From assembly GCA_034520565.1 (NCBI GenBank), contig JAXHNL010000002.1, positions 1,248,001 through 1,312,000 of the forward strand: a stretch of 64,000 nucleotides of DNA, in the 5' to 3' direction. Source of the DNA: Halodesulfurarchaeum sp. Its GTDB lineage: Archaea; Halobacteriota; Halobacteria; Halobacteriales; Halobacteriaceae. Numbering within the stretch: the first letter of the stretch is position 1; every line of letters begins with the position of its first letter. Below the pieces are notes generated by a model, which did not search any database, was not told the DNA's origin, and saw only the letters and a program-made list of their open reading frames with translations. The position numbers and the translations under genes are program-made. Below are positions 1 through 64,000 of the stretch, piece by piece.

Positions 1-413
1 TCGGTCTCGACGAAATCCTTCCCCCGGGAGACGATTTCGACCCCGTCGAGAGCTTCGAGAAAGTCGACTGTATTTTTCGTCGCGGCGATGACTGCTGTAG
101 TCTGGACGGTCTCACCATCCGCCGTCGTCGCCTGAAACCCGTCTCCGGTGCGTTCGAGGTCGGTGACTCGTGCCTGTCTGCGACTCGCGCCAGCCCGTTC
201 TGCCTGTTCGCCCATCATCTCGAGGAGGAGCCGGCTGTTGACTCCGGCAGGGAAGCCTGGATAGTTCTCGAGATGGGCGTTCCGGCGGAGGATCGGCTCG
301 CCATCGTTGAGTATCAACGTGTCCAATTCCGCCCGAGCGGTGAAAATCCCGGCTGAGAGACCGGCCGGTCCGCCCCCAATGATCAATACGTCCCAGGTTG
401 TCGATCGGTTCAT
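1..413 (-). CDS. NAD(P)/FAD-dependent oxidoreductase, thioredoxin-reductase-like (runs off the window start)
   Basis: Not in the ORF track; manual translation from ATG at 413 gives MNRSTTWDVLIIGGGPAGLSAGIFTARAELDT...LENYPGFPAG, with a GxGxxG FAD motif and the ENYPGF motif. Confidence 0.85.
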   Translation of the reverse strand, partial: MNRSTTWDVLIIGGGPAGLSAGIFTARAELDTLILNDGEPILRRNAHLENYPGFPAGVNSRLLLEMMGEQAERAGASRRQARVTDLERTGDGFQATTADGETVQTTAVIAATKNTVDFLEALDGVEIVSRGKDFVET

Positions 414-472
414 AAACGACATTCCACGCCCGAGGGGGAAGAAAGGGTGGGTGGCTCCGTCGCTTGCTGGTT

Positions 473-1108
473 TCAGTACTCGACCGCGACTGCCCGAACT
501 GGCGCGCCATCGACCTGGAGCGGGAGCGGAAATGCGCGCAATTCGAACCGCTCCGGGACCCGTTTCAGGCCGGTGAGGTTCTCGAAAATCAGGTTCTCGG
601 CGCCCAAGATTGCTTCGTGGGCCTTGAAGCCATCCGGCTCGTCGGCGCTCGCGGACAGACTTGGCGTCGGATCGGGATTGAGCGTATCCGAGCCGACCGA
701 GAAATCCCGTTTTGCACACACCGTCGCGGCCTCGGGGCTGAGGTACGGGTGGTCGAAATATCGGTCCGTCCCCCAGTGTTCGTCCCAGTTCGTTTGAAAG
801 ATCACGCAGTCAGCCGTCTCGTCTTCCGGGATCCGCTCGGGGGGAATCGGTTCCCGGGCCTCGAGGTCCCGACAGTCGACTTTCACCGCGTCGAACACGA
901 ATTCGTCGACGGAAAATTCGGCGAGTTTCTTCCCATCCGGGATGATGTGAGCCGGCGCGTCGACGTGGGTGCCGGCGTGGCTCCCGGTCTCGATTTTGGT
1001 CGATCGGTAGCCCTCGGTTTCGTGTACCGCGTTTGGCGAGACGTGGACGTCGTCGTCTGCGGGATAGGTCTGTAACCCGTCGACGAACGGGTGGGAGAGG
1101 TCCTCCAT
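473..1108 (-). CDS. Cyclase family metal-dependent hydrolase (kynurenine formamidase-like)
   Basis: HAGTHVDAPAH motif, ENLTGL, DGAPVRAVA; start placed at MEDLSHP. Confidence 0.9.
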   Translation of the reverse strand: MEDLSHPFVDGLQTYPADDDVHVSPNAVHETEGYRSTKIETGSHAGTHVDAPAHIIPDGKKLAEFSVDEFVFDAVKVDCRDLEAREPIPPERIPEDETADCVIFQTNWDEHWGTDRYFDHPYLSPEAATVCAKRDFSVGSDTLNPDPTPSLSASADEPDGFKAHEAILGAENLIFENLTGLKRVPERFELRAFPLPLQVDGAPVRAVAVEY

Positions 1109-1161
1109 ACCATTTGCTCCGGTTGGCACCGGCAAAATACTGCTGAAGACGACGGGCCCAG

Positions 1162-1614
1162 TTACGCGTCTCGCATTCCGACAGGAGACACCAGCCCGAG
1201 TTCCCGGACCATGCCCAACGTATCCCAGTAGGACCAGATCTCGACGATCTTACCGTCCTCGAACTGGAACATGTTCAGGCCGGTGCCGGAGAAGTCCTCG
1301 CCTTCGCCCTCGATGCCGAAGAGCTTCTCCGTCTGGGTGCCAGCGGAGGACCACCTGACGGCGTATTCGTCGCCGTCGCCGAAGATCGTCTCGACCTCGT
1401 ATTCGATGTCCGGAAATGCAGCGTGGTAGCGCTTGACGAACGCCTTGACCTGTCCCAGATTTTTGAGCGTGCCCGGCGTGACACTGCGGGGACCGTGATA
1501 CTTGATGTCCTCTGCGAGGATTTCCTCTGCAACGTCCGTATCTCCCTCGGTGAACATCTCCTCGTAATACCGCTCGATGGCGGTCTCGTGATCTACCATG
1601 CCTTGTGTCACCAT
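1162..1614 (-). CDS. SnoaL-like ester cyclase (NTF2 fold)
   Basis: AAFPDI, FEDGKIVEIWSYWDTLGMVRELG pattern. Confidence 0.85.
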   Translation of the reverse strand: MVTQGMVDHETAIERYYEEMFTEGDTDVAEEILAEDIKYHGPRSVTPGTLKNLGQVKAFVKRYHAAFPDIEYEVETIFGDGDEYAVRWSSAGTQTEKLFGIEGEGEDFSGTGLNMFQFEDGKIVEIWSYWDTLGMVRELGLVSPVGMRDA

Positions 1615-1714
1615 ACCAACCTACGGCGGCCGAGCCATTAACCGTTCGGGGACCCCCCGATTCGTGCCCCTATTTTTCGACCCTGGGTGTCATCGTGGAA
1701 ATTGCCACCTGCGC

Positions 1715-2086
1715 TCAGAGAGCCTGAGCAAGTGCGCGAGTGAGTATCCAGGCAGCTCCCAGTGCGAGTAACGCCCCGAGGAACGTTCCGGCGGCGTTCC
1801 CGACGGCCCGATACCGGTCCCCGGTTTCCCAGAGTCGGACTGTTTCGACGGAAAACGAGGAGAAGGTGGTGAAGGAGCCGGCCACGCCAGTCCCGAGGAA
1901 GAGCACAAGTTCGTTTCCCATTCCGAGAAAGGTCACGGACCCGAGCAGAAAGGTCCCGGCGACGTTCACTGTGATCGTTCCGTAGGGATACACAGTCCCG
2001 TCGATTCGACTGCTCGCCAACTGTCGAAGTATTGCGCCGATTGCACCGCCGGTTCCGACGATGTGGGCGGGCTCGATCGGGATCAT
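1715..2086 (-). CDS. crcB: Fluoride channel CrcB/Fluc, second subunit
   Basis: GGAIGAILR, PYGTITVN, GVAGSFTTFSSF motifs; start overlaps the upstream crcB stop (ATGA). Confidence 0.92.
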   Translation of the reverse strand: MIPIEPAHIVGTGGAIGAILRQLASSRIDGTVYPYGTITVNVAGTFLLGSVTFLGMGNELVLFLGTGVAGSFTTFSSFSVETVRLWETGDRYRAVGNAAGTFLGALLALGAAWILTRALAQAL

Positions 2087-2478
2087 CGACTCACCCGCCC
2101 TTCGAATCGTACGGCCACTGCCCGTCCCACGATCACGCCGGCAAATCCCAGCCCGTAGGTGGCCAGTACGTTGAATACGAACCATGCTGGCTGGCTTTGG
2201 ACCGAGAGGAGCGCGAACGTACTGTAGGTCGTAAAGGACGAGAGAAAGCCCGTGGACACCAGAAGACGTGTTTCCATCGAGAGCCGGTCCGTGCGAAGAG
2301 CCACGTAGATGACGAGCCCGAGAGCAAAACTGCCAGTTGTATTCACGGCGAGTGTGGCAGGCAGCGCCGGCCAGAACTGTCCGATGAGATATCGGAGGTT
2401 CGATCCGGCGAATCCACCGATACCGACCAGTGCCATCGTCTCGAGTGCCCGAATCGGGCGGAAATCGCGTGCTGTCAT
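2083..2478 (-). CDS. crcB: Fluoride channel CrcB/Fluc, first subunit
   Basis: GGFAGSNLRY, TLAVNTTGSF, TGFLSSFTTYSTF motifs. Confidence 0.92.
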   Translation of the reverse strand: MTARDFRPIRALETMALVGIGGFAGSNLRYLIGQFWPALPATLAVNTTGSFALGLVIYVALRTDRLSMETRLLVSTGFLSSFTTYSTFALLSVQSQPAWFVFNVLATYGLGFAGVIVGRAVAVRFEGRVSR

Positions 2479-2487
2479 GACTCGATA

Positions 2488-2542
2488 GAAGGAGTCATCA
2501 GCCGCGAATCGGCAGTTGGATCAGGCGGACTCCATCGCCTGT
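2488..2542 (-). promoter_or_regulatory. Fluoride riboswitch (crcB RNA motif)
   Basis: Minus strand AGGCGATGGAGTCCGCCTGATCCAACTGCCGATTCGCGGCTGATGACTCC: P1 AGGCG/CGCCT, pseudoknot GGAGTC/GACTCC, P2 GCCG/CGGC, conserved GATGG and CTGATG; directly upstream of crcB. Confidence 0.9.
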
Positions 2543-2636
2543 TGGGGAATTACACTCGTCAGTGAAGTCGTTTGCGCATTGTCGGGCGATGTTGTGAATT
2601 ACTAACAAAACACATATTATTATACCACGACAATTT

Positions 2637-3044
2637 TTGCCTATGCGGTATCATATTCTCATGCCCGTCGACCGTGACGCCGACCGAACCAACGCGCAGG
2701 TCGATTACCTGTTGACTTCCCCGATGGCGCCCGAGGATCTCGTGGTCCGGATCCTTCACGTCCTCCCGCGGGAGGACGCGGACATCGATGACGAGGAGAA
2801 CTTCGAGGGCAACGAGGCGGCGATCGAGGCAGCGAATCGGTTGGAGGGTGCAGGCGCGACTGTCGCTCGTCGGATGGACACCGGGCCCGTCGCGGCGGCG
2901 ATTCTCGAGCACGCCGAGGAGATCGACGCCGACCAGATCGTTATGAGCGGACGCAAGCGCGATGGGATCTCCGACGTGTTACTCGGAAGTACTGCGACGG
3001 ACATCATTCAGGCGACGAAACGGCCGGTCGTCATGACCGGGTAG
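2637..3044 (+). CDS. Universal stress protein (UspA family)
   Basis: ILMPVD, ADQIVMSGRKR, LLGSTATDII...RPVV. Confidence 0.9.
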   Translation: MPMRYHILMPVDRDADRTNAQVDYLLTSPMAPEDLVVRILHVLPREDADIDDEENFEGNEAAIEAANRLEGAGATVARRMDTGPVAAAILEHAEEIDADQIVMSGRKRDGISDVLLGSTATDIIQATKRPVVMTG

Positions 3045-3050
3045 CGGCGG

Positions 3051-4820
3051 TCACTTTTCGCTCGGGGGGTGGTCGTACCGGGATGGAATCATCGCTGTTT
3101 CCACGTATCTGTTGCCTCCTGCGTAGTCGACCCCCGGCTGTATGAACGGATACGGTCCCTCTGCAGGCGTGTTCTGAACTGTCCCGCCGGACTCGGGTGT
3201 CGTGACGAGGTTCATCACCTCGTATGCAACCGGCGAACGGGTCTCGAGGTACTCGACGAGCACGTCGGCCGGAATCGCGTCACGGGTCTCCACGTTCCTG
3301 AAGGGAAAGCCACACCCGCCGAGATCCCGCGTTGGGGTACCGGGCCGTCGGAAGGTAGCCACGCGGTAGGTTGCCTCCGGGTCGATCGGTTCGTCGTCGA
3401 CGGTCATGGAGACCAGCCGCCGACCCCGTTTTGCCGTCGGGTCGACTACCAACTCGACGTTCGAGGAGAACGCACGCACGCGGCCGTCCTCCTGATCGTA
3501 GACGTGGGCGGTGAAGTTGTCGATGAGGTAGTTTTCGACGTGTGAGACGAGCTGTTGGCCCCAGGCGTCTCCGGCGGCGACCGGGGCCGTCATCGGGTAG
3601 AACGTGAACACGTCTTCGAGAGTGATTTCTCCGGCCGGGATCGCCTGCCCGAAGCGGTTGCCGTGGGTAACCGCGAGATCGGTCTCGAAGGTCTCCCTGA
3701 GGGCGTCGTTGAAGAGCGTATTCCACGCGCTCTCGAGGAACGACTGGCGGGCCAGATCGAATTTCGTCTCGCCGACCACCGTCGAGAGCGGTCGTGTGAG
3801 TGTGACCGGGCCACGCTGGAAGTCCGGATCCTCGTCGAAAAACGGGGTTCGAAGCCGTTCGATCGTCTCCGCGGTTGCCTCGTCCGGTGCTGGGGTGTAG
3901 GGGGCGTCCTTCGTGAAGGTGTAGAGGACGTGTCTGAACGCCGGTCCACGTTCGTCGAAGCGGACGTCTACCCGTCCAAGTGCCTCGCCCATGCCCGATT
4001 CGATCACCATCGTTTCGGTTCGGTCGATCAAGATGGGTTCGTACGTATACTCGTGGGTGTGTGCGCTGAGGGCCACGTCGACACTGTCGAAGTCCTTTGC
4101 GGCCTGAACCATCCACGGGAGACCGATCTCGGTGACTGCGACGACCAGATCTGCACCTGCCTCCCGGGCGGCAGTCGCGGTTTCCTCGAGCAGGACCGGT
4201 GACTTTCCGAACTGATATTTGCCGTCGTGGAAGGCCGGGGCCATCCTGTCGATGTAGGGATTTGTCATTCCGACGACGCCGATCGTTCGGCCGCTCCGCT
4301 CGAAGAGCGAGTACCCCTCGTACAACTGGGACCCTTCGGCGTCAGAGAGGTTCGTCGCGAGAGTCGGGGCCTCGACGGCGTCGAAGAGGTCCAGAGCGGA
4401 TCCGTCCCGGGCCCCCTCGTGGCCGAAGTCCCAGTTCCCGGGCACGTACACATCGGGATCGACGTGCTCGTTAATCGGTTCGAGCATGATCTCTCCGTCC
4501 GTGAACGTCGCCTCCGCCGTCCCGTGGAAGGTGTCGCCACTCATCAACACGAGCGACTCGTTGGCTTCGCGTAGCTGATCGAGTTTGGCCACGTGAGTTG
4601 CCAGCCCACGCACGGGCCGAATCGCCCGCTTTCCGGACTCGAAGTCGATTGGCGAACTTCCCCTGCTTGTGCGGTAGAAAACCTGATTCGCCGGTCCGAG
4701 TTGGCCGTGGAGATCACTCAGATGGGCGATTGTCAGGTCGGAAGACCCCGCAGGTGCTGACTGCCCGTTGAAGTACCGCCACTCTCCGAGCCAAGTGGTA
4801 TTACTATCCATGTCTGTCAT
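3051..4820 (-). CDS. SoxB-like / 5'-nucleotidase-family metallohydrolase
   Basis: DLHGQ, GDTFHG, GNWDF and AHTHE metal motifs plus a 5'-nucleotidase C-terminal domain; no signal peptide seen. Confidence 0.8.
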   Translation of the reverse strand: MTDMDSNTTWLGEWRYFNGQSAPAGSSDLTIAHLSDLHGQLGPANQVFYRTSRGSSPIDFESGKRAIRPVRGLATHVAKLDQLREANESLVLMSGDTFHGTAEATFTDGEIMLEPINEHVDPDVYVPGNWDFGHEGARDGSALDLFDAVEAPTLATNLSDAEGSQLYEGYSLFERSGRTIGVVGMTNPYIDRMAPAFHDGKYQFGKSPVLLEETATAAREAGADLVVAVTEIGLPWMVQAAKDFDSVDVALSAHTHEYTYEPILIDRTETMVIESGMGEALGRVDVRFDERGPAFRHVLYTFTKDAPYTPAPDEATAETIERLRTPFFDEDPDFQRGPVTLTRPLSTVVGETKFDLARQSFLESAWNTLFNDALRETFETDLAVTHGNRFGQAIPAGEITLEDVFTFYPMTAPVAAGDAWGQQLVSHVENYLIDNFTAHVYDQEDGRVRAFSSNVELVVDPTAKRGRRLVSMTVDDEPIDPEATYRVATFRRPGTPTRDLGGCGFPFRNVETRDAIPADVLVEYLETRSPVAYEVMNLVTTPESGGTVQNTPAEGPYPFIQPGVDYAGGNRYVETAMIPSRYDHPPSEK

Positions 4821-4907
4821 TCGTCCTACGCGTGTCGGCCGTATAGATGCTAGCCCCGCCCCGAAGCCGCACAAACGTTTTGAGGGTTCACCGAGTTCGT
4901 TTACGTA

Positions 4908-5717
4908 ATGGTCGAACTGTGTGCTCTGCTGGATGACATCGTTGCCGATCCCGATGCGCTCTTTCTCTTCTCACCGACAGGGTCACAGTACGATGACGCG
5001 TCGTCGGTCGAGGAGATGCCAGTGGTCGTCGTCGGCACGGAAAACGAAGTCGAAGCGACCGAATTCGTCGAAGTGCCACTGGCGTTCGACAGCGTGAAAG
5101 ATTACATTTACTTCGCGCTGGAGGGTGCGGCCGATCAGGAACTCGTCGAACCCGGTGACGAGGTACTTGCCGTCTTGAGCCTGATTGACGACGGGCGGGA
5201 CATGATCTCCCGAGTCAGGGTCAAGGAGGGCACACACGGCATTTACGACCTGTTCACGGACTCGCGAGCGGACCCGGACGTGCTTCGGGACGCCTTCGAC
5301 GTCGCCATCGAACTCGGGAGGAAGGGGCAAAAGGGCAAACCGGTCGGCGCCCTGTTCGTCGTGGGCGATGCGGGCAACGTCATGAACAAGTCCCGACCGC
5401 TCTCGTACAACCCCTTCGAGAAGTCCCACGTTCACGTCGGCGATCCAATCGTGAACGTGATGCTCAAGGAGTTCTCTCGGTTGGACGGCGCCTTCGTCGT
5501 TTCGGATTCGGGGAAAATCGTCTCGGCGTACCGGTATCTCGAACCCTCCGCCGAAGGAGTAGACATTCCCAAAGGACTGGGTGCCCGGCATATGGCTGCG
5601 GGCGCCATCACTCGGGATACGGGGGCCGTGGCGATCGCGCTCAGCGAAAGCGACGGGATGGTTCGGGCGTTCAAGGGCGGTGATCTGGTCCTCGAACTCG
5701 ATCCGGAGGAGTACTGA
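4908..5717 (+). CDS. dacZ: Diadenylate cyclase DacZ
   Basis: LDGAFVV and GLGARHMAA DAC motifs with an N-terminal pyruvate-kinase-C-like domain. Confidence 0.92.
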   Translation: MVELCALLDDIVADPDALFLFSPTGSQYDDASSVEEMPVVVVGTENEVEATEFVEVPLAFDSVKDYIYFALEGAADQELVEPGDEVLAVLSLIDDGRDMISRVRVKEGTHGIYDLFTDSRADPDVLRDAFDVAIELGRKGQKGKPVGALFVVGDAGNVMNKSRPLSYNPFEKSHVHVGDPIVNVMLKEFSRLDGAFVVSDSGKIVSAYRYLEPSAEGVDIPKGLGARHMAAGAITRDTGAVAIALSESDGMVRAFKGGDLVLELDPEEY

Positions 5718-6492
5718 ATGGTCGACGTGATCGCCGACTTCACGCTCGAAACCCGGTATCTCTGGGCCGCGGTCATCGTTGATCGGCGGGCTGCTCGGTG
5801 GTCACTTTTTCGGGCAACTCAATCGCCGGCTATTACGTGGATTGGGTGTCGACGAGGCTGTAGAGGGAACGAGTCTCGAGCGAACGGCCCGGAACTTCGG
5901 CACCGATACAGTCGCGATTCTCGCCCAGAGTACGGCCTGGTTGATTTACGGGTTTGCAGTGGTTTACAGTCTGCAGGTCGCCGATATCGTGGAAACGAGC
6001 GTGCTGTTGGCCCGGGGTGCTGACCTTCTCCCATCCTACATTCTCGCCACCCTGATCGTGATGGGTGGGTTGCTTCTCGGGGACAAAATGGAAGTCTCTG
6101 TGAACGAGCGACTCAAGGGGGTCAAGTTCCCTGAAGTCAGCGCTCGTCGGACGGGTCTTCCGGTACACGGTCGTATTCGTTGCGATACTTCTGGCACTCG
6201 CCCAAATCGGTGTCGCCGTCGGTGTTCTGTTGATCCTTCTCGGAGCCTATCTTTTCGCCGTCATCGTTCTCCTCACGACGGCACTGCACCAGCTTCTTGC
6301 CGCGGCCGGTGCCGGTCTGTATCTCTTGTTCTCACAACCATACACCATCGGCGATCAGGTTGCAATCGGGGAACACGAGGGCGTCGTACAAGAGATCGAC
6401 CTGTTTTCTACCTCGATCGAAAAGGATGGGCGGGTCTTTCTCGTGCCGAACCATCTCGTCCTCAAGAAGGGGGCGACGTTGATCCGCGAGTG
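5718..6492 (+). pseudogene. mscS: Mechanosensitive channel MscS-family protein with two frameshifts (~5780, ~6140)
   Basis: Hydrophobic segments and PYTIGDQVAIGEHEGVVQEIDL...LVPN are spread over three successive frames. Confidence 0.75.
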
Positions 6493-6493
6493 A

Positions 6494-6982
6494 TCACTCG
6501 ACGGGCTCGGCCGGAACTCCGGCGACGGTCGTCTCGGGTGGCACGTCCTCGGCTACGAGGGAGTTTGCAGCGACCCGAGCCCCGTCGCCGATTTCCACCC
6601 CGGGAAGGACGATCGCGCCGGCGCCGATCATGGCTTCGGCACCGATTCTGACCGGCCCGGTTCGGAACTCGTCCTGAAGGAACTCGTGACAGAGGATGGT
6701 CGCGTCGTACCCGACGATCGCGTCTGCTTCGATCGTGATGAGTTCGGGAAAGAACACGTCGGGAGTCGATTCGAGCCCCCAGCGGGCCCCAGGCTCCACC
6801 GTCATTCCGACCCGACGGTATAGCCAGTTCTTGAACCGGAGGCTCGGGGAATGCCTCGCTACCACGATCGCGGCGTAGTTGCGCGCGACGATCCACGGCG
6901 ATTTCGCCTTCCGCCAGTGACGAAGCGAGTTTCCGGGACCGGTCGCCGTCCGTTCGAGGCGCTCGTGGCGACGGTTAGACAC
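6494..6982 (-). CDS. Hexapeptide-repeat acyltransferase
   Basis: IGAEAMIGAGAIVLPGVEIGDGARVAANSLV...GVPA left-handed beta-helix; GTG start inferred. Confidence 0.85.
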   Translation of the reverse strand: MSNRRHERLERTATGPGNSLRHWRKAKSPWIVARNYAAIVVARHSPSLRFKNWLYRRVGMTVEPGARWGLESTPDVFFPELITIEADAIVGYDATILCHEFLQDEFRTGPVRIGAEAMIGAGAIVLPGVEIGDGARVAANSLVAEDVPPETTVAGVPAEPVE

Positions 6983-7023
6983 GACTGTCGGTAGGGCGTC
7001 GTGTTTCATTAACCCTCCGAGGG

Positions 7024-7191
7024 TTACTCGACGATCGGGTTGAACCCGCCCGTGATGTTCCACTCGTGGACACAATAGACCTTCCCGACCTCGCCCTCGA
7101 CGCGCCAGGCGCCAGTCGATTCGTCCCAGACCTCCTCGCGCTCACACCGCAGACACCGCCGGGTCTGCGGACGACGTATTTCGACGCTCAT
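7024..7191 (-). CDS. Small HEWD-family protein (55 aa, CxxC...CxHEW)
   Basis: Manual translation MSVEIRRPQTRRCLRCEREEVWDESTGAWRVEGEVGKVYCVHEWNITGGFNPIVE; below the ORF-track cutoff. Confidence 0.75.
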   Translation of the reverse strand: MSVEIRRPQTRRCLRCEREEVWDESTGAWRVEGEVGKVYCVHEWNITGGFNPIVE

Positions 7192-7235
7192 ATGTGTCCT
7201 ATGGTATCACTACGCAATAAACCTGCAGGAACGTG

Positions 7236-8252
7236 TTACTTCGCTTCATTCGTTCTTTCGGACACGAGTCCGAGGTCGAGTGGGACCTGACCGTCTGCGT
7301 ATCCAGCGACCGTCCCTTCGGGACGCAATCGATAGACCACCGCCGGGCGATGGCCGACTGCTGGTTCGCTTGCCATGACCTGTTCGAACTCCGCGTCGGT
7401 GAAACTCGTACAATCCACCAGCAGAACCACGCCTCCTCCGTGAGCGTCGAGTTGGCCATCGACCTTGGTTGCCGCCGTCAGTTTGACCGCCTCGACTGCC
7501 GAATTTGCGTTCCGTCGGTGTGGTGGAGCCGGATGGGTCACCTCCACGAGGTGGGCACGATCGTTCGTTTCGACCCGGAAATCGAGTGAGTGCCCGGTCG
7601 AAACGGGCGCCTCCGGTTCGATGTCGTACCCGGCTGCATCAAGCAGGTACGCGGCATTGAACTCGCCCATCGCGGCAGTCATCCGAATCATGTTCAGCCC
7701 GTCGGAGGTGCCGAGCTTTCCGGCCATGAGGTGACGGTAGTCGTCGAAGACGCCACTCGCGAGAAACGATTCGTAAAATTCGAGGGCCGGTTCTGCATCG
7801 TCGATGGGGAAGCCGGCGGCGTGCTCTGAGAAGAACGTCCGCGAAGTTTCCCGACCGTCTTTCGAGAGAAACACGGGGAGGAAGAACCACGAGAGGTGGG
7901 GGAACTCGGTCAGCCAGGGAGACTCCTCGTGCAGTTGGGCCAATAGTTCGCGCTCGGCCCAGTCGGCGACACCGGGCGGCACTTCATCGAAGTCGTACTT
8001 CTCGGTTCGCCAGAGCACCTCCGGCGTTTCGGTGTTCCCCATCCAGTAGGCCTGTCCCTCCGTCCAGGCGAACAGGGCGATGTCGCCGTTTTCCATCTCG
8101 AATCGTCGTGCCTCGTAGTCGTCTGGCGGGGCGAACCAGGGGGTCGTCATTTCCGCACCGAGTGCGTCGTCGAGAGATCGATAAATCCGGTCCGTCACCC
8201 GGCCTTCTGACCAGGATTCCGTGGACCGCCGGAAGCGTAACAAACTAGCCAC
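7236..8252 (-). CDS. Conserved haloarchaeal protein (DUF5784-like)
   Basis: Acidic ORF with YWMGNTETP and MAGKLGTS...MGEF; GTG start inferred. Confidence 0.7.
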   Translation of the reverse strand: MASLLRFRRSTESWSEGRVTDRIYRSLDDALGAEMTTPWFAPPDDYEARRFEMENGDIALFAWTEGQAYWMGNTETPEVLWRTEKYDFDEVPPGVADWAERELLAQLHEESPWLTEFPHLSWFFLPVFLSKDGRETSRTFFSEHAAGFPIDDAEPALEFYESFLASGVFDDYRHLMAGKLGTSDGLNMIRMTAAMGEFNAAYLLDAAGYDIEPEAPVSTGHSLDFRVETNDRAHLVEVTHPAPPHRRNANSAVEAVKLTAATKVDGQLDAHGGGVVLLVDCTSFTDAEFEQVMASEPAVGHRPAVVYRLRPEGTVAGYADGQVPLDLGLVSERTNEAK

Positions 8253-8296
8253 GAGCGGAAGTACGCCACCACCCCGTTTACGCCTTCCCCTCGGTG

Positions 8297-8779
8297 TCAG
8301 TCCTCTTCGAGGGAGCGTTCCATCATCAGCCGCTGTGGGGTGTAGCCCCGGTCCCGGTACCACTGAATCGCCGTCTCGTTCTCTGCCATTGCACTAATGG
8401 CCACGACGTCCGCGCCTCGATCTGCCAGCTTCGTTTCGGCACGCGAGAGCAACGCCGAACCGATGCCCTGTCCCCGCACGCGCGGTTTCACGTACACGTT
8501 TTCGATCACGCCGCGGACGACAGACTGCTCGTACAGCCCAGATTCGCGGTAAAACATGACAAAGCCAAGTAGTTCTTCGGCTCCCCCGTCCGTTGCCGTG
8601 GCGACATCCAGCATGTCCCCTGCAACGTACTGGCCCAGGAGGTCCCGGGCCGCAGCTCGGTTGGGTTCTCCGACGATATGAGAGCCATACGAACGCTGTC
8701 CCTCGACGAGGTTCACCCAGCATTCCAGAATCTCGTCGACGTCGGACACGGTTGCCTCGACGATTTCGAAGGCCATCAA
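8297..8779 (-). CDS. GNAT family N-acetyltransferase
   Basis: VYVKPRVRGQGIGSALL motif A; NETAIQWYRDRGY. Confidence 0.9.
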   Translation of the reverse strand: MMAFEIVEATVSDVDEILECWVNLVEGQRSYGSHIVGEPNRAAARDLLGQYVAGDMLDVATATDGGAEELLGFVMFYRESGLYEQSVVRGVIENVYVKPRVRGQGIGSALLSRAETKLADRGADVVAISAMAENETAIQWYRDRGYTPQRLMMERSLEED

Positions 8780-9975
8780 GTATCCAGGGCTTCGATCGCC
8801 GGGAGGGTCTGGCCGGTGAGCATCGCGAGTGCGGCCCCGCCACCCGTGCTCACGTGGTCGAATCCGGTGATGTCGAATTTCCGGATGGCCCGGGCGGTGT
8901 CGCCACCGCCGACGACGCTGTATTCGGTCTCGGCGACTGTCTTGAACAGGCCCTTTGTTCCGACCCGGAAGGCCGGGTTTTCGAAAACGCCGGCCGGGCC
9001 GTTGAGAATAGCCGTCCCCATGTTAGAAAGGCAGTCGGCATACTGTTCGACCGTTCGGCTTCCGATGTCCATCACATCGCCGTCCCGTGACGTCGGAAGC
9101 TCGTCGATTGGAACTTCCCGACGACCGTCGTTCCCGGGCACGGCAACGTCAACCGGAAGGTGGATGTGCTCGCCGTGTTCCTCGAGGAGGACGGCGGCGC
9201 GATCGATCTGGTCCCAGACGTCCTTTTCGAGGATGTAATCCGCCGCTTTTTCTCCGAGGTCGATTCCGTCGGCCATGAGAAACACGTTCGCCACGAGCCC
9301 CGCCGTCAACACCTCGTCGGCCAGTCCGGCTTCGATTCCGTGTCGAATGACGCGGATCGCGTCCGGAATTTTGGCACCGCCGACCACGTATGCCCGGGGG
9401 GTGGGTGTCTGGTCGATATTTCCCAGGACGTCGATTTCCTGCTCCATGACCCGTCCGGCGTACGCGTCGAGCACGTGCGAGAAGCCGACGAGTGTCGGCT
9501 GGGATCGGTGGGCCGCGGCAAAGGCGTCGTTGACGAACGCGTCGAAATGGGGTGCGAGCCTGTCGACGACGTGCGTTTCGGCGGCGCGGGCAGGGTCGAA
9601 CTCCATGTACTCTTCGCTGTAGAAACGCGAGTTTTCGAGGAGGAGTGCCTGCCCCGGTTCGAGACCGTCGATGGCCTCGCGAGCGCCGGCGGAACTGGTG
9701 GCATCCGTGTACATCACCGGCGCATCGAGCAATTCGTCAAAGCGGGTCGCGTGGGAGTCAAGCGGCTCGAACTCCGACCCACCGGGCCGTCCCTGGTGGG
9801 CGATCACGGTCACTCGGGCATCGCGCTCGAGAAGTTCGGCGAGCGTATCGACGTGGGCTCTGAGCCGGGCATCGTCAGCCAGTTCCCCGGCCGGCGTGAG
9901 CGGGCTGTTGATATCGACCCGAACGCCGACCGAGGTCCCCGAAAGGGACAGGTCATCGAGGGTCCGTATCGCCAT
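8776..9975 (-). CDS. pgk: Phosphoglycerate kinase
   Basis: VRVDINSP, HQGRPG, LLENSRF, NDAFAAAHR, GGGDT, HVSTGGGA. Confidence 0.97.
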   Translation of the reverse strand: MAIRTLDDLSLSGTSVGVRVDINSPLTPAGELADDARLRAHVDTLAELLERDARVTVIAHQGRPGGSEFEPLDSHATRFDELLDAPVMYTDATSSAGAREAIDGLEPGQALLLENSRFYSEEYMEFDPARAAETHVVDRLAPHFDAFVNDAFAAAHRSQPTLVGFSHVLDAYAGRVMEQEIDVLGNIDQTPTPRAYVVGGAKIPDAIRVIRHGIEAGLADEVLTAGLVANVFLMADGIDLGEKAADYILEKDVWDQIDRAAVLLEEHGEHIHLPVDVAVPGNDGRREVPIDELPTSRDGDVMDIGSRTVEQYADCLSNMGTAILNGPAGVFENPAFRVGTKGLFKTVAETEYSVVGGGDTARAIRKFDITGFDHVSTGGGAALAMLTGQTLPAIEALDT

Positions 9976-10027
9976 GTATCCCAACGGTTCGTGGCGGGGT
10001 CCAAATGCGTTTCTGTGTCGGCCCGAG

Positions 10028-10579
10028 CTACACCGTCCGGCAGTCCGGACAGAGGAGTTGGCCGTCGACGTTGACCAGATCCTGCGAGAACGAACCACAC
10101 CCCTCACAGATGCTCTGATTCGAGTAGCCGTCGTCGACCGCGGTGTCCCGGCTGTCGACCATCGAGGCCGATTGCATCCCACCGGTCGATGCTTCGGTAC
10201 GCCCGGGCTGTTTTGCCGCCGCCAGATCCCGCGCGTCGAGGACGCCGAGGATCTCTGTTCCGTCTTCGACCAGCACGTGACTGCGGCCGGTTCCAACCAA
10301 CAATCTGGTTGCCTCTCCCAGCGTGGTTTCGGGCGTCACCACCGGCGGATCTCTGTTCATGACCGTCGAGACTGGTGTCGACTCGACGTCCCCGCCGTCG
10401 ACGAGATGGTCCAGAATCTCTCCGGCCGTCAGGATTCCTGCGGCGTCCTGTCCCCGCAAGACGACCGCTGCAGTCTCCCCGGATTTGCGCATCAGCGCGG
10501 CCGCTCCGAGAACCGCGTCTGACTCGCTCACGCCGAGGTAATCCCCGGAGAGGATGTCACGGACGGGGAGTGGACTCAT
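10028..10579 (-). CDS. CBS-domain protein with C-terminal Zn ribbon
   Basis: CBS pair plus CEGC...LLCPDC. Confidence 0.85.
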   Translation of the reverse strand: MSPLPVRDILSGDYLGVSESDAVLGAAALMRKSGETAAVVLRGQDAAGILTAGEILDHLVDGGDVESTPVSTVMNRDPPVVTPETTLGEATRLLVGTGRSHVLVEDGTEILGVLDARDLAAAKQPGRTEASTGGMQSASMVDSRDTAVDDGYSNQSICEGCGSFSQDLVNVDGQLLCPDCRTV

Positions 10580-10708
10580 ACATCAGTATACCATCGATTC
10601 GGTCTAAAAGGTATCCCCGGTAGTCTTATGCGTTGAGATGGTGTAGCATACGAACTAGTCGGCGAGGATCCGGGGGATTCAACTTGGCGGGACTCACCAC
10701 CTCTTGCA

Positions 10709-11323
10709 ATGGATCGGCCGTACGCGATCGGCATCGCCGGCGGAACCGGCGCCGGGAAGACCACGGTCGCCCGCGAACTCACCGAAAACGTCGAAGAATC
10801 GGTCACGATACTTCCGCTCGATAACTACTACGAGGATCTCTCGGACCTTTCCTTCGAGGAGCGACAGGGCGTCAATTACGACCATCCCTCCGCGTTCGAA
10901 TGGGACCTCTTACGGGGGCACCTGCAAACGCTACTCACGGGGGAGGCCATCGAGATGCCACAATATAACTTCGAGCGACATCTTCGCGAACCCGAACCGG
11001 TGACCGTCGAACCGTCCGAGGTCCTCGTCCTCGAGGGGATTCTCGCACTCTACGACGAGGGGGTGAACGACCTCCTCGACCTCAAAGTCTACGTGGAAAC
11101 TGACGCGGACGTCAGGATTCTCCGGCGCATTCGCCGGGACGTCGTCGAGCGGGGTCGCGATCTGGAGGGGGTGATCGATCAGTACCTCTCCACGGTCAAA
11201 CCGATGCACGAACAGTTCGTCGCACCGACGAAAAAGCGGGCCGACCTGATCATTCCGGAGGGCGCAAATCGGACGGCGGTCGATCTGCTCCAGGAAAAGG
11301 TGCGACGAGAGATCGAGGACTAA
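10709..11323 (+). CDS. udk: Uridine kinase
   Basis: GIAGGTGAGKTT, NYDHP, EGILAL, RRIRRDVVERGR. Confidence 0.95.
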   Translation: MDRPYAIGIAGGTGAGKTTVARELTENVEESVTILPLDNYYEDLSDLSFEERQGVNYDHPSAFEWDLLRGHLQTLLTGEAIEMPQYNFERHLREPEPVTVEPSEVLVLEGILALYDEGVNDLLDLKVYVETDADVRILRRIRRDVVERGRDLEGVIDQYLSTVKPMHEQFVAPTKKRADLIIPEGANRTAVDLLQEKVRREIED

Positions 11324-11384
11324 AACGATTCAGTTCCCGGGGTGGCAGTCGGTAATTCAGTTTTCGACGTGACAGTCGGGCAAA

Positions 11385-11696
11385 TCAGTTATCGGCGTGG
11401 TAGTCCCAGAGGCCGGCGGCCCTGATCGCGTCTCCGACGGCGCGGTGGAACTCGGTTTTCGTCTCGAAGGAGTCGACGGAGAGGTGTTCGAAAATCTCTG
11501 CGACGCTGTGGATTTTTCGGTGATTGATGCGGACCGGTTTTGCCCCGTGACGATCGAGGTACGTCTCGACCGACAGCGGGAAGGATTCTTTCGGCTCGAA
11601 CTTCGAGAGGATGGCCATGTCGAACCGGCGCATTCCGTTGCTTCCCTCCTCGCCGTCGGGATCGATCGGCCAGTCGGAGCGGTCTCCCGTTGTCAT
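11385..11696 (-). CDS. Conserved haloarchaeal protein (DUF5785-like)
   Basis: DWPIDPDGEEGSNGMRRFDM N-terminal pattern. Confidence 0.7.
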   Translation of the reverse strand: MTTGDRSDWPIDPDGEEGSNGMRRFDMAILSKFEPKESFPLSVETYLDRHGAKPVRINHRKIHSVAEIFEHLSVDSFETKTEFHRAVGDAIRAAGLWDYHADN

Positions 11697-11815
11697 TGGC
11701 TTCTCTACCCGTCCGGGTACTTTCAAGATTCCGCTATTTTGAGCCGAGCAACGGAAACTCCATCCTGCAACCGAATTACTTCGGAAACCAACATTTGATG
11801 GTATTGATCTTCCGT

Positions 11816-11831
11816 TTTAGATTAGCCTAAA
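11816..11831. promoter_or_regulatory. DtxR/TroR/SirR-type palindromic operator 1
   Basis: TTTAG-ATTAGC-CTAAA. Confidence 0.6.
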
Positions 11832-11879
11832 CCGTCTTGTACCGATTACAAACAACTGAGAACGGTGGCAGGCTTTACT

Positions 11880-11895
11880 TTTAGGGTATCCTAAA
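11880..11895. promoter_or_regulatory. DtxR/TroR/SirR-type palindromic operator 2
   Basis: TTTAGG-GTAT-CCTAAA, ending ~21 bp upstream of the DoxX ATG and overlapping the TATA position. Confidence 0.65.
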
Positions 11896-11916
11896 CCACA
11901 AGTGCAGCAGTAGACA

Positions 11917-12453
11917 ATGACCCAAACAATAGAGGCCCGTTTGCCAGGGGGCGACCTCTCCCTGGATCTGAACGGCACGTGGGCGGCGTACTGGCTCTTC
12001 CTGCTTCGAGTGATCACCGGCTACTGGATGTTCCACGCCGGCTTGACGAAGGTGTGGGAGGCGTACGTCCTCGGTTCACCCTTCGATGCGGCCTGGTTCA
12101 TCCAGTTCGCTTCGCAGGGCACCATTCTCGAGGGATTCATGGCGCTGTTCAACAATTCCGCGGGTATCGCCTTCGCGAACTTCATGGTCCCGTGGGGTGA
12201 GCTCCTCATCGGGCTCGGAATTCTGCTCGGGGCGTTCACGAGGCTTGCCGCGTTCTTCGGCGGCTTCCTGATGATCTTCTTTTACTTCATCAACGGCGCC
12301 TGGAGCCACGGGATGGTGAACAGCGACCTGATGGGGATGATCCTCTTCATTACGGTCGCCGTCTTCGGTGCCGGCCGAATCTGGGGCGTGGATCAGTACC
12401 TTGAGCAGATGGACTGGGCCAAGAACCCGATCGCGAGGGCCATTCTGGGATGA
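11917..12453 (+). CDS. DoxX family membrane protein
   Basis: LRVITGYWMFHAGLTK, VPWGELLIGLGILLGAFTRLAA, GAGRIWGVD. Confidence 0.9.
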   Translation: MTQTIEARLPGGDLSLDLNGTWAAYWLFLLRVITGYWMFHAGLTKVWEAYVLGSPFDAAWFIQFASQGTILEGFMALFNNSAGIAFANFMVPWGELLIGLGILLGAFTRLAAFFGGFLMIFFYFINGAWSHGMVNSDLMGMILFITVAVFGAGRIWGVDQYLEQMDWAKNPIARAILG

Positions 12454-12466
12454 CGGAGGAAAACCA

Positions 12467-12775
12467 ATGACACAAGAACACCTCACGGCTGTCGAACGAA
12501 CGGGAATGATCGTGATCGGGGCGCTCGTCGTGATCGCGCTGCCGATCATCGGAACGCTCAACACCATCGCCGGATCGATGAGTGGCATGTTCGAGTACGC
12601 GGAGGGCGACTCCTCGGGCTACGCGCTGACCGAGGCTGCGGTCCCCGAGGCAGCGGAGATTACGGCGACCCCGCTCGTCGGCCCGAACACGCGAGCCTGG
12701 TTGATCCTCGTCGCGCTGCTCGTGCTGGGCGCAGTGGCAATCTACCGGCTCGGCACCTTCGGCGAGGCGGCCTGA
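12467..12775 (+). CDS. Small two-TM membrane protein, likely co-transcribed with the DoxX gene
   Basis: GGAGG SD-like motif before the ATG; two hydrophobic helices. Confidence 0.75.
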   Translation: MTQEHLTAVERTGMIVIGALVVIALPIIGTLNTIAGSMSGMFEYAEGDSSGYALTEAAVPEAAEITATPLVGPNTRAWLILVALLVLGAVAIYRLGTFGEAA

Positions 12776-12890
12776 TCGGACTTCGAAGCTACTGAACGTC
12801 GGACGACGCTGTTTTTGCGTTTTTCGGGGAGCTGAAGGTCCTCCTGAACAATGCGGTCGAGCCGACTCTGCTCCAGTGGGGTGACGGAAT

Positions 12891-13160
12891 AGCGGTGCGG
12901 AGGGGATTTGAACCACGAGGACTTCGCTCAACCAGGTTTCGCTCGTCCTCTGGGCTCAAATCCCTCGTCCCCGTTCAAACGAAGACGGCGCGGTTCCTGA
13001 CGGAACACGCGCCTGGTGTGTTAGAAGCGGTGAGGAGGGGATTTGAACCAGAGGAAGACTCGCTCCCGTTGGTCGCTCGTCTTCCAGGGCTCAAATCCCT
13101 CGTCTCCGTTCAAACGTAGACGGCGCGGTTCCTGACGGAACACGCGCCTGGTGTGTTAGA
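12891..13160 (-). repeat. Two tandem 135-bp tRNA-3'-end-derived hairpin units
   Basis: AGCGGTG(A/C)GGAGGGGATTTGAACC recurs at 12891, 13026 and 13161 (period exactly 135 bp). Confidence 0.9.
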
Positions 13161-13162
13161 AG

Positions 13163-13247
13163 CGGTGAGGAGGGGATTTGAACCCCTGAGGCTACAATAG
13201 CCACCTGCTCTCAAGGCAGGCGCGTTGGGCCGCTTCGCTACCTCACC
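13163..13247 (-). tRNA. tRNA-Ser(TGA)
   Basis: GGTGAGG acceptor stem, CCTGC-CTTGAGA-GCAGG anticodon arm, long variable arm, GGTTCAAATCC T-loop. Confidence 0.95.
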
Positions 13248-13273
13248 ACGACCGATACATTCGAGCGGACGGG

Positions 13274-14045
13274 TTAAGAACTGTCGGTCCCTTCCGCGTC
13301 CCGACTTGTCAATTCGCCATCCACCATCGCGATCTCGCGTTCCTGAACCGTCTCCCACGTGTGTTCGGGCACGGGTTTCCCGGCCAGCGTGTCCGCATTG
13401 AGCCGCGAGAGCACCCCCACGAGATCCTCCGGTTCCCACAGGAGCTCCCGCGACCGCTGGAAGTCGACTGCGAGGCCTTCTTCGACCGCTCGACGGGTAA
13501 TCTCCTCGACTGGTCGGGTCCCGAAGACGCCCTCGAAGTCGATCAGGTCCGAGAAGCCGGCGTAATAGACCTGTCCTCGACATGCCGGCCCGATGACCAC
13601 GTCCGCCCGCCTGAGCTTGAGGGCGGCCTCGTCGATCACCGAGCGAGTGAGGCGGGGCACACACGGTCTGAGCACCGCCGCGGACTGGATGTCCTCGTCC
13701 CGGACGAGGTGTGTGATGGCGTTGCCCGCTTTGGCCGAGAAGTCGCTGCCGACTTGCGGCTCGAACCGAACCGCCTCGAACCGGTCCGGCTCCATCGCCC
13801 GCGCGGCGATCTGCCGGAGTTCCGCCTTCGGATCGACGTCCTCGACGTCACTGGGTAAATCCCCCTGTGTCGGGTAGTTTACCAGGATGTCGATGGTGCT
13901 CCGTTCGAGGGTTTCCATGGTGTCCGCGAGCAGCGCCCGATAGAGAGCCAGCCCGTCAGCCGCAGTCAGGGCGGTCTTCTCGACGAGGCTCCGGCACGCG
14001 AGTCCCTCGACTGGCGGGTCGGGGAGCGGCGCGACTGTCGCTCAT
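13274..14045 (-). CDS. DUF2064 / GT-A fold (CofC-like) protein; probable frameshift just after the start
   Basis: Frame continues upstream of the ORF-track start as DPPVEGL...LYRALLADT; VVIGPACRGQVYYAGF motif. Confidence 0.65.
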
Positions 14046-14167
14046 CGACGCCACCCCTGACGGCGATTCACAGCGCATGGCAGTGGCTCGACGGTGGGGC
14101 CCCTTGAACTGCTCGCCTGCGGCTCGAATGGTGGCAAAATCCCTACTCGCGGGTGTCGATTGGCCCC

Positions 14168-15313
14168 TCACTCCGGGCGACTCGGGTGATAGTCGGTGTC
14201 GTACTCGCCCGGCTTCCCGTCCAGCCGATCGGGGTTGAGTCGGCCCGAGAGCAGCATGAAGTCCGTGATCGTGATCGCGGCAATCGCCTCGATGACCGGG
14301 ACCGCTCGGGGCGGAAGCACCGGGTCGTGCCGCCCGGTCACCTGCACAGTCTTTTCCTCGCCTGATTCCCAGTCGACGGTGGTCTGCTCGCTGGGAATCG
14401 ACGTGGGGGCATGGAGGGTCACCTCCCCGCAAATCGGCTCGCCGGTGGTGATTCCCCCCTGGACGCCGCCGTGATCGTTCTCGACCGGGGTCGGATCGCC
14501 CGACTCGTCGAACTCCCATTCGTCGTTGCGATCGAGGCCGGAAACCGCGGCCGCCTCACGACCGAGGCCGATCTCGAAGGCGGTGGTCGCCGGCACGGCC
14601 AACATCGCCTGTCCGAGTCGCGCCTCGACGGCGTCGAAGCGTGGCGCTCCCAGCCCGCGCGGCACGCCCTGGATCTCGAATTCGACGGCTCCGCCGACCG
14701 AATTGCCCCGCCGCTGGTACTCCTCTGCCACTTCCTGCATCTCCGCGGCCGTTTCGGGATGCGCACACCGGACGTCGGTGGCTTCGGTGTGCTCGCCCAT
14801 CTCCTCGAAGGTGACCGGTGGAGCTTCGATCTCGCCGATCTGGCTCACGTGGGCCCGGACCTCGATCCCCTCCGTCGCGAGGAGCTGTTTTGCGATCGCG
14901 CCGGCGGCGACCCAGTTGACCGTCTCCCGGGCAGAGGACCGACCCCCACCGCCCCAGTTTCTGGTCCCGAACTTCGCGGAGTAGGTGAAATCGCCATGGC
15001 TCGGTCTCGGAGCCGTGATGAACGGTTCGTACTTCCCGGAACGAGCGTCTTTGTTCTGGATCGTGAGTCCGATCGGCGTGCCAGTGGTGTAGCCGTCCTG
15101 GACGCCACTCTGAACCTCGACGCGGTCGGGTTCGTCACGGCTCGTCGTGATCTGTGACTGGCCGGGTTTGCGCCGGTCGAGTTCGCGCTGAATGGCCGCA
15201 CGGTCGAGTTCGAGCCCCGCCGGACAACCCGAGACGACCACGCCCATCGACGGTCCGTGGCTCTCGCCGTAGGTCGCGATCTGAAAGAGCCGGCCGAAGC
15301 GATTGCCGTTCAT
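14168..15313 (-). CDS. aroC: Chorismate synthase
   Basis: GESHG, RPSHGD, GGGRSSARET, GRHDP. Confidence 0.97.
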   Translation of the reverse strand: MNGNRFGRLFQIATYGESHGPSMGVVVSGCPAGLELDRAAIQRELDRRKPGQSQITTSRDEPDRVEVQSGVQDGYTTGTPIGLTIQNKDARSGKYEPFITAPRPSHGDFTYSAKFGTRNWGGGGRSSARETVNWVAAGAIAKQLLATEGIEVRAHVSQIGEIEAPPVTFEEMGEHTEATDVRCAHPETAAEMQEVAEEYQRRGNSVGGAVEFEIQGVPRGLGAPRFDAVEARLGQAMLAVPATTAFEIGLGREAAAVSGLDRNDEWEFDESGDPTPVENDHGGVQGGITTGEPICGEVTLHAPTSIPSEQTTVDWESGEEKTVQVTGRHDPVLPPRAVPVIEAIAAITITDFMLLSGRLNPDRLDGKPGEYDTDYHPSRPE

Positions 15314-15356
15314 ACAACTCCCCTCGGGACCCCCATCATTGAGCTTTTGGAATGAC

Positions 15357-16640
15357 TCACTTGAGAGTGACGCCTGCTCCGATTTCTTCGAGGACTCCGA
15401 AAAACCCGGGGAAGGAAACGTCGACGTCCTCGGCGTCGCTGATGGTGGTGTCGCCGTCCGCGACCAGTCCGGCGACGGCGAGTGACATCACGATTCGATG
15501 ATCGCCTCGGCCCGCGAGGCTCGCTCCTTCGAGTTCCGTCTCGGCCCCGTCGATCGTCAGCCGGTCCCGGTCTTCCCTCAGGCTCGCTCCCATCGACTCG
15601 AGGGACTCGGCCATGGCGTGCACCCGGTCGGTCTCCTTGTACCGGACGTGCTCGCAGTTCTCGATGACCATCGTTCCGTCTGCGACCGCCCCGAGGACCG
15701 CCAACGTGGGAAGGAGATCCGGGGTGTCGCCCACGTCCACCGTCACACCAGTGAGTTCTCCCCCGGCCACCGTTACCCGACCTGCCTCGTGGTCCCAGTC
15801 GACATCGGCTCCCATCCGTTCCAGGATCGGAATGATCACGCTATCCCCTTGCGGGCCAGGGTACAGCCCCTCCACGGTGACTGGACCGTCAGCGACCGCC
15901 CCGGCTGCGAGGAGATACGACGCGGCCGAGAAGTCGCCGGGAACGGTGTATCCGGCCCCCGGGGCCAGGTACTGCTGGTCACCCGGCACGGTGAAGCCGG
16001 ACCCGGTGCGCTCGACCTGCACCCCGAACTCATCGAGGAGTTCGACGGTTATTTCGACGTACGGCCCCGACTTCAACGGCGAGGTAAGCTCGATTTCAAT
16101 CCCGGTCTCCGTCCGCGCGCCGGCCATCAGGAGGGAGGTAATGAACTGCGATGAGACGTCCCCGGGGATTTCGACATGGCCGCCCCCCTGCCACCCGTCG
16201 ATGACGATCGGCGCCTGCTCGTTGGTCCGTGTACTCCTCGCCCGTCCGCCGAGTTGCTCGATGGCCGAAAGCATCGGTCCCTGTGGGCGCGAACGGAGCG
16301 ATTCGTCTCCCGTGAGGACCGTCGTTCCATCGACGAGCCCCGCCATGCCCATGGCGAGTCGGATCGTCGTGCCGCTGTTCGCACAGTCGATGACGTCGGC
16401 TGGAACCGCCGGTCGGTCGCCGAACCCATCCACTGTGAGCGCCCCCTCGTCCCGCTCGACTGTCGCGCCGAAGGCCTCCACGGCTCGCATGCTGGCTCGC
16501 GTGTCCGCGCTCACCAGTGGTCGTCGGATGATGCCCCCGTCCCCGTATGCGCCTGCAAAGATCGCCCGGTGGGTGTAGCTCTTCGAGGGTGGGGCGACGA
16601 CCGTTCCCGAGACGGTCGAACGAGTTACCGTCGCGTGCAT
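15357..16640 (-). CDS. aroA: EPSP synthase
   Basis: [39 protein letters not shown]. Confidence 0.97.
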
Positions 16641-16716
16641 ACCGGACCGTCGGGGCCCCGTCACATCACGGTTCCGGAGCCGACAGGAATTTGGGATCGG
16701 GCCGAGACTGCCCGTC

Positions 16717-17889
16717 ATGGCAAAGGATTTCTCGAAACTGGGGACGCTCCTCGCTGAGCAGGACCTCGGGGGCTATCTGCTCGATGCCGATTCGACCCAC
16801 GCGAACCAGTACTACCTCTCCGAGTTCGACGCCCCCGACCCGTTTCTCACGCTGTTCACGCCCGACCGAACTGCAATCCTCACTTCGGCGCTCGAATACG
16901 GCCGGGCCGAATCCGAAAGCCGCGCGGACACCGTTCGGCAGCTCGCCGCGTACGACTACCGGGACAAGGCAGCCGAACACGGCCGGGACACCGCCAGGGG
17001 ACTGGTCTACGCAGCGTTCCTCGCCGAGTTCGCGGTGGACTCGGTTGTTGCGGATCGACGCTTCCCGCTGTTCACCGCCGACTCCCTCCGGGAGCAGGGA
17101 ATCGAGGTGAGGGTCGACCGGGACGACGTGCTCGATTCGATCAGGGCACGGAAGACCGAGACGGAACTCGATCATATCCGCGAGGCCCAGGTGGCAACCG
17201 AGGCGGCGATGGCCGCGGCAGCGGAGATGCTCGCCGAAGCGACGATCGGCGACGAGACGCTTTTCCTCGACGGCGAGGCCCTGACGAGCGAGCGGGTGCG
17301 AACGACCATCGAACGGACCCTCCTGGATCTGGGCTTTGCCCTCGACGAGACGATCGTCGCAAGCGGCCCGGCCGGGGCGAAACCACACGATCGGGGATCG
17401 GGTCCGATCGCTGCGAACGAATCGGTTATCGTCGACATTTTCCCCCGATCGAAGACGACGAAGTATCATGCAGATATGACCCGGACGTTCGTTCGGGGGG
17501 ACCCCGACCCACGGATCCGCGAGTTTTACGACCTCACGCGGGAGGCAAAGGCCGCCGCGATGGACGCGATCGAACCGGGGGCCACGGGGGCAGACGTGCA
17601 CGATGCGGTCTGTGACGTCTACGAGGCTGCCGGACATCCGACGCTCCGCTCCGATGAGTCGACGAACACGGGGTTCATCCACAGCACCGGCCACGGCGTC
17701 GGGCTCGAAGTGCACGAACACCCACAGGTAAGCCCGGAAGGCGGCGAACTCGAACCGGGGCACGTCATCACGGTCGAACCGGGGCTCTACGACCCTGCGG
17801 TCGGAGGCGTCCGCATCGAGGATCTCGTGGTCGTCACCGAGGACGGCTACGAGAATCTCACGGACTACCCGGAAACGCTGGTGCTGTAG
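16717..17889 (+). CDS. Xaa-Pro aminopeptidase (M24)
   Basis: [34 protein letters not shown]. Confidence 0.93.
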
Positions 17890-18053
17890 GCAGTTCTCGC
17901 GAACCGTCGACTCCTGTCACGGGATCCGGACGGATGGCCGGGGTGTGAACGGACCGTTCGAGCCGGGTGAGCAGATCAAGCCGGGTGAGCGGACAACTCT
18001 CGCTGGCTGATCAGAGCGAATCCTTTTGTCCGGGCACGGGCAAACCCAAGCAA

Positions 18054-18779
18054 ATGGACGTCTTGATCGTCGGATCCGGCGACGTGGGTCGGTGGTTCGG
18101 CTCGCTCTGGGACGACCCTGTCGCCTTCGCCGACGCCGAACGGGCGGTTGCCGAACGGGCGGCCGGGGACGTTGCAAACGCAGCTGTGGCCGATCTCGCC
18201 GGCAGTGATTCCTTCGACGTGGTTGCTGTGGCGGTTCCGATGCGGGTGGCCGAAACGGTCATCGCCGACCAGGCAGATCGGGCCGAGCGAGCCCTCGTCG
18301 ATTTCACCGGATCGATGACCGAACCCCTCGAGACGATGGCCGAGGCGGCTCCGGATCTCGAGCAGGTGAGTTTCCACCCGCTCTTCGCGCCGGAGCACGC
18401 CCCGGGTCGGGTGGCGAAGTCGGTTGGCACCCCGGGACCGACTGTCGATGCGATCACCAGAGCCCTCGTCGACGCCGGAAACACCATCGTTCCCGTCGAA
18501 GCGGGCGTCCACGATGACGCGATGGGCACGGTGCAGGGTCGGGTCCACGCGGCCGTCCTCGCGTTTGGCCTCGCCAGGGATCCGGTCCCCGAGGGGCTCG
18601 AAACGCCGGTCTACGAGGAGATGGAGGCGCTTCGGGAGCGGGTCACGTCCGGATCGCCGGGCGTGTACGCCGACATACAGGATCGATTCGACGGAGCCGA
18701 GGCACTTGAACGGGCCCTCGACCGACTTCACGAAGCCGACCGCGCCGAATTCGAGTCACTCTACGACGATGCCGGTTGA
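18054..18779 (+). CDS. tyrA: Prephenate dehydrogenase
   Basis: IVGSGDVG Rossmann motif, SFHPLFAP, HDDAM. Confidence 0.88.
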   Translation: MDVLIVGSGDVGRWFGSLWDDPVAFADAERAVAERAAGDVANAAVADLAGSDSFDVVAVAVPMRVAETVIADQADRAERALVDFTGSMTEPLETMAEAAPDLEQVSFHPLFAPEHAPGRVAKSVGTPGPTVDAITRALVDAGNTIVPVEAGVHDDAMGTVQGRVHAAVLAFGLARDPVPEGLETPVYEEMEALRERVTSGSPGVYADIQDRFDGAEALERALDRLHEADRAEFESLYDDAG

Positions 18780-20175
18780 CAGAGCGGCGATTCGGGACAC
18801 GGCGAAGTACCTCCGGCAGGTCCGCCCGATCGACCCCGCCGAAATCAGCGAGTACGTTCCGGAGCAGCCCGATCCCCGCGTCGTGCGACAGGTTCTCCGG
18901 GAGCAGGCGATGGAACTCGGCCTCGCCGAGGGCCCGGACGGGGCCTTTCGTCCGGCCGCGACAGGACCGTTTCGCCGCGAATTCGACGGCGTCGAACGGC
19001 TTCCCGAGCAGTACGAAACCCGTCTGACTGACCTGCTTGTGGAGCAGTACGGATCGGATTGGAACCGGGGGGAGACGGGGGCCGAGATCCGCGACCGGAT
19101 CGGCCGCCTGAAGGCGGATTACTTCGACGGTCGGTCGGTGACTTACGACCGGGACGTCGCGCTGGCCTACGCGATCTACCACCTCGCGGACTACTACGCG
19201 AGCACCCAGTACGTGCTCGCGGCCCTCTCCCGGGACGGGCTCATCCCGAGTCGGGCTCGGGTGCTCGATGTCGGCGCCGGGGTCGGTGGTCCGGCCCTCG
19301 CGTTTGCGGACTTCTACGCCGCTGACCGCGGCCCCGAAGCGCTCCCGATTCTCGAGTATCACGCGGTCGAACCCTCGGCGGCAGCCGAGGTCCTCGACGC
19401 GCTGCTCGGGAACGGGCCACGAAACGTCACGACAGCTATCCATCGCGAAACTGCGGAGGCCTTCGATTCGGCCGGGACCTTCGATCTCGTCTTCTTCAAC
19501 AACGTGCTCTCGGAACTCGACACGCCCGTCGAGACGGCTGCCCGATACCTCGACTTCCTCGCGGAGTCCGGTTCGCTCGTCCTGACGGCCCCCGCAGACC
19601 GGAACACGAGCATTCAGCTGCGAACCGTCGAGCGCGACCTCGAGGACTGGGGCGCGACGGTCTATGGTCCGACGGTCCGTCTCTGGGCTGGGGAACGACC
19701 CACCGACACGTGCTGGTCGTTCGACCGGCGGCCGGACATCGCGGTTCCAGCCTTCCAGTCCGCGCTGGCCGGGGAAGCGGATCGACCCGCGTCGGTCACG
19801 AACACTGCCGTCAAGTACTCTCACTCGGTGCTCCGAATGGACGGAACGCGACGGTACGATCTGGCACTCGACCGATCGAACGTCGCGATGATGGCCGAGA
19901 TGGAGACCCACGTCGGCAGCCGTATCGATCTCGTCGCCGCGAAACTCTCCCGGGACCTCTCGGAGGGGGGCCATCCGCTCTTCAAAGTGAGCGACGGGAG
20001 CGAATCTGCCAGCCACTTCGCCGTGCTGGTCAACGAAACCGAGTTGAACCGTGACCTGTTGGCCGCCGAATACGGCGATTTGCTCCAGATAACCGCCGGT
20101 CTAGCCCTTTACAACGACGATCAGGACGCGTACAACATCGTCGTCGACGAGGAGACGATAGTGGACGCGGCCTGA
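18769..20175 (+). CDS. Class I SAM-dependent methyltransferase (Rsm22-like)
   Basis: VLDVGAGVGGP; FDLVFFNNVLSEL. Confidence 0.85.
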   Translation: MPVDRAAIRDTAKYLRQVRPIDPAEISEYVPEQPDPRVVRQVLREQAMELGLAEGPDGAFRPAATGPFRREFDGVERLPEQYETRLTDLLVEQYGSDWNRGETGAEIRDRIGRLKADYFDGRSVTYDRDVALAYAIYHLADYYASTQYVLAALSRDGLIPSRARVLDVGAGVGGPALAFADFYAADRGPEALPILEYHAVEPSAAAEVLDALLGNGPRNVTTAIHRETAEAFDSAGTFDLVFFNNVLSELDTPVETAARYLDFLAESGSLVLTAPADRNTSIQLRTVERDLEDWGATVYGPTVRLWAGERPTDTCWSFDRRPDIAVPAFQSALAGEADRPASVTNTAVKYSHSVLRMDGTRRYDLALDRSNVAMMAEMETHVGSRIDLVAAKLSRDLSEGGHPLFKVSDGSESASHFAVLVNETELNRDLLAAEYGDLLQITAGLALYNDDQDAYNIVVDEETIVDAA

Positions 20176-20227
20176 GTGTCTCACCGACAGCGGTGCGCTT
20201 TTGCGGTGGGGCCTCCTCGGCTTTCCT

Positions 20228-21007
20228 ATGTCCGGGTCCCCCGACATTCTCGTGACGAACGACGACGGCATCGAGAGCCCCGGCATTCGGGCCCTCGCGG
20301 CGGAACTCTCGACGGTCGGGGACGTGACGGTCGTCGCGCCCGCGGACAACCAGAGCGCGGTGGGGCGGGCCAGCTCGCGGGAGGTGCGGGTGCAGGAGTC
20401 GGACCTCGGCTACGCCATCGAAGGGACGCCCGTCGACTGTGTCGTCGCCGGGATCGGTTCGTTGGCCCCGTATCCCGACATCGTGGTTGCCGGCATCAAC
20501 AAGGGTGCGAACCTCGGCATGTACGTCCTCGGTCGCTCCGGGACGGTGAGCGCCGCCGTCGAGGCCGCCTTCTTCGACGTCCCGGCGATTGCCGCCTCCC
20601 TTTACTTGCCCGACGAGAAGTGGAAGCGCTCTTTGAAACAGGCCGACTACGAGCACGCCGCCCGGGCGACCCGGCACGTTGTCGAGGCGAGTCTCGAAAG
20701 CGGCGTCTTCGAGGACGCGGATTACCTCAATCTGAACGCCCCGGACCCCGACATCGAACCGAAGGGGATGCGGATTACCCGCCCGTCCCGCGCCTACGAT
20801 ATGACCGCCGAACGGGACGGCACGTGGGTCTCGCTCAAGGATCGGATGTGGCAGCGGATGGAAACCGGGAGTCTCGCCGACGACCCGGATACGGACCGCC
20901 GGGCTGTCGTCGAAGGCCAGATCAGCGTGTCTGCGCTCACGGCCCCACACACCCCGGAAGGGCAAGGCTCGCTCGAGGAGGTCGTTTCGTCCTATCGCAC
21001 AGCCTGA
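20228..21007 (+). CDS. surE: 5'/3'-nucleotidase SurE
   Basis: ILVTNDDGI, GTPVDCV, GINKGANLG, SGTVSAA. Confidence 0.95.
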   Translation: MSGSPDILVTNDDGIESPGIRALAAELSTVGDVTVVAPADNQSAVGRASSREVRVQESDLGYAIEGTPVDCVVAGIGSLAPYPDIVVAGINKGANLGMYVLGRSGTVSAAVEAAFFDVPAIAASLYLPDEKWKRSLKQADYEHAARATRHVVEASLESGVFEDADYLNLNAPDPDIEPKGMRITRPSRAYDMTAERDGTWVSLKDRMWQRMETGSLADDPDTDRRAVVEGQISVSALTAPHTPEGQGSLEEVVSSYRTA

Positions 21008-21033
21008 TACCGCATCGCTTGCAGCAATTTGGC

Positions 21034-21348
21034 TTACCGCTTCTCCCGCTGTTCGACCTTGTTCAACTCGATGAGCAGCCGGAAAATAGCCTTGACCAGG
21101 TTGGCGTCGACGTCGAACTGCTCGGCGTTCTCCCCGGCTCGCTCCATGACGGCCTGTTCCTGGGTCTCGTCCGTCGTGGGCAGCCCTTCCTCGGCTTTCA
21201 CTTCGGCGATCGTGTCCGCGACGTACGTTCGCCGGGCGATCAGTTCGACGATGTCGTGATCGATCATCCGGATCTCCTCGCGGAGGTCCTCCAGTGACAT
21301 CTCCTCGGTGGGCTTGCCCCCCGACCTCGTTCGCGATGGTTCGCTCAT
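21034..21348 (-). CDS. Chorismate mutase (AroQ)
   Basis: LEDLREEIRMIDHDIVELIARR. Confidence 0.9.
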   Translation of the reverse strand: MSEPSRTRSGGKPTEEMSLEDLREEIRMIDHDIVELIARRTYVADTIAEVKAEEGLPTTDETQEQAVMERAGENAEQFDVDANLVKAIFRLLIELNKVEQREKR

Positions 21349-22193
21349 TCTACGATCGCCCCGTCGGTCTGTGTTCGTGTCCGGATGACCTTCCCGTTTC
21401 GCTTTTTCCATCGGTCCGCGACGGTTTCGATCGCGTCGCGCTCCCCGACGGCCACGTAACTCGGGCCGGTTCCGGAGAGGGATACCCCGTCGGCCGCCGG
21501 GAGGGCTTCGATCATGGGTTCGCTCGGCCGTTCGAGTGCGGCCGCGTACGCGAACCCGTTGATCGTCATCGCGTTCTCGTAGCGACCGCTTTCGGCCAGT
21601 TCCAGCACGACGTCCGCGATCGGGGCGATTCGCTCGCACCGCCTGACGTTTGCATCGGCACTGAACCCCCGTTCTGGCGGCATCCACACCGCCACGTCCC
21701 AGTCGACGATCTCCCGGCTGAGGAGCCGATCCTCGGTGTTGTCCGAGATCGTCACTCCCCCGAGCATGCTCGCGCTGGCGTCGTCGAAGGCCCCAGTGAC
21801 GGTCACGCCGGCGTCTCTGGCCGCCTCGACCCCGATCCTGGCCGCGTCCTCTCGGCTCATGCTGTCCGCCTCGTCGAGGGCCGAAAGGGCTGCCAGCACG
21901 GCCGCGTTCGCGGCCGCACTCGAACTCTTGAGCCCGGAGGCCAGCGGGACCTCACTTTCGGTTCTGACCGTCGCTCCCTCGACCTCACCGACCGATTCGA
22001 GGACCAGCTCGACGGCCCGTTCGACGAGGCTCGTATCGGCGTCCGGGTCCTCTGCGATTTCGCCCTGGACCGTCCCGCCGCCAAGCGTGACGTCTGCGGT
22101 CACGTAGCGATCGATGGCGAAAGCGGACCCGTATCCCGTGGCGAGGGCGTTAAGAACCGTCCCCGCAGCCGGGGCCCGTGCACGTCCGTCCAT
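21345..22193 (-). CDS. aroK: Archaeal shikimate kinase (GHMP family)
   Basis: PLASGLKSSSA, TGAFDDA, LSGTGPS. Confidence 0.95.
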   Translation of the reverse strand: MDGRARAPAAGTVLNALATGYGSAFAIDRYVTADVTLGGGTVQGEIAEDPDADTSLVERAVELVLESVGEVEGATVRTESEVPLASGLKSSSAAANAAVLAALSALDEADSMSREDAARIGVEAARDAGVTVTGAFDDASASMLGGVTISDNTEDRLLSREIVDWDVAVWMPPERGFSADANVRRCERIAPIADVVLELAESGRYENAMTINGFAYAAALERPSEPMIEALPAADGVSLSGTGPSYVAVGERDAIETVADRWKKRNGKVIRTRTQTDGAIVE

Positions 22194-22277
22194 GCCCCGC
22201 AGTTCAGCCAGCGGTCACTTACGGTTGCCGGTCCCGAAGAACGCGGGGCTTTTGGCGACGGACGGGAAACCCCAGCC

Positions 22278-22703
22278 ATGACCGCTCGCGGCGACGTGGC
22301 ACCCGAACCGCTCGGCGTCGAACTGGACGAGGACGGCATTTACGTACAGTACCGGGACAACCGTCGGGTGTTCTACAACGGGATTCCCGAGGTCGTCACC
22401 GGCACGCTCCGCTGTCGGCCGGGGAAGGACGTGCAGGTGCTGGTGACCGACGAATCCGAAGCCGAAGGGGTGATGACCTACGTGAATGAGCGAAAGACCG
22501 AGGACGGCATTCTCGAATCGAGCGGGGTGGGCCGCGTTTTTCTCGAGTCGGGCGAGGAGGCGGAACTCTTCGAGGGCGTCACCGCCAGGCTCGACGGGCT
22601 CGCCGTGGAAGTGACCGCGGATATGGACCGGATCGATGGCCGGGTCTTCGTCTTCGAGGAGGACGAACTCGGCGAGGAGATGTACGAACTCCGGGAGGCC
22701 TGA
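22278..22703 (+). CDS. Conserved haloarchaeal protein (DUF5796-like)
   Basis: Acidic ORF MTARGDVAPEPLGVEL...ILESSGVGRV. Confidence 0.7.
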   Translation: MTARGDVAPEPLGVELDEDGIYVQYRDNRRVFYNGIPEVVTGTLRCRPGKDVQVLVTDESEAEGVMTYVNERKTEDGILESSGVGRVFLESGEEAELFEGVTARLDGLAVEVTADMDRIDGRVFVFEEDELGEEMYELREA

Positions 22704-22838
22704 CTACTGGAGATACGACGGGTCCTCTGCGTCGCAGTTTTCCTCGTGCTGGCCTGCCTCCTCCCGGTCGTCGAACATCATCCCGCACTTTTCACAGACG
22801 TACCAGGTCGAGCCGTCCTTTTCCGTTTCCTCCACCAT
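22704..22838 (-). CDS. 44-aa C2HC Zn-finger microprotein
   Basis: MVEETEKDGSTWYVCEKCGMMFDDREEAGQHEENC... Confidence 0.75.
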   Translation of the reverse strand: MVEETEKDGSTWYVCEKCGMMFDDREEAGQHEENCDAEDPSYLQ

Positions 22839-22911
22839 GGACGTATATCGATTCGCCGGCAGTATAGGCATTCCCCCGCCACGCTTTAGGCCGTCGGCTC
22901 GAAGGCAGCAC

Positions 22912-24999
22912 ATGAGCGGGAACGCGCCGGTCGAGGCCGTCTTGCGGGAATCTCGGTCCCGGGACGCGGGGCAGGGAGTCATCAGGCTCTCACGAGAGCT
23001 CATGCGCGAGTTGGGAATTCTCAGCGGGGAGACAGTCCAGATCGAAGGTGGGTCGACGACTGTCGCCCGGGTCTGGCCAGGGCGGGACACGCTTGGTCGG
23101 AACGAGATCCGGGCCGACGGTGAACTCAGGGCGAATGCCGAGGCAGCGATTGGGGACCGCGTCACGGTCTCTCCGGTCGAACTTGTCGACGCCGAACAGG
23201 TAACACTCGTTCCGACTGCCGATTCCGGACGGGATCGCGACGCGATCGAGGACGCGTTAGGGACCCGGTTGCTGAACCGCTCGGTCCGGTCGGGCCAGCA
23301 GGTCAAAGTCGACTCGCTTGGCGCGATCGGCGAGTTCCGGGTGAATTCGACGGAGCCGACGGGCCCGGTCCGGATCACCGAAGAAACGTCGATCGTGGTT
23401 GGCAAAGGGACCGATGGCTCGAACGGCGTCGGGGTCACCTACGAGGACATCGGTGGGCTCGACGCCGAACTCGATGCCGTGCGGGAACTGGTCGAGGTGC
23501 CACTCGCGGAGCCGGGACTCTTCAGGCGACTGGGTATCGACCCGCCGAAGGGGATTCTTCTCTATGGCCCGCCTGGCACGGGGAAGACCCGGATCGCCAG
23601 GGCAGTCGCCAACGAGGCAAACGCCCATTTCATCTCGGTGTCGGGCCCGGAGATCGTCCAGAAGTACAAGGGCGAGTCCGAACAGCAAATCCGGGAGATC
23701 TTCGAGGAGGCCCGTTCGGAGGCCCCGAGTGTGGTCTTCTTCGACGAACTCGACGCGATCGCCGGCAAGCGGGATGGCGGTGGCGACATGGAGAACCGGA
23801 TCGTCGCCCAGTTGCTTGCCGAACTCGACGGACTGGAGGTCCGAGGCGAAATGGTCGTTATCGGGGCGACCAACCGCGTCGACGCGATCGATCCGGCGCT
23901 TCGCCGGCCCGGGCGATTCGACCGGGAGGTCGAGATCGGGGTTCCCGATCGGGACGGTCGCGAGGAGATACTCCGGATCCATACCCGTGGGATGCCCCTG
24001 GCCGAGGACGTCGACCTCGCCGATCTCGCCGATCGGACCCACGGCTTCGTCGGCGCCGACCTCCAGGCCCTTGTCGTCGAGGCCGCGATGGACGCGCTCG
24101 CCCGGCATCGGGACGACGACGCGTCGGAACTGCTCGTCGAACGGGCAGATCTCGAAGGGGCACTGTCGGCGGTCGAACCCTCCGCGATGCGGGAGTTCGT
24201 CGCGGAACTGCCGGAGACGTCCTTCGATGACATCGGCGGCCTCGACTCGATAAAACGGACGTTGCGTGAAGCAGTGGAGTGGCCACGGACCCACCGGGAC
24301 CTGTTCGACGAGACCGACACCGATCCCCCATCTGGGATTCTTCTCCATGGACCGCCGGGAACCGGGAAGACGATGCTCGCACGCGCCGTCGCGAGCGAGA
24401 GCGGGGTGAACTTCGTGCGGGTTGCCGGCCCCGAACTCTACGACCGGTACGTCGGCGAATCCGAGCGGGCCGTCCGCGAACTCTTCGAGCGGGCCCGCCA
24501 GGCCGCCCCCTCGGTCATCTTTCTCGACGAACTCGACGCGATCGCCGGCAAGCGTGGGGATACCCAGGAGGTGACCGAGCGGGTGGTCTCCCAGCTCCTG
24601 ACCGAACTCGACGGGGCCGCAGCCGATCCGAACCTCATCGTGCTCGCGGCCACGAACCGATACGACGCGATCGATCCGGCCCTTCTTCGACCGGGACGAC
24701 TCGAGCGTCACGTGTACGTTCCGAACCCGGACGCGGTCGCTCGCCGGGAGATCCTGCAGGTCAAGATGGCGACGAAACCCCTCGCAGACGACGTGGATCT
24801 CGACGCTCTGGCAGCCGACACGAACGGCTACACCGGGGCCGACCTCGAAGCCCTGGTTCGGGAGGCGTCGATGCGGGCGATCAGGGACGCCGTAGCGGAC
24901 GGCGACGAGGCCGACGACGGAGTTATGCTCACCGCGGCACACTTCTCGGATGCGATGGACGTCGTTACTGCAGCGGAGGAATCCCCCCGTCGGGACTGA
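22912..24999 (+). CDS. cdc48: Cdc48/VCP-family AAA ATPase
   Basis: N-domain plus two GPPGTGKT Walker A and DELD Walker B motifs; ALRRPGRFDRE. Confidence 0.95.
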   Translation: MSGNAPVEAVLRESRSRDAGQGVIRLSRELMRELGILSGETVQIEGGSTTVARVWPGRDTLGRNEIRADGELRANAEAAIGDRVTVSPVELVDAEQVTLVPTADSGRDRDAIEDALGTRLLNRSVRSGQQVKVDSLGAIGEFRVNSTEPTGPVRITEETSIVVGKGTDGSNGVGVTYEDIGGLDAELDAVRELVEVPLAEPGLFRRLGIDPPKGILLYGPPGTGKTRIARAVANEANAHFISVSGPEIVQKYKGESEQQIREIFEEARSEAPSVVFFDELDAIAGKRDGGGDMENRIVAQLLAELDGLEVRGEMVVIGATNRVDAIDPALRRPGRFDREVEIGVPDRDGREEILRIHTRGMPLAEDVDLADLADRTHGFVGADLQALVVEAAMDALARHRDDDASELLVERADLEGALSAVEPSAMREFVAELPETSFDDIGGLDSIKRTLREAVEWPRTHRDLFDETDTDPPSGILLHGPPGTGKTMLARAVASESGVNFVRVAGPELYDRYVGESERAVRELFERARQAAPSVIFLDELDAIAGKRGDTQEVTERVVSQLLTELDGAAADPNLIVLAATNRYDAIDPALLRPGRLERHVYVPNPDAVARREILQVKMATKPLADDVDLDALAADTNGYTGADLEALVREASMRAIRDAVADGDEADDGVMLTAAHFSDAMDVVTAAEESPRRD

Positions 25000-25050
25000 T
25001 CGACGGGGCGAATCGACACGTTCTCCCGTTTCTCGGCCTCACGGACACCT

Positions 25051-25707
25051 ATGATTCGGGCCGTCGTGTTCGACATGGACGGGGTGATCGTCGACACCGA
25101 GCAGTACTGGGTCGAGGCCGAGCGCGGGATCCTCGACGCCGCATTGCCCGACGGTCACGACGTCGACCCCCACGACATCACGGGCATCAACGTCCACGAG
25201 CAATACGAGATGCTCGCCGAGGAGTACGAACTTCAGGTCACGCAGGCCGAATACTTCGATCTCTTCGACCGGGAAGCCGAAGGTGTGTACGAGCAGGCCG
25301 ACCTCCTTCCCGGGTTTCACGACCTCCTCGACGCCATCGAGGAACGCGATCTGCCGATCGGCCTAGCGACCTCCTCGTATCCCCGCTGGATCGATATCGT
25401 CTTCGAGACCCACGATCTCGACGGGCGGTTCGACGAGGTGCTGAGCGCGGCGAACCTGGACGGGCCGGGCAAACCCGAACCGCTGATCTACGAGACCGTG
25501 GCCGAGCGGCTGGCGGTCGATCCGTCTGCGATGCTGGTGATCGAAGACTCGGAGAACGGGGTCGCCGCCGCAGCGGCCGCCGGAGCATACACGATTGCCT
25601 ACGCCGCGAACGCACACGACGCCGTCGATCACTCGCCCGCTGACGAGATTGTTGAGACGCCCGGGGAGCTCCGAGCCAGGTTGCTGGCCCGTCTCGACGC
25701 CAAATAA
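25051..25707 (+). CDS. HAD family phosphatase
   Basis: FDMDGVIVDT, KPEP, IEDSENG. Confidence 0.92.
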   Translation: MIRAVVFDMDGVIVDTEQYWVEAERGILDAALPDGHDVDPHDITGINVHEQYEMLAEEYELQVTQAEYFDLFDREAEGVYEQADLLPGFHDLLDAIEERDLPIGLATSSYPRWIDIVFETHDLDGRFDEVLSAANLDGPGKPEPLIYETVAERLAVDPSAMLVIEDSENGVAAAAAAGAYTIAYAANAHDAVDHSPADEIVETPGELRARLLARLDAK

Positions 25708-25821
25708 CGAACAGGCGAAACGATTTCCTCGGCGAACAGGCGTTTCGCACACCCGCGGCCCTGCCCGCCGCAGTTCTCAGTGCATGGGCCTGGCTTGCCC
25801 GGTAATCGCTTATAAACCTCC

Positions 25822-28647
25822 TCACCAGAAGGCCTTCGTCCGGGCGTACTCGCGCTCGCGTTCGAGGATATCTCGGTAGAAGTCCTGTTCTGACTCGCGG
25901 TGTCGGTTGATGATCCGCGCGGCGTTCTCCGGGCCGACCCCGCGTCCGGACAGGGCGATGACGGCCTTTTTGCCATGGCCCTGCACGAGACTGGCGTTTC
26001 GATAGGCCCGCTCGGTCCGCTTTTGCTGGTCATCGTCCTTGTCCTTTGCTCGGATCGCCGAGAGGACGTCGTCCGCGTAGGGGCTGAGGGCCGCGATCTG
26101 GGTCGACTCGCAGTGGGGGCACTGGGGCTGGTCCGGAACGCGACTGACTGTCATCTCCCGATCGTAGTCCAGACAGTGCAGACAGACCAGCCGAACCCGG
26201 TCGTCCTGGATTCGATCCCGAACCGTATCGATCACGCTCGCGTCGGCGTTTTCGGGGGTTAGCAGCTCGGAGCCGCTCTGTCGCCCGCCGGTGCCGATGG
26301 CCGTCCGCTCGCCGATCGATTCGAGGTCGACGGACCCGTCCTGGACCGCCGCGAGCACCGCCTTCGCTCGCTCGATGTCGAGTTCCTCGTGGAAGACCTC
26401 CCTGATCGACTCCTCGTAAATCGGCGTGTCTTCGAGGGCGGCCATCACCCGACTGAGCGACACCCCGTCGCCGCCCTTCCATCGCTTGAGCGCGCCGAAC
26501 TTGGCGGCGACCTGTGCGAGGGTGAACTTCAGCGTCTCCGACCCATCGAGGCTCAACTCGAGGAGCGGCCCGACGTGACGCGGTTCGGTCGTCTCCAAAA
26601 CCGCTCGAACGTCCGGGGCCCTGATGCCACGAGGGACGTCGAGTTCGACCCGATAGGGATCGACCTCGAGCCCGACCGTCGAACCCGTTCGTTGCCCGAG
26701 CAACGCGGCAAGCAAACGGCCAATGGTCTCGTTGCCCTTGAGCCCGCCACAGACGTTGAGGCCGATTTCCCCGCCCTGTGACTCGATGAGGAGCCGCGTA
26801 TCCGTCGGGACCGGTGCCCCGGAGTCAACGTGGGTCTCGATTTGCACCAGTGCCCGTTCGATGGTTGCCGGACTTGCCGGGTAGCGACTCGTCAGGTCCG
26901 CCGCGACCGCTTCGGTCGCTGCCCCCGTTTCGAACTGCGTGGCAGCCACGTCGCGTATTTGCCCCACTTCCTGGGCCACCTCGTACGGGACGGGAATCTC
27001 CTGACCGGTCCAGGATGGCACTTCACCCGTCGGATCCTCGATCGGCGACACCTCGACCTGCTGGTCGTCCTCGTCGATCTCGGAGATCCGCCACATGTCT
27101 CCCCGCTGGATGAACGAGGCCCCCGGCTCGGCGAAATTGACGACGAACCGCTCGTCCAGGGTGCCAACCTGCGAGCCGCTGGCGATGTCGAAGACCTCGT
27201 AGGTCTCCTCGTCGGGGATCATCGAGAGGTTCCGGTAGTAGTACTGCCAGGTGCCGCCGGACTTCTCGATCCGGTCTGCCTCCTCGTCGAGCCAGAGGAC
27301 GTAATTCGAATTGAGTTCCCGGACGACTGCTTTGAACGTCTCCTGCTCGAGGTCCCGGAACGGGTAGGCGTTCGTGAGGACCTCGTAGGCACCCCGGGCG
27401 GAGATTTCTCCGCCGTCCATGACGAGCCCGACGACCTGATTTGCGACGACGTCGAGGCTGCCGTGGTGGATCTCGGCCGGTTCGACGGCTCCCGTCCCGG
27501 CCCGGCGAGCGATCGCGAGTGCCTCGAGCGTGTCGTCGGGATGGGCGGTGACGACCGTCCCGGTCGAGACGGTATCGTGGCGGTGGCCGGCCCGCCCGAC
27601 CCGCTGGAGCAGGCGAGTGACCTGTCGTGGACTCGAGTACTGGACGACGTGATCGATCCGGCCCACGTCGATTCCCAGCTCCATCGAGGAGGTGCACAGC
27701 AGTGCGTCCAGGTCGCCGTCCTTGAACCGATCCTCGACGTCGATCCGGGCGTCCTTCGAGAGCGAGCCGTGGTGGACGCCGATGTTCGCCCCCATCTCCT
27801 TGAACCGGGATCCAAGCGCCTCGGCAGTTTGGCGCGTGTTTACGAAGATGAGGGTCGAATCCTGTGCTTCCACGATGTCGGCGATGTATCGGAGGTGGCT
27901 CGCGACCGCTTTCGTGGTCATCGCTTCCGAGGCCAGATCACGATCGGCTTCGGTGATATCGGGCTGGACGACCTCGACGTCGATCTTGCTCGCGACGTCG
28001 ACGGAGACGATCTCGCAGCCACGATCGCCCGTGAGGAATTTCCCGACCTCTTCGGGGTCACCGACGGTCGCGGAGAGCCCCACTCGTTGCATCGGGCCGG
28101 CGAGTTCCCGGAGGCGTTCGAGTGCCACGGTCAGTTGTGCCCCCCGCTTCGCGGCGGCGAGTTCGTGGACCTCGTCCACGACGACGTAATCGACGTCTTC
28201 GAGTCCTTTACGGAGTTTCGACCCGGAGAGCATCGCTTGCACCGTTTCCGGTGTCGTCACGAGGACGTCGGGAGGGTCCTCGGCCTGCTTCTGGCGCTGG
28301 TACTGGGTCGTATCGCCGTGGCGAACCTGCACGTCCAGGTCGAGCACGTCACCCCACCACTCGAGCCGATCCCGCATGTCTCGGTTGAGTGCCCGAAGCG
28401 GGGTGACGTACAGGGCCCCGAATCCCTCCCGGGGTTCCTGGACCAGTTTGTCGAAGATCGGGAGCATCGCGGTCTCCGTCTTGCCGGTCCCCGTCGGGGC
28501 GATCACGAGGGTGTGCTGCCCGGCAGCGATCGGGGGAATCGCCCGGCGCTGGGGCTCGGTGGGCGTGGAAAACCCCCGCTCGGAGAGTGCCGCCCGGACC
28601 GCTGGCCCGAGGGCCACAAAGGCGTCGGCCTGCCCCATCTCGCTCAT
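25822..28647 (-). CDS. lhr: Lhr-type DEAD/H helicase
   Basis: APTGTGKT, DEVH, SAT, QRVGRAGH and C-terminal CxxC...CxxC. Confidence 0.93.
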   Translation of the reverse strand: MSEMGQADAFVALGPAVRAALSERGFSTPTEPQRRAIPPIAAGQHTLVIAPTGTGKTETAMLPIFDKLVQEPREGFGALYVTPLRALNRDMRDRLEWWGDVLDLDVQVRHGDTTQYQRQKQAEDPPDVLVTTPETVQAMLSGSKLRKGLEDVDYVVVDEVHELAAAKRGAQLTVALERLRELAGPMQRVGLSATVGDPEEVGKFLTGDRGCEIVSVDVASKIDVEVVQPDITEADRDLASEAMTTKAVASHLRYIADIVEAQDSTLIFVNTRQTAEALGSRFKEMGANIGVHHGSLSKDARIDVEDRFKDGDLDALLCTSSMELGIDVGRIDHVVQYSSPRQVTRLLQRVGRAGHRHDTVSTGTVVTAHPDDTLEALAIARRAGTGAVEPAEIHHGSLDVVANQVVGLVMDGGEISARGAYEVLTNAYPFRDLEQETFKAVVRELNSNYVLWLDEEADRIEKSGGTWQYYYRNLSMIPDEETYEVFDIASGSQVGTLDERFVVNFAEPGASFIQRGDMWRISEIDEDDQQVEVSPIEDPTGEVPSWTGQEIPVPYEVAQEVGQIRDVAATQFETGAATEAVAADLTSRYPASPATIERALVQIETHVDSGAPVPTDTRLLIESQGGEIGLNVCGGLKGNETIGRLLAALLGQRTGSTVGLEVDPYRVELDVPRGIRAPDVRAVLETTEPRHVGPLLELSLDGSETLKFTLAQVAAKFGALKRWKGGDGVSLSRVMAALEDTPIYEESIREVFHEELDIERAKAVLAAVQDGSVDLESIGERTAIGTGGRQSGSELLTPENADASVIDTVRDRIQDDRVRLVCLHCLDYDREMTVSRVPDQPQCPHCESTQIAALSPYADDVLSAIRAKDKDDDQQKRTERAYRNASLVQGHGKKAVIALSGRGVGPENAARIINRHRESEQDFYRDILEREREYARTKAFW

Positions 28648-28746
28648 TGTCGAGGGTTACGCGAGCGACCGGTTAAGCCCGTTGTTCGCCCGTACGCTGG
28701 CGTTCCCCGCCGGTACCGTGGAGAAGGCAATCGCCCCGCTGTGGGT

Positions 28747-29487
28747 TTAGAACGAATCATAGGCGCCCAGCCGGGTACCGTCGAGGAGGTAGGCCTGCGC
28801 GGTCGGGGCGGCCTCGGGGAGGAACGGGGAGAGGAACTCCTGTCCGGCCACGTTCACCCAGGTCCCGCCGACCATCTCGTTGAACGAGGGGAAGACCACT
28901 ACCTCGTCCGGCCCCCCGATCGTTTCGTCGTGGTAGGTCTCGAAGGGTGTCGGATCGCCGTCGCCCCGGAGCCACACTCGCTCGATGCGGCTCCCGCCGA
29001 CTTCGTCCTCGAGACGGACACACGGATGCTCGTGGCCCACCGCGAGAACGGAGACGTCCAGTACTTTTGGATCCGGCCAGGTGTGGCCGTGGGCGAAGCC
29101 GAGATCGCCGATTCGGACGCCGGTTCCATCGGCCACTTCGATGTCCAGGGCATCGGTCAGGAGGCCGTCGTGGTTCCCTGGCACGAGCAGGACGTCCCGA
29201 TTCCGGAGCGCGTGTTCGAGGTCCATGAGTTCCTCGAGTTCGGCCCCGTCCGGTTGGCCGATATGATTGCCCAGGTCCCCGAGGAAGAGCACCTGGACCG
29301 GGTCGATCCGCTCGGAAAGCGCCAGTAACCGCTCCCGGCGGTCCCCGGCCCGGCTGTCGACCTCCACCCCCTCCTGCCGGAAGGAGCGCTCGATGCCGGC
29401 GTGGTAGTCCGCGACGACGAGGATCGGGCCGTTCGGCCCGTCAGCAACGGCGGCGGGTTCCTTTTCGATTGGCTCGATCGCGGCCAT
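28747..29487 (-). CDS. Metallophosphoesterase (Rpe-like)
   Basis: DYH, LGD, GNHD, HGH and GHEHP motifs. Confidence 0.9.
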   Translation of the reverse strand: MAAIEPIEKEPAAVADGPNGPILVVADYHAGIERSFRQEGVEVDSRAGDRRERLLALSERIDPVQVLFLGDLGNHIGQPDGAELEELMDLEHALRNRDVLLVPGNHDGLLTDALDIEVADGTGVRIGDLGFAHGHTWPDPKVLDVSVLAVGHEHPCVRLEDEVGGSRIERVWLRGDGDPTPFETYHDETIGGPDEVVVFPSFNEMVGGTWVNVAGQEFLSPFLPEAAPTAQAYLLDGTRLGAYDSF

Positions 29488-31083
29488 TCAAATCGGCTTG
29501 AGATCCTCGGAACCCGACTCGAAACACCGGCCGCCGAGGAGTGCGGCTTCGATGGCATCCTCGATCTCGTCTTCGTCCAAATCGTGTCGCGTTTGCAGGG
29601 TTTCGATGAGTTCGGTGCGCGGGACTCCCGCTCCCTCGCCGAGTTCTTGGAGCGTGTCGATCACGAGGTCCTCTCGTTCGGCTTCCGAAAGATCGCCGCC
29701 GACATCGTCTTCCGCTGCGGACTCGATTTCCTCCGGAGCGGCTGTCGCCTCGTCACCTTCGGACGCGGCATCGTTCACTTCTGTGTCTTCGGTCGCGGAC
29801 TCGGTCGCAACGACCTCTTCGGCTTCCGTATCCGGTGCTTCGGTTCCGTTTGTGCCGGCCTCGGGCTCGATGTCCTCGGTTTCCTCGGGGCTGCCGATCT
29901 CCGCCCCGCTCTCGAAGCCGACGTCGTAGTTCTCCTCGACTTCGGCCCGTTCCTCCTCGGAGAGTTCGTAGCGTTCGTCGGCTTCCGTTGGCTCCTCGGA
30001 TTCGGTCGCCGATTCGGCCGCTGTCTCCGGTTCCGGCTCCGTTTCAGGGGTTGGCTCAGATTCTGGTTCCGCATCCGATTCCGATTCAGGCTCCGACGCG
30101 GGCTCGGTTTCCGCATCCGATTCCGTTTCAGGCCCTGATTCTGTATCCGGTTCGGATTCGGGCTCCGGTGTCGATTCTGTTTGCCCCTCGGCTTCCGGTT
30201 CATCCGGTTGGACCTCCTCGACGTGCGCTTCTTCGGACGGTTTCGCTTCGGTCGATTCCGCTTCGACTTCACCGGTATCCGGCTCCGTTTCGGGTCCCGA
30301 TTCCGTCGATTCCCGCTCGTTTACCGCTGGGTCCGGGGATTCGTCGGCACCGGCGACCAGCGAAACGTCGGTGAATCCGGTCAGTACCTCGCCTTCGCCC
30401 CCCTCGGCGGGTGTGCCGCCGACCCCGGACACCTCGTCGATTTCGCCGGCAACGACCCGCACTGCATCGAGGGCCATCTGTTGAACGGCCTCGAGGTAGC
30501 CAGTCGTCGGGCCGTACTCCCGGATTGAGCGTGGGATTCCGGCGGCCAGCCCCGGCTCGACCCCCGCGGCTGTGAGTCGGACTGACAGGGCTTCCTCCCG
30601 TTCGTCCAGTTCGAGCGCCTGGGCGATCACGCCCGTCCGTTCGAGGGTGTGCAGTGCCGTCTGGACGACCCAGCTGTCCCGCGTTTCGGCGTCGACCTCG
30701 TTTACCCGCTCCGGACGAAGCGAGGTGAGCACGCGATCCGAGCCGTCCGGCTCGAACGTGCGTGCTTTCCCCGTGAGCGAGACAAAGACCGGGGGATCTG
30801 CCCGCTCGAAGAAGGCCAGGGCCTCGGGCTGGTACTGGCCCGCATACAGGACGAACGCGCCCGTCGGATCGACGATCCGTGCCCGGAGGACGCCGTCGCT
30901 CACCTCCTCGGTCTCGGTGAGCACCCCGACGACGAAGATCCGGTTGATTCGGGCGCCCGTGGGCGTGACGAGGTACTGGGGGGCCCGTTCGTCGTCGCTC
31001 TCGGCGTAGCTGTAGGTCGACTCGGCGAACTCGTCGGCGAACACCCGATAGGCGACCTCTCGTGTCGGTGCGGCCCCGCTCAT
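29488..31083 (-). CDS. RPA-associated protein with long acidic linker
   Basis: REVAYRVFADE, TPTGARINRIFVVGVLTE, DPTG...YAGQYQP OB-fold; E/P/S/T-rich linker; C-terminal wHTH-like segment. Confidence 0.88.
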   Translation of the reverse strand: MSGAAPTREVAYRVFADEFAESTYSYAESDDERAPQYLVTPTGARINRIFVVGVLTETEEVSDGVLRARIVDPTGAFVLYAGQYQPEALAFFERADPPVFVSLTGKARTFEPDGSDRVLTSLRPERVNEVDAETRDSWVVQTALHTLERTGVIAQALELDEREEALSVRLTAAGVEPGLAAGIPRSIREYGPTTGYLEAVQQMALDAVRVVAGEIDEVSGVGGTPAEGGEGEVLTGFTDVSLVAGADESPDPAVNERESTESGPETEPDTGEVEAESTEAKPSEEAHVEEVQPDEPEAEGQTESTPEPESEPDTESGPETESDAETEPASEPESESDAEPESEPTPETEPEPETAAESATESEEPTEADERYELSEEERAEVEENYDVGFESGAEIGSPEETEDIEPEAGTNGTEAPDTEAEEVVATESATEDTEVNDAASEGDEATAAPEEIESAAEDDVGGDLSEAEREDLVIDTLQELGEGAGVPRTELIETLQTRHDLDEDEIEDAIEAALLGGRCFESGSEDLKPI

Positions 31084-31285
31084 GGGCGGGACACCTCCGG
31101 TGTCGGGTCGCCGGTATCTCTGTGGGTGGCTTGCCCCTCGGTCGATCCGCCACCAGGCCAGGGGGAGTCGAGGTGACGTCGGTGAATGGTCATCGTGCCT
31201 GATTACTCCCGGCTTACGCTAAAAGGGTGTGGACGACTCGTCCCGGAGCGAAAGCGTTTCCCCGACTGCCTCGCCAGTATCGAAC

Positions 31286-31948
31286 ATGCACGTGGCCGTG
31301 AACGCCGCCATGAGCGTCGACGGGAAACTCGCTTCCCGTGAACGCGAGCAACTGGCGATCAGCGGACCCGAGGACTTCGATCGCGTCGATCGGCTCCGCG
31401 CTGAAACCGACGCGATCATGGTCGGCGTCGGAACGGTGCTGGCCGACGACCCATCCCTTACCGTCGACGATACGTCGGCCAATTCGGCTGCTGGGTCAGG
31501 GGCTCAGTCGACGAACCCGGTCCGAATCGTCGCGGATTCCAGGGCCCGAACGCCTCCTGACGCGCAGGTGCTTGACGACGCCGCGGAGACGGTGGTGCTC
31601 GTCAGCGAGGCTGTCCCCACCGAACACGTCACGACCCTTTCGTCAGTCGGAGCGGAGATCCTGGAAGCCGGAACGAACCGGGTGGATCTGCCGGCCGCCT
31701 TCCAACAGCTCGAGTCGATGGGTATCGACGACCTGCTCGTGGAGGGCGGGGGCGAACTCATCTACTCGCTGTTCGAGGCCGATCTCGTCGACGAACTCAC
31801 CGTTTACGTCGGGTCCCTCGTGATCGGGGGGCGGGATGCACCGACCCTCGCCGATGGGACAGGGTTCACCGAATCGTATCCGGAACTGACACTCCGCGCG
31901 GTCGAGGAGCTGGGGGATGGGGTGCTACTCGAGTACGATGTGGACTGA
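31286..31948 (+). CDS. arfC: 2,5-diamino-6-ribosylamino-4(3H)-pyrimidinone 5'-phosphate reductase
   Basis: AMSVDGKL, MVGVGTVLADDPSL, LLVEGGG. Confidence 0.9.
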   Translation: MHVAVNAAMSVDGKLASREREQLAISGPEDFDRVDRLRAETDAIMVGVGTVLADDPSLTVDDTSANSAAGSGAQSTNPVRIVADSRARTPPDAQVLDDAAETVVLVSEAVPTEHVTTLSSVGAEILEAGTNRVDLPAAFQQLESMGIDDLLVEGGGELIYSLFEADLVDELTVYVGSLVIGGRDAPTLADGTGFTESYPELTLRAVEELGDGVLLEYDVD

Positions 31949-31972
31949 GAAGGGCCGTCTCGAACGCGAAAT

Positions 31973-32257
31973 CTAGTGGGAGTGGCCGGTCGCTTCCGCG
32001 TAACTCACGCCGAAGCGGTCCTCGAAGACCTCCATCATGTCGGCTTCGATGGCCTCGATTTCCGCCGAGTCTTCCCCCTCGCTGTGGTGGGCCAGGGCGT
32101 GTGCGCGCTCGGTGAAGGCCATGACGAGCATGTCGCCGGCGATCTGGGCGTCAGTCTCGTCCGGTTCCTCGCGATAGAGGTCGAGAATCGCTTCCGGGAG
32201 TACGAGTTCGTCACCGTCGGTCTCCGTTTCGACTGCGACGCGGATGGTGTCAGCCAT
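31973..32257 (-). CDS. Conserved haloarchaeal hypothetical protein
   Basis: Acidic 94-aa ORF ending FEDRFGVSYAEATGHSH. Confidence 0.75.
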   Translation of the reverse strand: MADTIRVAVETETDGDELVLPEAILDLYREEPDETDAQIAGDMLVMAFTERAHALAHHSEGEDSAEIEAIEADMMEVFEDRFGVSYAEATGHSH

Positions 32258-32343
32258 GACTCATGTAGGGCGAGCCGCCTTGTAAAGGTGATCATCGTCG
32301 GACCCGCGGCAAGCGGGCGGGTCACGGCTTCTCGTTCGGTCCG

Positions 32344-33438
32344 TCAGTCGTCCGCCGGTGCCGGTTCGGACTGCTTCATCGACTCGGGCCCGCCCCCGGC
32401 GAGCCACTCGTCGACGTCGAGGGCGGCCTGGCTGCCCATCCCGGCTGCCGTGACCGCCTGCTGGTAGTGGAAGTCGACGACGTCGCCCGCGCCGAAGATG
32501 CCCTCGACGTCGGTCTTCGTCTGGTTACCGCCGCGACCGCCCTGGGTAATGAGATAGTTGTCCTCGTCGAGTTCGACGCCCGTGTCCTCCAGATAGGCCG
32601 TGTTCGGCGTGTGGCCGATCGCGAGGAAGACGGCACCGACGTCCATGGTTTCCTCCTCGACCTCCTCATCACCGGCCTCGAGGCGCTCCTTTGGATGTCC
32701 GTCGGGATGGGAGATGACGTGGACGTGGTCGATCCCGTCCTCCGGGCTGCCGTGAATCTCCGTGACTTCGGTGTTCCTGACGATTTCGATGTCACCCTCC
32801 TCGACGGCCTCCATCGTCCGATCGATCCAGAAGTCTTCCGCGCGGAACTCCTCGCGTCGGTGGACGATGTAAACCGTGTCGGCGAACTTCGTGAGGAAGT
32901 TCGCTTCCTCCATGGCCGCGTCGCCACCGCCCACGACGATCATGTCCTCATCGCGGAAGAACGCGCCATCACAGGTCGCACACGTGGAGACGCCGTAGCC
33001 CATCAGGTCGGCCTCGCCCGGAACTCCGAGGGTTCGGGCACTCGCGCCGCTCGCGGCGATCACGGCGTCGGCGGTGTACACGTCCCCGTTCGAGAGTGTC
33101 ACCTCGAAGGGATAGACCGAATCGTCGACGGAGACGACGATCCCGTGCTCGATTTCCGCGCCGAACTTCTGGGCCTGTTTTCGCATTCGGTTGATGAGTT
33201 CGGAGCCGTTGATCCCGTCGGGGAATCCGGGATAGTTGTCGACCGCCGTGGTGAGCGTGAGCTGGCCGCCCGGTTCGTCGCCCTCGATGAGCAACGGATC
33301 GTTATTGGCTCGACCCGCGTAGATCGCGGCCGTCAGTGCGGCGATCCCGGAGCCGACGATGACGAGGCGCTGGTGTTCGGCGACCGAATCTCCGGATTCG
33401 TCGCCGACCGAACTGGTGTCCGTCTGCGGAGCTTCCAT
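32344..33438 (-). CDS. trxB: Thioredoxin reductase
   Basis: GGQL, NYPGF, CATCDG, GGGDAAMEE, GAGDV. Confidence 0.95.
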   Translation of the reverse strand: MEAPQTDTSSVGDESGDSVAEHQRLVIVGSGIAALTAAIYAGRANNDPLLIEGDEPGGQLTLTTAVDNYPGFPDGINGSELINRMRKQAQKFGAEIEHGIVVSVDDSVYPFEVTLSNGDVYTADAVIAASGASARTLGVPGEADLMGYGVSTCATCDGAFFRDEDMIVVGGGDAAMEEANFLTKFADTVYIVHRREEFRAEDFWIDRTMEAVEEGDIEIVRNTEVTEIHGSPEDGIDHVHVISHPDGHPKERLEAGDEEVEEETMDVGAVFLAIGHTPNTAYLEDTGVELDEDNYLITQGGRGGNQTKTDVEGIFGAGDVVDFHYQQAVTAAGMGSQAALDVDEWLAGGGPESMKQSEPAPADD

Positions 33439-33575
33439 ACGGGTAGAAAGTGCTCGAAGTGCCTATTTACCTTGCGCCCTCGGTTTTCGGTGCAGGCTTT
33501 CGTGTGGTACTGGCGACCGACCCTCACGAGCTCGGCTCCGGCAGGTTTAGGCCATCACCTCCCGAAATCCGGGAT

Positions 33576-33866
33576 ATGCCTGCTGCACTCCAGGAGAAGA
33601 CAGACCGGTACGAATCCCTGCTTGCAGACGCGCTCGAAGCGGCGGAGCCGACCCCTGCTCTGGACACTCCGCTTGGAACCGTCGCGATGGAGTTCGAGGA
33701 GATGGCCACGTCCTACCTCGAGGATGGGCGGCACTTCCGCGAGATGGACGATCCGGTCAACGCGCTCGCAGCGTTTTCCTACGGGCACGCCTGGCTCGAT
33801 GCCGGGGCCAGACTGGGCGTCTTTTCGGTCCCCGAGGGCAGCGAACTCTTCACGGTCGATTTCTGA
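33576..33866 (+). CDS. DUF357 protein
   Basis: SYLEDGRHF...[17 protein letters not shown]. Confidence 0.88.
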
Positions 33867-33985
33867 GTGCGTTCGAAGCTCTCTCGGACGATTCATGCGG
33901 ACTGTCGCCACTTTCGGGCACTTGCGGTCCGTCCGGACGGAACGTGCGTTTTTTAACCGTCACCGCAGTACGGTCTGCCAAGACA

Positions 33986-34279
33986 ATGCCGTCGTCCAAC
34001 GGACCCCTCGAAGGAACCCGGAAGAAACTCTCCAACAAGCCACGCGAACGGGGAACGTCCCCGCCCCAGCGGTCGGTCGCCGAATTCGATGCGGGACAGA
34101 CCGTCCACCTCAAGATCGACCCGAGCGTCCCGAAGGGTCGGTTCCACCCGCGCTTTAACGGGCATACAGGCGAAGTGGTCGGGAAACAGGGGACTGCGTA
34201 CAAGATCCAGATCAACGACCGGGGCAAGGACAAGACCCTGCTCGCCGGTCCAGCCCACCTCCACGAGCAGCAGGACTGA
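33986..34279 (+). CDS. rpl21e: 50S ribosomal protein L21e
   Basis: [15 protein letters not shown]...[12 protein letters not shown]. Confidence 0.97.
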
Positions 34280-34280
34280 C

Positions 34281-34637
34281 ATGAGCCTCTTCAAGGAGAC
34301 TCTCGATGAGGAGTTACTCACCGTCCCGGAGGCAAAGGAACTGCTGGCGGGCGTCGAAGCGGAGCGTGCCGAAGACGAAGACCGGGAACTTCGATACGAA
34401 CTCGCCCGGGCTATCGACCACGTCAACCGGTTTGCGGTCCTCGGCGTCGAGGAGTCACTTGAACTGGTCGAGGAACTCGAGGCCCTGGAGACCGTCGACG
34501 AGCCCGTCGCGTACAAGATTGCGAATCTCCTGCCGCGAAGCCGGACCGAACTCCGTGCCGTGTTCGCCCAGGAGCGCTACGCGCTCGACGGCGAGGAACT
34601 CGACGAGATTCTCGACATCGTCTCGAAATACGCCTAG
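34281..34637 (+). CDS. rpoF: RNA polymerase subunit F (Rpo4)
   Basis: Follows rpl21e; AYKIANLLPRSRTELRAV. Confidence 0.93.
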   Translation: MSLFKETLDEELLTVPEAKELLAGVEAERAEDEDRELRYELARAIDHVNRFAVLGVEESLELVEELEALETVDEPVAYKIANLLPRSRTELRAVFAQERYALDGEELDEILDIVSKYA

Positions 34638-34716
34638 TCTGGATTCGGAGGCCGACGGTACCGATTTCTTGCGATTGGGACCACTGTTTAAGTGACAGCT
34701 TCCCCTACTCGTGGGT

Positions 34717-35289
34717 ATGCCCGAGGATACCGGCGAGCCGGAGTCCGCATACGGGGTCGTCCTGGACGTGCTTGCCCACGGTCGCAGCGACGCCGACGAG
34801 CCACAGTACCGGCGGTCGCCGGTGATTTACGCGGTCGGCACCGAACACTTCTCCCTGTACGAACTCACGTTGACCGAAGACGCCGACATCTCGATCGGCG
34901 ACGAGATCCGGATCCGACCCGACTTCGAGGAGGGTATCAATCGAGGGCGACAGATCGACTACGATGGCCTCTCGGACGGCGCGAAGTCCGAACTCGAGTA
35001 CGTCATCGAGGAGATCGTCGAGGCGGCGGACTCGAAATTCGTCGACTTTTTCAACGAGGCACAGCCGGTCAGCTTGCGCCTCCACCAACTCAATCTACTC
35101 CCTGGAATCGGCGATAAGCTTCGGGACACCATCCTCGATCAGCGAAAGCGCCAACCGTTCGGTTCCTTCGAGGACCTGGAAAACCGGGTTTCCGGCCTCC
35201 ACGACCCGAAATCGATCGTCATCGACCGGATCAAGGCCGAGATCCGAGGGGACGAAGATCTCAAGTACGACATTTTCACGGCCTCGTAA
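34717..35289 (+). CDS. DUF655 RNA-binding protein
   Basis: RLHQLNLLPGIG HhH motif; conserved position after rpoF. Confidence 0.9.
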   Translation: MPEDTGEPESAYGVVLDVLAHGRSDADEPQYRRSPVIYAVGTEHFSLYELTLTEDADISIGDEIRIRPDFEEGINRGRQIDYDGLSDGAKSELEYVIEEIVEAADSKFVDFFNEAQPVSLRLHQLNLLPGIGDKLRDTILDQRKRQPFGSFEDLENRVSGLHDPKSIVIDRIKAEIRGDEDLKYDIFTAS

Positions 35290-35321
35290 GGGGTAAACTT
35301 CCCCGCCGTGAAACCTGGGTA

Positions 35322-36146
35322 ATGACCCCTCGCGATCCGGATCGACTGGCGGCCACAGCTGGCCGTGGGGACCCCGACCGCGATCAACACTATCTCGTTG
35401 ACGATCGCGTCCTCGACCGGATCCCCGAGTACGCCGGCGACTTCGATCTGGAGCACGTACTCGAAATCGGGCCGGGTGCTGGCGCGTTGACGGATCGGCT
35501 CCTTCAGGTCGCAGCGAGGGTCACGGCCATCGAACGCGATTCGGGCCTCGTGGCACACTTGGAGAACGAATTTGCCGACGAAATCGAGGCCGGGCAGCTC
35601 ACGATTGTCGACGGAGACGCCCTCGAAGTGCCGTTCCCGGACTACACGGTCTGCATCTCGAATCTCCCGTATAGCATTTCGACGGCGGTCACGTTTCGGC
35701 TCCTCCGGGCGGGGAAGCCAGCGGTGTTGATGTTCCAGCAGGAGGTCGCCGATCGACTGGCTGCCGACCCGGGAACGAGCGAGTATGGGCGCCTTTCCGT
35801 CGGCGCCCAGCACTACGCAGCAGTGAAAATCCTCGAGCCGGTCCCGCCGGAGGCCTTCGATCCCCAACCCGCGGTGGACAGCGCGATCGTCTCGCTCACG
35901 CCCCGCTCACCGGACTATGCGGTTCCGGACGACGAGGCGTTCCTCGACCTCGTGAAGGCCCTGTTTACCCAGCGGCGGAAGACGGTCCGGAATGCGATCC
36001 GCAACACGGTCCACATCTCGGGCATCGAAAATCCGGAAGCCGTCATCGACGGGCTTCCCGAAGCCATTCCGAAGAAACGCCCCGACGCACTCACACCGGC
36101 CGAGTACGCCGAAATCGCCGCGACCGCGGCTCGTATCGATGGCTGA
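35322..36146 (+). CDS. rsmA: 16S rRNA dimethyladenosine transferase
   Basis: QHYLVD, LEIGPGAG, SNLPYSIS, FTQRRKT. Confidence 0.95.
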   Translation: MTPRDPDRLAATAGRGDPDRDQHYLVDDRVLDRIPEYAGDFDLEHVLEIGPGAGALTDRLLQVAARVTAIERDSGLVAHLENEFADEIEAGQLTIVDGDALEVPFPDYTVCISNLPYSISTAVTFRLLRAGKPAVLMFQQEVADRLAADPGTSEYGRLSVGAQHYAAVKILEPVPPEAFDPQPAVDSAIVSLTPRSPDYAVPDDEAFLDLVKALFTQRRKTVRNAIRNTVHISGIENPEAVIDGLPEAIPKKRPDALTPAEYAEIAATAARIDG

Positions 36147-36714
36147 CCTGGCCGAACGGCGCGGGGTCAATACTGAGGTTTACCAGCCGGCCGAGGACTC
36201 ACAACTCCTTCTCGAGGCCGCCCGATCCGGAATCGATGGGGGCGATCTGGTTCTCGAGGTCGGGACGGGATCCGGGTACGTGGCGAGCGAATTGGCCGCC
36301 GGGACTGGGGCGACAGTCATCGGCTCGGACCTCAACCCCCACGCGTGTCGGCGCGCCAGGGAGCGGGGCGTGCAGACGGTGCGTGCCGACCTGGTCGAGC
36401 CGTTCGGCGAGGACGTTTTCGATGTCGTCCTGTTCAATCCGCCCTACTTGCCACGGGTCGAGGCGGCCGAGCGGGACGACTGGGTCGAGCAAGCGTTGAC
36501 AGGTGGGGACTCCGGTCGGGCAGTGATCGAGCCGTTCGTGGAGACGGTCGGTCGCGTTCTCGCGTCCGATGGAGTGGTATTCCTGGTCGTCAGTTCGCTC
36601 ACAGGTGTGGACGAGGTCGAAGCCGTTGCCCGTGAGGCGGGGTTCGAAATCGAGACGGTCCGGGAGGAATCGTTTCCGTTCGAGCGGTTGTTTGTGCTCA
36701 GGTTGGCGTCCTGA
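36139..36714 (+). CDS. HemK2/MTQ2 protein methyltransferase
   Basis: VYQPAEDS, LEVGTGSG, FNPPY. Confidence 0.93.
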   Translation: MADLAERRGVNTEVYQPAEDSQLLLEAARSGIDGGDLVLEVGTGSGYVASELAAGTGATVIGSDLNPHACRRARERGVQTVRADLVEPFGEDVFDVVLFNPPYLPRVEAAERDDWVEQALTGGDSGRAVIEPFVETVGRVLASDGVVFLVVSSLTGVDEVEAVAREAGFEIETVREESFPFERLFVLRLAS

Positions 36715-36766
36715 GACCGGTTGCTCGGTATTATCGGGGGCGGAACCATCTCCGATTCGACGGGGG

Positions 36767-37273
36767 CTACGCCCGATACTGTTCGGTCGCCCGCACCACC
36801 GTTTCGAAATCAGCCGGGGAGTAGGCGATGAACGAAACCCGTTCGAGGGAATCGGGGTCGTACTCGGCGATCGTCTCGCCGATAATCGCGGCCCCCTCGT
36901 CGAGCGAAAACCCGGCGACTCCACATCCCAGCGCGGGGATGACCACCGACTCACAGCCCAACTCGTCGGCCGCCTCGAGGGCGTTTCGCGTCGCGTGTTC
37001 GATGCTCTCGGCTGTCGCCTTCCCGTCGCCGTAATGGGGCATCGCGGCCGCGTGTACGACGTACTTCGCGTCGAGTTCGAACGCATCGGTAACGGCCACG
37101 TCCCCGAGTTCGGTCGGCCCCTGTTCGACTGCGGCCTTGTTGATCGGCCCGCTTGCCCCACGACGCAAGGCGCCGGCGACGCCCGATCCCATTCGAAGGC
37201 TCGTCCCCGCCGCGTTGACGAGACAGTCCGCGGACTGTTCGGCGATGTCCCCCTGGATCACCTCGAAGTCCAT
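36767..37273 (-). CDS. Macro domain protein
   Basis: GDI, VNAAG, GSGVAGAL, PALGCGVAG. Confidence 0.93.
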   Translation of the reverse strand: MDFEVIQGDIAEQSADCLVNAAGTSLRMGSGVAGALRRGASGPINKAAVEQGPTELGDVAVTDAFELDAKYVVHAAAMPHYGDGKATAESIEHATRNALEAADELGCESVVIPALGCGVAGFSLDEGAAIIGETIAEYDPDSLERVSFIAYSPADFETVVRATEQYRA

Positions 37274-37321
37274 ACGAACTATCAAAAGCCGCTCGATAAA
37301 GGAAGTTACCCGCGACCCGCG

Positions 37322-37777
37322 CTATTCGTAGAGCCAGGCTTCGTCGATTCGCTCGTAGGACTCGAGTTCGTCCGAGTCGAAGAACAGTTCGATCTCTCGT
37401 TCTGCGGATCCCGGTTCGGTGTCCGAGCCATGAATGACGTTCCGGCCGAGGTCAAGCCCGTAGTCACCGCGGATGGTGCCCGGTGCCGATTCGGCGGGGT
37501 CGGTTGCGCCCATCATCGTCCGAACCTGGGCGATCGCGTCCTGTCCCTCCCAGACCATCGCGAGCACGGGGCCCGAGGTGATGAAGTCCGTGAGGTCTTC
37601 GAAGAAGGGTTTGTCCTCGTGTTCGGCGTAGTGCCGTTCGGCGAGTTCCTGATCGATCTGCATGAGCTTCGCCCCGACGAGCTTCAGGCCGCGGTCCTCG
37701 AATCGAGAGACGATCTCGCCGATGAGCCCTCGCTGGACGCCGTCCGGCTTGACCATCACGAAGGTGCGCTCGGTCAT
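37322..37777 (-). CDS. ndk: Nucleoside diphosphate kinase
   Basis: [27 protein letters not shown]. Confidence 0.97.
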
Positions 37778-37953
37778 TCTTCGTTGTCCTGGCCGGCCCA
37801 TTCGACGTCGCGGGATTCGCGTCCCATGCCGGCGTTTTTCTCGCACTTCGAGGAGCAGAAGTACGTCGTCTCGCCGTTCTTCCTGACGTACATCGTGCCG
37901 GTCCCCTGATCGATTTCGTCACCGCAGTAATCACAGGTGCGTGTCCGTGGCAT
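37774..37953 (-). CDS. rpl24e: 50S ribosomal protein L24e
   Basis: CDYCG...GTGTMYV...FCSSKCEKN. Confidence 0.96.
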
Positions 37954-38177
37954 TATTGACCACCGATCGAGTCGGCTTCGCGGGCCGTCTCGCGAAGTTG
38001 CAAGACGTCCCCGACCCTGACGGGGCCGAGGGCGTTTCGCGTGATGATGCGGCCCTGGTTCGACCCTTCCTTGATTCGACACTTCACCTGCATGGCCTCG
38101 CCGTGCATGCCGGTTTTCCCGACGATCTCGATGACCTCGGCGGGTGTCGAGCCTTCAGTCGATTCCTCGGCGCTCAT
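37953..38177 (-). CDS. rps28e: 30S ribosomal protein S28e
   Basis: [14 protein letters not shown]...LRETAREA. Confidence 0.97.
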
Positions 38178-38179
38178 CG

Positions 38180-38542
38180 CTATTGCAGGTCCTCGATTTT
38201 GGTCGCGATGTCTTCGACGTCGGCCTCGGCGTCACCGTCCTCGACGATAGCGGCTGCCGCGCTTCCGACTTCGAGGCCACAGGCGTGACCGATGTCGTCC
38301 TGGGTGTCGACGAAGACACACGAGATCCCCTTCTCGTCGGCGAGTTCGGGGAGGTGCATGACGATCTCCTCGGGGGAGACGTCCTCCGCGACGAAGACCA
38401 GTGATGCGTTGCCGCGTTCGACGGCCTTCGTCGTCTCGTTTGTCCCTTTCTTGATTCGTCCGGTGTCTCGGGCGACCTCGAGGGCCTCGAGCGCTCGGTC
38501 CTGGAGGTCGGCTGGAACGTCGTAGTCTACGTATACTGGCAT
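38180..38542 (-). CDS. rpl7ae: 50S ribosomal protein L7Ae
   Basis: [24 protein letters not shown]. Confidence 0.97.
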
Positions 38543-38731
38543 AGTGGATCACCGTTCCCACAGAGGGGCTTTCGCTCCCCCGCCGTTCGATCCTGAGGCT
38601 GGAAGCATCATCGACCCCTGTGAGGTGTATTGCTGAGTCGGCACCCCGTGCTTAAAAGCGTGTCCAAACGGGGGAGGGGCGGACAGCAATCGGGAAGACG
38701 GATTGCGAGGGAAACGCCCTTGCCCGACCGC

Positions 38732-41005
38732 ATGCAAGTGACGGCGATGGACTGGCAGCCGATTCAGGAACTTGTCCGGGAAGCTGCCAGTCACGACGAA
38801 CGCCGGCTTCTCGTGCTCGCCGGCGAATCGGGGCACTCCGAAGCGGTCCGTGGAGCCCTCGAAGCCGCGGATGCTGCGTTGGGCGACGGTTCGATATTCG
38901 ACGATTCGACTGTCGTTGGGCCTCCGTCGGGACTCCCCTGTGATCACCTCGCTCCAGACGACGTGGGCCAGCTGCTCGGCACGACGCGAACGGCAGTCGT
39001 TCTCGACTGTCGGGCGGCCTGCCGACCGAACGACCTCGGGCAGGTCGTCGGGGCCGTCGACGGTGGTGGGCTACTGGTCTTGTTGACGCCGCCACTCGGC
39101 GACTGGCCCTCTCGACGCGACGAGTTCGACGAGACACTGGCTGTCCCGCCGGACACCGTCGATGCCGTCACGGGCCACTTTCGCGACCGTCTGGTCGAAA
39201 CGCTCACCGTTCATCGGGGCGTCGCCATCGTCGACCTCGACGCCGACGAATTCGTTCGCGACGGGCTGACGGGACAGGCACCACGACGGGATCCTCCGCC
39301 GATCGAAACGCCAGCCGGGACGGAAGCGATTCCCGATCCACTGTTCGAGAGCTGTCTCACCCAGGATCAGGCCGACGCGCTCGCGGACCTCGCGGCGCTC
39401 GCGACCGGACCGACGGCAGCCGTACTCGAAGCCGATCGGGGACGCGGCAAATCGAGCGTAGCTGGCCTTCTCGCCGCCTGGTTCGTCGCGAGAGGGGAGC
39501 GAGTCGTGGTCACCGGGCCGAGCCGGTGGGCCGCAACGGCATTCTTCGAACGGATTCTGGAGGTCCTCCCGCCCCTCGATGGCGTCCGATCCGTCGACGG
39601 TTCACCGCCGAACCGGATTGTAGCCGCGAGCGGCGGCGAGATCGAGTTCGTCGCGGCCCAGGAAATGGAGTCCAAACTGGAATTGGCTGCCGTCCTCTTC
39701 GTCGAAGAGGCCGCCGCCCTCCCCGTCGCCCTGCTCGAATCGACGCTCTCGGTCCCGCGTGTTGCCTACACCACGACGGTCCACGGGTACGAGGGATCGG
39801 GCCGGGGGTTCGCGGTCCGGTTCCGCGACAGCCTCGCGGCAGCCCGTCACGACGTTCTCGATATCACGCTCGCCGAACCGATTCGCTACGCTGGTGGCGA
39901 CCCGGTCGAAGTGTGGGCCGCACGGGCGCTGCTGCTCGATGCCTCACCGGTTCCAGGCTCGCTGATCGAGGACGCCAGACCGGAGACGGTGAGGTATCTG
40001 GGACTCGATTCCGAGACGCTCCGTCGGGACGAACAGTTGCTCCGGGAGGTGTTTGGCCTGCTCGTGACGGCCCATTACCGGACCGAACCCGCGGATCTCG
40101 CCAGACTGCTCGACGGGTCGAACCTCGCCGTCCGGGCCCTCCTTCGGGACGGACACGTCGTTGCCGTGGCCCTAATCGCCCGGGAAGGGGGTCTTCCGCC
40201 CGAGACCCTCGAACGCGTCTCGCTCGGCGAGCGAATCCGGGGCAACATGCTCCCGGACGTTCTAATGAGCCAGTTACGGGACGAGGACGCCGGGCGGTTG
40301 GTCGGTATTCGGGTCGTTCGAATCGCCACCCATCACGCGGTTCGGTCACGGGGGCTGGGAAGTTACCTGCTCTCCAACGTCGAGGACGAGTTCGGGCCAG
40401 TTGTCGACTGGATCGGGACGGGATTCGGTGCGACCCCCAAACTCGTCTCCTTCTGGCAGGCAAACGGCTACGAGCCGATCCACCTCTCGACGAGCCGCAA
40501 TGAGCGCAGTGGGGAACACTCCGTGCTGATGCTTAAGCCCACAGCCGACCCCGGGAATGTCCTCGCCGACGCACATGGGCGTTGGTTCGGAACCAGAATT
40601 GGTGGTGTCCTCCAGGATTCACTCGAGGATCTCGACCCGGACGTCATTCGCGCAGTCCTGGACGCGGGCACTCACCCTCCGTCGTTGGCATTTTCGCCTC
40701 ACCGGTGGCGGGTCATCGCCGGCGCAGCCTTCGGTCCCGGCCTGTACAGCGTCGACCCAGAACCGTTTCGCACGCTTTCCCTCCACGGACTCGTCGATGG
40801 TGCGGTGGATCTGTCCGATCGGGAGGAGCGACTGTTGGTTCGCGGCCTGCTACAGGGGCATTCCTGGGATCGAGTCGCGGACGAACTCGATTTCGTCTCC
40901 GGGACCGCGGCGATGCGGGCCTTCGGGCGAGCGCTGCAACCGCTGGTCGAGGAATACGGTCCAGAAGCACTCGACACGTATCGGACCCGCTTCGAGTCGG
41001 CGTAA
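38732..41005 (+). CDS. tmcA: tRNA/rRNA cytidine acetyltransferase TmcA
   Basis: ADRGRGKS, TTVHGYEGSGRGF, EPIRY...DPVE, AHYRT, RIATH...GLGS; start approximate. Confidence 0.93.
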   Translation: MQVTAMDWQPIQELVREAASHDERRLLVLAGESGHSEAVRGALEAADAALGDGSIFDDSTVVGPPSGLPCDHLAPDDVGQLLGTTRTAVVLDCRAACRPNDLGQVVGAVDGGGLLVLLTPPLGDWPSRRDEFDETLAVPPDTVDAVTGHFRDRLVETLTVHRGVAIVDLDADEFVRDGLTGQAPRRDPPPIETPAGTEAIPDPLFESCLTQDQADALADLAALATGPTAAVLEADRGRGKSSVAGLLAAWFVARGERVVVTGPSRWAATAFFERILEVLPPLDGVRSVDGSPPNRIVAASGGEIEFVAAQEMESKLELAAVLFVEEAAALPVALLESTLSVPRVAYTTTVHGYEGSGRGFAVRFRDSLAAARHDVLDITLAEPIRYAGGDPVEVWAARALLLDASPVPGSLIEDARPETVRYLGLDSETLRRDEQLLREVFGLLVTAHYRTEPADLARLLDGSNLAVRALLRDGHVVAVALIAREGGLPPETLERVSLGERIRGNMLPDVLMSQLRDEDAGRLVGIRVVRIATHHAVRSRGLGSYLLSNVEDEFGPVVDWIGTGFGATPKLVSFWQANGYEPIHLSTSRNERSGEHSVLMLKPTADPGNVLADAHGRWFGTRIGGVLQDSLEDLDPDVIRAVLDAGTHPPSLAFSPHRWRVIAGAAFGPGLYSVDPEPFRTLSLHGLVDGAVDLSDREERLLVRGLLQGHSWDRVADELDFVSGTAAMRAFGRALQPLVEEYGPEALDTYRTRFESA

Positions 41006-41077
41006 TTGGGTCCGGAGTCCGGGGCAGGGAGCGGATATCCCTTTCAATCCACAACTGGTGACAGTTTCTAACTTCCT

Positions 41078-41104
41078 TGCTGCATACAACGCGCGTATCT
41101 TGCA
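41078..41104. repeat. 27-bp 10-7-10 site S1
   Basis: TGCTGCATAC-AACGCGC-GTATCTTGCA. Confidence 0.8.
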
Positions 41105-41290
41105 TGAGTACGCTATTTCTCGTCGGGCTTTCGTCCTGACAGTCGTCATGACGGTAAGGTACGTCGGCTGACGGGCAAACGACCGTCGGTGTACTCGCAG
41201 GCTGGGTCGGTCCATTCCACGAGGGGCTGCTGGCGCGCCAAGCCACAGGGTCAGATCTCGGTCGCACCGAGGCCGCAGCGGCCGTTGTCC

Positions 41291-41872
41291 TCAGCCCGGT
41301 TGGGGCCTGACCTGCCGGCCGACGAGTACGAGACTGCCGACGAGCAGGGTGACCGAGACCGGCAACAGTAACTGAAACGCAGTCAATAGCGTGCTCGACG
41401 CTTGGATCCCCAGCATGATCAGCACCACCGGGCCACAGCAGGCCGTCCCCGAGAGCAGCGCAGGAATACTCGCGAGGAACCCGCTCGACGAGCGGCCGAT
41501 GCCGCAGGCCTTGGGCTGCATCCACACCAAATAGGTCAGCGCGAGGTTCAGCCCCACTAGCAGGGCGATGGAACCGCCAAGCACGGTATTGAACGAGAAC
41601 AGGTAGGTGATTGGGCCGACGGTGACCCGGGCGATTGGCGTGAACATGAAGGGACCGAGTTCGGGCTGCAGGAACTTACCGAACGGGTCGGCGATGACCG
41701 TCATGCCGGTATTACCGAGGCCCGTGGCGAGATGATTGATCATCCAGAGGTAGACTGACAGGTAGACGGCCGACACAGCGCCGAAAACGACGGCGGCGTC
41801 GCGGCGGCGGAGCGCAAACATGGTGGCAGTGTGTGTCCGCCCAAACGCGGTCCGGACGCTGGCGACTGACAT
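41291..41872 (-). CDS. Four-TM membrane protein with C...CCGP motif
   Basis: Hydrophobic helices; PKACG...SGTACCGP. Confidence 0.8.
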   Translation of the reverse strand: MSVASVRTAFGRTHTATMFALRRRDAAVVFGAVSAVYLSVYLWMINHLATGLGNTGMTVIADPFGKFLQPELGPFMFTPIARVTVGPITYLFSFNTVLGGSIALLVGLNLALTYLVWMQPKACGIGRSSSGFLASIPALLSGTACCGPVVLIMLGIQASSTLLTAFQLLLPVSVTLLVGSLVLVGRQVRPQPG

Positions 41873-41873
41873 G

Positions 41874-42990
41874 TTACGCATAGGTGGTGGTCCCTGGATA
41901 GTAGCCCGCCCAGGCAAACCACATCGCGTCAAAGGTGTGGATGTGCGTGAGCGAGAGTGCGTCCGGCGCGTGGTCGGCCCCGTCCGGCCCGACGACCGTC
42001 CCGTCGTCGTATTCGAACGAGATCCCGTCGGGGTTTTCGTAGATGTAGGCCGTATCTAATCGATCGTCGTAGATGGCCACGACCGGCGTGTCACCGAGTG
42101 CGCCCGTCATGACGTGCTGGTCCCGGATGGCGTCCTTTCGGAAGGCCACGGCGCCGTCGGGTGCCCGCGCGCCCATGACGACAGTTTTGTCTTCGAATGT
42201 GTCCGGCCCCTCAAGCGAGGGGAACATTCCACCGCCGCTCCGGTAGTACCCCCCGAGGGGATTGTAAGAGCCGTAGGGATCGTTGCCGTAGTTCCTCGCG
42301 GAGCCGGTGTCCGTCGAAAGGACGCGCGTGTCGGGGTGTTGGGTCCGCCACCGGTCCCACGTGGTCCAGACGAGCCGGAACTCGCGCAACGAGTGGGTCC
42401 CCGGCGACGCGTTCCAGGGCCCCGGAATCGAGGTGGCCAGGATCTGGGGCCACCACGTTTCCGTCGCGCGGTCGTACATCACGAGGTTGTTGTTGATCAG
42501 CCGGCCGGAGACGCCGAAGGTCGTCGTCCCCCGCTCGAACCCCAGGACGGTTCCCGTAAGGGGGCAGTAGGTCACGCTCACCGGTTCGTCCCCGAGGGTA
42601 TCGTTGACGATCTCGTGCTGGGCGAGGATTTTCTGGGCGTAGACCTTCGTCTCGCCGTTCCGGACCACGCCGAACACTGGGTCACCGGGGTCGAGAAAGT
42701 CGACCGCGGACGGGTCGATGAACTGCGGGTCATCGATCGACGGGATGCCGTCCTTGGGTGGGCCACCGGACCGGGCCGCATCTCGGAGTTCGACGGGCGC
42801 CATTGGCAACGGGAGCTGTCGATCCGCCGTCGGTACCGCCGGCGACCCGTCTCCGGACTCTGATGGAGCCTGGGCAGACCCCGTTCGGTGTCGGCGTCCC
42901 CTGTTCCGGTGTATCCCTCCCGCTACTACATCCGGCAATCGCCGTGATACCTGCCACGGCGAGGAACTGGCGACGAAAAATGTGATTCAT
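41874..42990 (-). CDS. DUF3179 protein with Tat-lipoprotein signal; one frameshift near 42880
   Basis: N-terminal RRQFL...IAGC in one frame; GGPPKDGIPSIDDP, HEIVND, TYCPLTG, GVSG.L...NLVMYDR.T and WFAW in the next frame. Confidence 0.85.
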
Positions 42991-43087
42991 ATTATAAGAT
43001 TGGCGCTCTATCAGTTAACGGTTACACCAACGTGTGACATCTTTACACACTCGATGAAGCGTAAGGTATTCCCTTTCAGGAACACAC

Positions 43088-43114
43088 CGCTGACTACAGC
43101 CTCTACATCTTGCA
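43088..43114. repeat. 27-bp 10-7-10 site S2
   Basis: CGCTGACTAC-AGCCTCT-ACATCTTGCA, followed by linker GTCGGTTTCTGACAAC. Confidence 0.7.
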
Positions 43115-43153
43115 GTCGGTTTCTGACAACCTCTGATTAGATCTCACGGAGCG

Positions 43154-43180
43154 TGCTGAATACAACGCGCATATCTTGCA
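43154..43180. repeat. 27-bp 10-7-10 site S3
   Basis: TGCTGAATAC-AACGCGC-ATATCTTGCA; 25/27 identical to S1. Confidence 0.8.
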
Positions 43181-43463
43181 AAGCAATCGCTGAGCGCAGT
43201 TCGAAATGATGCCAAGTCTTGGAGATCAAGAACTTATAATTGCGAATCATGCTCTCCGGCTTCTTCCACTCAATAAAATCTCCGAAACTCTCGATTATCC
43301 TCGTAACTTTCCCAGTTTCGTACGCAATCATTTCCAAAATTATCGATATTTGTTTCGTCTCATCGTTCGGCCGATCGAAGTCTACCACTTTGAAGTGGAA
43401 CTCCACATCTTGGTCTCGAATTCGATTGTGTCGCTACCCGTCTCGATTTCAGATACTAGAATG

Positions 43464-43708
43464 GGCCTTGTTTAGACGCTAGCGAAAGACGCTCTAAGCG
43501 CGGTTTCGATAGTGAAAATCGGGAAAATGTATTGAGTGTGTACGTCGAAAGCCGAGACAGGAGAGCGGTAGAACCCGGGCAAAACCCGCTAAATTGGCCG
43601 GATGGTCTGAATCGGCTCCAAGATGTCGCGGTCCTTGTCCGACTGTCGATGGTTGACTTCGGCAGGGGCGGCGTTCATACAGGTGAATTCAAGCGTCTAA
43701 ACACGGCC
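43464..43708. mobile_element. 245-bp MITE related to the IS5 element at 47251
   Basis: TIRs GGCCTTGTTTAGACG / CGTCTAAACACGGCC; flanks CTAGAATG and CAAGAATG form an imperfect 8-bp TSD; no transposase. Confidence 0.8.
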
Positions 43709-43772
43709 CAAGAATGACTAATGGGCAGGTTCTCGGAAAAACTATTAACTATTAACCAGTTATTACCAGCCT

Positions 43773-46700
43773 ATGGACGAGGAAATCCAATCGAGACTTT
43801 TTCTGGGGAATAAAATAACCCGACGTAACCTTCTTCGGTCTACAACTGGTGCGTTTCTATTTTTGAACTCGCCCCTCGTTTCGGCTGCTTCTGGCACCAG
43901 TACGAATAGAACTAGTAAACAATTGAAATTAGACGAAAATTCACAGATCACGAAACCGTCCTATCTTCCGTATCCATCTGATCCTTTTATATTGGGTCAA
44001 TTTGCAGACCAATATTTGAGTTCTACCGACCGCCAGGGATGGGAGCCAGTGCCGATAAATGAGGAGATCCACACCCTTCTTCGTTTGCACTTGGATGTCC
44101 TTGATAGTGCTCCACTGGCATCGTTTGAAAATGGTGAGTTACTTCCCAACTCCTCTGCTTCCAATGCACTCGACTTTTCGCTTCGAACCGACGTGCCCGC
44201 AACGGCGGGTCGAAATACCACGATCGAAATGGGTCGCGTTGAAGAGGGGTCCATGGAACCAATCCTGTCAGAACACGATTGGACGCAACCAAATGGTGAG
44301 CCTGTCACGTCCGTTTCGGAGAATCTAGCGGAGACGATAGCGGGCGAAGATCAGTATATGGAATGGACATTTACTACAAATGGAATTCCGTCTGCATTCG
44401 CACCCCTCGGTTTACATTTGATGATAAAATCGACAACAGAACGACTAGAACAGGGATTTGCTGGGTTTTTTGTAGATATGCTTTTTTTGTTCCATGGGCT
44501 AGATTTCTCTGACTGGGCGACTACTGCCTTCACGAAGCATTTGAGTTCGCTCCCACAAAGCCGTCTCGAAGAACTCGATATAAAAGCTCCTTCAGAATTC
44601 AAGGTGAAGGAGTATTTAAAGCAAGAAAACCTCACACCCGAGTCCGACATCAACCCTCTGGAAGATCCTGTGTTTCGAGAGTTCATCGTTCATAACCATC
44701 TTGGGGTCCGAGAGTTCTTTGCGGACTATCGTGACGCTGTATCAGGGTCTTTTCCGGACCGTAGCACAGCAGATGAGATTGCCCTCTGGGCGAACCAGTT
44801 CGTCGGGAGTTTATACAATCCCCAGGCCGTCAATGTCTATGTATCCGACTTTCTCGATCTGATTAACACAGAACATTTCCCCACGGTCAACGAACCCTCA
44901 GACCACAAATATAAACTCTTAAAGGCAAACGGCCGATTCTCGAAGCCTGTTATCGCCAAAGCGACGATAACCAAATCACCCGGCTCTGAGGAATATCCCG
45001 GATTTGACCCGACAAAGTCATATCCAATGCTCCAAAGGTATCAGGTCGCTGAGGCCTTCGCAAATGGTGCACGCCTGAAGATACCATTGTCCCCACGTGG
45101 AGCACACTCTACAAACGAGTCAATCACTCAGTGGATTCAGGCCGATGGAAATGTCCCCTCCGAATTGCAAGAGTTCATCGATTTTGTTTGGGCCCACAAA
45201 CGATTCCTAACCGATGAGGAGCCGAACCACCCGGTCGCCGTCATTTGGTCTCTCCCCGACCGAATGTTCCGGAAACTTCCACAATGGGATATTGAGCCAA
45301 GAGAGCAGTCACAATCGGGGGTGTCTTCGTTCAATGGAACGACTACGCTCCTCCGTGAGGCCCAAATTCCATACACTGTGCTCACATTTGGACACCCAAG
45401 ACTTTGGGAGGACACCGATTTACTCGAAGGTCTACAGGAGTATGAAGTGATCATCCTCCCCAATGTCCGCTCCCTCTCGGAGGCCCAACTATCTGCACTT
45501 TCCGATTACGTAGACCAGGGCGGGCACCTGGTCGCAAATGGTCAAACGCCAGATAGAACTGCAAATTTCGCCCCTCTAAATAATCTCGATGGGCTCTTCG
45601 AGAAAGATAGAGCAATCGTTCTATCGGGAGACCCAGGCTCATATCGGGAGGAGAAGGGTCAGGCAAAGGGATCCCTTTATTCTGAACTTGAGAAAATTGA
45701 TGTCAACCCAATAATACCGAACGATAATACCAGCCTTAGCGTTAATATTCGGCAACAATCTGAAAATAACCGGACCATTGTACATTTGTTGAATCACGAC
45801 TACTCACGACAAACGGACTCCTTCGACCCAATTAGAGATATCCCGGTCACGGTGCCGAACCTTGGTCACGATGTATCGGCGGTACAGTTCTTCTCGCCCC
45901 AAAAATCGAAAACTCTCGATTTCGAAAGTGGCGGAAATAATATCCAGTTCACGGTTCCAGAAATCGTTGATTGGGGATTCGTCGTCCTTGCGACCTCCGA
46001 ATCCAGCATTTTCCCGACCGAGAACAAAAATGATGCGCAAAAAAAGGTTCAGCAGGCTGAAGAAACACTCGCCAAAGCCACCGACGAAGGATTTGACTGG
46101 TCGCCAGAGTCCACTATCGCTGAAGCCGAACTCGAGAATGCACGGATAGCTTTCGACCACCAGGCGTACGGTCAAGCAGTGGAAGCTGCCGAGGCAGCAC
46201 ATTCCGCAGCCGCCGAAACGACATATCCGCGACCGACGATTGCACTTGACCTCGCGCATTCTCAGTCTTCTTCCTATGACGGTGAGCTACAAGGTGAGCC
46301 ACTTGAAGATCTCAAGAATGAGTTTCAACATTTGGATTATCGACTCATCGATTCGTGGAGCGAGGATGAACTCGCCGATGTCGACGTACTCATCGTACCC
46401 CCAGCATTACGTTACAAGGGAGAAAGTTTTGGCTTTAAAGATAGCGAAATCGACCAGATCGTTTCATTTGTTGAGGGAGGTGGCAGTCTTGCGATCTTGG
46501 CAAGGGGGGCGGTTGCACGGGATATTGATGACCTAACCGAACAATTTGGCTACCGGTTTGACGGGTCCTCAATCCAATTTCCAGAGGGAATAGAAGAGTA
46601 TGCCACGGTCACCGATCCACTTCATCCATTAACACGGGGAGTAAGGCGGTTTTACGTAGATTGGGGAACGCCCATAACGCAGATGCCCGATGATGCAACG

Positions 46701-47147
46701 GTACTCGCCACAGTTGGTAAGGAGACCGGTGCATGGCTACACGACGAAACACCACATGACACCCGCCAAGAAGGAGAGAAATTATTGCAGAAAGACCCGA
46801 TATATGCGGTCTCAAAGCAGGGACTTGGCCGGGTTGCTGTTCTGGGTCAATGGGCGTATTTATACCATGAGGGATTGCACCACTGGAAAGCACTAACCGG
46901 CAATCTCGTTTCTTTCCTCGGGCAATCAGCTGCTGCCACCCAAGCTGAGTCAGTGGAAACCAACCCGACGTCGACCGACGTTTCCAATGAGACTACGGAG
47001 ACCACCCCAACACCGACCGACGTTTCCAATGAGACTACGGAGACCACTGATGAAACTGCTCCAGGGTTTGGGTTTGGGACAGGAATTGCTGGTCTTGTCG
47101 GGACAGGATACTTTCTCCATCGATTACGCGACACAGACCAAGACTAA
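43773..47147 (+). CDS. 1124-aa Tat-exported, PGF-CTERM-anchored protein; GH42/GHL-like core plus GATase-like domains
   Basis: RRNLL Tat motif; C-terminal Thr-rich linker, APGFG, TM helix and HRLRD; visibly AT-richer than flanking core genes. Confidence 0.8.
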   Translation: MDEEIQSRLFLGNKITRRNLLRSTTGAFLFLNSPLVSAASGTSTNRTSKQLKLDENSQITKPSYLPYPSDPFILGQFADQYLSSTDRQGWEPVPINEEIHTLLRLHLDVLDSAPLASFENGELLPNSSASNALDFSLRTDVPATAGRNTTIEMGRVEEGSMEPILSEHDWTQPNGEPVTSVSENLAETIAGEDQYMEWTFTTNGIPSAFAPLGLHLMIKSTTERLEQGFAGFFVDMLFLFHGLDFSDWATTAFTKHLSSLPQSRLEELDIKAPSEFKVKEYLKQENLTPESDINPLEDPVFREFIVHNHLGVREFFADYRDAVSGSFPDRSTADEIALWANQFVGSLYNPQAVNVYVSDFLDLINTEHFPTVNEPSDHKYKLLKANGRFSKPVIAKATITKSPGSEEYPGFDPTKSYPMLQRYQVAEAFANGARLKIPLSPRGAHSTNESITQWIQADGNVPSELQEFIDFVWAHKRFLTDEEPNHPVAVIWSLPDRMFRKLPQWDIEPREQSQSGVSSFNGTTTLLREAQIPYTVLTFGHPRLWEDTDLLEGLQEYEVIILPNVRSLSEAQLSALSDYVDQGGHLVANGQTPDRTANFAPLNNLDGLFEKDRAIVLSGDPGSYREEKGQAKGSLYSELEKIDVNPIIPNDNTSLSVNIRQQSENNRTIVHLLNHDYSRQTDSFDPIRDIPVTVPNLGHDVSAVQFFSPQKSKTLDFESGGNNIQFTVPEIVDWGFVVLATSESSIFPTENKNDAQKKVQQAEETLAKATDEGFDWSPESTIAEAELENARIAFDHQAYGQAVEAAEAAHSAAAETTYPRPTIALDLAHSQSSSYDGELQGEPLEDLKNEFQHLDYRLIDSWSEDELADVDVLIVPPALRYKGESFGFKDSEIDQIVSFVEGGGSLAILARGAVARDIDDLTEQFGYRFDGSSIQFPEGIEEYATVTDPLHPLTRGVRRFYVDWGTPITQMPDDATVLATVGKETGAWLHDETPHDTRQEGEKLLQKDPIYAVSKQGLGRVAVLGQWAYLYHEGLHHWKALTGNLVSFLGQSAAATQAESVETNPTSTDVSNETTETTPTPTDVSNETTETTDETAPGFGFGTGIAGLVGTGYFLHRLRDTDQD
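46965..47048 (+). repeat. Intragenic 42-bp tandem repeat encoding PT(S/P)TDVSNETTET(T)
   Basis: CGACCGACGTTTCCAATGAGACTACGGAGACCAC occurs twice. Confidence 0.85.
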
Positions 47148-47250
47148 CTCCGTATTATAAAACCGCCCTGGGTAATTTACCAACGCGTACTAAGTAAAGA
47201 GCAATTTCCTTTCGCAATCCCAAGAAAGTATTTGCTGAATACATCCTCTG

Positions 47251-48234
47251 GGCCTTGTTTAGACGCCTGATTTCACCGGTTTGAACCCTCAAACGCGCGT
47301 TCGATGTTTCGGACCGCGGATTTCATGACAAGTTCACGGAATTGGCCGAACCAGGTTCTCGACCAGAGCGTATCTCCGTATCTGCGTCGGAAACCGAAAA
47401 ACACCGATTCAGCGTTTGAACGTTGGTGATACGCCCGATCATGGATAAGCAAATTTCTCGCCCATCCTCGCATTCCAGGATCTCGCTGCGGAATCAGCGG
47501 TGTGATACTTTCCGCACGCAACCGTGTTCGAAGTTCCTCCCAGTCGTAGCCCTTATCCGCCGCGACAGTGCCTAAAACGTCGAGATTCCGCACTAGCACT
47601 TGCCAGCCGACCTGTGTATCGTGCGGTTGTTTCATCGAGCAATGTATATCTAGGATTGCACTTGTCTTGCAATCGATAAGTACTGACGCTTTGACCGCTT
47701 CAAATGTGTAGTCGGTTCGTTCGGCGTAGTGCTGGCTAGCTTGGACGCGATCAACGCCGGTCGCATCGATTGCCTGCACCTCGCCGAGCTCGTATAGATC
47801 GACCGAAAAATCGAGCATTGCTCGCCACCGCTTCATCGGAATCTCTTGCTTTCTCGCGCAAACAGTCGAGAAGTGTGGTAGCGTCTCAGGCGGTTAAACC
47901 AAGTAATATTCGCGACTTTCGGCATTTCTCGCAGTACATCCATCAGCTTCCGGTAATCGTGGTGATCAAGATACTCTTTCAGTCCCTGAATAGCGAGAAT
48001 TACCCAGTCGGCATAGCCATATTTTCCTGGTCGAAAAGCCGGATCTGGCCGACCAACGACGGCTTTTTGTGCGAGCGATACCACCTTCTTCGTGAAGCGG
48101 GCGGTCTTGGTTAGCACATCAAAACCGACCCGCTTCACTTCCTAGTAATTTTGGTAATTCTTTAGAGTTACTAGAACCCTGATAATGGTGGTACAAGCTC
48201 TAGTCTGCTCGAATTTGATCGTCTAAACAAGGCC
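47251..48234 (-). mobile_element. IS5-family (ISH1/ISH9-like) insertion sequence, 984 bp
   Basis: Perfect 15-bp TIRs GGCCTTGTTTAGACG; 9-bp TSD CATCCTCTG at 47242-47250 and 48235-48243. Confidence 0.93.
47273..48138 (-). pseudogene. IS5-family DDE transposase, frameshifted near 47880-47910
   Basis: AIDATG, ADKGYD and YHQRSNAESVF in ORF 47273-47836; N-terminal part lies in another frame. Confidence 0.85.
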
Positions 48235-48422
48235 CATCCTCTGTATTCAGCAGTCCGGTTCTATCAACAGCTGAATAAGCCACTCGAAATTCCGCTGCAT
48301 TGGCACAGTTATTTCACTCCCAGACCATCCCCTCCTACGGAACTTCTTCTCGCCCCTCGAAGGTATCCAATCCGCTCACGAACCGGCCCGAACCCTTTGT
48401 CGTTCGAACCGAATATGCAATT

Positions 48423-48884
48423 GTGTTCGGCAACCCGACCAGCCGACTGGACCGACTCCAACACACGCTCGCCTTCGCGAACACGCCCGAAGGACGCAGA
48501 ATTGTCCTCTGGCGGCGGATCGCAGCGCCACCGGAGCGAGTCTGGGAACTCCTCGTCGACACCCGCCGGTGGCCCGAATGGGGGCCGAGTGTGCTCGACG
48601 TCGAAACCCAGTCCCGTCGAATCGAGACGGGATCGACCGGTCGAGTTCGAACGATCTTCGGGCTGTGGCTCCCATTCACCGTCACGAGGGTATCCGAATG
48701 GGCCTGGGCCTGGCGAATCGGCCCGGTCGAGGCAACTGGGCATCGGGTTATTCCAGGCGACTCCTCGTGTCGGGTCGGGTTCGAGGTCCCCCTGTACGCG
48801 GTTCCGTATCTCATCGTCTGTTGGTGGGCGCTTCGTCGGATCGAGTCGCTTGCAACAACGGCCGCTACTGACAACACAGATTGA
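48423..48884 (+). CDS. SRPBCC family protein
   Basis: APPERVWELLVDTRRWPEWGPSV; start uncertain. Confidence 0.75.
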   Translation: MFGNPTSRLDRLQHTLAFANTPEGRRIVLWRRIAAPPERVWELLVDTRRWPEWGPSVLDVETQSRRIETGSTGRVRTIFGLWLPFTVTRVSEWAWAWRIGPVEATGHRVIPGDSSCRVGFEVPLYAVPYLIVCWWALRRIESLATTAATDNTD

Positions 48885-48945
48885 CCGGAGCTTGTGAGGT
48901 GGGAGACGTGGAACCGAGCAGGGAGACGGCAAAACAGCGAGGTGA

Positions 48946-50700
48946 CTATGGGTGGGTGAAGTACGTGACAGTCTCGTCGTCCGTTCGGCCATCGATCCGG
49001 GCGAAGCCGATCCGCTCGAACTGGACGACCTCGTCAGCGTCGTGATCCTCGAGACCCGGCTCGGCCCGACCGGTCACGATCCCATCCATCGTGTGCATCC
49101 GAACCGGGACCGACGCCGCGGCCGACACCCAGTGGATCACGTCGACGCCGCCCTCGGTGACCACGTCGAGGTCGTCGCGGGTCGCAACTAATTTCTCGCC
49201 GGCCAGGCGAACGGCTCCGAATCCCTTGAGCCAGACGCGTTCGCCCTCGGGTGGCAGATCGTCGACCTCCAGCAGCACCTCGTCTCCGACGGGGATTTCG
49301 CGGACCCCCCGCTCCTCGTGGTCGGGATGCAGCGGCGGGTTCGCGACGTCCGGACCGCCCTCGATCGGGAGGGCGATTGCTTCCAGCGCTGCGGGGTCTG
49401 CGGTTGGATACGGCTCGATCGACTCGCGGACGAGGAAGCGCCGATCGGTCTCGTCGTCGATCAGTTCCCGATTCCGGGCGTAAACGGTGCTCATCGAGAG
49501 GTCGACGTTGCTCGTCGAGGTGCCGAGGCCGATCATCGCCGAGACCAGGGCTTCCCCCTCGATTCCCCGGCGTCGAACACTCTTGATCGTGGGGGCGCGT
49601 GGGTCGTCCCACCCGTCGAGGTCGCCCGCGTCGATCCGCTCCTTGATCGTCGAGGTGCTCATGGAGACGTCGTAGTCCTCGACCTGAACGTGCCCCCAGT
49701 GGATCACTTCCGGGTACGTCCAGTCGAAGTACTCATAGACGAAGCGCTGGCGCTTTTCCGAATCCTGGAGGTCGATCCCCCGGATGATGTGTGTTACTCC
49801 TGTCAGGTGGTCGTCGATCCCGGACTGGAAATCGAGCATCGGCCAGCAGCGGTACTCGCTCGCGGCCTCGCGGGGGTGGGGCGTGTCGATCATCCGGAAG
49901 GCGACCCAGTCCCGGAGCGCCGGGTTGGGATGCTCGATGTCGGTTTTTACCCGGAGGACCATCTCGCCCGGGTCGTACCCGCCTTTGACCATTTCCTCGA
50001 ACTCCTCGCGGACCGCCGCTGGGTCTTTCCCCCGGTGCTCGCAGGGTTCGCCAGCGTTTTTCAGCTCCGAAAAGGTCTCGCCCGCACAGGAGCAGGTGTA
50101 GGCACCGCCCCGCTCGATGAGGGCCTGGGCGTGCTCGTAGTAGGTTTCGAGGCGATCGCTCGCCCGGATCACGTCGTCCGGCTCGAATCCCAGGTACTCG
50201 ATGTCCGAGAGGATCTGACCGTAGGCCTCGAGGTCGGGGCGTTTCGTTTCCGGATCCGTGTCGTCGAAGCGGCAGAGAAACGAGCCGTCGTATCGGTCCT
50301 TGTAGGTCCCGATCACGGCCGGCATCCGGGCGTGCCCGAGGTGCCAGGGTCCGTTCGGGTTCGGGGCGACTCGCATTCGGACCTCGCCGGGTTCGGCGTT
50401 TGGCAGATCCGGGAGTGCATGCTCGTCTTCGTCGTCTTCGGTCTCGAGTTCCTCGATGGCCTCGGGGTCGAGTTCGGCGAGGCGGTCCCGCTGTGTGTCT
50501 CGATCGAGTTCGTTCACCCTGGCGACGACCGGGCCGCCGATTTGCGGGATTTCGTCCCCGTGTTCGCGGAAGACGGGGTTCTCTCCCATGAGTGGCCCCA
50601 TTATCGCCCCGATCTGGGCGTCGCTCTCGTGTTTGAGCGCGTTGTGGAGGGCGTGTTTTTCGATTTCCCGTTCGATCCGCTCCCGAAGCTCGTCGTCCAT
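48946..50700 (-). CDS. gltX: Glutamate--tRNA ligase
   Basis: MRVAPNPNGPWHLGH, RFDDTDP, GWDDPR, QFERIGF. Confidence 0.97.
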   Translation of the reverse strand: MDDELRERIEREIEKHALHNALKHESDAQIGAIMGPLMGENPVFREHGDEIPQIGGPVVARVNELDRDTQRDRLAELDPEAIEELETEDDEDEHALPDLPNAEPGEVRMRVAPNPNGPWHLGHARMPAVIGTYKDRYDGSFLCRFDDTDPETKRPDLEAYGQILSDIEYLGFEPDDVIRASDRLETYYEHAQALIERGGAYTCSCAGETFSELKNAGEPCEHRGKDPAAVREEFEEMVKGGYDPGEMVLRVKTDIEHPNPALRDWVAFRMIDTPHPREAASEYRCWPMLDFQSGIDDHLTGVTHIIRGIDLQDSEKRQRFVYEYFDWTYPEVIHWGHVQVEDYDVSMSTSTIKERIDAGDLDGWDDPRAPTIKSVRRRGIEGEALVSAMIGLGTSTSNVDLSMSTVYARNRELIDDETDRRFLVRESIEPYPTADPAALEAIALPIEGGPDVANPPLHPDHEERGVREIPVGDEVLLEVDDLPPEGERVWLKGFGAVRLAGEKLVATRDDLDVVTEGGVDVIHWVSAAASVPVRMHTMDGIVTGRAEPGLEDHDADEVVQFERIGFARIDGRTDDETVTYFTHP

Positions 50701-50773
50701 TATGGGATGGGACTCGGCGGGCAAGCAAAGTGGTTGGGATTTTCCCCGTCGTCTCGATCACCGAGGGACATCC

Positions 50774-51827
50774 TCAGTAGGACCGTTCGATGAGGTAGGT
50801 TCCGATCTGTTTCAGTCGCTCTCGGGCCTCGTTTTCGGGGAGTGTGTCGAGTTCCTCGGCGCCCTCTGCGATGAGGTCGGCGGCGAGATCCTCGGCGTAG
50901 GCGATCGACCCGGCCTCCTCCAACGTTTGGACGGCCGCGTCGATTTCGGCGTCCGTCACGGCATCCGGGTTTGATCCCTCTATCAGGGTGTCAACGTCGA
51001 CTCCCTGTTCTTTCGCGTGTTGTGTGATGACCGTCCGTTTGCCCTCGATCAGGTCGCTTCCACGGGTTTTCCCGAGTGTCTCGCTCGATGTCGTCAGATC
51101 GAGGACGTCGTCGTAGATCTGGAAGGCCTGCCCGATCGAGCGTCCGTACGCTGAAAGGGCGTCGACGATTTCCTCCTCGGCGCCCAGCAAGACCGCTGGA
51201 ATCGAGGCGGAGGCGGCATAGAGGACGGCGGTTTTCCGGTCGACCATGTCGAGGTATTCCTCCGTGCTGACGGCGTCCCGGGTCTCGAAGTCCACGTCCA
51301 GGGACTGGCCCTCGCAAATACGGGTGCAGGTCGAGGCCAGCCGGTCGATCGCCTCGAGCCCTCGGTCCGACGGCGCCTCGCTCTGAAGCATGATCTCGAA
51401 GGCCTTCGAATAGAGCGTGTCGCCGGCGAGAATGGCCGTATCCGAGTCGAAGGCGACGTGGACGGCCGGTGCCCCACGGCGCATCCCGTCGTCGTCCATG
51501 ATGTCGTCGTGAATCAGCGTGAAGGACTGGATGACCTCGACGCTCACCGCCGCGGCCAGAAGGTCTATCGGCTCCTCCGTCGGGCACCGTCGTCGGGAAC
51601 TCCCGGTAGCATTCGGTTCCCGGGACGGTATCCGTGACTGCTTCCCCGGCGACCAGCAGAATCGTCGGGCGAAGGCGCTTCCCGCCGGCTTCGAGCAGAT
51701 GGCGGGACGCCTGGTAGAGTCGCTCCGGGTCCGCGATCGGGAGGTAGGTGTCGATGTGGTCGTTGACGATCTCCCGCCGGCTCGCAATGGCCTCCTCGAC
51801 GGTCGCAGCACGCACCTCGGGTTTCAT
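50774..51827 (-). CDS. idsA: Geranylgeranyl/geranylfarnesyl diphosphate synthase; frameshift near 51580
   Basis: GGKRLRP in one frame; LIHDDIMDDD and FQIYDDVLD in the next. Confidence 0.88.
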
Positions 51828-51828
51828 G

Positions 51829-53177
51829 TCACTCGACGAGTTGGATCCTGTTGCCGTTGCGGGTGATGTGGAGGTCACGCCCGACGCGGTAGCCCTCCGA
51901 TTCGGCCAGACTCACGTAGGGTGCGTACCCCTCCATGTCCTGGTGGGCCGGAATGACGTGCTGTGGGTGGAGCGCTTGCAGCATCTGGTAGTGACCCTCC
52001 TGATTGAGGTGACCGGAGACGTGAATCTCGTCGTAGATGCGAGCGCCTTGCATGCTCAGAAGCTTCTCTGCCTGGTAGCGCTGGCCCTCGTTGGTCGGCT
52101 CGGGGATGACCCGCGCCGAGAAGATGACCTTGTCGCCGTCTTCGAGTTCGTAGGGCGTCTCGCCGCGGCCCATCCGGGTGAGCATCGCGCGCGGCTCGCC
52201 CTGGTGGCCGGTGACGACGGGCAGGAAGCGGTCCTTGCCCTCGTTCATGATGCGTTTGAAGGCGCGGTCGACGCTCTTCCGGTGGCCGTACATCCCGAGG
52301 TCGTCGGGGAAGTCGACGAAGCCGAGCCGCTCGGCCGCCCCGGAGTACTGCTCCATCGAGCGCCCGAGGAGGACCGGCTGTCGGCCGATCTCCTTGGCGA
52401 ACTCGACGAGGCTGCTGACACGGGAGATGTGACTGGAGAACGTCGTGGCGACGATGCCGCCGTCGTAGTCCTCCATGGCTGTCGAGCGACGTCCTTGAGG
52501 TGGCGTCGGGCGACGGACTCGCTCGGTGTGCGCCCTTTCTTCTGCGCGTTCGTGCAGTCCTCGATGTAACAGAGGACGCCCTCGCCCTCGCGACCGATCT
52601 CGCGGAACCGCTTCATGTCGATCGGATCCTCGAGGACCGGATCGTGGTCGAGACGCTTGTCGAGTCCGTAGACGATCGCCCCCTCCGGGGTGTGCAGGAC
52701 GGGGTTGATCGCGTCGATGATCGAGTGGGTGACGTGGACGAACTCGAGTTCGAGCCCGTTGCCGATCTCCATCGACTCGCCGCCCTCCATTTTGACGAGG
52801 TCGTTGTCGACGCCGAACTTCTCCTCGCCCTCGATCTGTCCCTTTACCAGTTCGATGGTGTACGGAGACGCCACCACCGGTGCGTTGTATCGGTGGGCCA
52901 GCTTTGAGATGGCGCCGATGTGGTCGAGGTGGCCGTGCGTCGGCACGATGGCCTTCACGTCGCCCTCGAGGTCGGACATCACGCGGTCGTCCGGAATGGC
53001 CCCCATGTCGATGAGGTCCAGACTGTGCATCCGTTCGGTCTCGACGTTGTCGTGGATGAGGACCTTCGACAGGTTCAGGCCCATGTCGAAGATGACCACG
53101 TCGTCGCCGGCCCGCACGGCCGTCATCTGCCGGCCGACTTCCTCGTAACCGCCGATTGTCGCAAGTTCGATTTCCAT
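51829..53177 (-). CDS. rnj: Ribonuclease J; frameshift near 52480
   Basis: [32 protein letters not shown]. Confidence 0.9.
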
Positions 53178-53389
53178 TGTTGATCACTGAAAGCCCTATC
53201 GGGCCCGCTCAGTACTGAAACACGGGTCTGTCCGCCGCCACGACCCCGGCGTCTTGCAGCCGTCGACCCTGGCGGTTTTGATCGACTGTGGTATGTGACC
53301 TATGTCACCCTTCTCCTATAAACCACCTGATTGTGCCGTCGACCCGTCGTTTGGCTGTTTGGTCGGTCGGTCACCGTTTTGACCGGCGT

Positions 53390-54190
53390 TCACCGCTCGG
53401 ACCGACCGTCGATCCGCGTTCCCGGTTCCCCGCCGGCCAGAAACCCAGCTAATCCCGCCAGGTCGAATATTCGGGATGATGCGTCCAATTCGAGGAGTGC
53501 ACGCACTTTCCCAGCCATTCCTCCAGTCACGTCGGTCGAGTCGCTCCCCCCGAGGACGTCGCTGACGACCTCGAAGTCGCCGATCTGGGGAATCACTTCG
53601 TCATTATCGTCGAGGACACCCGGCACGGTCGTACAGAGTCCAACTGCCTCGGCATCGAGGGATTCCGCGATCGAAACGACCAGTTCGTCACCGCTCACGA
53701 TGGTCGCCCCCGCCCCCTCGGTGGTGAGCACATCACCGTGAAGGACGGGAACGAACCCTTCCGCGAGCATCGCCGCGATTTGATTCGTCGTGAGGTGAAC
53801 TGCGCCCGATTTGTCCCGGTAGCCGGCCGAAAACGGTCGGACTGGGACTGCTTTCACCCCGTTTTCTTCCAGGGCATCGAGTACCGAACCGTGTAACCGG
53901 CCCATAGCCTCGTGGATTTCGCGGATCGCACGGGTGTCCGTCGTTCCGGCGTCAATAGCCGCCCCTGCGGCCTCGGCTGCTGGATGGCCGAAGGATCCAC
54001 CGCCATGGACGATCACGAGTTCCTCGACGTCGGCAGCGCCAATCGATGCGGCCGCGGCGGCCAAGGCCTCGGTAGTAACGGTTTCATTTCCGTCCTTGTC
54101 GGTGATGACGCTCCCGCCGAGCTTGATAACGACTGGAGACACAGCTGGGGGTTCTGCAGTATCGGTGCTCGAATCAGTGCCGGAAGTCAT
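53390..54190 (-). CDS. ipk: Isopentenyl phosphate kinase
   Basis: KLGGSVITDK, HGGGSFGH, DVTGGMAGK. Confidence 0.93.
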   Translation of the reverse strand: MTSGTDSSTDTAEPPAVSPVVIKLGGSVITDKDGNETVTTEALAAAAASIGAADVEELVIVHGGGSFGHPAAEAAGAAIDAGTTDTRAIREIHEAMGRLHGSVLDALEENGVKAVPVRPFSAGYRDKSGAVHLTTNQIAAMLAEGFVPVLHGDVLTTEGAGATIVSGDELVVSIAESLDAEAVGLCTTVPGVLDDNDEVIPQIGDFEVVSDVLGGSDSTDVTGGMAGKVRALLELDASSRIFDLAGLAGFLAGGEPGTRIDGRSER

Positions 54191-55173
54191 GGTTCACGTC
54201 GAACCCCGTCGGTGTCCAACCCTGCCCTGAATGCCGATTCGCAGGCCTGGGAGTACTCGAGTGCCGTTTTCGTCGCGTCAGTTTCGTCGAGCGCGACGAT
54301 GCAGCCACCGCCTCCGGCCCCGGTGAGTTTCGCGCCGGTGGCGCCTGCTTCCCGAGCGGCCCAAACCATCGCGTCGAGCGATCGGGAGGAGACTCCCAAC
54401 GCGTTGAGCAGACCGTGATTGAAGTTCATGAGCCGCCCGAGTTCACGCATGTCCCCTTCGGTGAGTCTGTCGAGGCCCTGCTCGACCACGTCGCCGATCG
54501 ACTCGACCGTATTCGCCGCGAACGGGTACTCATCCCGCAGGGAGCGTACGCTCGAGACGAGCGCTCCGGTATCTCCCGCTCCGCCGTCATAGCCGATCAC
54601 GAAGGGGAGTTCGGGAGCCTCGAGCTGTTCGCGGTCGTCGCCTTCGACCAGTACAGCCCCACCCATTGCCGAGCAAAAGGTGTCCGCACGGGAGGCCTGA
54701 CCGTCCTGAACTTCGTGTTCGACCCGGTATGCCCGATCGGCGATCTCCGCTCTGTCGAGTGGTTTTCCGAGGGCCCGCGTCGCAGCGTCGATCGTGGCGA
54801 CGACGACTGCGGCGGAGGAGCCCAACCCTGCACCGAGGGGAATCTCACTCTCGATCTGGACCTCGAAGCCGGCGTCAGGTGTGTCTGCTGCGTCCCGGGC
54901 CTGTTCGATGGCACCGTCAACGTAGCCCATCGCGGCCCGGACGAGATCCTCCGTCACGTCCACCTCTGGAGTGCCCTCCGTCGACCCGTCGTACTCGACG
55001 GTAAAGCCGTCGAGGCTCAGGTCCCGGGCGCTCACCCGGAGTCGGCCGTCCGCACGCTCATCGACGGTAACCGTCGCCCGGCGCTCGATGGCACAGGGTA
55101 CTGCGGGTTCGCCGTAGACGACTGCATGCTCCCCGAAGAGATAGACCTTCCCGGGGGCGCTGGAGGTTGCCAT
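54187..55173 (-). CDS. mvk: Mevalonate kinase
   Basis: APGKVYLFGEHAVVYG, PLGAGLGSSAA, KLTGAGGGGC. Confidence 0.96.
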   Translation of the reverse strand: MATSSAPGKVYLFGEHAVVYGEPAVPCAIERRATVTVDERADGRLRVSARDLSLDGFTVEYDGSTEGTPEVDVTEDLVRAAMGYVDGAIEQARDAADTPDAGFEVQIESEIPLGAGLGSSAAVVVATIDAATRALGKPLDRAEIADRAYRVEHEVQDGQASRADTFCSAMGGAVLVEGDDREQLEAPELPFVIGYDGGAGDTGALVSSVRSLRDEYPFAANTVESIGDVVEQGLDRLTEGDMRELGRLMNFNHGLLNALGVSSRSLDAMVWAAREAGATGAKLTGAGGGGCIVALDETDATKTALEYSQACESAFRAGLDTDGVRREP

Positions 55174-55234
55174 ACCGTTTCCTCGGCCCGCAGGCTAAAA
55201 AACGCTTGAGTCCGTCCAAAAGTGTCTTCGCCGC

Positions 55235-55992
55235 TTAGATTTCGCTCTCTTCGAAGTCCGCGAGCGAATAGGCGGGTTCGGCGCCGCGACGGTCGAGAAC
55301 CTCGTTGCCGAGCAACCAGTAGACGACCGAGAGCGCACGTCGACCCTTGTTGTTCGTCGGAATGACGAGGTCGACGTTGCTGGTCGCGTTGTTCGAGTCA
55401 CACATCGCGATGACCGGGATGCCCACGGTAATCGCCTCCTTGACCGCCTGGGCGTCACCGATGGGGTCGGTGACGACCACGTACGTCCGGCTCGATGTAG
55501 CCGTCGTACTGCGGGTTCGTCAGCGTCCCCGGGATGAACCGGCCGGTCCGGGCGCGCGCGCCGACGGCCTCGGCGAACTTCTCGGCCGGGAACCGGCCGT
55601 ACTGCCGCGAGGAGGTCACGAGGACCTGCTCGGGGTCGTAGTTGTCGAGGAAGTCCGCGGCGGTCCGGATGCGCTCGTCGGTCTTGCTCACGTCGAGGAC
55701 GTACAGCCCGTCCGTCCGGACGCGATGGATGAACCGCTCCATGTCCTTGGTCTTCTGCTGGGTCCCGATGTGGACCCCCGCGCCGAGGTACTCCTCGACG
55801 GGGATCAGCAGGTCCGGATCCGACGCCGCCATGACGTCCTCGTCGAGCGCGGCTCCTCGGCTGCCTCTGCCTCGGCTCGGCGTCGGCCGCGTCGGTCGTC
55901 GGTCGGCCTCGCGGTCGGCGGCGTCGCGTCGGCCTCGTCGGCGTCGTGCTTCGTCGTCGACGTCCTCGGTCTCGGTGTCGTTCGTCGCTCAT
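55235..55992 (-). CDS. rps2: 30S ribosomal protein S2 (frameshifted in this assembly)
   Basis: [21 protein letters not shown] and [11 protein letters not shown] across frames. Confidence 0.9.
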
Positions 55993-57207
55993 GTGCGTCG
56001 TCGCTCGATTCGGATGAGTTCGTTCAGTTTGGCGGTTCGCTCGCCGCCGACGGTGCCCGTCTTGATGAACGGGGCGTCGGTCGCCACGGCGAGGTGTGCG
56101 ATGGTAGTGTCCTCGGTCTCGCCCGCTCCGGTGGGAGACGACCGGAGTCGTAGCCGCGCTCGCGGGCGCAGTTCGATGGCGTCGACCGTGTCGCTGAGGG
56201 TGCCGATCTGGTTCGGCTTGATCAGGACGCTGTTTGCCGCGCCGTGTTCGATCCCGTCGGCGATCCGGTCGGTGTTGGTCACGAACAGGTCGTCCCCGCA
56301 GATCAGCGTGCGAGAACCGACCCGCTCGGTCAGCCGGGCGAAGCCGTCGAAGTCGTTCTCGTCCAGCGGATCTTCGACGTAGACCAGGTCGTATGTATCG
56401 ACCATCTCGGCGATATACTCGATCTGCTCGTCGGTGGACGTCCGCTCGCGTCGCCGTAGCGGTAGACGTCGGCGTCGTCGTCGTAGAGTTCGGCGGCCGC
56501 CACGTCGAGGCCGAAGCCGATCTCGAAGCCGACGTCGTCGGCGACGTCGCTCGACGGCCTCGGCGACGACCTCGAACGCCTCGGCGTCGTCGATCGGCGG
56601 GCGCCCAGGCGCCCTCGTCGCCCTTCGCCGGCGGCGATGCCGCGCTCGGCGAGGAGCTCGCCGACCGCCGCGTGGACCGCGGCGTTCGCGAACACCGCCT
56701 CGCGCGACGCTCGGCGCGCCGACGGGCGCGGCGAGGAACTCCTGGATTGCGGTCGCGTCGGCGGCGTGTTCGCCGCCGCCGATGACGTTCCCGAGCGGAA
56801 TCGGGAAGGACCGTCGCCGCGGAACGCGCCGCCGAGGTGCTGGTACAGCGGTGCACCGAGCACGTCGGCGGCGGCCTTCGCGGCGGCCATGCTGATGGCG
56901 ACGGCGCTGTTCGCGCCGATCTCCGAGAAGTCGTCCGTGCCGTCGGCGGCGTGGAGCACCTGGTCGACCTCGCGCTGGTCGCCCGCGTAGGCGTTCCCCT
57001 CGAGTCGTGGGATCGCGTGTTCACGGGCTGCAGCGATAGCTTCCTCGACGGGCCGTTCGATGGCCTCGTGCTCGCCGGTGGAGGCCCCGCTCGGCGCGGC
57101 CGCACGCCCGAAGCCGCCCGACTCGGTGAGGACGTCGGCCTCGACCGGTCGCGTTGCCGCGGGAGTCGAGGATCGGCCGCGAGCCGGACCGTCTCGATCA
57201 GCGTCAT
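55989..57207 (-). CDS. eno: Enolase (multiple frameshifts)
   Basis: [36 protein letters not shown] and ERTAKLNEL across frames. Confidence 0.88.
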
Positions 57208-57386
57208 GTCCGTCGCCTCGTCGGACCGTGAACGGCAGGACCGGCGTCGTACTCCTCGGCCGCGATGAGGATCGGCTCGGTCTGATCGGTGTCGATCAGC
57301 ACCGGCGCGCCGTACGACACCTGCAGCGCTCGCGCACCGAGGATTCGGGCCTTTTCGTACCGGTTGTAGTGTTCTTGACTGGACAT
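57204..57386 (-). CDS. rpoK: RNA polymerase subunit K (Rpo6)
   Basis: [20 protein letters not shown]. Confidence 0.92.
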
Positions 57387-57387
57387 G

Positions 57388-57588
57388 TTACTGGTAGGGG
57401 GAGACGACGTCGACGAGGTCCTGGTGGGAGACGAGCATCCGGCGACAGCAGTGTCGTTCGACGCCGAGGTCGTCGAGCACCGCCTCGGGGTCCTCGTCGC
57501 CGTCCAACGTGGCCGCGCGGGCCTGGTATTCCTCCCAGTATTCGCCGACGACGTTGCCGCACGTGAAACAGCGGACTGGGACCATCAT
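57388..57588 (-). CDS. rpoN: RNA polymerase subunit N (Rpo10)
   Basis: [11 protein letters not shown]...CCRRML. Confidence 0.97.
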
Positions 57589-57595
57589 GACTGAA

Positions 57596-57994
57596 TCACC
57601 TGTAGGACTTCTGGTAGCGCGCCCGTGCTCCCGGGCCGCCCCACTTCTTGGGTTCGGGCTGCCGGACGTCGTTGACCAGCAGCGTGCGGTCGAACTCCAT
57701 GAACGCGTCCCGGAGTTCGGCGTCGCCATAGAACTGGACCAGGCCGCGGGAGATGGCCGTCCGGACGGCGTCTGCCTGTCCGGCGAAGCCGCCGCCCTCG
57801 ACGGTCACGTCGATGTCGACGTCCTCCCGGAGCTCGTCGTCGGCGATCCGGAACGGCTCGAGCATTTTCAGCCGGGCCATCTCGGGCTCGACGAGTTCGA
57901 TCGGCGTCGAGTTGATTCGCACGCGACCCTCGCCCTCGCGCACGGTCGCGCGAGCGATGGCCGTCTTCTTCTTGCCGCTCGTGTTCGTTACCAT
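57596..57994 (-). CDS. rps9: 30S ribosomal protein S9
   Basis: [10 protein letters not shown]...[17 protein letters not shown]. Confidence 0.97.
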
Positions 57995-58431
57995 GTGACG
58001 TTCGCTCCGAGTTGTTCGCTGACCTCGCCCAGGTGGACGAAGCGGATGTTCGAGAGTCGGTCCAGCGAGGTGCCCTCGAGCGACCTCGCGCGTCCTCGTC
58101 GTAGCGGGTTGCCGACGTAGACGCGGACGCGCTCGAGCGCCTCGCGGCCGCGCGGCTTCTTGTACGGGAGCATCCCGCGGATGGCGCGCTTGAAGATGCC
58201 GTCCGGCCGCTTCGGGTAGTGCGGGCCCGCGGTCGGAGCCGAGCTCCGCGCGCGTCCTGGTACGTCTCGAGGACGTCCTCGCTCGCGCCGGTGATGACGG
58301 CGTCCTCCGCGTTGACGACGGCGATGCGCTCGCCGTCGAGGGCGCGCTCGGCGACGTGGCTCGCGACGCGACCCAGGATGCAGTCCCGGGCGTCGACGAC
58401 GAGGTCGGCGTCGAACTCGGCGAGCGCTCAT
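57988..58431 (-). CDS. rpl13: 50S ribosomal protein L13 (frameshifted)
   Basis: [20 protein letters not shown]. Confidence 0.9.
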
Positions 58432-58785
58432 CGGATCACCCGGACGTTCGGCGCCGTCGGGATTCGTTCGAGTGCCTGTTCGAGTGTCGACGGCCTCGCC
58501 GTCGGCCTGCTCGATCTTCGTCTCGCGCGGTGCGCGGAGAAGTCGACGGCGGCGACGGTGACGTCCTTCCGCAGCGACGCCGCAGCCGAGCACCTTGCCC
58601 GGAACGACGACCGTCTCGTCCTCGCGTGCGTACCGTTCGATGCGGCTCAGGTTGACCTCGGCGTGGGTCCGGCGCGGCTTCTCGAGCCGACCGGCGACGT
58701 CATGCCAGACGTCCGCGCCCTGGTCGCGGGCGGCGGACTTCAGTTCGGCGATGAGACCGCTGAGTCTCGGACTTGTCTTGCTCAT
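58428..58785 (-). CDS. rpl18e: 50S ribosomal protein L18e (frameshifted)
   Basis: [11 protein letters not shown]...VVVPGKVLG. Confidence 0.9.
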
Positions 58786-58810
58786 TACGGTGCTGGAAAA
58801 GTGTGGGGAG

Positions 58811-58895
58811 TGCAGGGAGCAGGATTTGAACCTGCGAACCCCTACGGGACAGCGCCCTGAACGCTGCGCCTTTGGCCTGACTTGGCTATCCCTGC
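58811..58895 (-). tRNA. tRNA-Leu(CAG)
   Basis: GCAGGGA acceptor stem, CAGCG-TTCAGGG-CGCTG anticodon arm, GGTTCAAATCC. Confidence 0.95.
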
Positions 58896-59034
58896 ACGCA
58901 GTCCGTCACGTACGGTTCGCGCCTCGCCCCTGCTCAGACCCCGTTTCGGTCGATTCCGGTCGCCGGCGCCGCTGCCGTGGGGCGGGCGCGCGACGCCGGC
59001 GGTGCGAGGTGGTCGGGTGTCGAGTCGTCGTGCG

Positions 59035-59795
59035 TTACAGTTGGCACTGCGCTGCTTCGAGTTCGTCCGCGCGGTCGTACAGCGACGTCGACGCGCCGCG
59101 CGAGCACCAGTTCGTCGACGCGGCATCGAGCCGTCGGTCTCGACGTGGAAGACGAACGCGTCTCGGGACGTCGTCGACCGTCGACCTCCTTGTCCGGGTA
59201 CCGGTTCGTGAGGTCGTTGTCGAACGTCTCGGTCGGCGATCGAGCTCGCCGTCGTCCTCGATGACGCCGCGGACGATCTCGGGCTCGTCGTCCTCGTACT
59301 CGTCGCGCGTCGCCGACGACCTCGACGCGCTGGAGGTGTCGGTAGCCGACGGCGACGCCGCCCTGGTGTTTGGCGTGGTCGCGGCCGGTCCCGAGGACGG
59401 CGTCGGCCTCGAGTTCGAGGCGCTGGTCCTCCTTGAGGTCGATGATCGGGACGTTGTCGTCGGCGGGTTCGACCAGCTCGTCGCTGGAGACGAGGTCGCC
59501 GGAGTAGGCCGTGCCGGGCCCCTCGACGTCGAGCGCGAGCGTGACCGCGTCGCCCTCGTCGAACTCGCCCTCGGGCGTAGTGAGCGGGACGAGCCCGAGA
59601 CGGAGCGCGATCTGCTCGTCGAACATCACGCTCGAGTTCTCGACGAACCGAACCGTGTCGATCGAAAGCGTGGGCACGTCGGCGAGCATGGCCCGACGGA
59701 TGCCGTTCGCGAACGCCGGCGTGATGCCCCGGACGAGGAACGCGGGCTTCGCGGTCGCCGCGTTCGATGAACTCGACGTCGAAGTCCGTGCTCAT
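59035..59795 (-). CDS. rpoD: RNA polymerase subunit D (Rpo3; frameshifted)
   Basis: [11 protein letters not shown]...[27 protein letters not shown]. Confidence 0.9.
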
Positions 59796-59797
59796 GG

Positions 59798-60190
59798 TCA
59801 GTACCCGCTGTTCTTCGGTGGCCGCGGTGCCGTCGTGCGGGATCGGCGTGACGTCCTCGATGCGGCCGATCTCGAGGCCGGCGCGCGCCAGCGCCCGGAT
59901 GGTCGGCCTGCGCGCCCGGGGCCGGGGTTCTGCTGTTGGTTGCCGCCTGGTCCGCGAACGCGGACGTGGACGCCTTCGATGCCTTGCTCCATCACGTTCT
60001 CGGCGATTTTCTCGGCCATCTGCATGGCCGCGTACGGCGAGGCCTCGTCCCGGTTCTGTTTCGACGACCGCGCCACCGCTCGACTTGGCCAGGGTTTCGG
60101 CCCCGGTCTGGTCGGTGATGGTCATGATCGTGTTGTTGAACGACGCGTGGACGTGGGCGATGCCCCAGCTGGTCGTCGTCTGCCACTCAT
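59798..60190 (-). CDS. rps11: 30S ribosomal protein S11 (frameshifted)
   Basis: [34 protein letters not shown]. Confidence 0.9.
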
Positions 60191-60191
60191 G

Positions 60192-60714
60192 TCATCTGTC
60201 CCTCCGCCCGTTCGGGGTGGAGTTCGTCCGCGAGCGGGCTGCGTCTCGTCGAAGTCGATGCGCGTCCTCCTCGTCGACGTCGACCGTGTACGACGGCTCG
60301 CGTGACGCGGCTGTCCGTCGACGATGACGTGGCCGTGGGTGACGAACTGTCGGGCCTGATCGACGGTGTTGGCCAGTCCCTTGCGGTACACGACCGTCTG
60401 GAGACGCCGTTCGAGGACGTCGGTCACGTCGAGTGACAGGACGTCGTCGAGGCCGTCGCTGCTCGTCGAGGATGCCGATCGCGCTGGAGGCGGCCGAGGA
60501 ACTCCGTCGCCGGACTCGCCGTCCTCGCGGTCCGGCCGAGCAGCCGCCGGGCCTCGCGGCGGTAGCGAGCGCAGCTCGGACTGGGCGCGCCAGAGCTCCT
60601 CCTTGTTCTTCAGGCCGTACCGGCCGACGAGGTCGCGCTCCTCGGCGATGCGCTCGCCCTGGAAGGGGTGGTTCGGCGTCTCGTAGAACTTGGTGTTCTG
60701 CTCCGGAGCGCCAT
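60192..60714 (-). CDS. rps4: 30S ribosomal protein S4 (frameshifted)
   Basis: [27 protein letters not shown]...[10 protein letters not shown]. Confidence 0.92.
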
Positions 60715-61233
60715 TACTCGTCACTCTCCTCGGCGGCCTCTTCCTCGGCCTGCTCCTCCTGGATCGCCTCGACGTTGACGCCGATGGTGCCCTCCGTACG
60801 GCCCGTGGACTTCGTGCGCTGTCCGCGGACCTTCTGTCCGCGCTCGTGGCGGACGCCCTTGTAGGACCGGATCATCTGCATCCGGTTGATGTCCTGCTGG
60901 CGGGTCAGCTCGAGGTCGTTGCCGGTCTCGTGGGTGGTCTCGCCGGTGAAGAAGTCGTTCCGGCGGTTCGCCATCCACTCGGGGACTTCGTCGGCGAAGC
61001 CCTCGACGAGCGTCGACGACTGTCGTCGATGGCGTCGTCGTCGAGGCGCGCCGAACGTGGCCGTCCGGTCGACGTCGGCCTGCTCGGCGATGATGCGGGC
61101 GGCCCGGCGGCCGATGCCGTTCAGTCTCCGTGAGGGCACGCTCGACGGACTTCGTCCCGTCGAGGTCGGTCTGTCCGATGCGGACGAAGTACCGAATGTC
61201 CTCGTCCTCGTCCTCTGGTTCTTCCGAACTCAT
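60714..61233 (-). CDS. rps13: 30S ribosomal protein S13 (frameshifted)
   Basis: [35 protein letters not shown]. Confidence 0.92.
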
Positions 61234-61249
61234 GTTTGGTGTCGGTGAG

Positions 61250-61333
61250 CGTCGTGGCGGGGATTTGAACCCCGGAGGCTTACGCCACAGAGTTAGCAAC
61301 CCTGCGCCTTGGGCCAGGCTAGGCTACCACGAC
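61250..61333 (-). tRNA. tRNA-Ser(GCT)
   Basis: GTCGTGG acceptor stem, CAGGG-TTGCTAA-CTCTG anticodon arm, variable arm, T-loop. Confidence 0.95.
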
Positions 61334-61516
61334 GCGCGTGTTCGGTATCTGTCGCCCTCTCGGACTCGGGGCCGTACGCCCCTGCAGTGACCTGCAGCAG
61401 AATATCGCCGCCGGTACTTAAGCACCGTCGGAACGCCTGCGAGTCCGACGACCGGATCGCGTGACCCGCGGATCGCCCGCTGGCGATCTGATCGAGTCGT
61501 CGGTCGACGGCCGTGG

Positions 61517-62531
61517 TCACGCGGATTCGCGCGAGTCGGTGTGCTCGCAGCGTCCGGATGTCGGCGACCCGCATCGAGGTCCTCGTTGTTCACCTCCCAG
61601 TCGCCGTCGCATCGTTCTGGACCATGTACTCCCCGTAGTAGGGAACCCGGTTCTGCGACGGTCTCCCGGAAGGCCGCCCGGATCTCCTCGCGCGTCATCT
61701 CGCCCATCGACCGGAGGTCGTCGTTGCGGTTCAGACAGCCCTTCAGCTTCCCGTCGTGGGTGACGCGAACGCGGTGGCAGTTCGCGCAGAACGCCTCGTT
61801 CTCGACGGGGTCGACGATCTCGACCATGCCGCCGTCGACGCAGTACCGCTTGCCGGTCGTGCATGTCGCGGCGCTCGACGCGGTCGGCCTGCTCGGCGAG
61901 CCAGTCGTGGACCCGCTCGATGTCGATCGCCCACTCGGGGTGGCCGGCGAGCTCCGGCATGTACTCGATGAGCTGGAGCTGGAGCCCGTCGTTCTCGGCG
62001 ACGTGGTCGACCATCTCCGGGACGTACCCCGCGGTCTTCTCGAAGACGACCATGTTGAGCTTCACGGGGTCGAGGCCGGCGTCGACGGCCGCCTCGACGC
62101 CCTCCAGAACCTGGTCGTAGGCACCGCTCTTCGTGATCTCCGCGAACGCCTCCGGGTCGAGGGCGTCCTGGGAGACGTTGACCCGCTCGAGTCCGGCGTC
62201 GACGAGCGCCTCGGCCCGTCCGGGAGGAAGGTCCCGTTCGTCGTCATCGAGACCTCCATCGCCGTCGGGCGTCCGACGCGATGATCTCCTCGAGGTCCTC
62301 GCGGAGCATCGGCTCCCCCCCGGTGAACTTGACCGCCTCGACGTCGAACTCGCGGGCGACCTCGAGGAACCGGACGACCTCGTCGGTCGACATCTCGTCG
62401 TCCTGGGGCTCCATCGGCCCGCGGGTGTCCCCGAGCCCCTCGTTGTGACAGTAGACGCAGTCGAAGTTACACCGGTCGGTGAGAGAGACCCGGACCCCGG
62501 AGACCTCGCGGCCGAAATCGTCTTCGAGCAT
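61517..62531 (-). CDS. moaA: GTP 3',8-cyclase MoaA (multiple frameshifts; 3' end approximate)
   Basis: [13 protein letters not shown] radical-SAM motif, [25 protein letters not shown]. Confidence 0.9.
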
Positions 62532-62746
62532 ATCTCTTACTCACTTCTGAATTGCCTTAACTGCGATGGTAATTTGGCCGTTAGGTAACGAATACTGGTT
62601 ACGCACGGTCGAATCGGGTGTTGCGCCATCCGTCATCGCTTCGTGCGCACACGATGTCAATGATTCCCACAGATTGTGCACGACTGGCGACCGCAAATCC
62701 CTGCCAAACACAACCCTTATTCACGGTTCCCGGCCTACGTCGGGGT

Positions 62747-63926
62747 ATGCAGGAAGCCGACGTTCGGGAGATTCTGTCGGGGATCGAGGACCCCGACCTC
62801 GGCACAGACATCGTTTCAGAGAACCTCGTTTCCGGGATCGACCTGGACGGGGAAAGCGTCACGGTGAAACTGGCCCTCACGGCCATCGGTTCGCCCACGG
62901 AGGAGCAGATCCGGGCCGACGTCCGCGAGGCGCTGGAAGCCGAGGGGCTTTCGGTCACGCTTGAGCCCGATTCAGCCGAATCGGCCGCAGCGGGATCGCG
63001 TCGAGAACACGGTACCGATGCGAACGTTCGACGGAACCACTTCCCGGCGTCGAGAACGTCATCGCCGTCGCCTCGGGAAAAGGTGGGGTCGGGAAGAGTA
63101 CCGTCTCCGTGAACCTCGCGGCCGGACTCGCAGATCTGGGGGCCGAGGTCGCGATTTTCGACACCGACATGTACGGGCCGAACGTCCCGCGGATGCTCGG
63201 GGTCGACGAACAACCCCGGGCCACCGAGGACGAGACGATCGTTCCCGCCCGAGGCGTCCGGCGTGGAGCTGATGAGCATGGCGTTCATGCGTCGGGCGAG
63301 GACGACCCCGTCATCTGGCGTGGCGCGATGGTCCACCAGACGCTCACCCAGCTCGTCGACGACGTGCAGTGGGGCGACATCGACTATCTCGTCATCGACC
63401 TCCCGCCGGGAACCGGTGACACGCAACTCACGCTCCTCCAGTCCATCCCGATCACCGGCTCGGTGATCGTGACGACCCCGCAGGACGTTGCACTCGAGGA
63501 CGCCCGCCGCGGCCTCCAGATGTTTGCCGAACACGACACGCCGGTGCTGGGAATCGTCGAGAACATGAGCACGTTCGTCTGCCCGGACTGCGGCTCGGAA
63601 CACGACATCTTCGGCTCCGGCGGGGGCGAGCGCTTCGCCGAGGAGAAGGACATGCCGTTCCTCGGCTCGATCCCGCTCGATCCCGGCGGATCGCGGGAGC
63701 GGCTGGCGACGAGGGCTGCCGCGATGCGTGGATGGCCGAGGTACGGCTCCGCCCGACGACCGGCGTTCCGGGGTCATCGTCGGGAGACCGACGGCGGACA
63801 TCGGTCGGCGACTTCGTGAACCGGCGAGAGCCGAACGTAGAACAGATCCCGCGTCGGTCGGGATCCGGGTCCAATGAGCCGTTCCGCCGAAGGACGTCTT
63901 TGTCACGCATTCGATCCTCAGGCTAG
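62747..63926 (+). CDS. mrp: Mrp/NBP35 (ApbC) Fe-S carrier ATPase (frameshifted; 3' end approximate)
   Basis: DPDLGTDIVS N-domain; SGKGGVGKSTV at ~63073; DLPPGTGD, VTTPQ, ENMSTFVCPDC. Confidence 0.88.
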
Positions 63927-64000
63927 AACTGAACGGACAAACCGTTTCAGTCTACACGGCGTGCCCGATAGAGTTTTTGTAACGGTCCTTTCGGGCCGAT

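Follow-up and report, generated by a model that had tools for sequence, protein, structure and literature searches.

The island between tmcA and gltX in the window (the whole 64,000-nucleotide stretch of Halodesulfurarchaeum sp. DNA that was analyzed) is probably an orphan array that belongs to a site-specific cassette system of haloarchaea, although recombination was not observed, and the system looks like an undescribed archaeal counterpart of the bacterial gene-cassette systems. No member of a dedicated recombinase family of other haloarchaea was detected in this genome, which is 80.7% complete, so that the array in the window is an orphan, possibly inert now or served in trans. The initial annotation had proposed crossover sites of a cassette system whose recombinase is encoded elsewhere, and this proposal is supported by the arrays, by the homology breakpoints between genomes, and by a recombinase gene that is bracketed by the two classes of site. 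Its label "pdif/integron-like" needs revision, since the system lacks the features that define integrons and those that define pdif modules.

Organization of the tmcA-gltX island

In eight of the ten congeners that possess both genes, tmcA directly adjoins gltX, and the closest congener (G011) carries a different 6.3-kb insert, without composites, at this junction. We infer that the island in the window was assembled from three cargo segments inserted between the two genes (Table 1).

Table 1 Features of the tmcA-gltX island and of its borders, by position in the window
Feature	Position	Strand	Description
tmcA	38630-41005	+	tRNA cytidine acetyltransferase; left island border; PF05127, PF13718, PF08351
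Shortened linker remnant	41060-41077	+	Upstream of S1, without a preceding A site; outside the R1 match
S1	41078-41104	+	Class B, 10-7-10, spacer AACGCGC, solo; R1 positions 67-92, 17.6 bits
Cargo 1a	41291-41932	-	Membrane protein; weak MerT-like PF02411 match, 19.8 bits, below cut-off
Cargo 1b	41874-42938	-	DUF3179 protein; PF11376, E 2e-89
S2	43088-43114	+	Class A, spacer AGCCTCT; opens the full composite
Composite linker	43115-43153	+	39 nt; aligned with six other copies in the genome
S3	43154-43180	+	Class B, spacer AACGCGC; closes the composite
Possible 89-aa cargo ORF	43206-43475	+	Begins 26 nt downstream of S3 and extends into the MITE; gene status uncertain
MITE	43463-43708	.	Terminal repeats as in the IS; 7-bp flanking duplication with one mismatch
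Cargo 2	43773-47147	+	1124-aa secreted protein with PGF-CTERM anchor; TIGR04126, 21.2 bits, just under cut-off
S4, left arm and spacer copy	47233-47249	+	Class A, spacer ATCCTCT
IS5-family IS	47250-48235	-	Reading frame split in two; insertion point exactly within the S4 spacer; NF033579, PF01609
S4, second spacer copy and right arm	48236-48252	+	Removal of the IS restores S4
Shortened 16-nt linker, then S5	48253-48296	+	S5, a doubtful decayed B-like palindrome with an 8-nt spacer
Cargo 3	48300-48884	+	SRPBCC/polyketide-cyclase-like; PF10604
gltX	48946-50724	-	Right island border; PF00749

On re-reading, the sequences and positions of S1 to S4 were exactly those of the initial annotation, as were the spacings of 2076 (S1/S3) and 4145 (S2/S4). 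The four sites are not chance occurrences. When the window was searched with a single 27-mer pattern and up to three mismatches, S1 and S3 were returned, with none expected from 100 shuffles, and in the 1.86-Mb genome arm pairs with at least 15 of 20 matches occurred 22 times at a spacer of 7 nt versus 0 to 3 times at spacers of 4 to 6 or 8 to 10 nt. A composite model, R1, matches S2, linker, and S3 as one unit (43089-43179, 89.9 bits), and at S1 its match spans 41078-41103 only. At 48232-48284 it recovers just the right half of an A site and the linker (18.2 bits, model positions 7-59), so that S5, although present as a degenerate palindrome, is weak and unmatched as a B site.

Two further points of the initial annotation required revision. 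The "matching spacers" of S1 and S3 are indeed both AACGCGC, but the spacers are a class consensus and do not form cassette-specific pairs; AACGCGC also occurs at three other places in this genome. Likewise, the 16-nt "linker" is real sequence but represents the first part of the 39-nt S2-S3 linker, present in shortened form at S1 and at S4/S5.

Element 47250-48235 meets the criteria of the IS5 family, namely a DDE transposase (NF033579, 142.5 bits versus a cut-off of 140), 16-bp terminal repeats, and a 7-bp target duplication, which is the S4 spacer itself. An empty site for the MITE was seen in a contig of run X3 that joins 43455 to 43709. Among the cargo, the GC content of 1a is normal, and the DUF3179 gene pair recurs throughout the order, with DNA identity of no more than 71%; this pair was considered as evidence of mobility and set aside as uninformative, being widespread at such identity. 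The possible 89-aa ORF matches no Pfam family. Cargo 2 lies in a low-GC stretch (45-52%) without a DNA relative among 400 genomes of the class. Cargo 3, whose true start is probably further downstream, was not present between tmcA and gltX in any congener examined.

Two site classes alternate in same-strand arrays

The sites fall into two classes, A with spacers that end in CTCT (S2 and S4) and B with spacers that end in GCGC (S1 and S3), and the spacers of the two are unlike at four of seven positions. The real unit is a composite of about 93 bp made of an A site, a linker of 39 to 41 nt, and a B site. This genome has seven full 93-bp composites, and in other genomes the linker is 41 nt long in 38 of 47 full composites (by a column definition that includes flanking bases). 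The outer arms of the composite are inverted repeats. We considered whether the composite could be a MITE or a DDE insertion sequence and rejected this, since target-site duplications were sought in the flanks of the seven copies and none were found.

The initial annotation had suggested scanning this genome and other Halobacteria with a motif model, and R1 matches 18 of 41 related genomes and 11 of 30 genera. Of 80 records listed for the B motif alone, 76 were haloarchaeal, and these come from more than 30 genera and include chromosomes and plasmids; a viral collection gave one match to this motif. Of 78 adjacent pairs of elements within 6 kb of each other, 73 shared a strand and 5 did not, at a median spacing of 993 bp, and consecutive same-strand sites alternated between the classes (A to B or B to A) in 228 of 283 steps. 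Steps from A to B were 60 to 72 nt long in 77 cases and 700 to 1000 nt in 14. Two observations count against the cassette scheme: one A-to-B interval of 1.7 kb carries an unrelated gene of 298 aa, and cargo 1 of the window is encoded on the strand opposite to its sites. The cargo is diverse and includes kinases, a phosphate transporter, an antitoxin/toxin pair, regulators, and small membrane proteins. Composites were also seen to break assemblies.

A catalytic-domain-only tyrosine recombinase lies between A and B sites

The gene for a small recombinase is bracketed by one A site and one B site in 28 of 30 loci, all from other genomes. In these 28 a site of class A or B lies 31 to 92 nt from a gene end, in two fixed layouts; the background of the site scan is 0.086 hits per kb. 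The protein, of 234 aa, consists of the catalytic domain only, without an N-terminal core-binding domain, and its only Pfam match is PF00589 (residues 28-219, 54.8 bits versus a cut-off of 27.1). Across 22 sequences, R61/R65, K124, R184, W207, and Y216 are invariant, H181 is present in at least 90%, and three cysteines are conserved. The protein belongs to the tyrosine recombinase superfamily, as both the fold and the R-K-H-R-H/W-Y residues are met. Its predicted structure (pLDDT 81) has XerA as the best fold match (TM 0.60), with the Tn1549 integrase and IntI4 among the other matches; a phmmer search against solved structures returned nothing, and matches came from the profile search only. 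Scores against NCBIfam models were 19.1 bits for the integron integrase TIGR02249 (cut-off 265) and 52 bits for XerA (cut-off 220), with a weak match to PRK09870 (17.9 bits versus 221). Generic PF00589 integrases were discarded as a source of recombinase: the hits in four genomes are not adjacent to the arrays, and the one inside the plasmid cluster of genome G019 has no flanking sites.

Homology between genomes breaks inside the sites

Blocks common to two genomes start and stop inside sites. Inside a site lay 206 of 520 homology-block ends, and sites make up 1.3% of bases; this count largely reflects an all-against-all comparison of about 28 recombinase units, and the loci had been chosen for containing sites or the recombinase. 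Two cassettes common to genomes are identical from position 13/14 of the B site onward, with the left arm, linker, and A site only about 50% alike. The right homology end of these two fits the cassette reading less well, since it falls 33 to 50 nt beyond the stop codon, where there are at best decayed palindromes and no canonical A site. A further cassette (L056 versus L133) is 95% identical over 798 bp, from position 14 of B to the spacer of the next A, between unlike flanks. Contigs of four metagenome runs on 40900-48400 had no S1-S3 or S2-S4 joint; because contigs cannot show rare circles, this absence says nothing either way.

These patterns could also arise if the junction module were the mobile entity and not the cargo. 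The right half of A, the recombinase gene, and the left half of B would then form an IS-like element with the 93-bp composite as its miniature, the module would insert into solo B-like targets by exchange at position 13/14, and the reshuffling of cargo would be a by-product. Such a module is suggested by recombinase units whose likeness across genomes is confined to the span from about A position 13-15 to B position 17-27, by the A...B layout common to composite and recombinase unit, and by the solo-B-like site that its removal would leave, solo B sites such as S1 being common. However, to our knowledge classical tyrosine recombinases are intolerant of mismatches in the overlap such as those between the A and B spacers, the neighboring cargo segments also vary between genomes and have therefore been reassorted, and among 133 blocks there was no pair of an empty and an occupied junction module. 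Moreover, the linker has no significant likeness to the recombinase flanks (9.8 versus 9.2 in shuffles), so descent of the composite from a recombinase unit is not shown, and the composite borders lack target duplications. We regard a mobile junction module as unlikely and retain the cassette system as the preferred explanation.

Arrays without a resident recombinase

Genome G019 (99% complete) has 14 composites, and the recombinase family was not found in it either. Composites were present in all five relatives with a recombinase copy of at least 60% identity and in 13 of the 36 others (hypergeometric p = 0.011, calculated by hand and with kin that are not independent). When distant homologs of 39 to 46% identity (G021, G022, and G040) were included, five genomes had both, three the recombinase only, 13 composites only, and 20 neither, and the co-occurrence was weak.

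Arrays in genomes without the small recombinase (G000 and G019) raise the possibility that the host chromosome-dimer recombinase XerA uses the sites, as XerC/XerD use pdif, and that the small recombinase is a frequent passenger. The arm-spacer-arm architecture is that of Xer sites, and XerA proteins are the nearest solved relatives of the small recombinase. It is hard to explain for a passenger, however, that the gene is fixed between A and B in nearly all loci, and the sites are 10-7-10 in direct orientation, not 11-6-11 and alternating. We judge service by XerA improbable and continue to favor the small recombinase.

Site-specific insertions and the nature of the sites

Elements of the IS5 family end directly against the 7-nt spacer at 12 of 19 ends, and this lineage targets the spacers of the sites. 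That the composite is instead a regulatory module, an operator pair or a portable promoter that controls downstream genes, seems very improbable to us. In many composites a same-strand ORF does start about 52 to 97 nt after B, the half-sites are conserved as sequence rather than structure, as for operators, and kinases and regulators are frequent neighbors. Yet homology blocks break inside spacers, the sites bracket a recombinase gene, the IS lineage targets the spacers, the genes downstream are accessory genes that are unrelated to one another and lie in low-GC islands, and cargo 1 of the window lies on the strand opposite to its sites.

The left arms are nearly invariant and the spacer cores are conserved in sequence, with right arms that vary freely. 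Pairing between the arms (67.0%) was close to that in shuffles (66.0%; 21 of 500 shuffles reached the observed value), and this lack of covariation fits double-stranded protein-binding sites. It is barely credible that the palindromes act as single-stranded DNA or RNA hairpins, as small RNAs, integron attC sites, or the ends of IS200/IS605 elements do. A 10-bp stem closed by a 7-nt loop is possible at each site, and TnpB genes occur in a few loci, but the arms neither covary nor vary alike, and no Rfam family matches the sites at E up to 1.

Comparison with known recombination systems

Like integrons, the haloarchaeal arrays place short sites on the same strand between mostly single, diverse, and often small genes, including a toxin-antitoxin pair; they involve a recombinase of the tyrosine family and include orphan arrays without one, comparable to integron CALINs. 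The integron criterion of a same-orientation array between single cassettes is met (73 versus 5 pairs, median 993 bp). IS1111-attC elements specialize on integron attC sites, a possible parallel to the IS5-family lineage here. Unlike attC, which keeps structure and not sequence, the haloarchaeal sites are conserved in sequence without covariation; they form two alternating classes instead of one; there is no IntI-type integrase, only a catalytic-domain protein of 234 aa that scores about 19 bits versus 265; and its gene lies inside the array, between A and B, not at the end beside attI.

With pdif modules and Xer-dif sites the arrays have in common two inverted arms around a short asymmetric spacer, site-bounded modules often without a nearby recombinase, and XerA proteins as the nearest structural relatives of the recombinase. 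They differ in the 10-7-10 arrangement (versus 28 bp as 11-6-11), in the direct rather than alternating orientation (73 of 78 adjacent pairs), and in a dedicated recombinase family that scores well under the XerA cut-off (52 versus 220 bits) and lacks the N-terminal core-binding domain. The architecture of a lox/FRT/dif-type core site is met and homology breaks map to the spacers, without data on cleavage or binding. In Cre/lox and Flp/FRT, too, palindromic arms enclose a spacer of 7 to 8 nt that sets compatibility, which for the haloarchaeal sites is inferred. Two incompatible spacer classes that flank a segment are the laboratory design for recombinase-mediated cassette exchange. Unlike engineered lox/FRT exchange, the haloarchaeal arrangement is natural and class-wide, in chromosomal and megaplasmid arrays, and its double crossover is inferred. 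The FimB/FimE invertases are similarly small (about 200-234 aa) with a reduced N-terminal domain, reflected in the weak PRK09870 match, but the score is far below 221 and the haloarchaeal sites form direct arrays, not an inverted pair around a promoter.

Proposed mechanism and significance

An array reads A site, linker or recombinase gene, B site, cargo gene or genes, and next A site. We propose that the half-sites are bound by the recombinase and that strand exchange takes place in the spacer, both inferred without binding or cleavage data, and that like would pair with like, A with A and B with B. A stretch between like sites could then be excised as a circle or inserted at another like site, and a segment could be swapped by a double crossover at one B and one A site. 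That the recombinase acts on the sites, where strands are exchanged, and that like pairs with like are inferences and have not been demonstrated. More tentatively, we entertain the possibility of a class-wide natural cassette-exchange platform in Halobacteria, in which two mutually incompatible site classes alternate, B-to-A cargo and A-to-B junction segments are both swappable, a minimal catalytic-domain recombinase with a cysteine cluster is used, and a site-specific IS5 lineage is parasitic on the sites.

A literature search returned nothing on these sites or the recombinase (supplementary tables, which may name the family, excepted), only unrelated primers for the 10-mer arm, and no description of an integron-comparable cassette platform in haloarchaea. 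In the accessible part of one report, a Halobacteria-specific "Arch1" group of simple recombinases is named without a function (PMC8138268), and that of another treats SNJ2-type integrases (PMC5861418).

If such a class-wide platform exists, it would be one of the chief ways in which accessory genes of haloarchaea move from genus to genus, among both chromosomes and megaplasmids. Rates of gene exchange in haloarchaea are very high, and a pair of 27-bp sites with a 234-aa recombinase would give a testable mechanism for the construction of accessory islands, which the sites would also allow to be annotated. With two site classes that are natural and apparently incompatible, the compact recombinase could become a genetic tool for halophiles. 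The system would demonstrate an origin of cassette arrays independent of integron chemistry, via double-stranded sites conserved in sequence.

Palindromic sites and their composites

Reading the window confirmed the four 27-bp palindromic sites of the initial annotation, S1 to S4 (two 10-bp arms around a 7-nt spacer), in both position and sequence. S1 and S3 were recovered by a single 27-mer pattern with up to three mismatches, none being expected from 100 shuffles of the window. Across the whole 1.86-Mb assembly (GC 62.6%), arm pairs matching at no fewer than 15 of their 20 positions occurred 22 times around a 7-nt spacer and just 0 to 3 times around spacers of 4 to 6 or 8 to 10 nt. The site family is real and its spacing fixed. 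A degenerate fifth site, S5, is doubtful, having an 8-nt spacer and no match as a site to R1, our model of the composite built from sequence only.

BLAST and alignment within the genome showed that S2, the following 39 nt and S3 form a single composite of ~93 bp, of which the genome holds seven full copies. Its first site (class A; also S4) has a spacer ending in CTCT and its second (class B; also S1) one ending in GCGC. Given this difference between the halves, the spacer identity of S1 and S3, although true, is not specific to that pair: it is the class-B consensus, present at three further places in this genome. The 16-nt linker is likewise present, but is really the start of the 39-nt linker, of which S1 and S4/S5 keep just a shortened form. 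Arm pairing was found in 67.0% of cells compared with 66.0% after shuffling (observed value reached in 21 of 500 shuffles), so close to the shuffled level that we take the palindromy to reflect two kinds of conserved half-site rather than a maintained hairpin. No Rfam family matched the sites. This pattern would suit double-stranded, protein-binding core sites.

Features of the tmcA-gltX island, in order
Feature	Position	Class	Description
Part 1, S1	41078-41104	B	Preceded by linker remnant
Part 2, cargo 1			Membrane protein and DUF3179; reverse strand; normal GC
Part 3, S2	43088-43114	A	Followed by linker
Part 3, S3	43154-43180	B	
Part 4, cargo 2			Low-GC stretch (45-52%); possible small ORF, MITE, PGF-CTERM protein
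MITE	43463-43708		246 bp; terminal repeats of the IS5-family element
Tandem copies	46946-47029		Two of 42 bp, 79% alike; Thr/Pro-rich stretch before PGF-CTERM anchor
Part 5, S4	47233-47249 + 48236-48252 (IS taken out)	A	IS-split; followed by short linker and doubtful S5
IS5-family IS	47250-48235		Within S4; 7-bp duplication is exactly the spacer
Part 6, cargo 3			SRPBCC protein

Homology breakpoints between genomes

Two cassettes common to different genomes are 90-92% identical starting at B position 13/14, and in the same pairs likeness is only about 50% across the B left arm, linker and A site; on the right, homology ends at decayed palindromes and no canonical A site marks the boundary. A third cassette is shared by loci L056 and L133 (95% over 798 bp); here the identity runs from the B GCGC as far as the following A spacer, with unlike flanks on both sides. 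That A site is followed by the recombinase gene described below in L133 and by a linker in L056. Among 133 blocks from 184 loci, 206 of 520 block ends fell within 27-bp sites, which make up 1.3% of bases. This count is inflated by the all-against-all comparison of about 28 recombinase units, and the loci were selected for having sites.

Distribution and array layout

With an E-value limit of 1e-3, R1 matched 18 of 41 related genomes and 11 of 30 genera. An exact scan of one genome per species found the B motif in at least 80 records; among the matches listed, 76 of 80 were haloarchaeal, from more than 30 genera and from chromosomes and plasmids. A viral collection gave one B-motif match. Adjacent composites up to 6 kb apart (83 loci) formed 73 same-strand and 5 opposite-strand pairs, at a median spacing of 993 bp. 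In a simple site scan, classes alternated in 228 of 283 consecutive same-strand steps, with 77 of the A-to-B steps measuring 60-72 nt and 14 of them 700-1000 nt; B-to-A steps had a median of 845 nt. The cargo following B encodes unrelated proteins (sensor kinases, a phosphate transporter, an antitoxin/toxin pair, regulators and tiny membrane proteins), and its ORF often starts 52-97 nt past B on the same strand.

Labelled by eye in 93 site-bearing loci, the most frequent large neighbors were sensor histidine kinases (18 loci), then HTH_10/Bat-type regulators (7 loci); TnpB-like genes occurred in a few. One cassette (L021 about 5600-6100, G019:C1) appeared by eye to hold an AbrB/MazE-like antitoxin followed by a MazF/PemK-like toxin; chromosomal integron arrays also carry such pairs. 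A 1.7-kb A-to-B interval (L023 5286-7014, G019:C2) lacks linker and recombinase and encodes a 298-aa protein resembling, by eye, an OB-fold single-strand-binding protein. Elsewhere in this genome (G000:C2:522721-527704, L007), two weaker 10-7-10 palindromes, with spacers that match neither class, flank a 391-aa integrase ORF; this ORF may belong to an unrelated integrated element.

A tyrosine recombinase bracketed by the sites

Clustering of ORFs from the 93 loci revealed no large recurrent recombinase, and did identify a 234-aa protein in three loci, site-bracketed in each. It matches PF00589 over residues 28-219 and no other family, and scores far under the thresholds of the XerA, XerC/D and integron-integrase models. 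Across 22 sequences it retains three cysteines as well as the catalytic R, K, H, R, W and Y, and the predicted fold (pLDDT 81) has XerA as its best structural match. Of 401 genomes in the class, 76 carry the recombinase, which spans 37 of 90 genera; internal stops occur in many of the copies. It is also present on 26 plasmid records, where its sole annotation is 'site-specific integrase'.

An A or B site lay 31-92 nt from one end of the gene in 28 of 30 loci (scan background, 0.086 hits per kb), in two layouts: A, reversed gene, B (9 complete) and A, forward gene, B (7 complete). These correspond to two subgroups (loci L172-L200), the reversed gene in copies 78-99% identical to the query and the forward gene in copies 72-76% identical. 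The units are located within composite arrays and, being bracketed by A and B, the gene takes the linker's place. The linker showed no significant likeness to the recombinase flanks, so descent of the composite from a recombinase unit is not shown. All five relatives with a copy of at least 60% identity have composites. No copy of the gene was found either in this genome (80.7% complete) or in G019 (99% complete), which has 14 composites.

Transposable elements and the island

A second IS copy in this genome, 84% identical, is located in another A spacer, and of 19 IS or MITE ends in the loci, 12 abutted an A or B spacer; the loci were chosen for sites, but that choice cannot explain the exact register. 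In metagenome run X3, which comes from a separate study, one contig connects 43455 directly with 43709, a MITE-free site indicating that this insertion is polymorphic in nature. Other low-depth X3 contigs match pieces of the PGF-CTERM cargo (43709-47043) with 2-6 differences per 200-280 bases; this cargo was in none of 400 genomes of the class.

In eight of ten congeners with both genes, tmcA and gltX adjoin, 3-260 bp apart, and we therefore regard all of 41006-48945 as inserted. The closest congener (L028, G011:C10:34500-46500) carries a different 6.3-kb insert there, without composites and with a gene in which a related IS5-family copy lies; this marks the junction as a repeated insertion point.

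Comparison thus supports the proposal that the sites form a cassette system whose recombinase is encoded elsewhere, with the anatomy of the system revised. Our literature searches found no description of such a system. Recombination itself has not been shown; the system resembles integrons and pdif arrays in how it is inferred to work, and belongs to neither.
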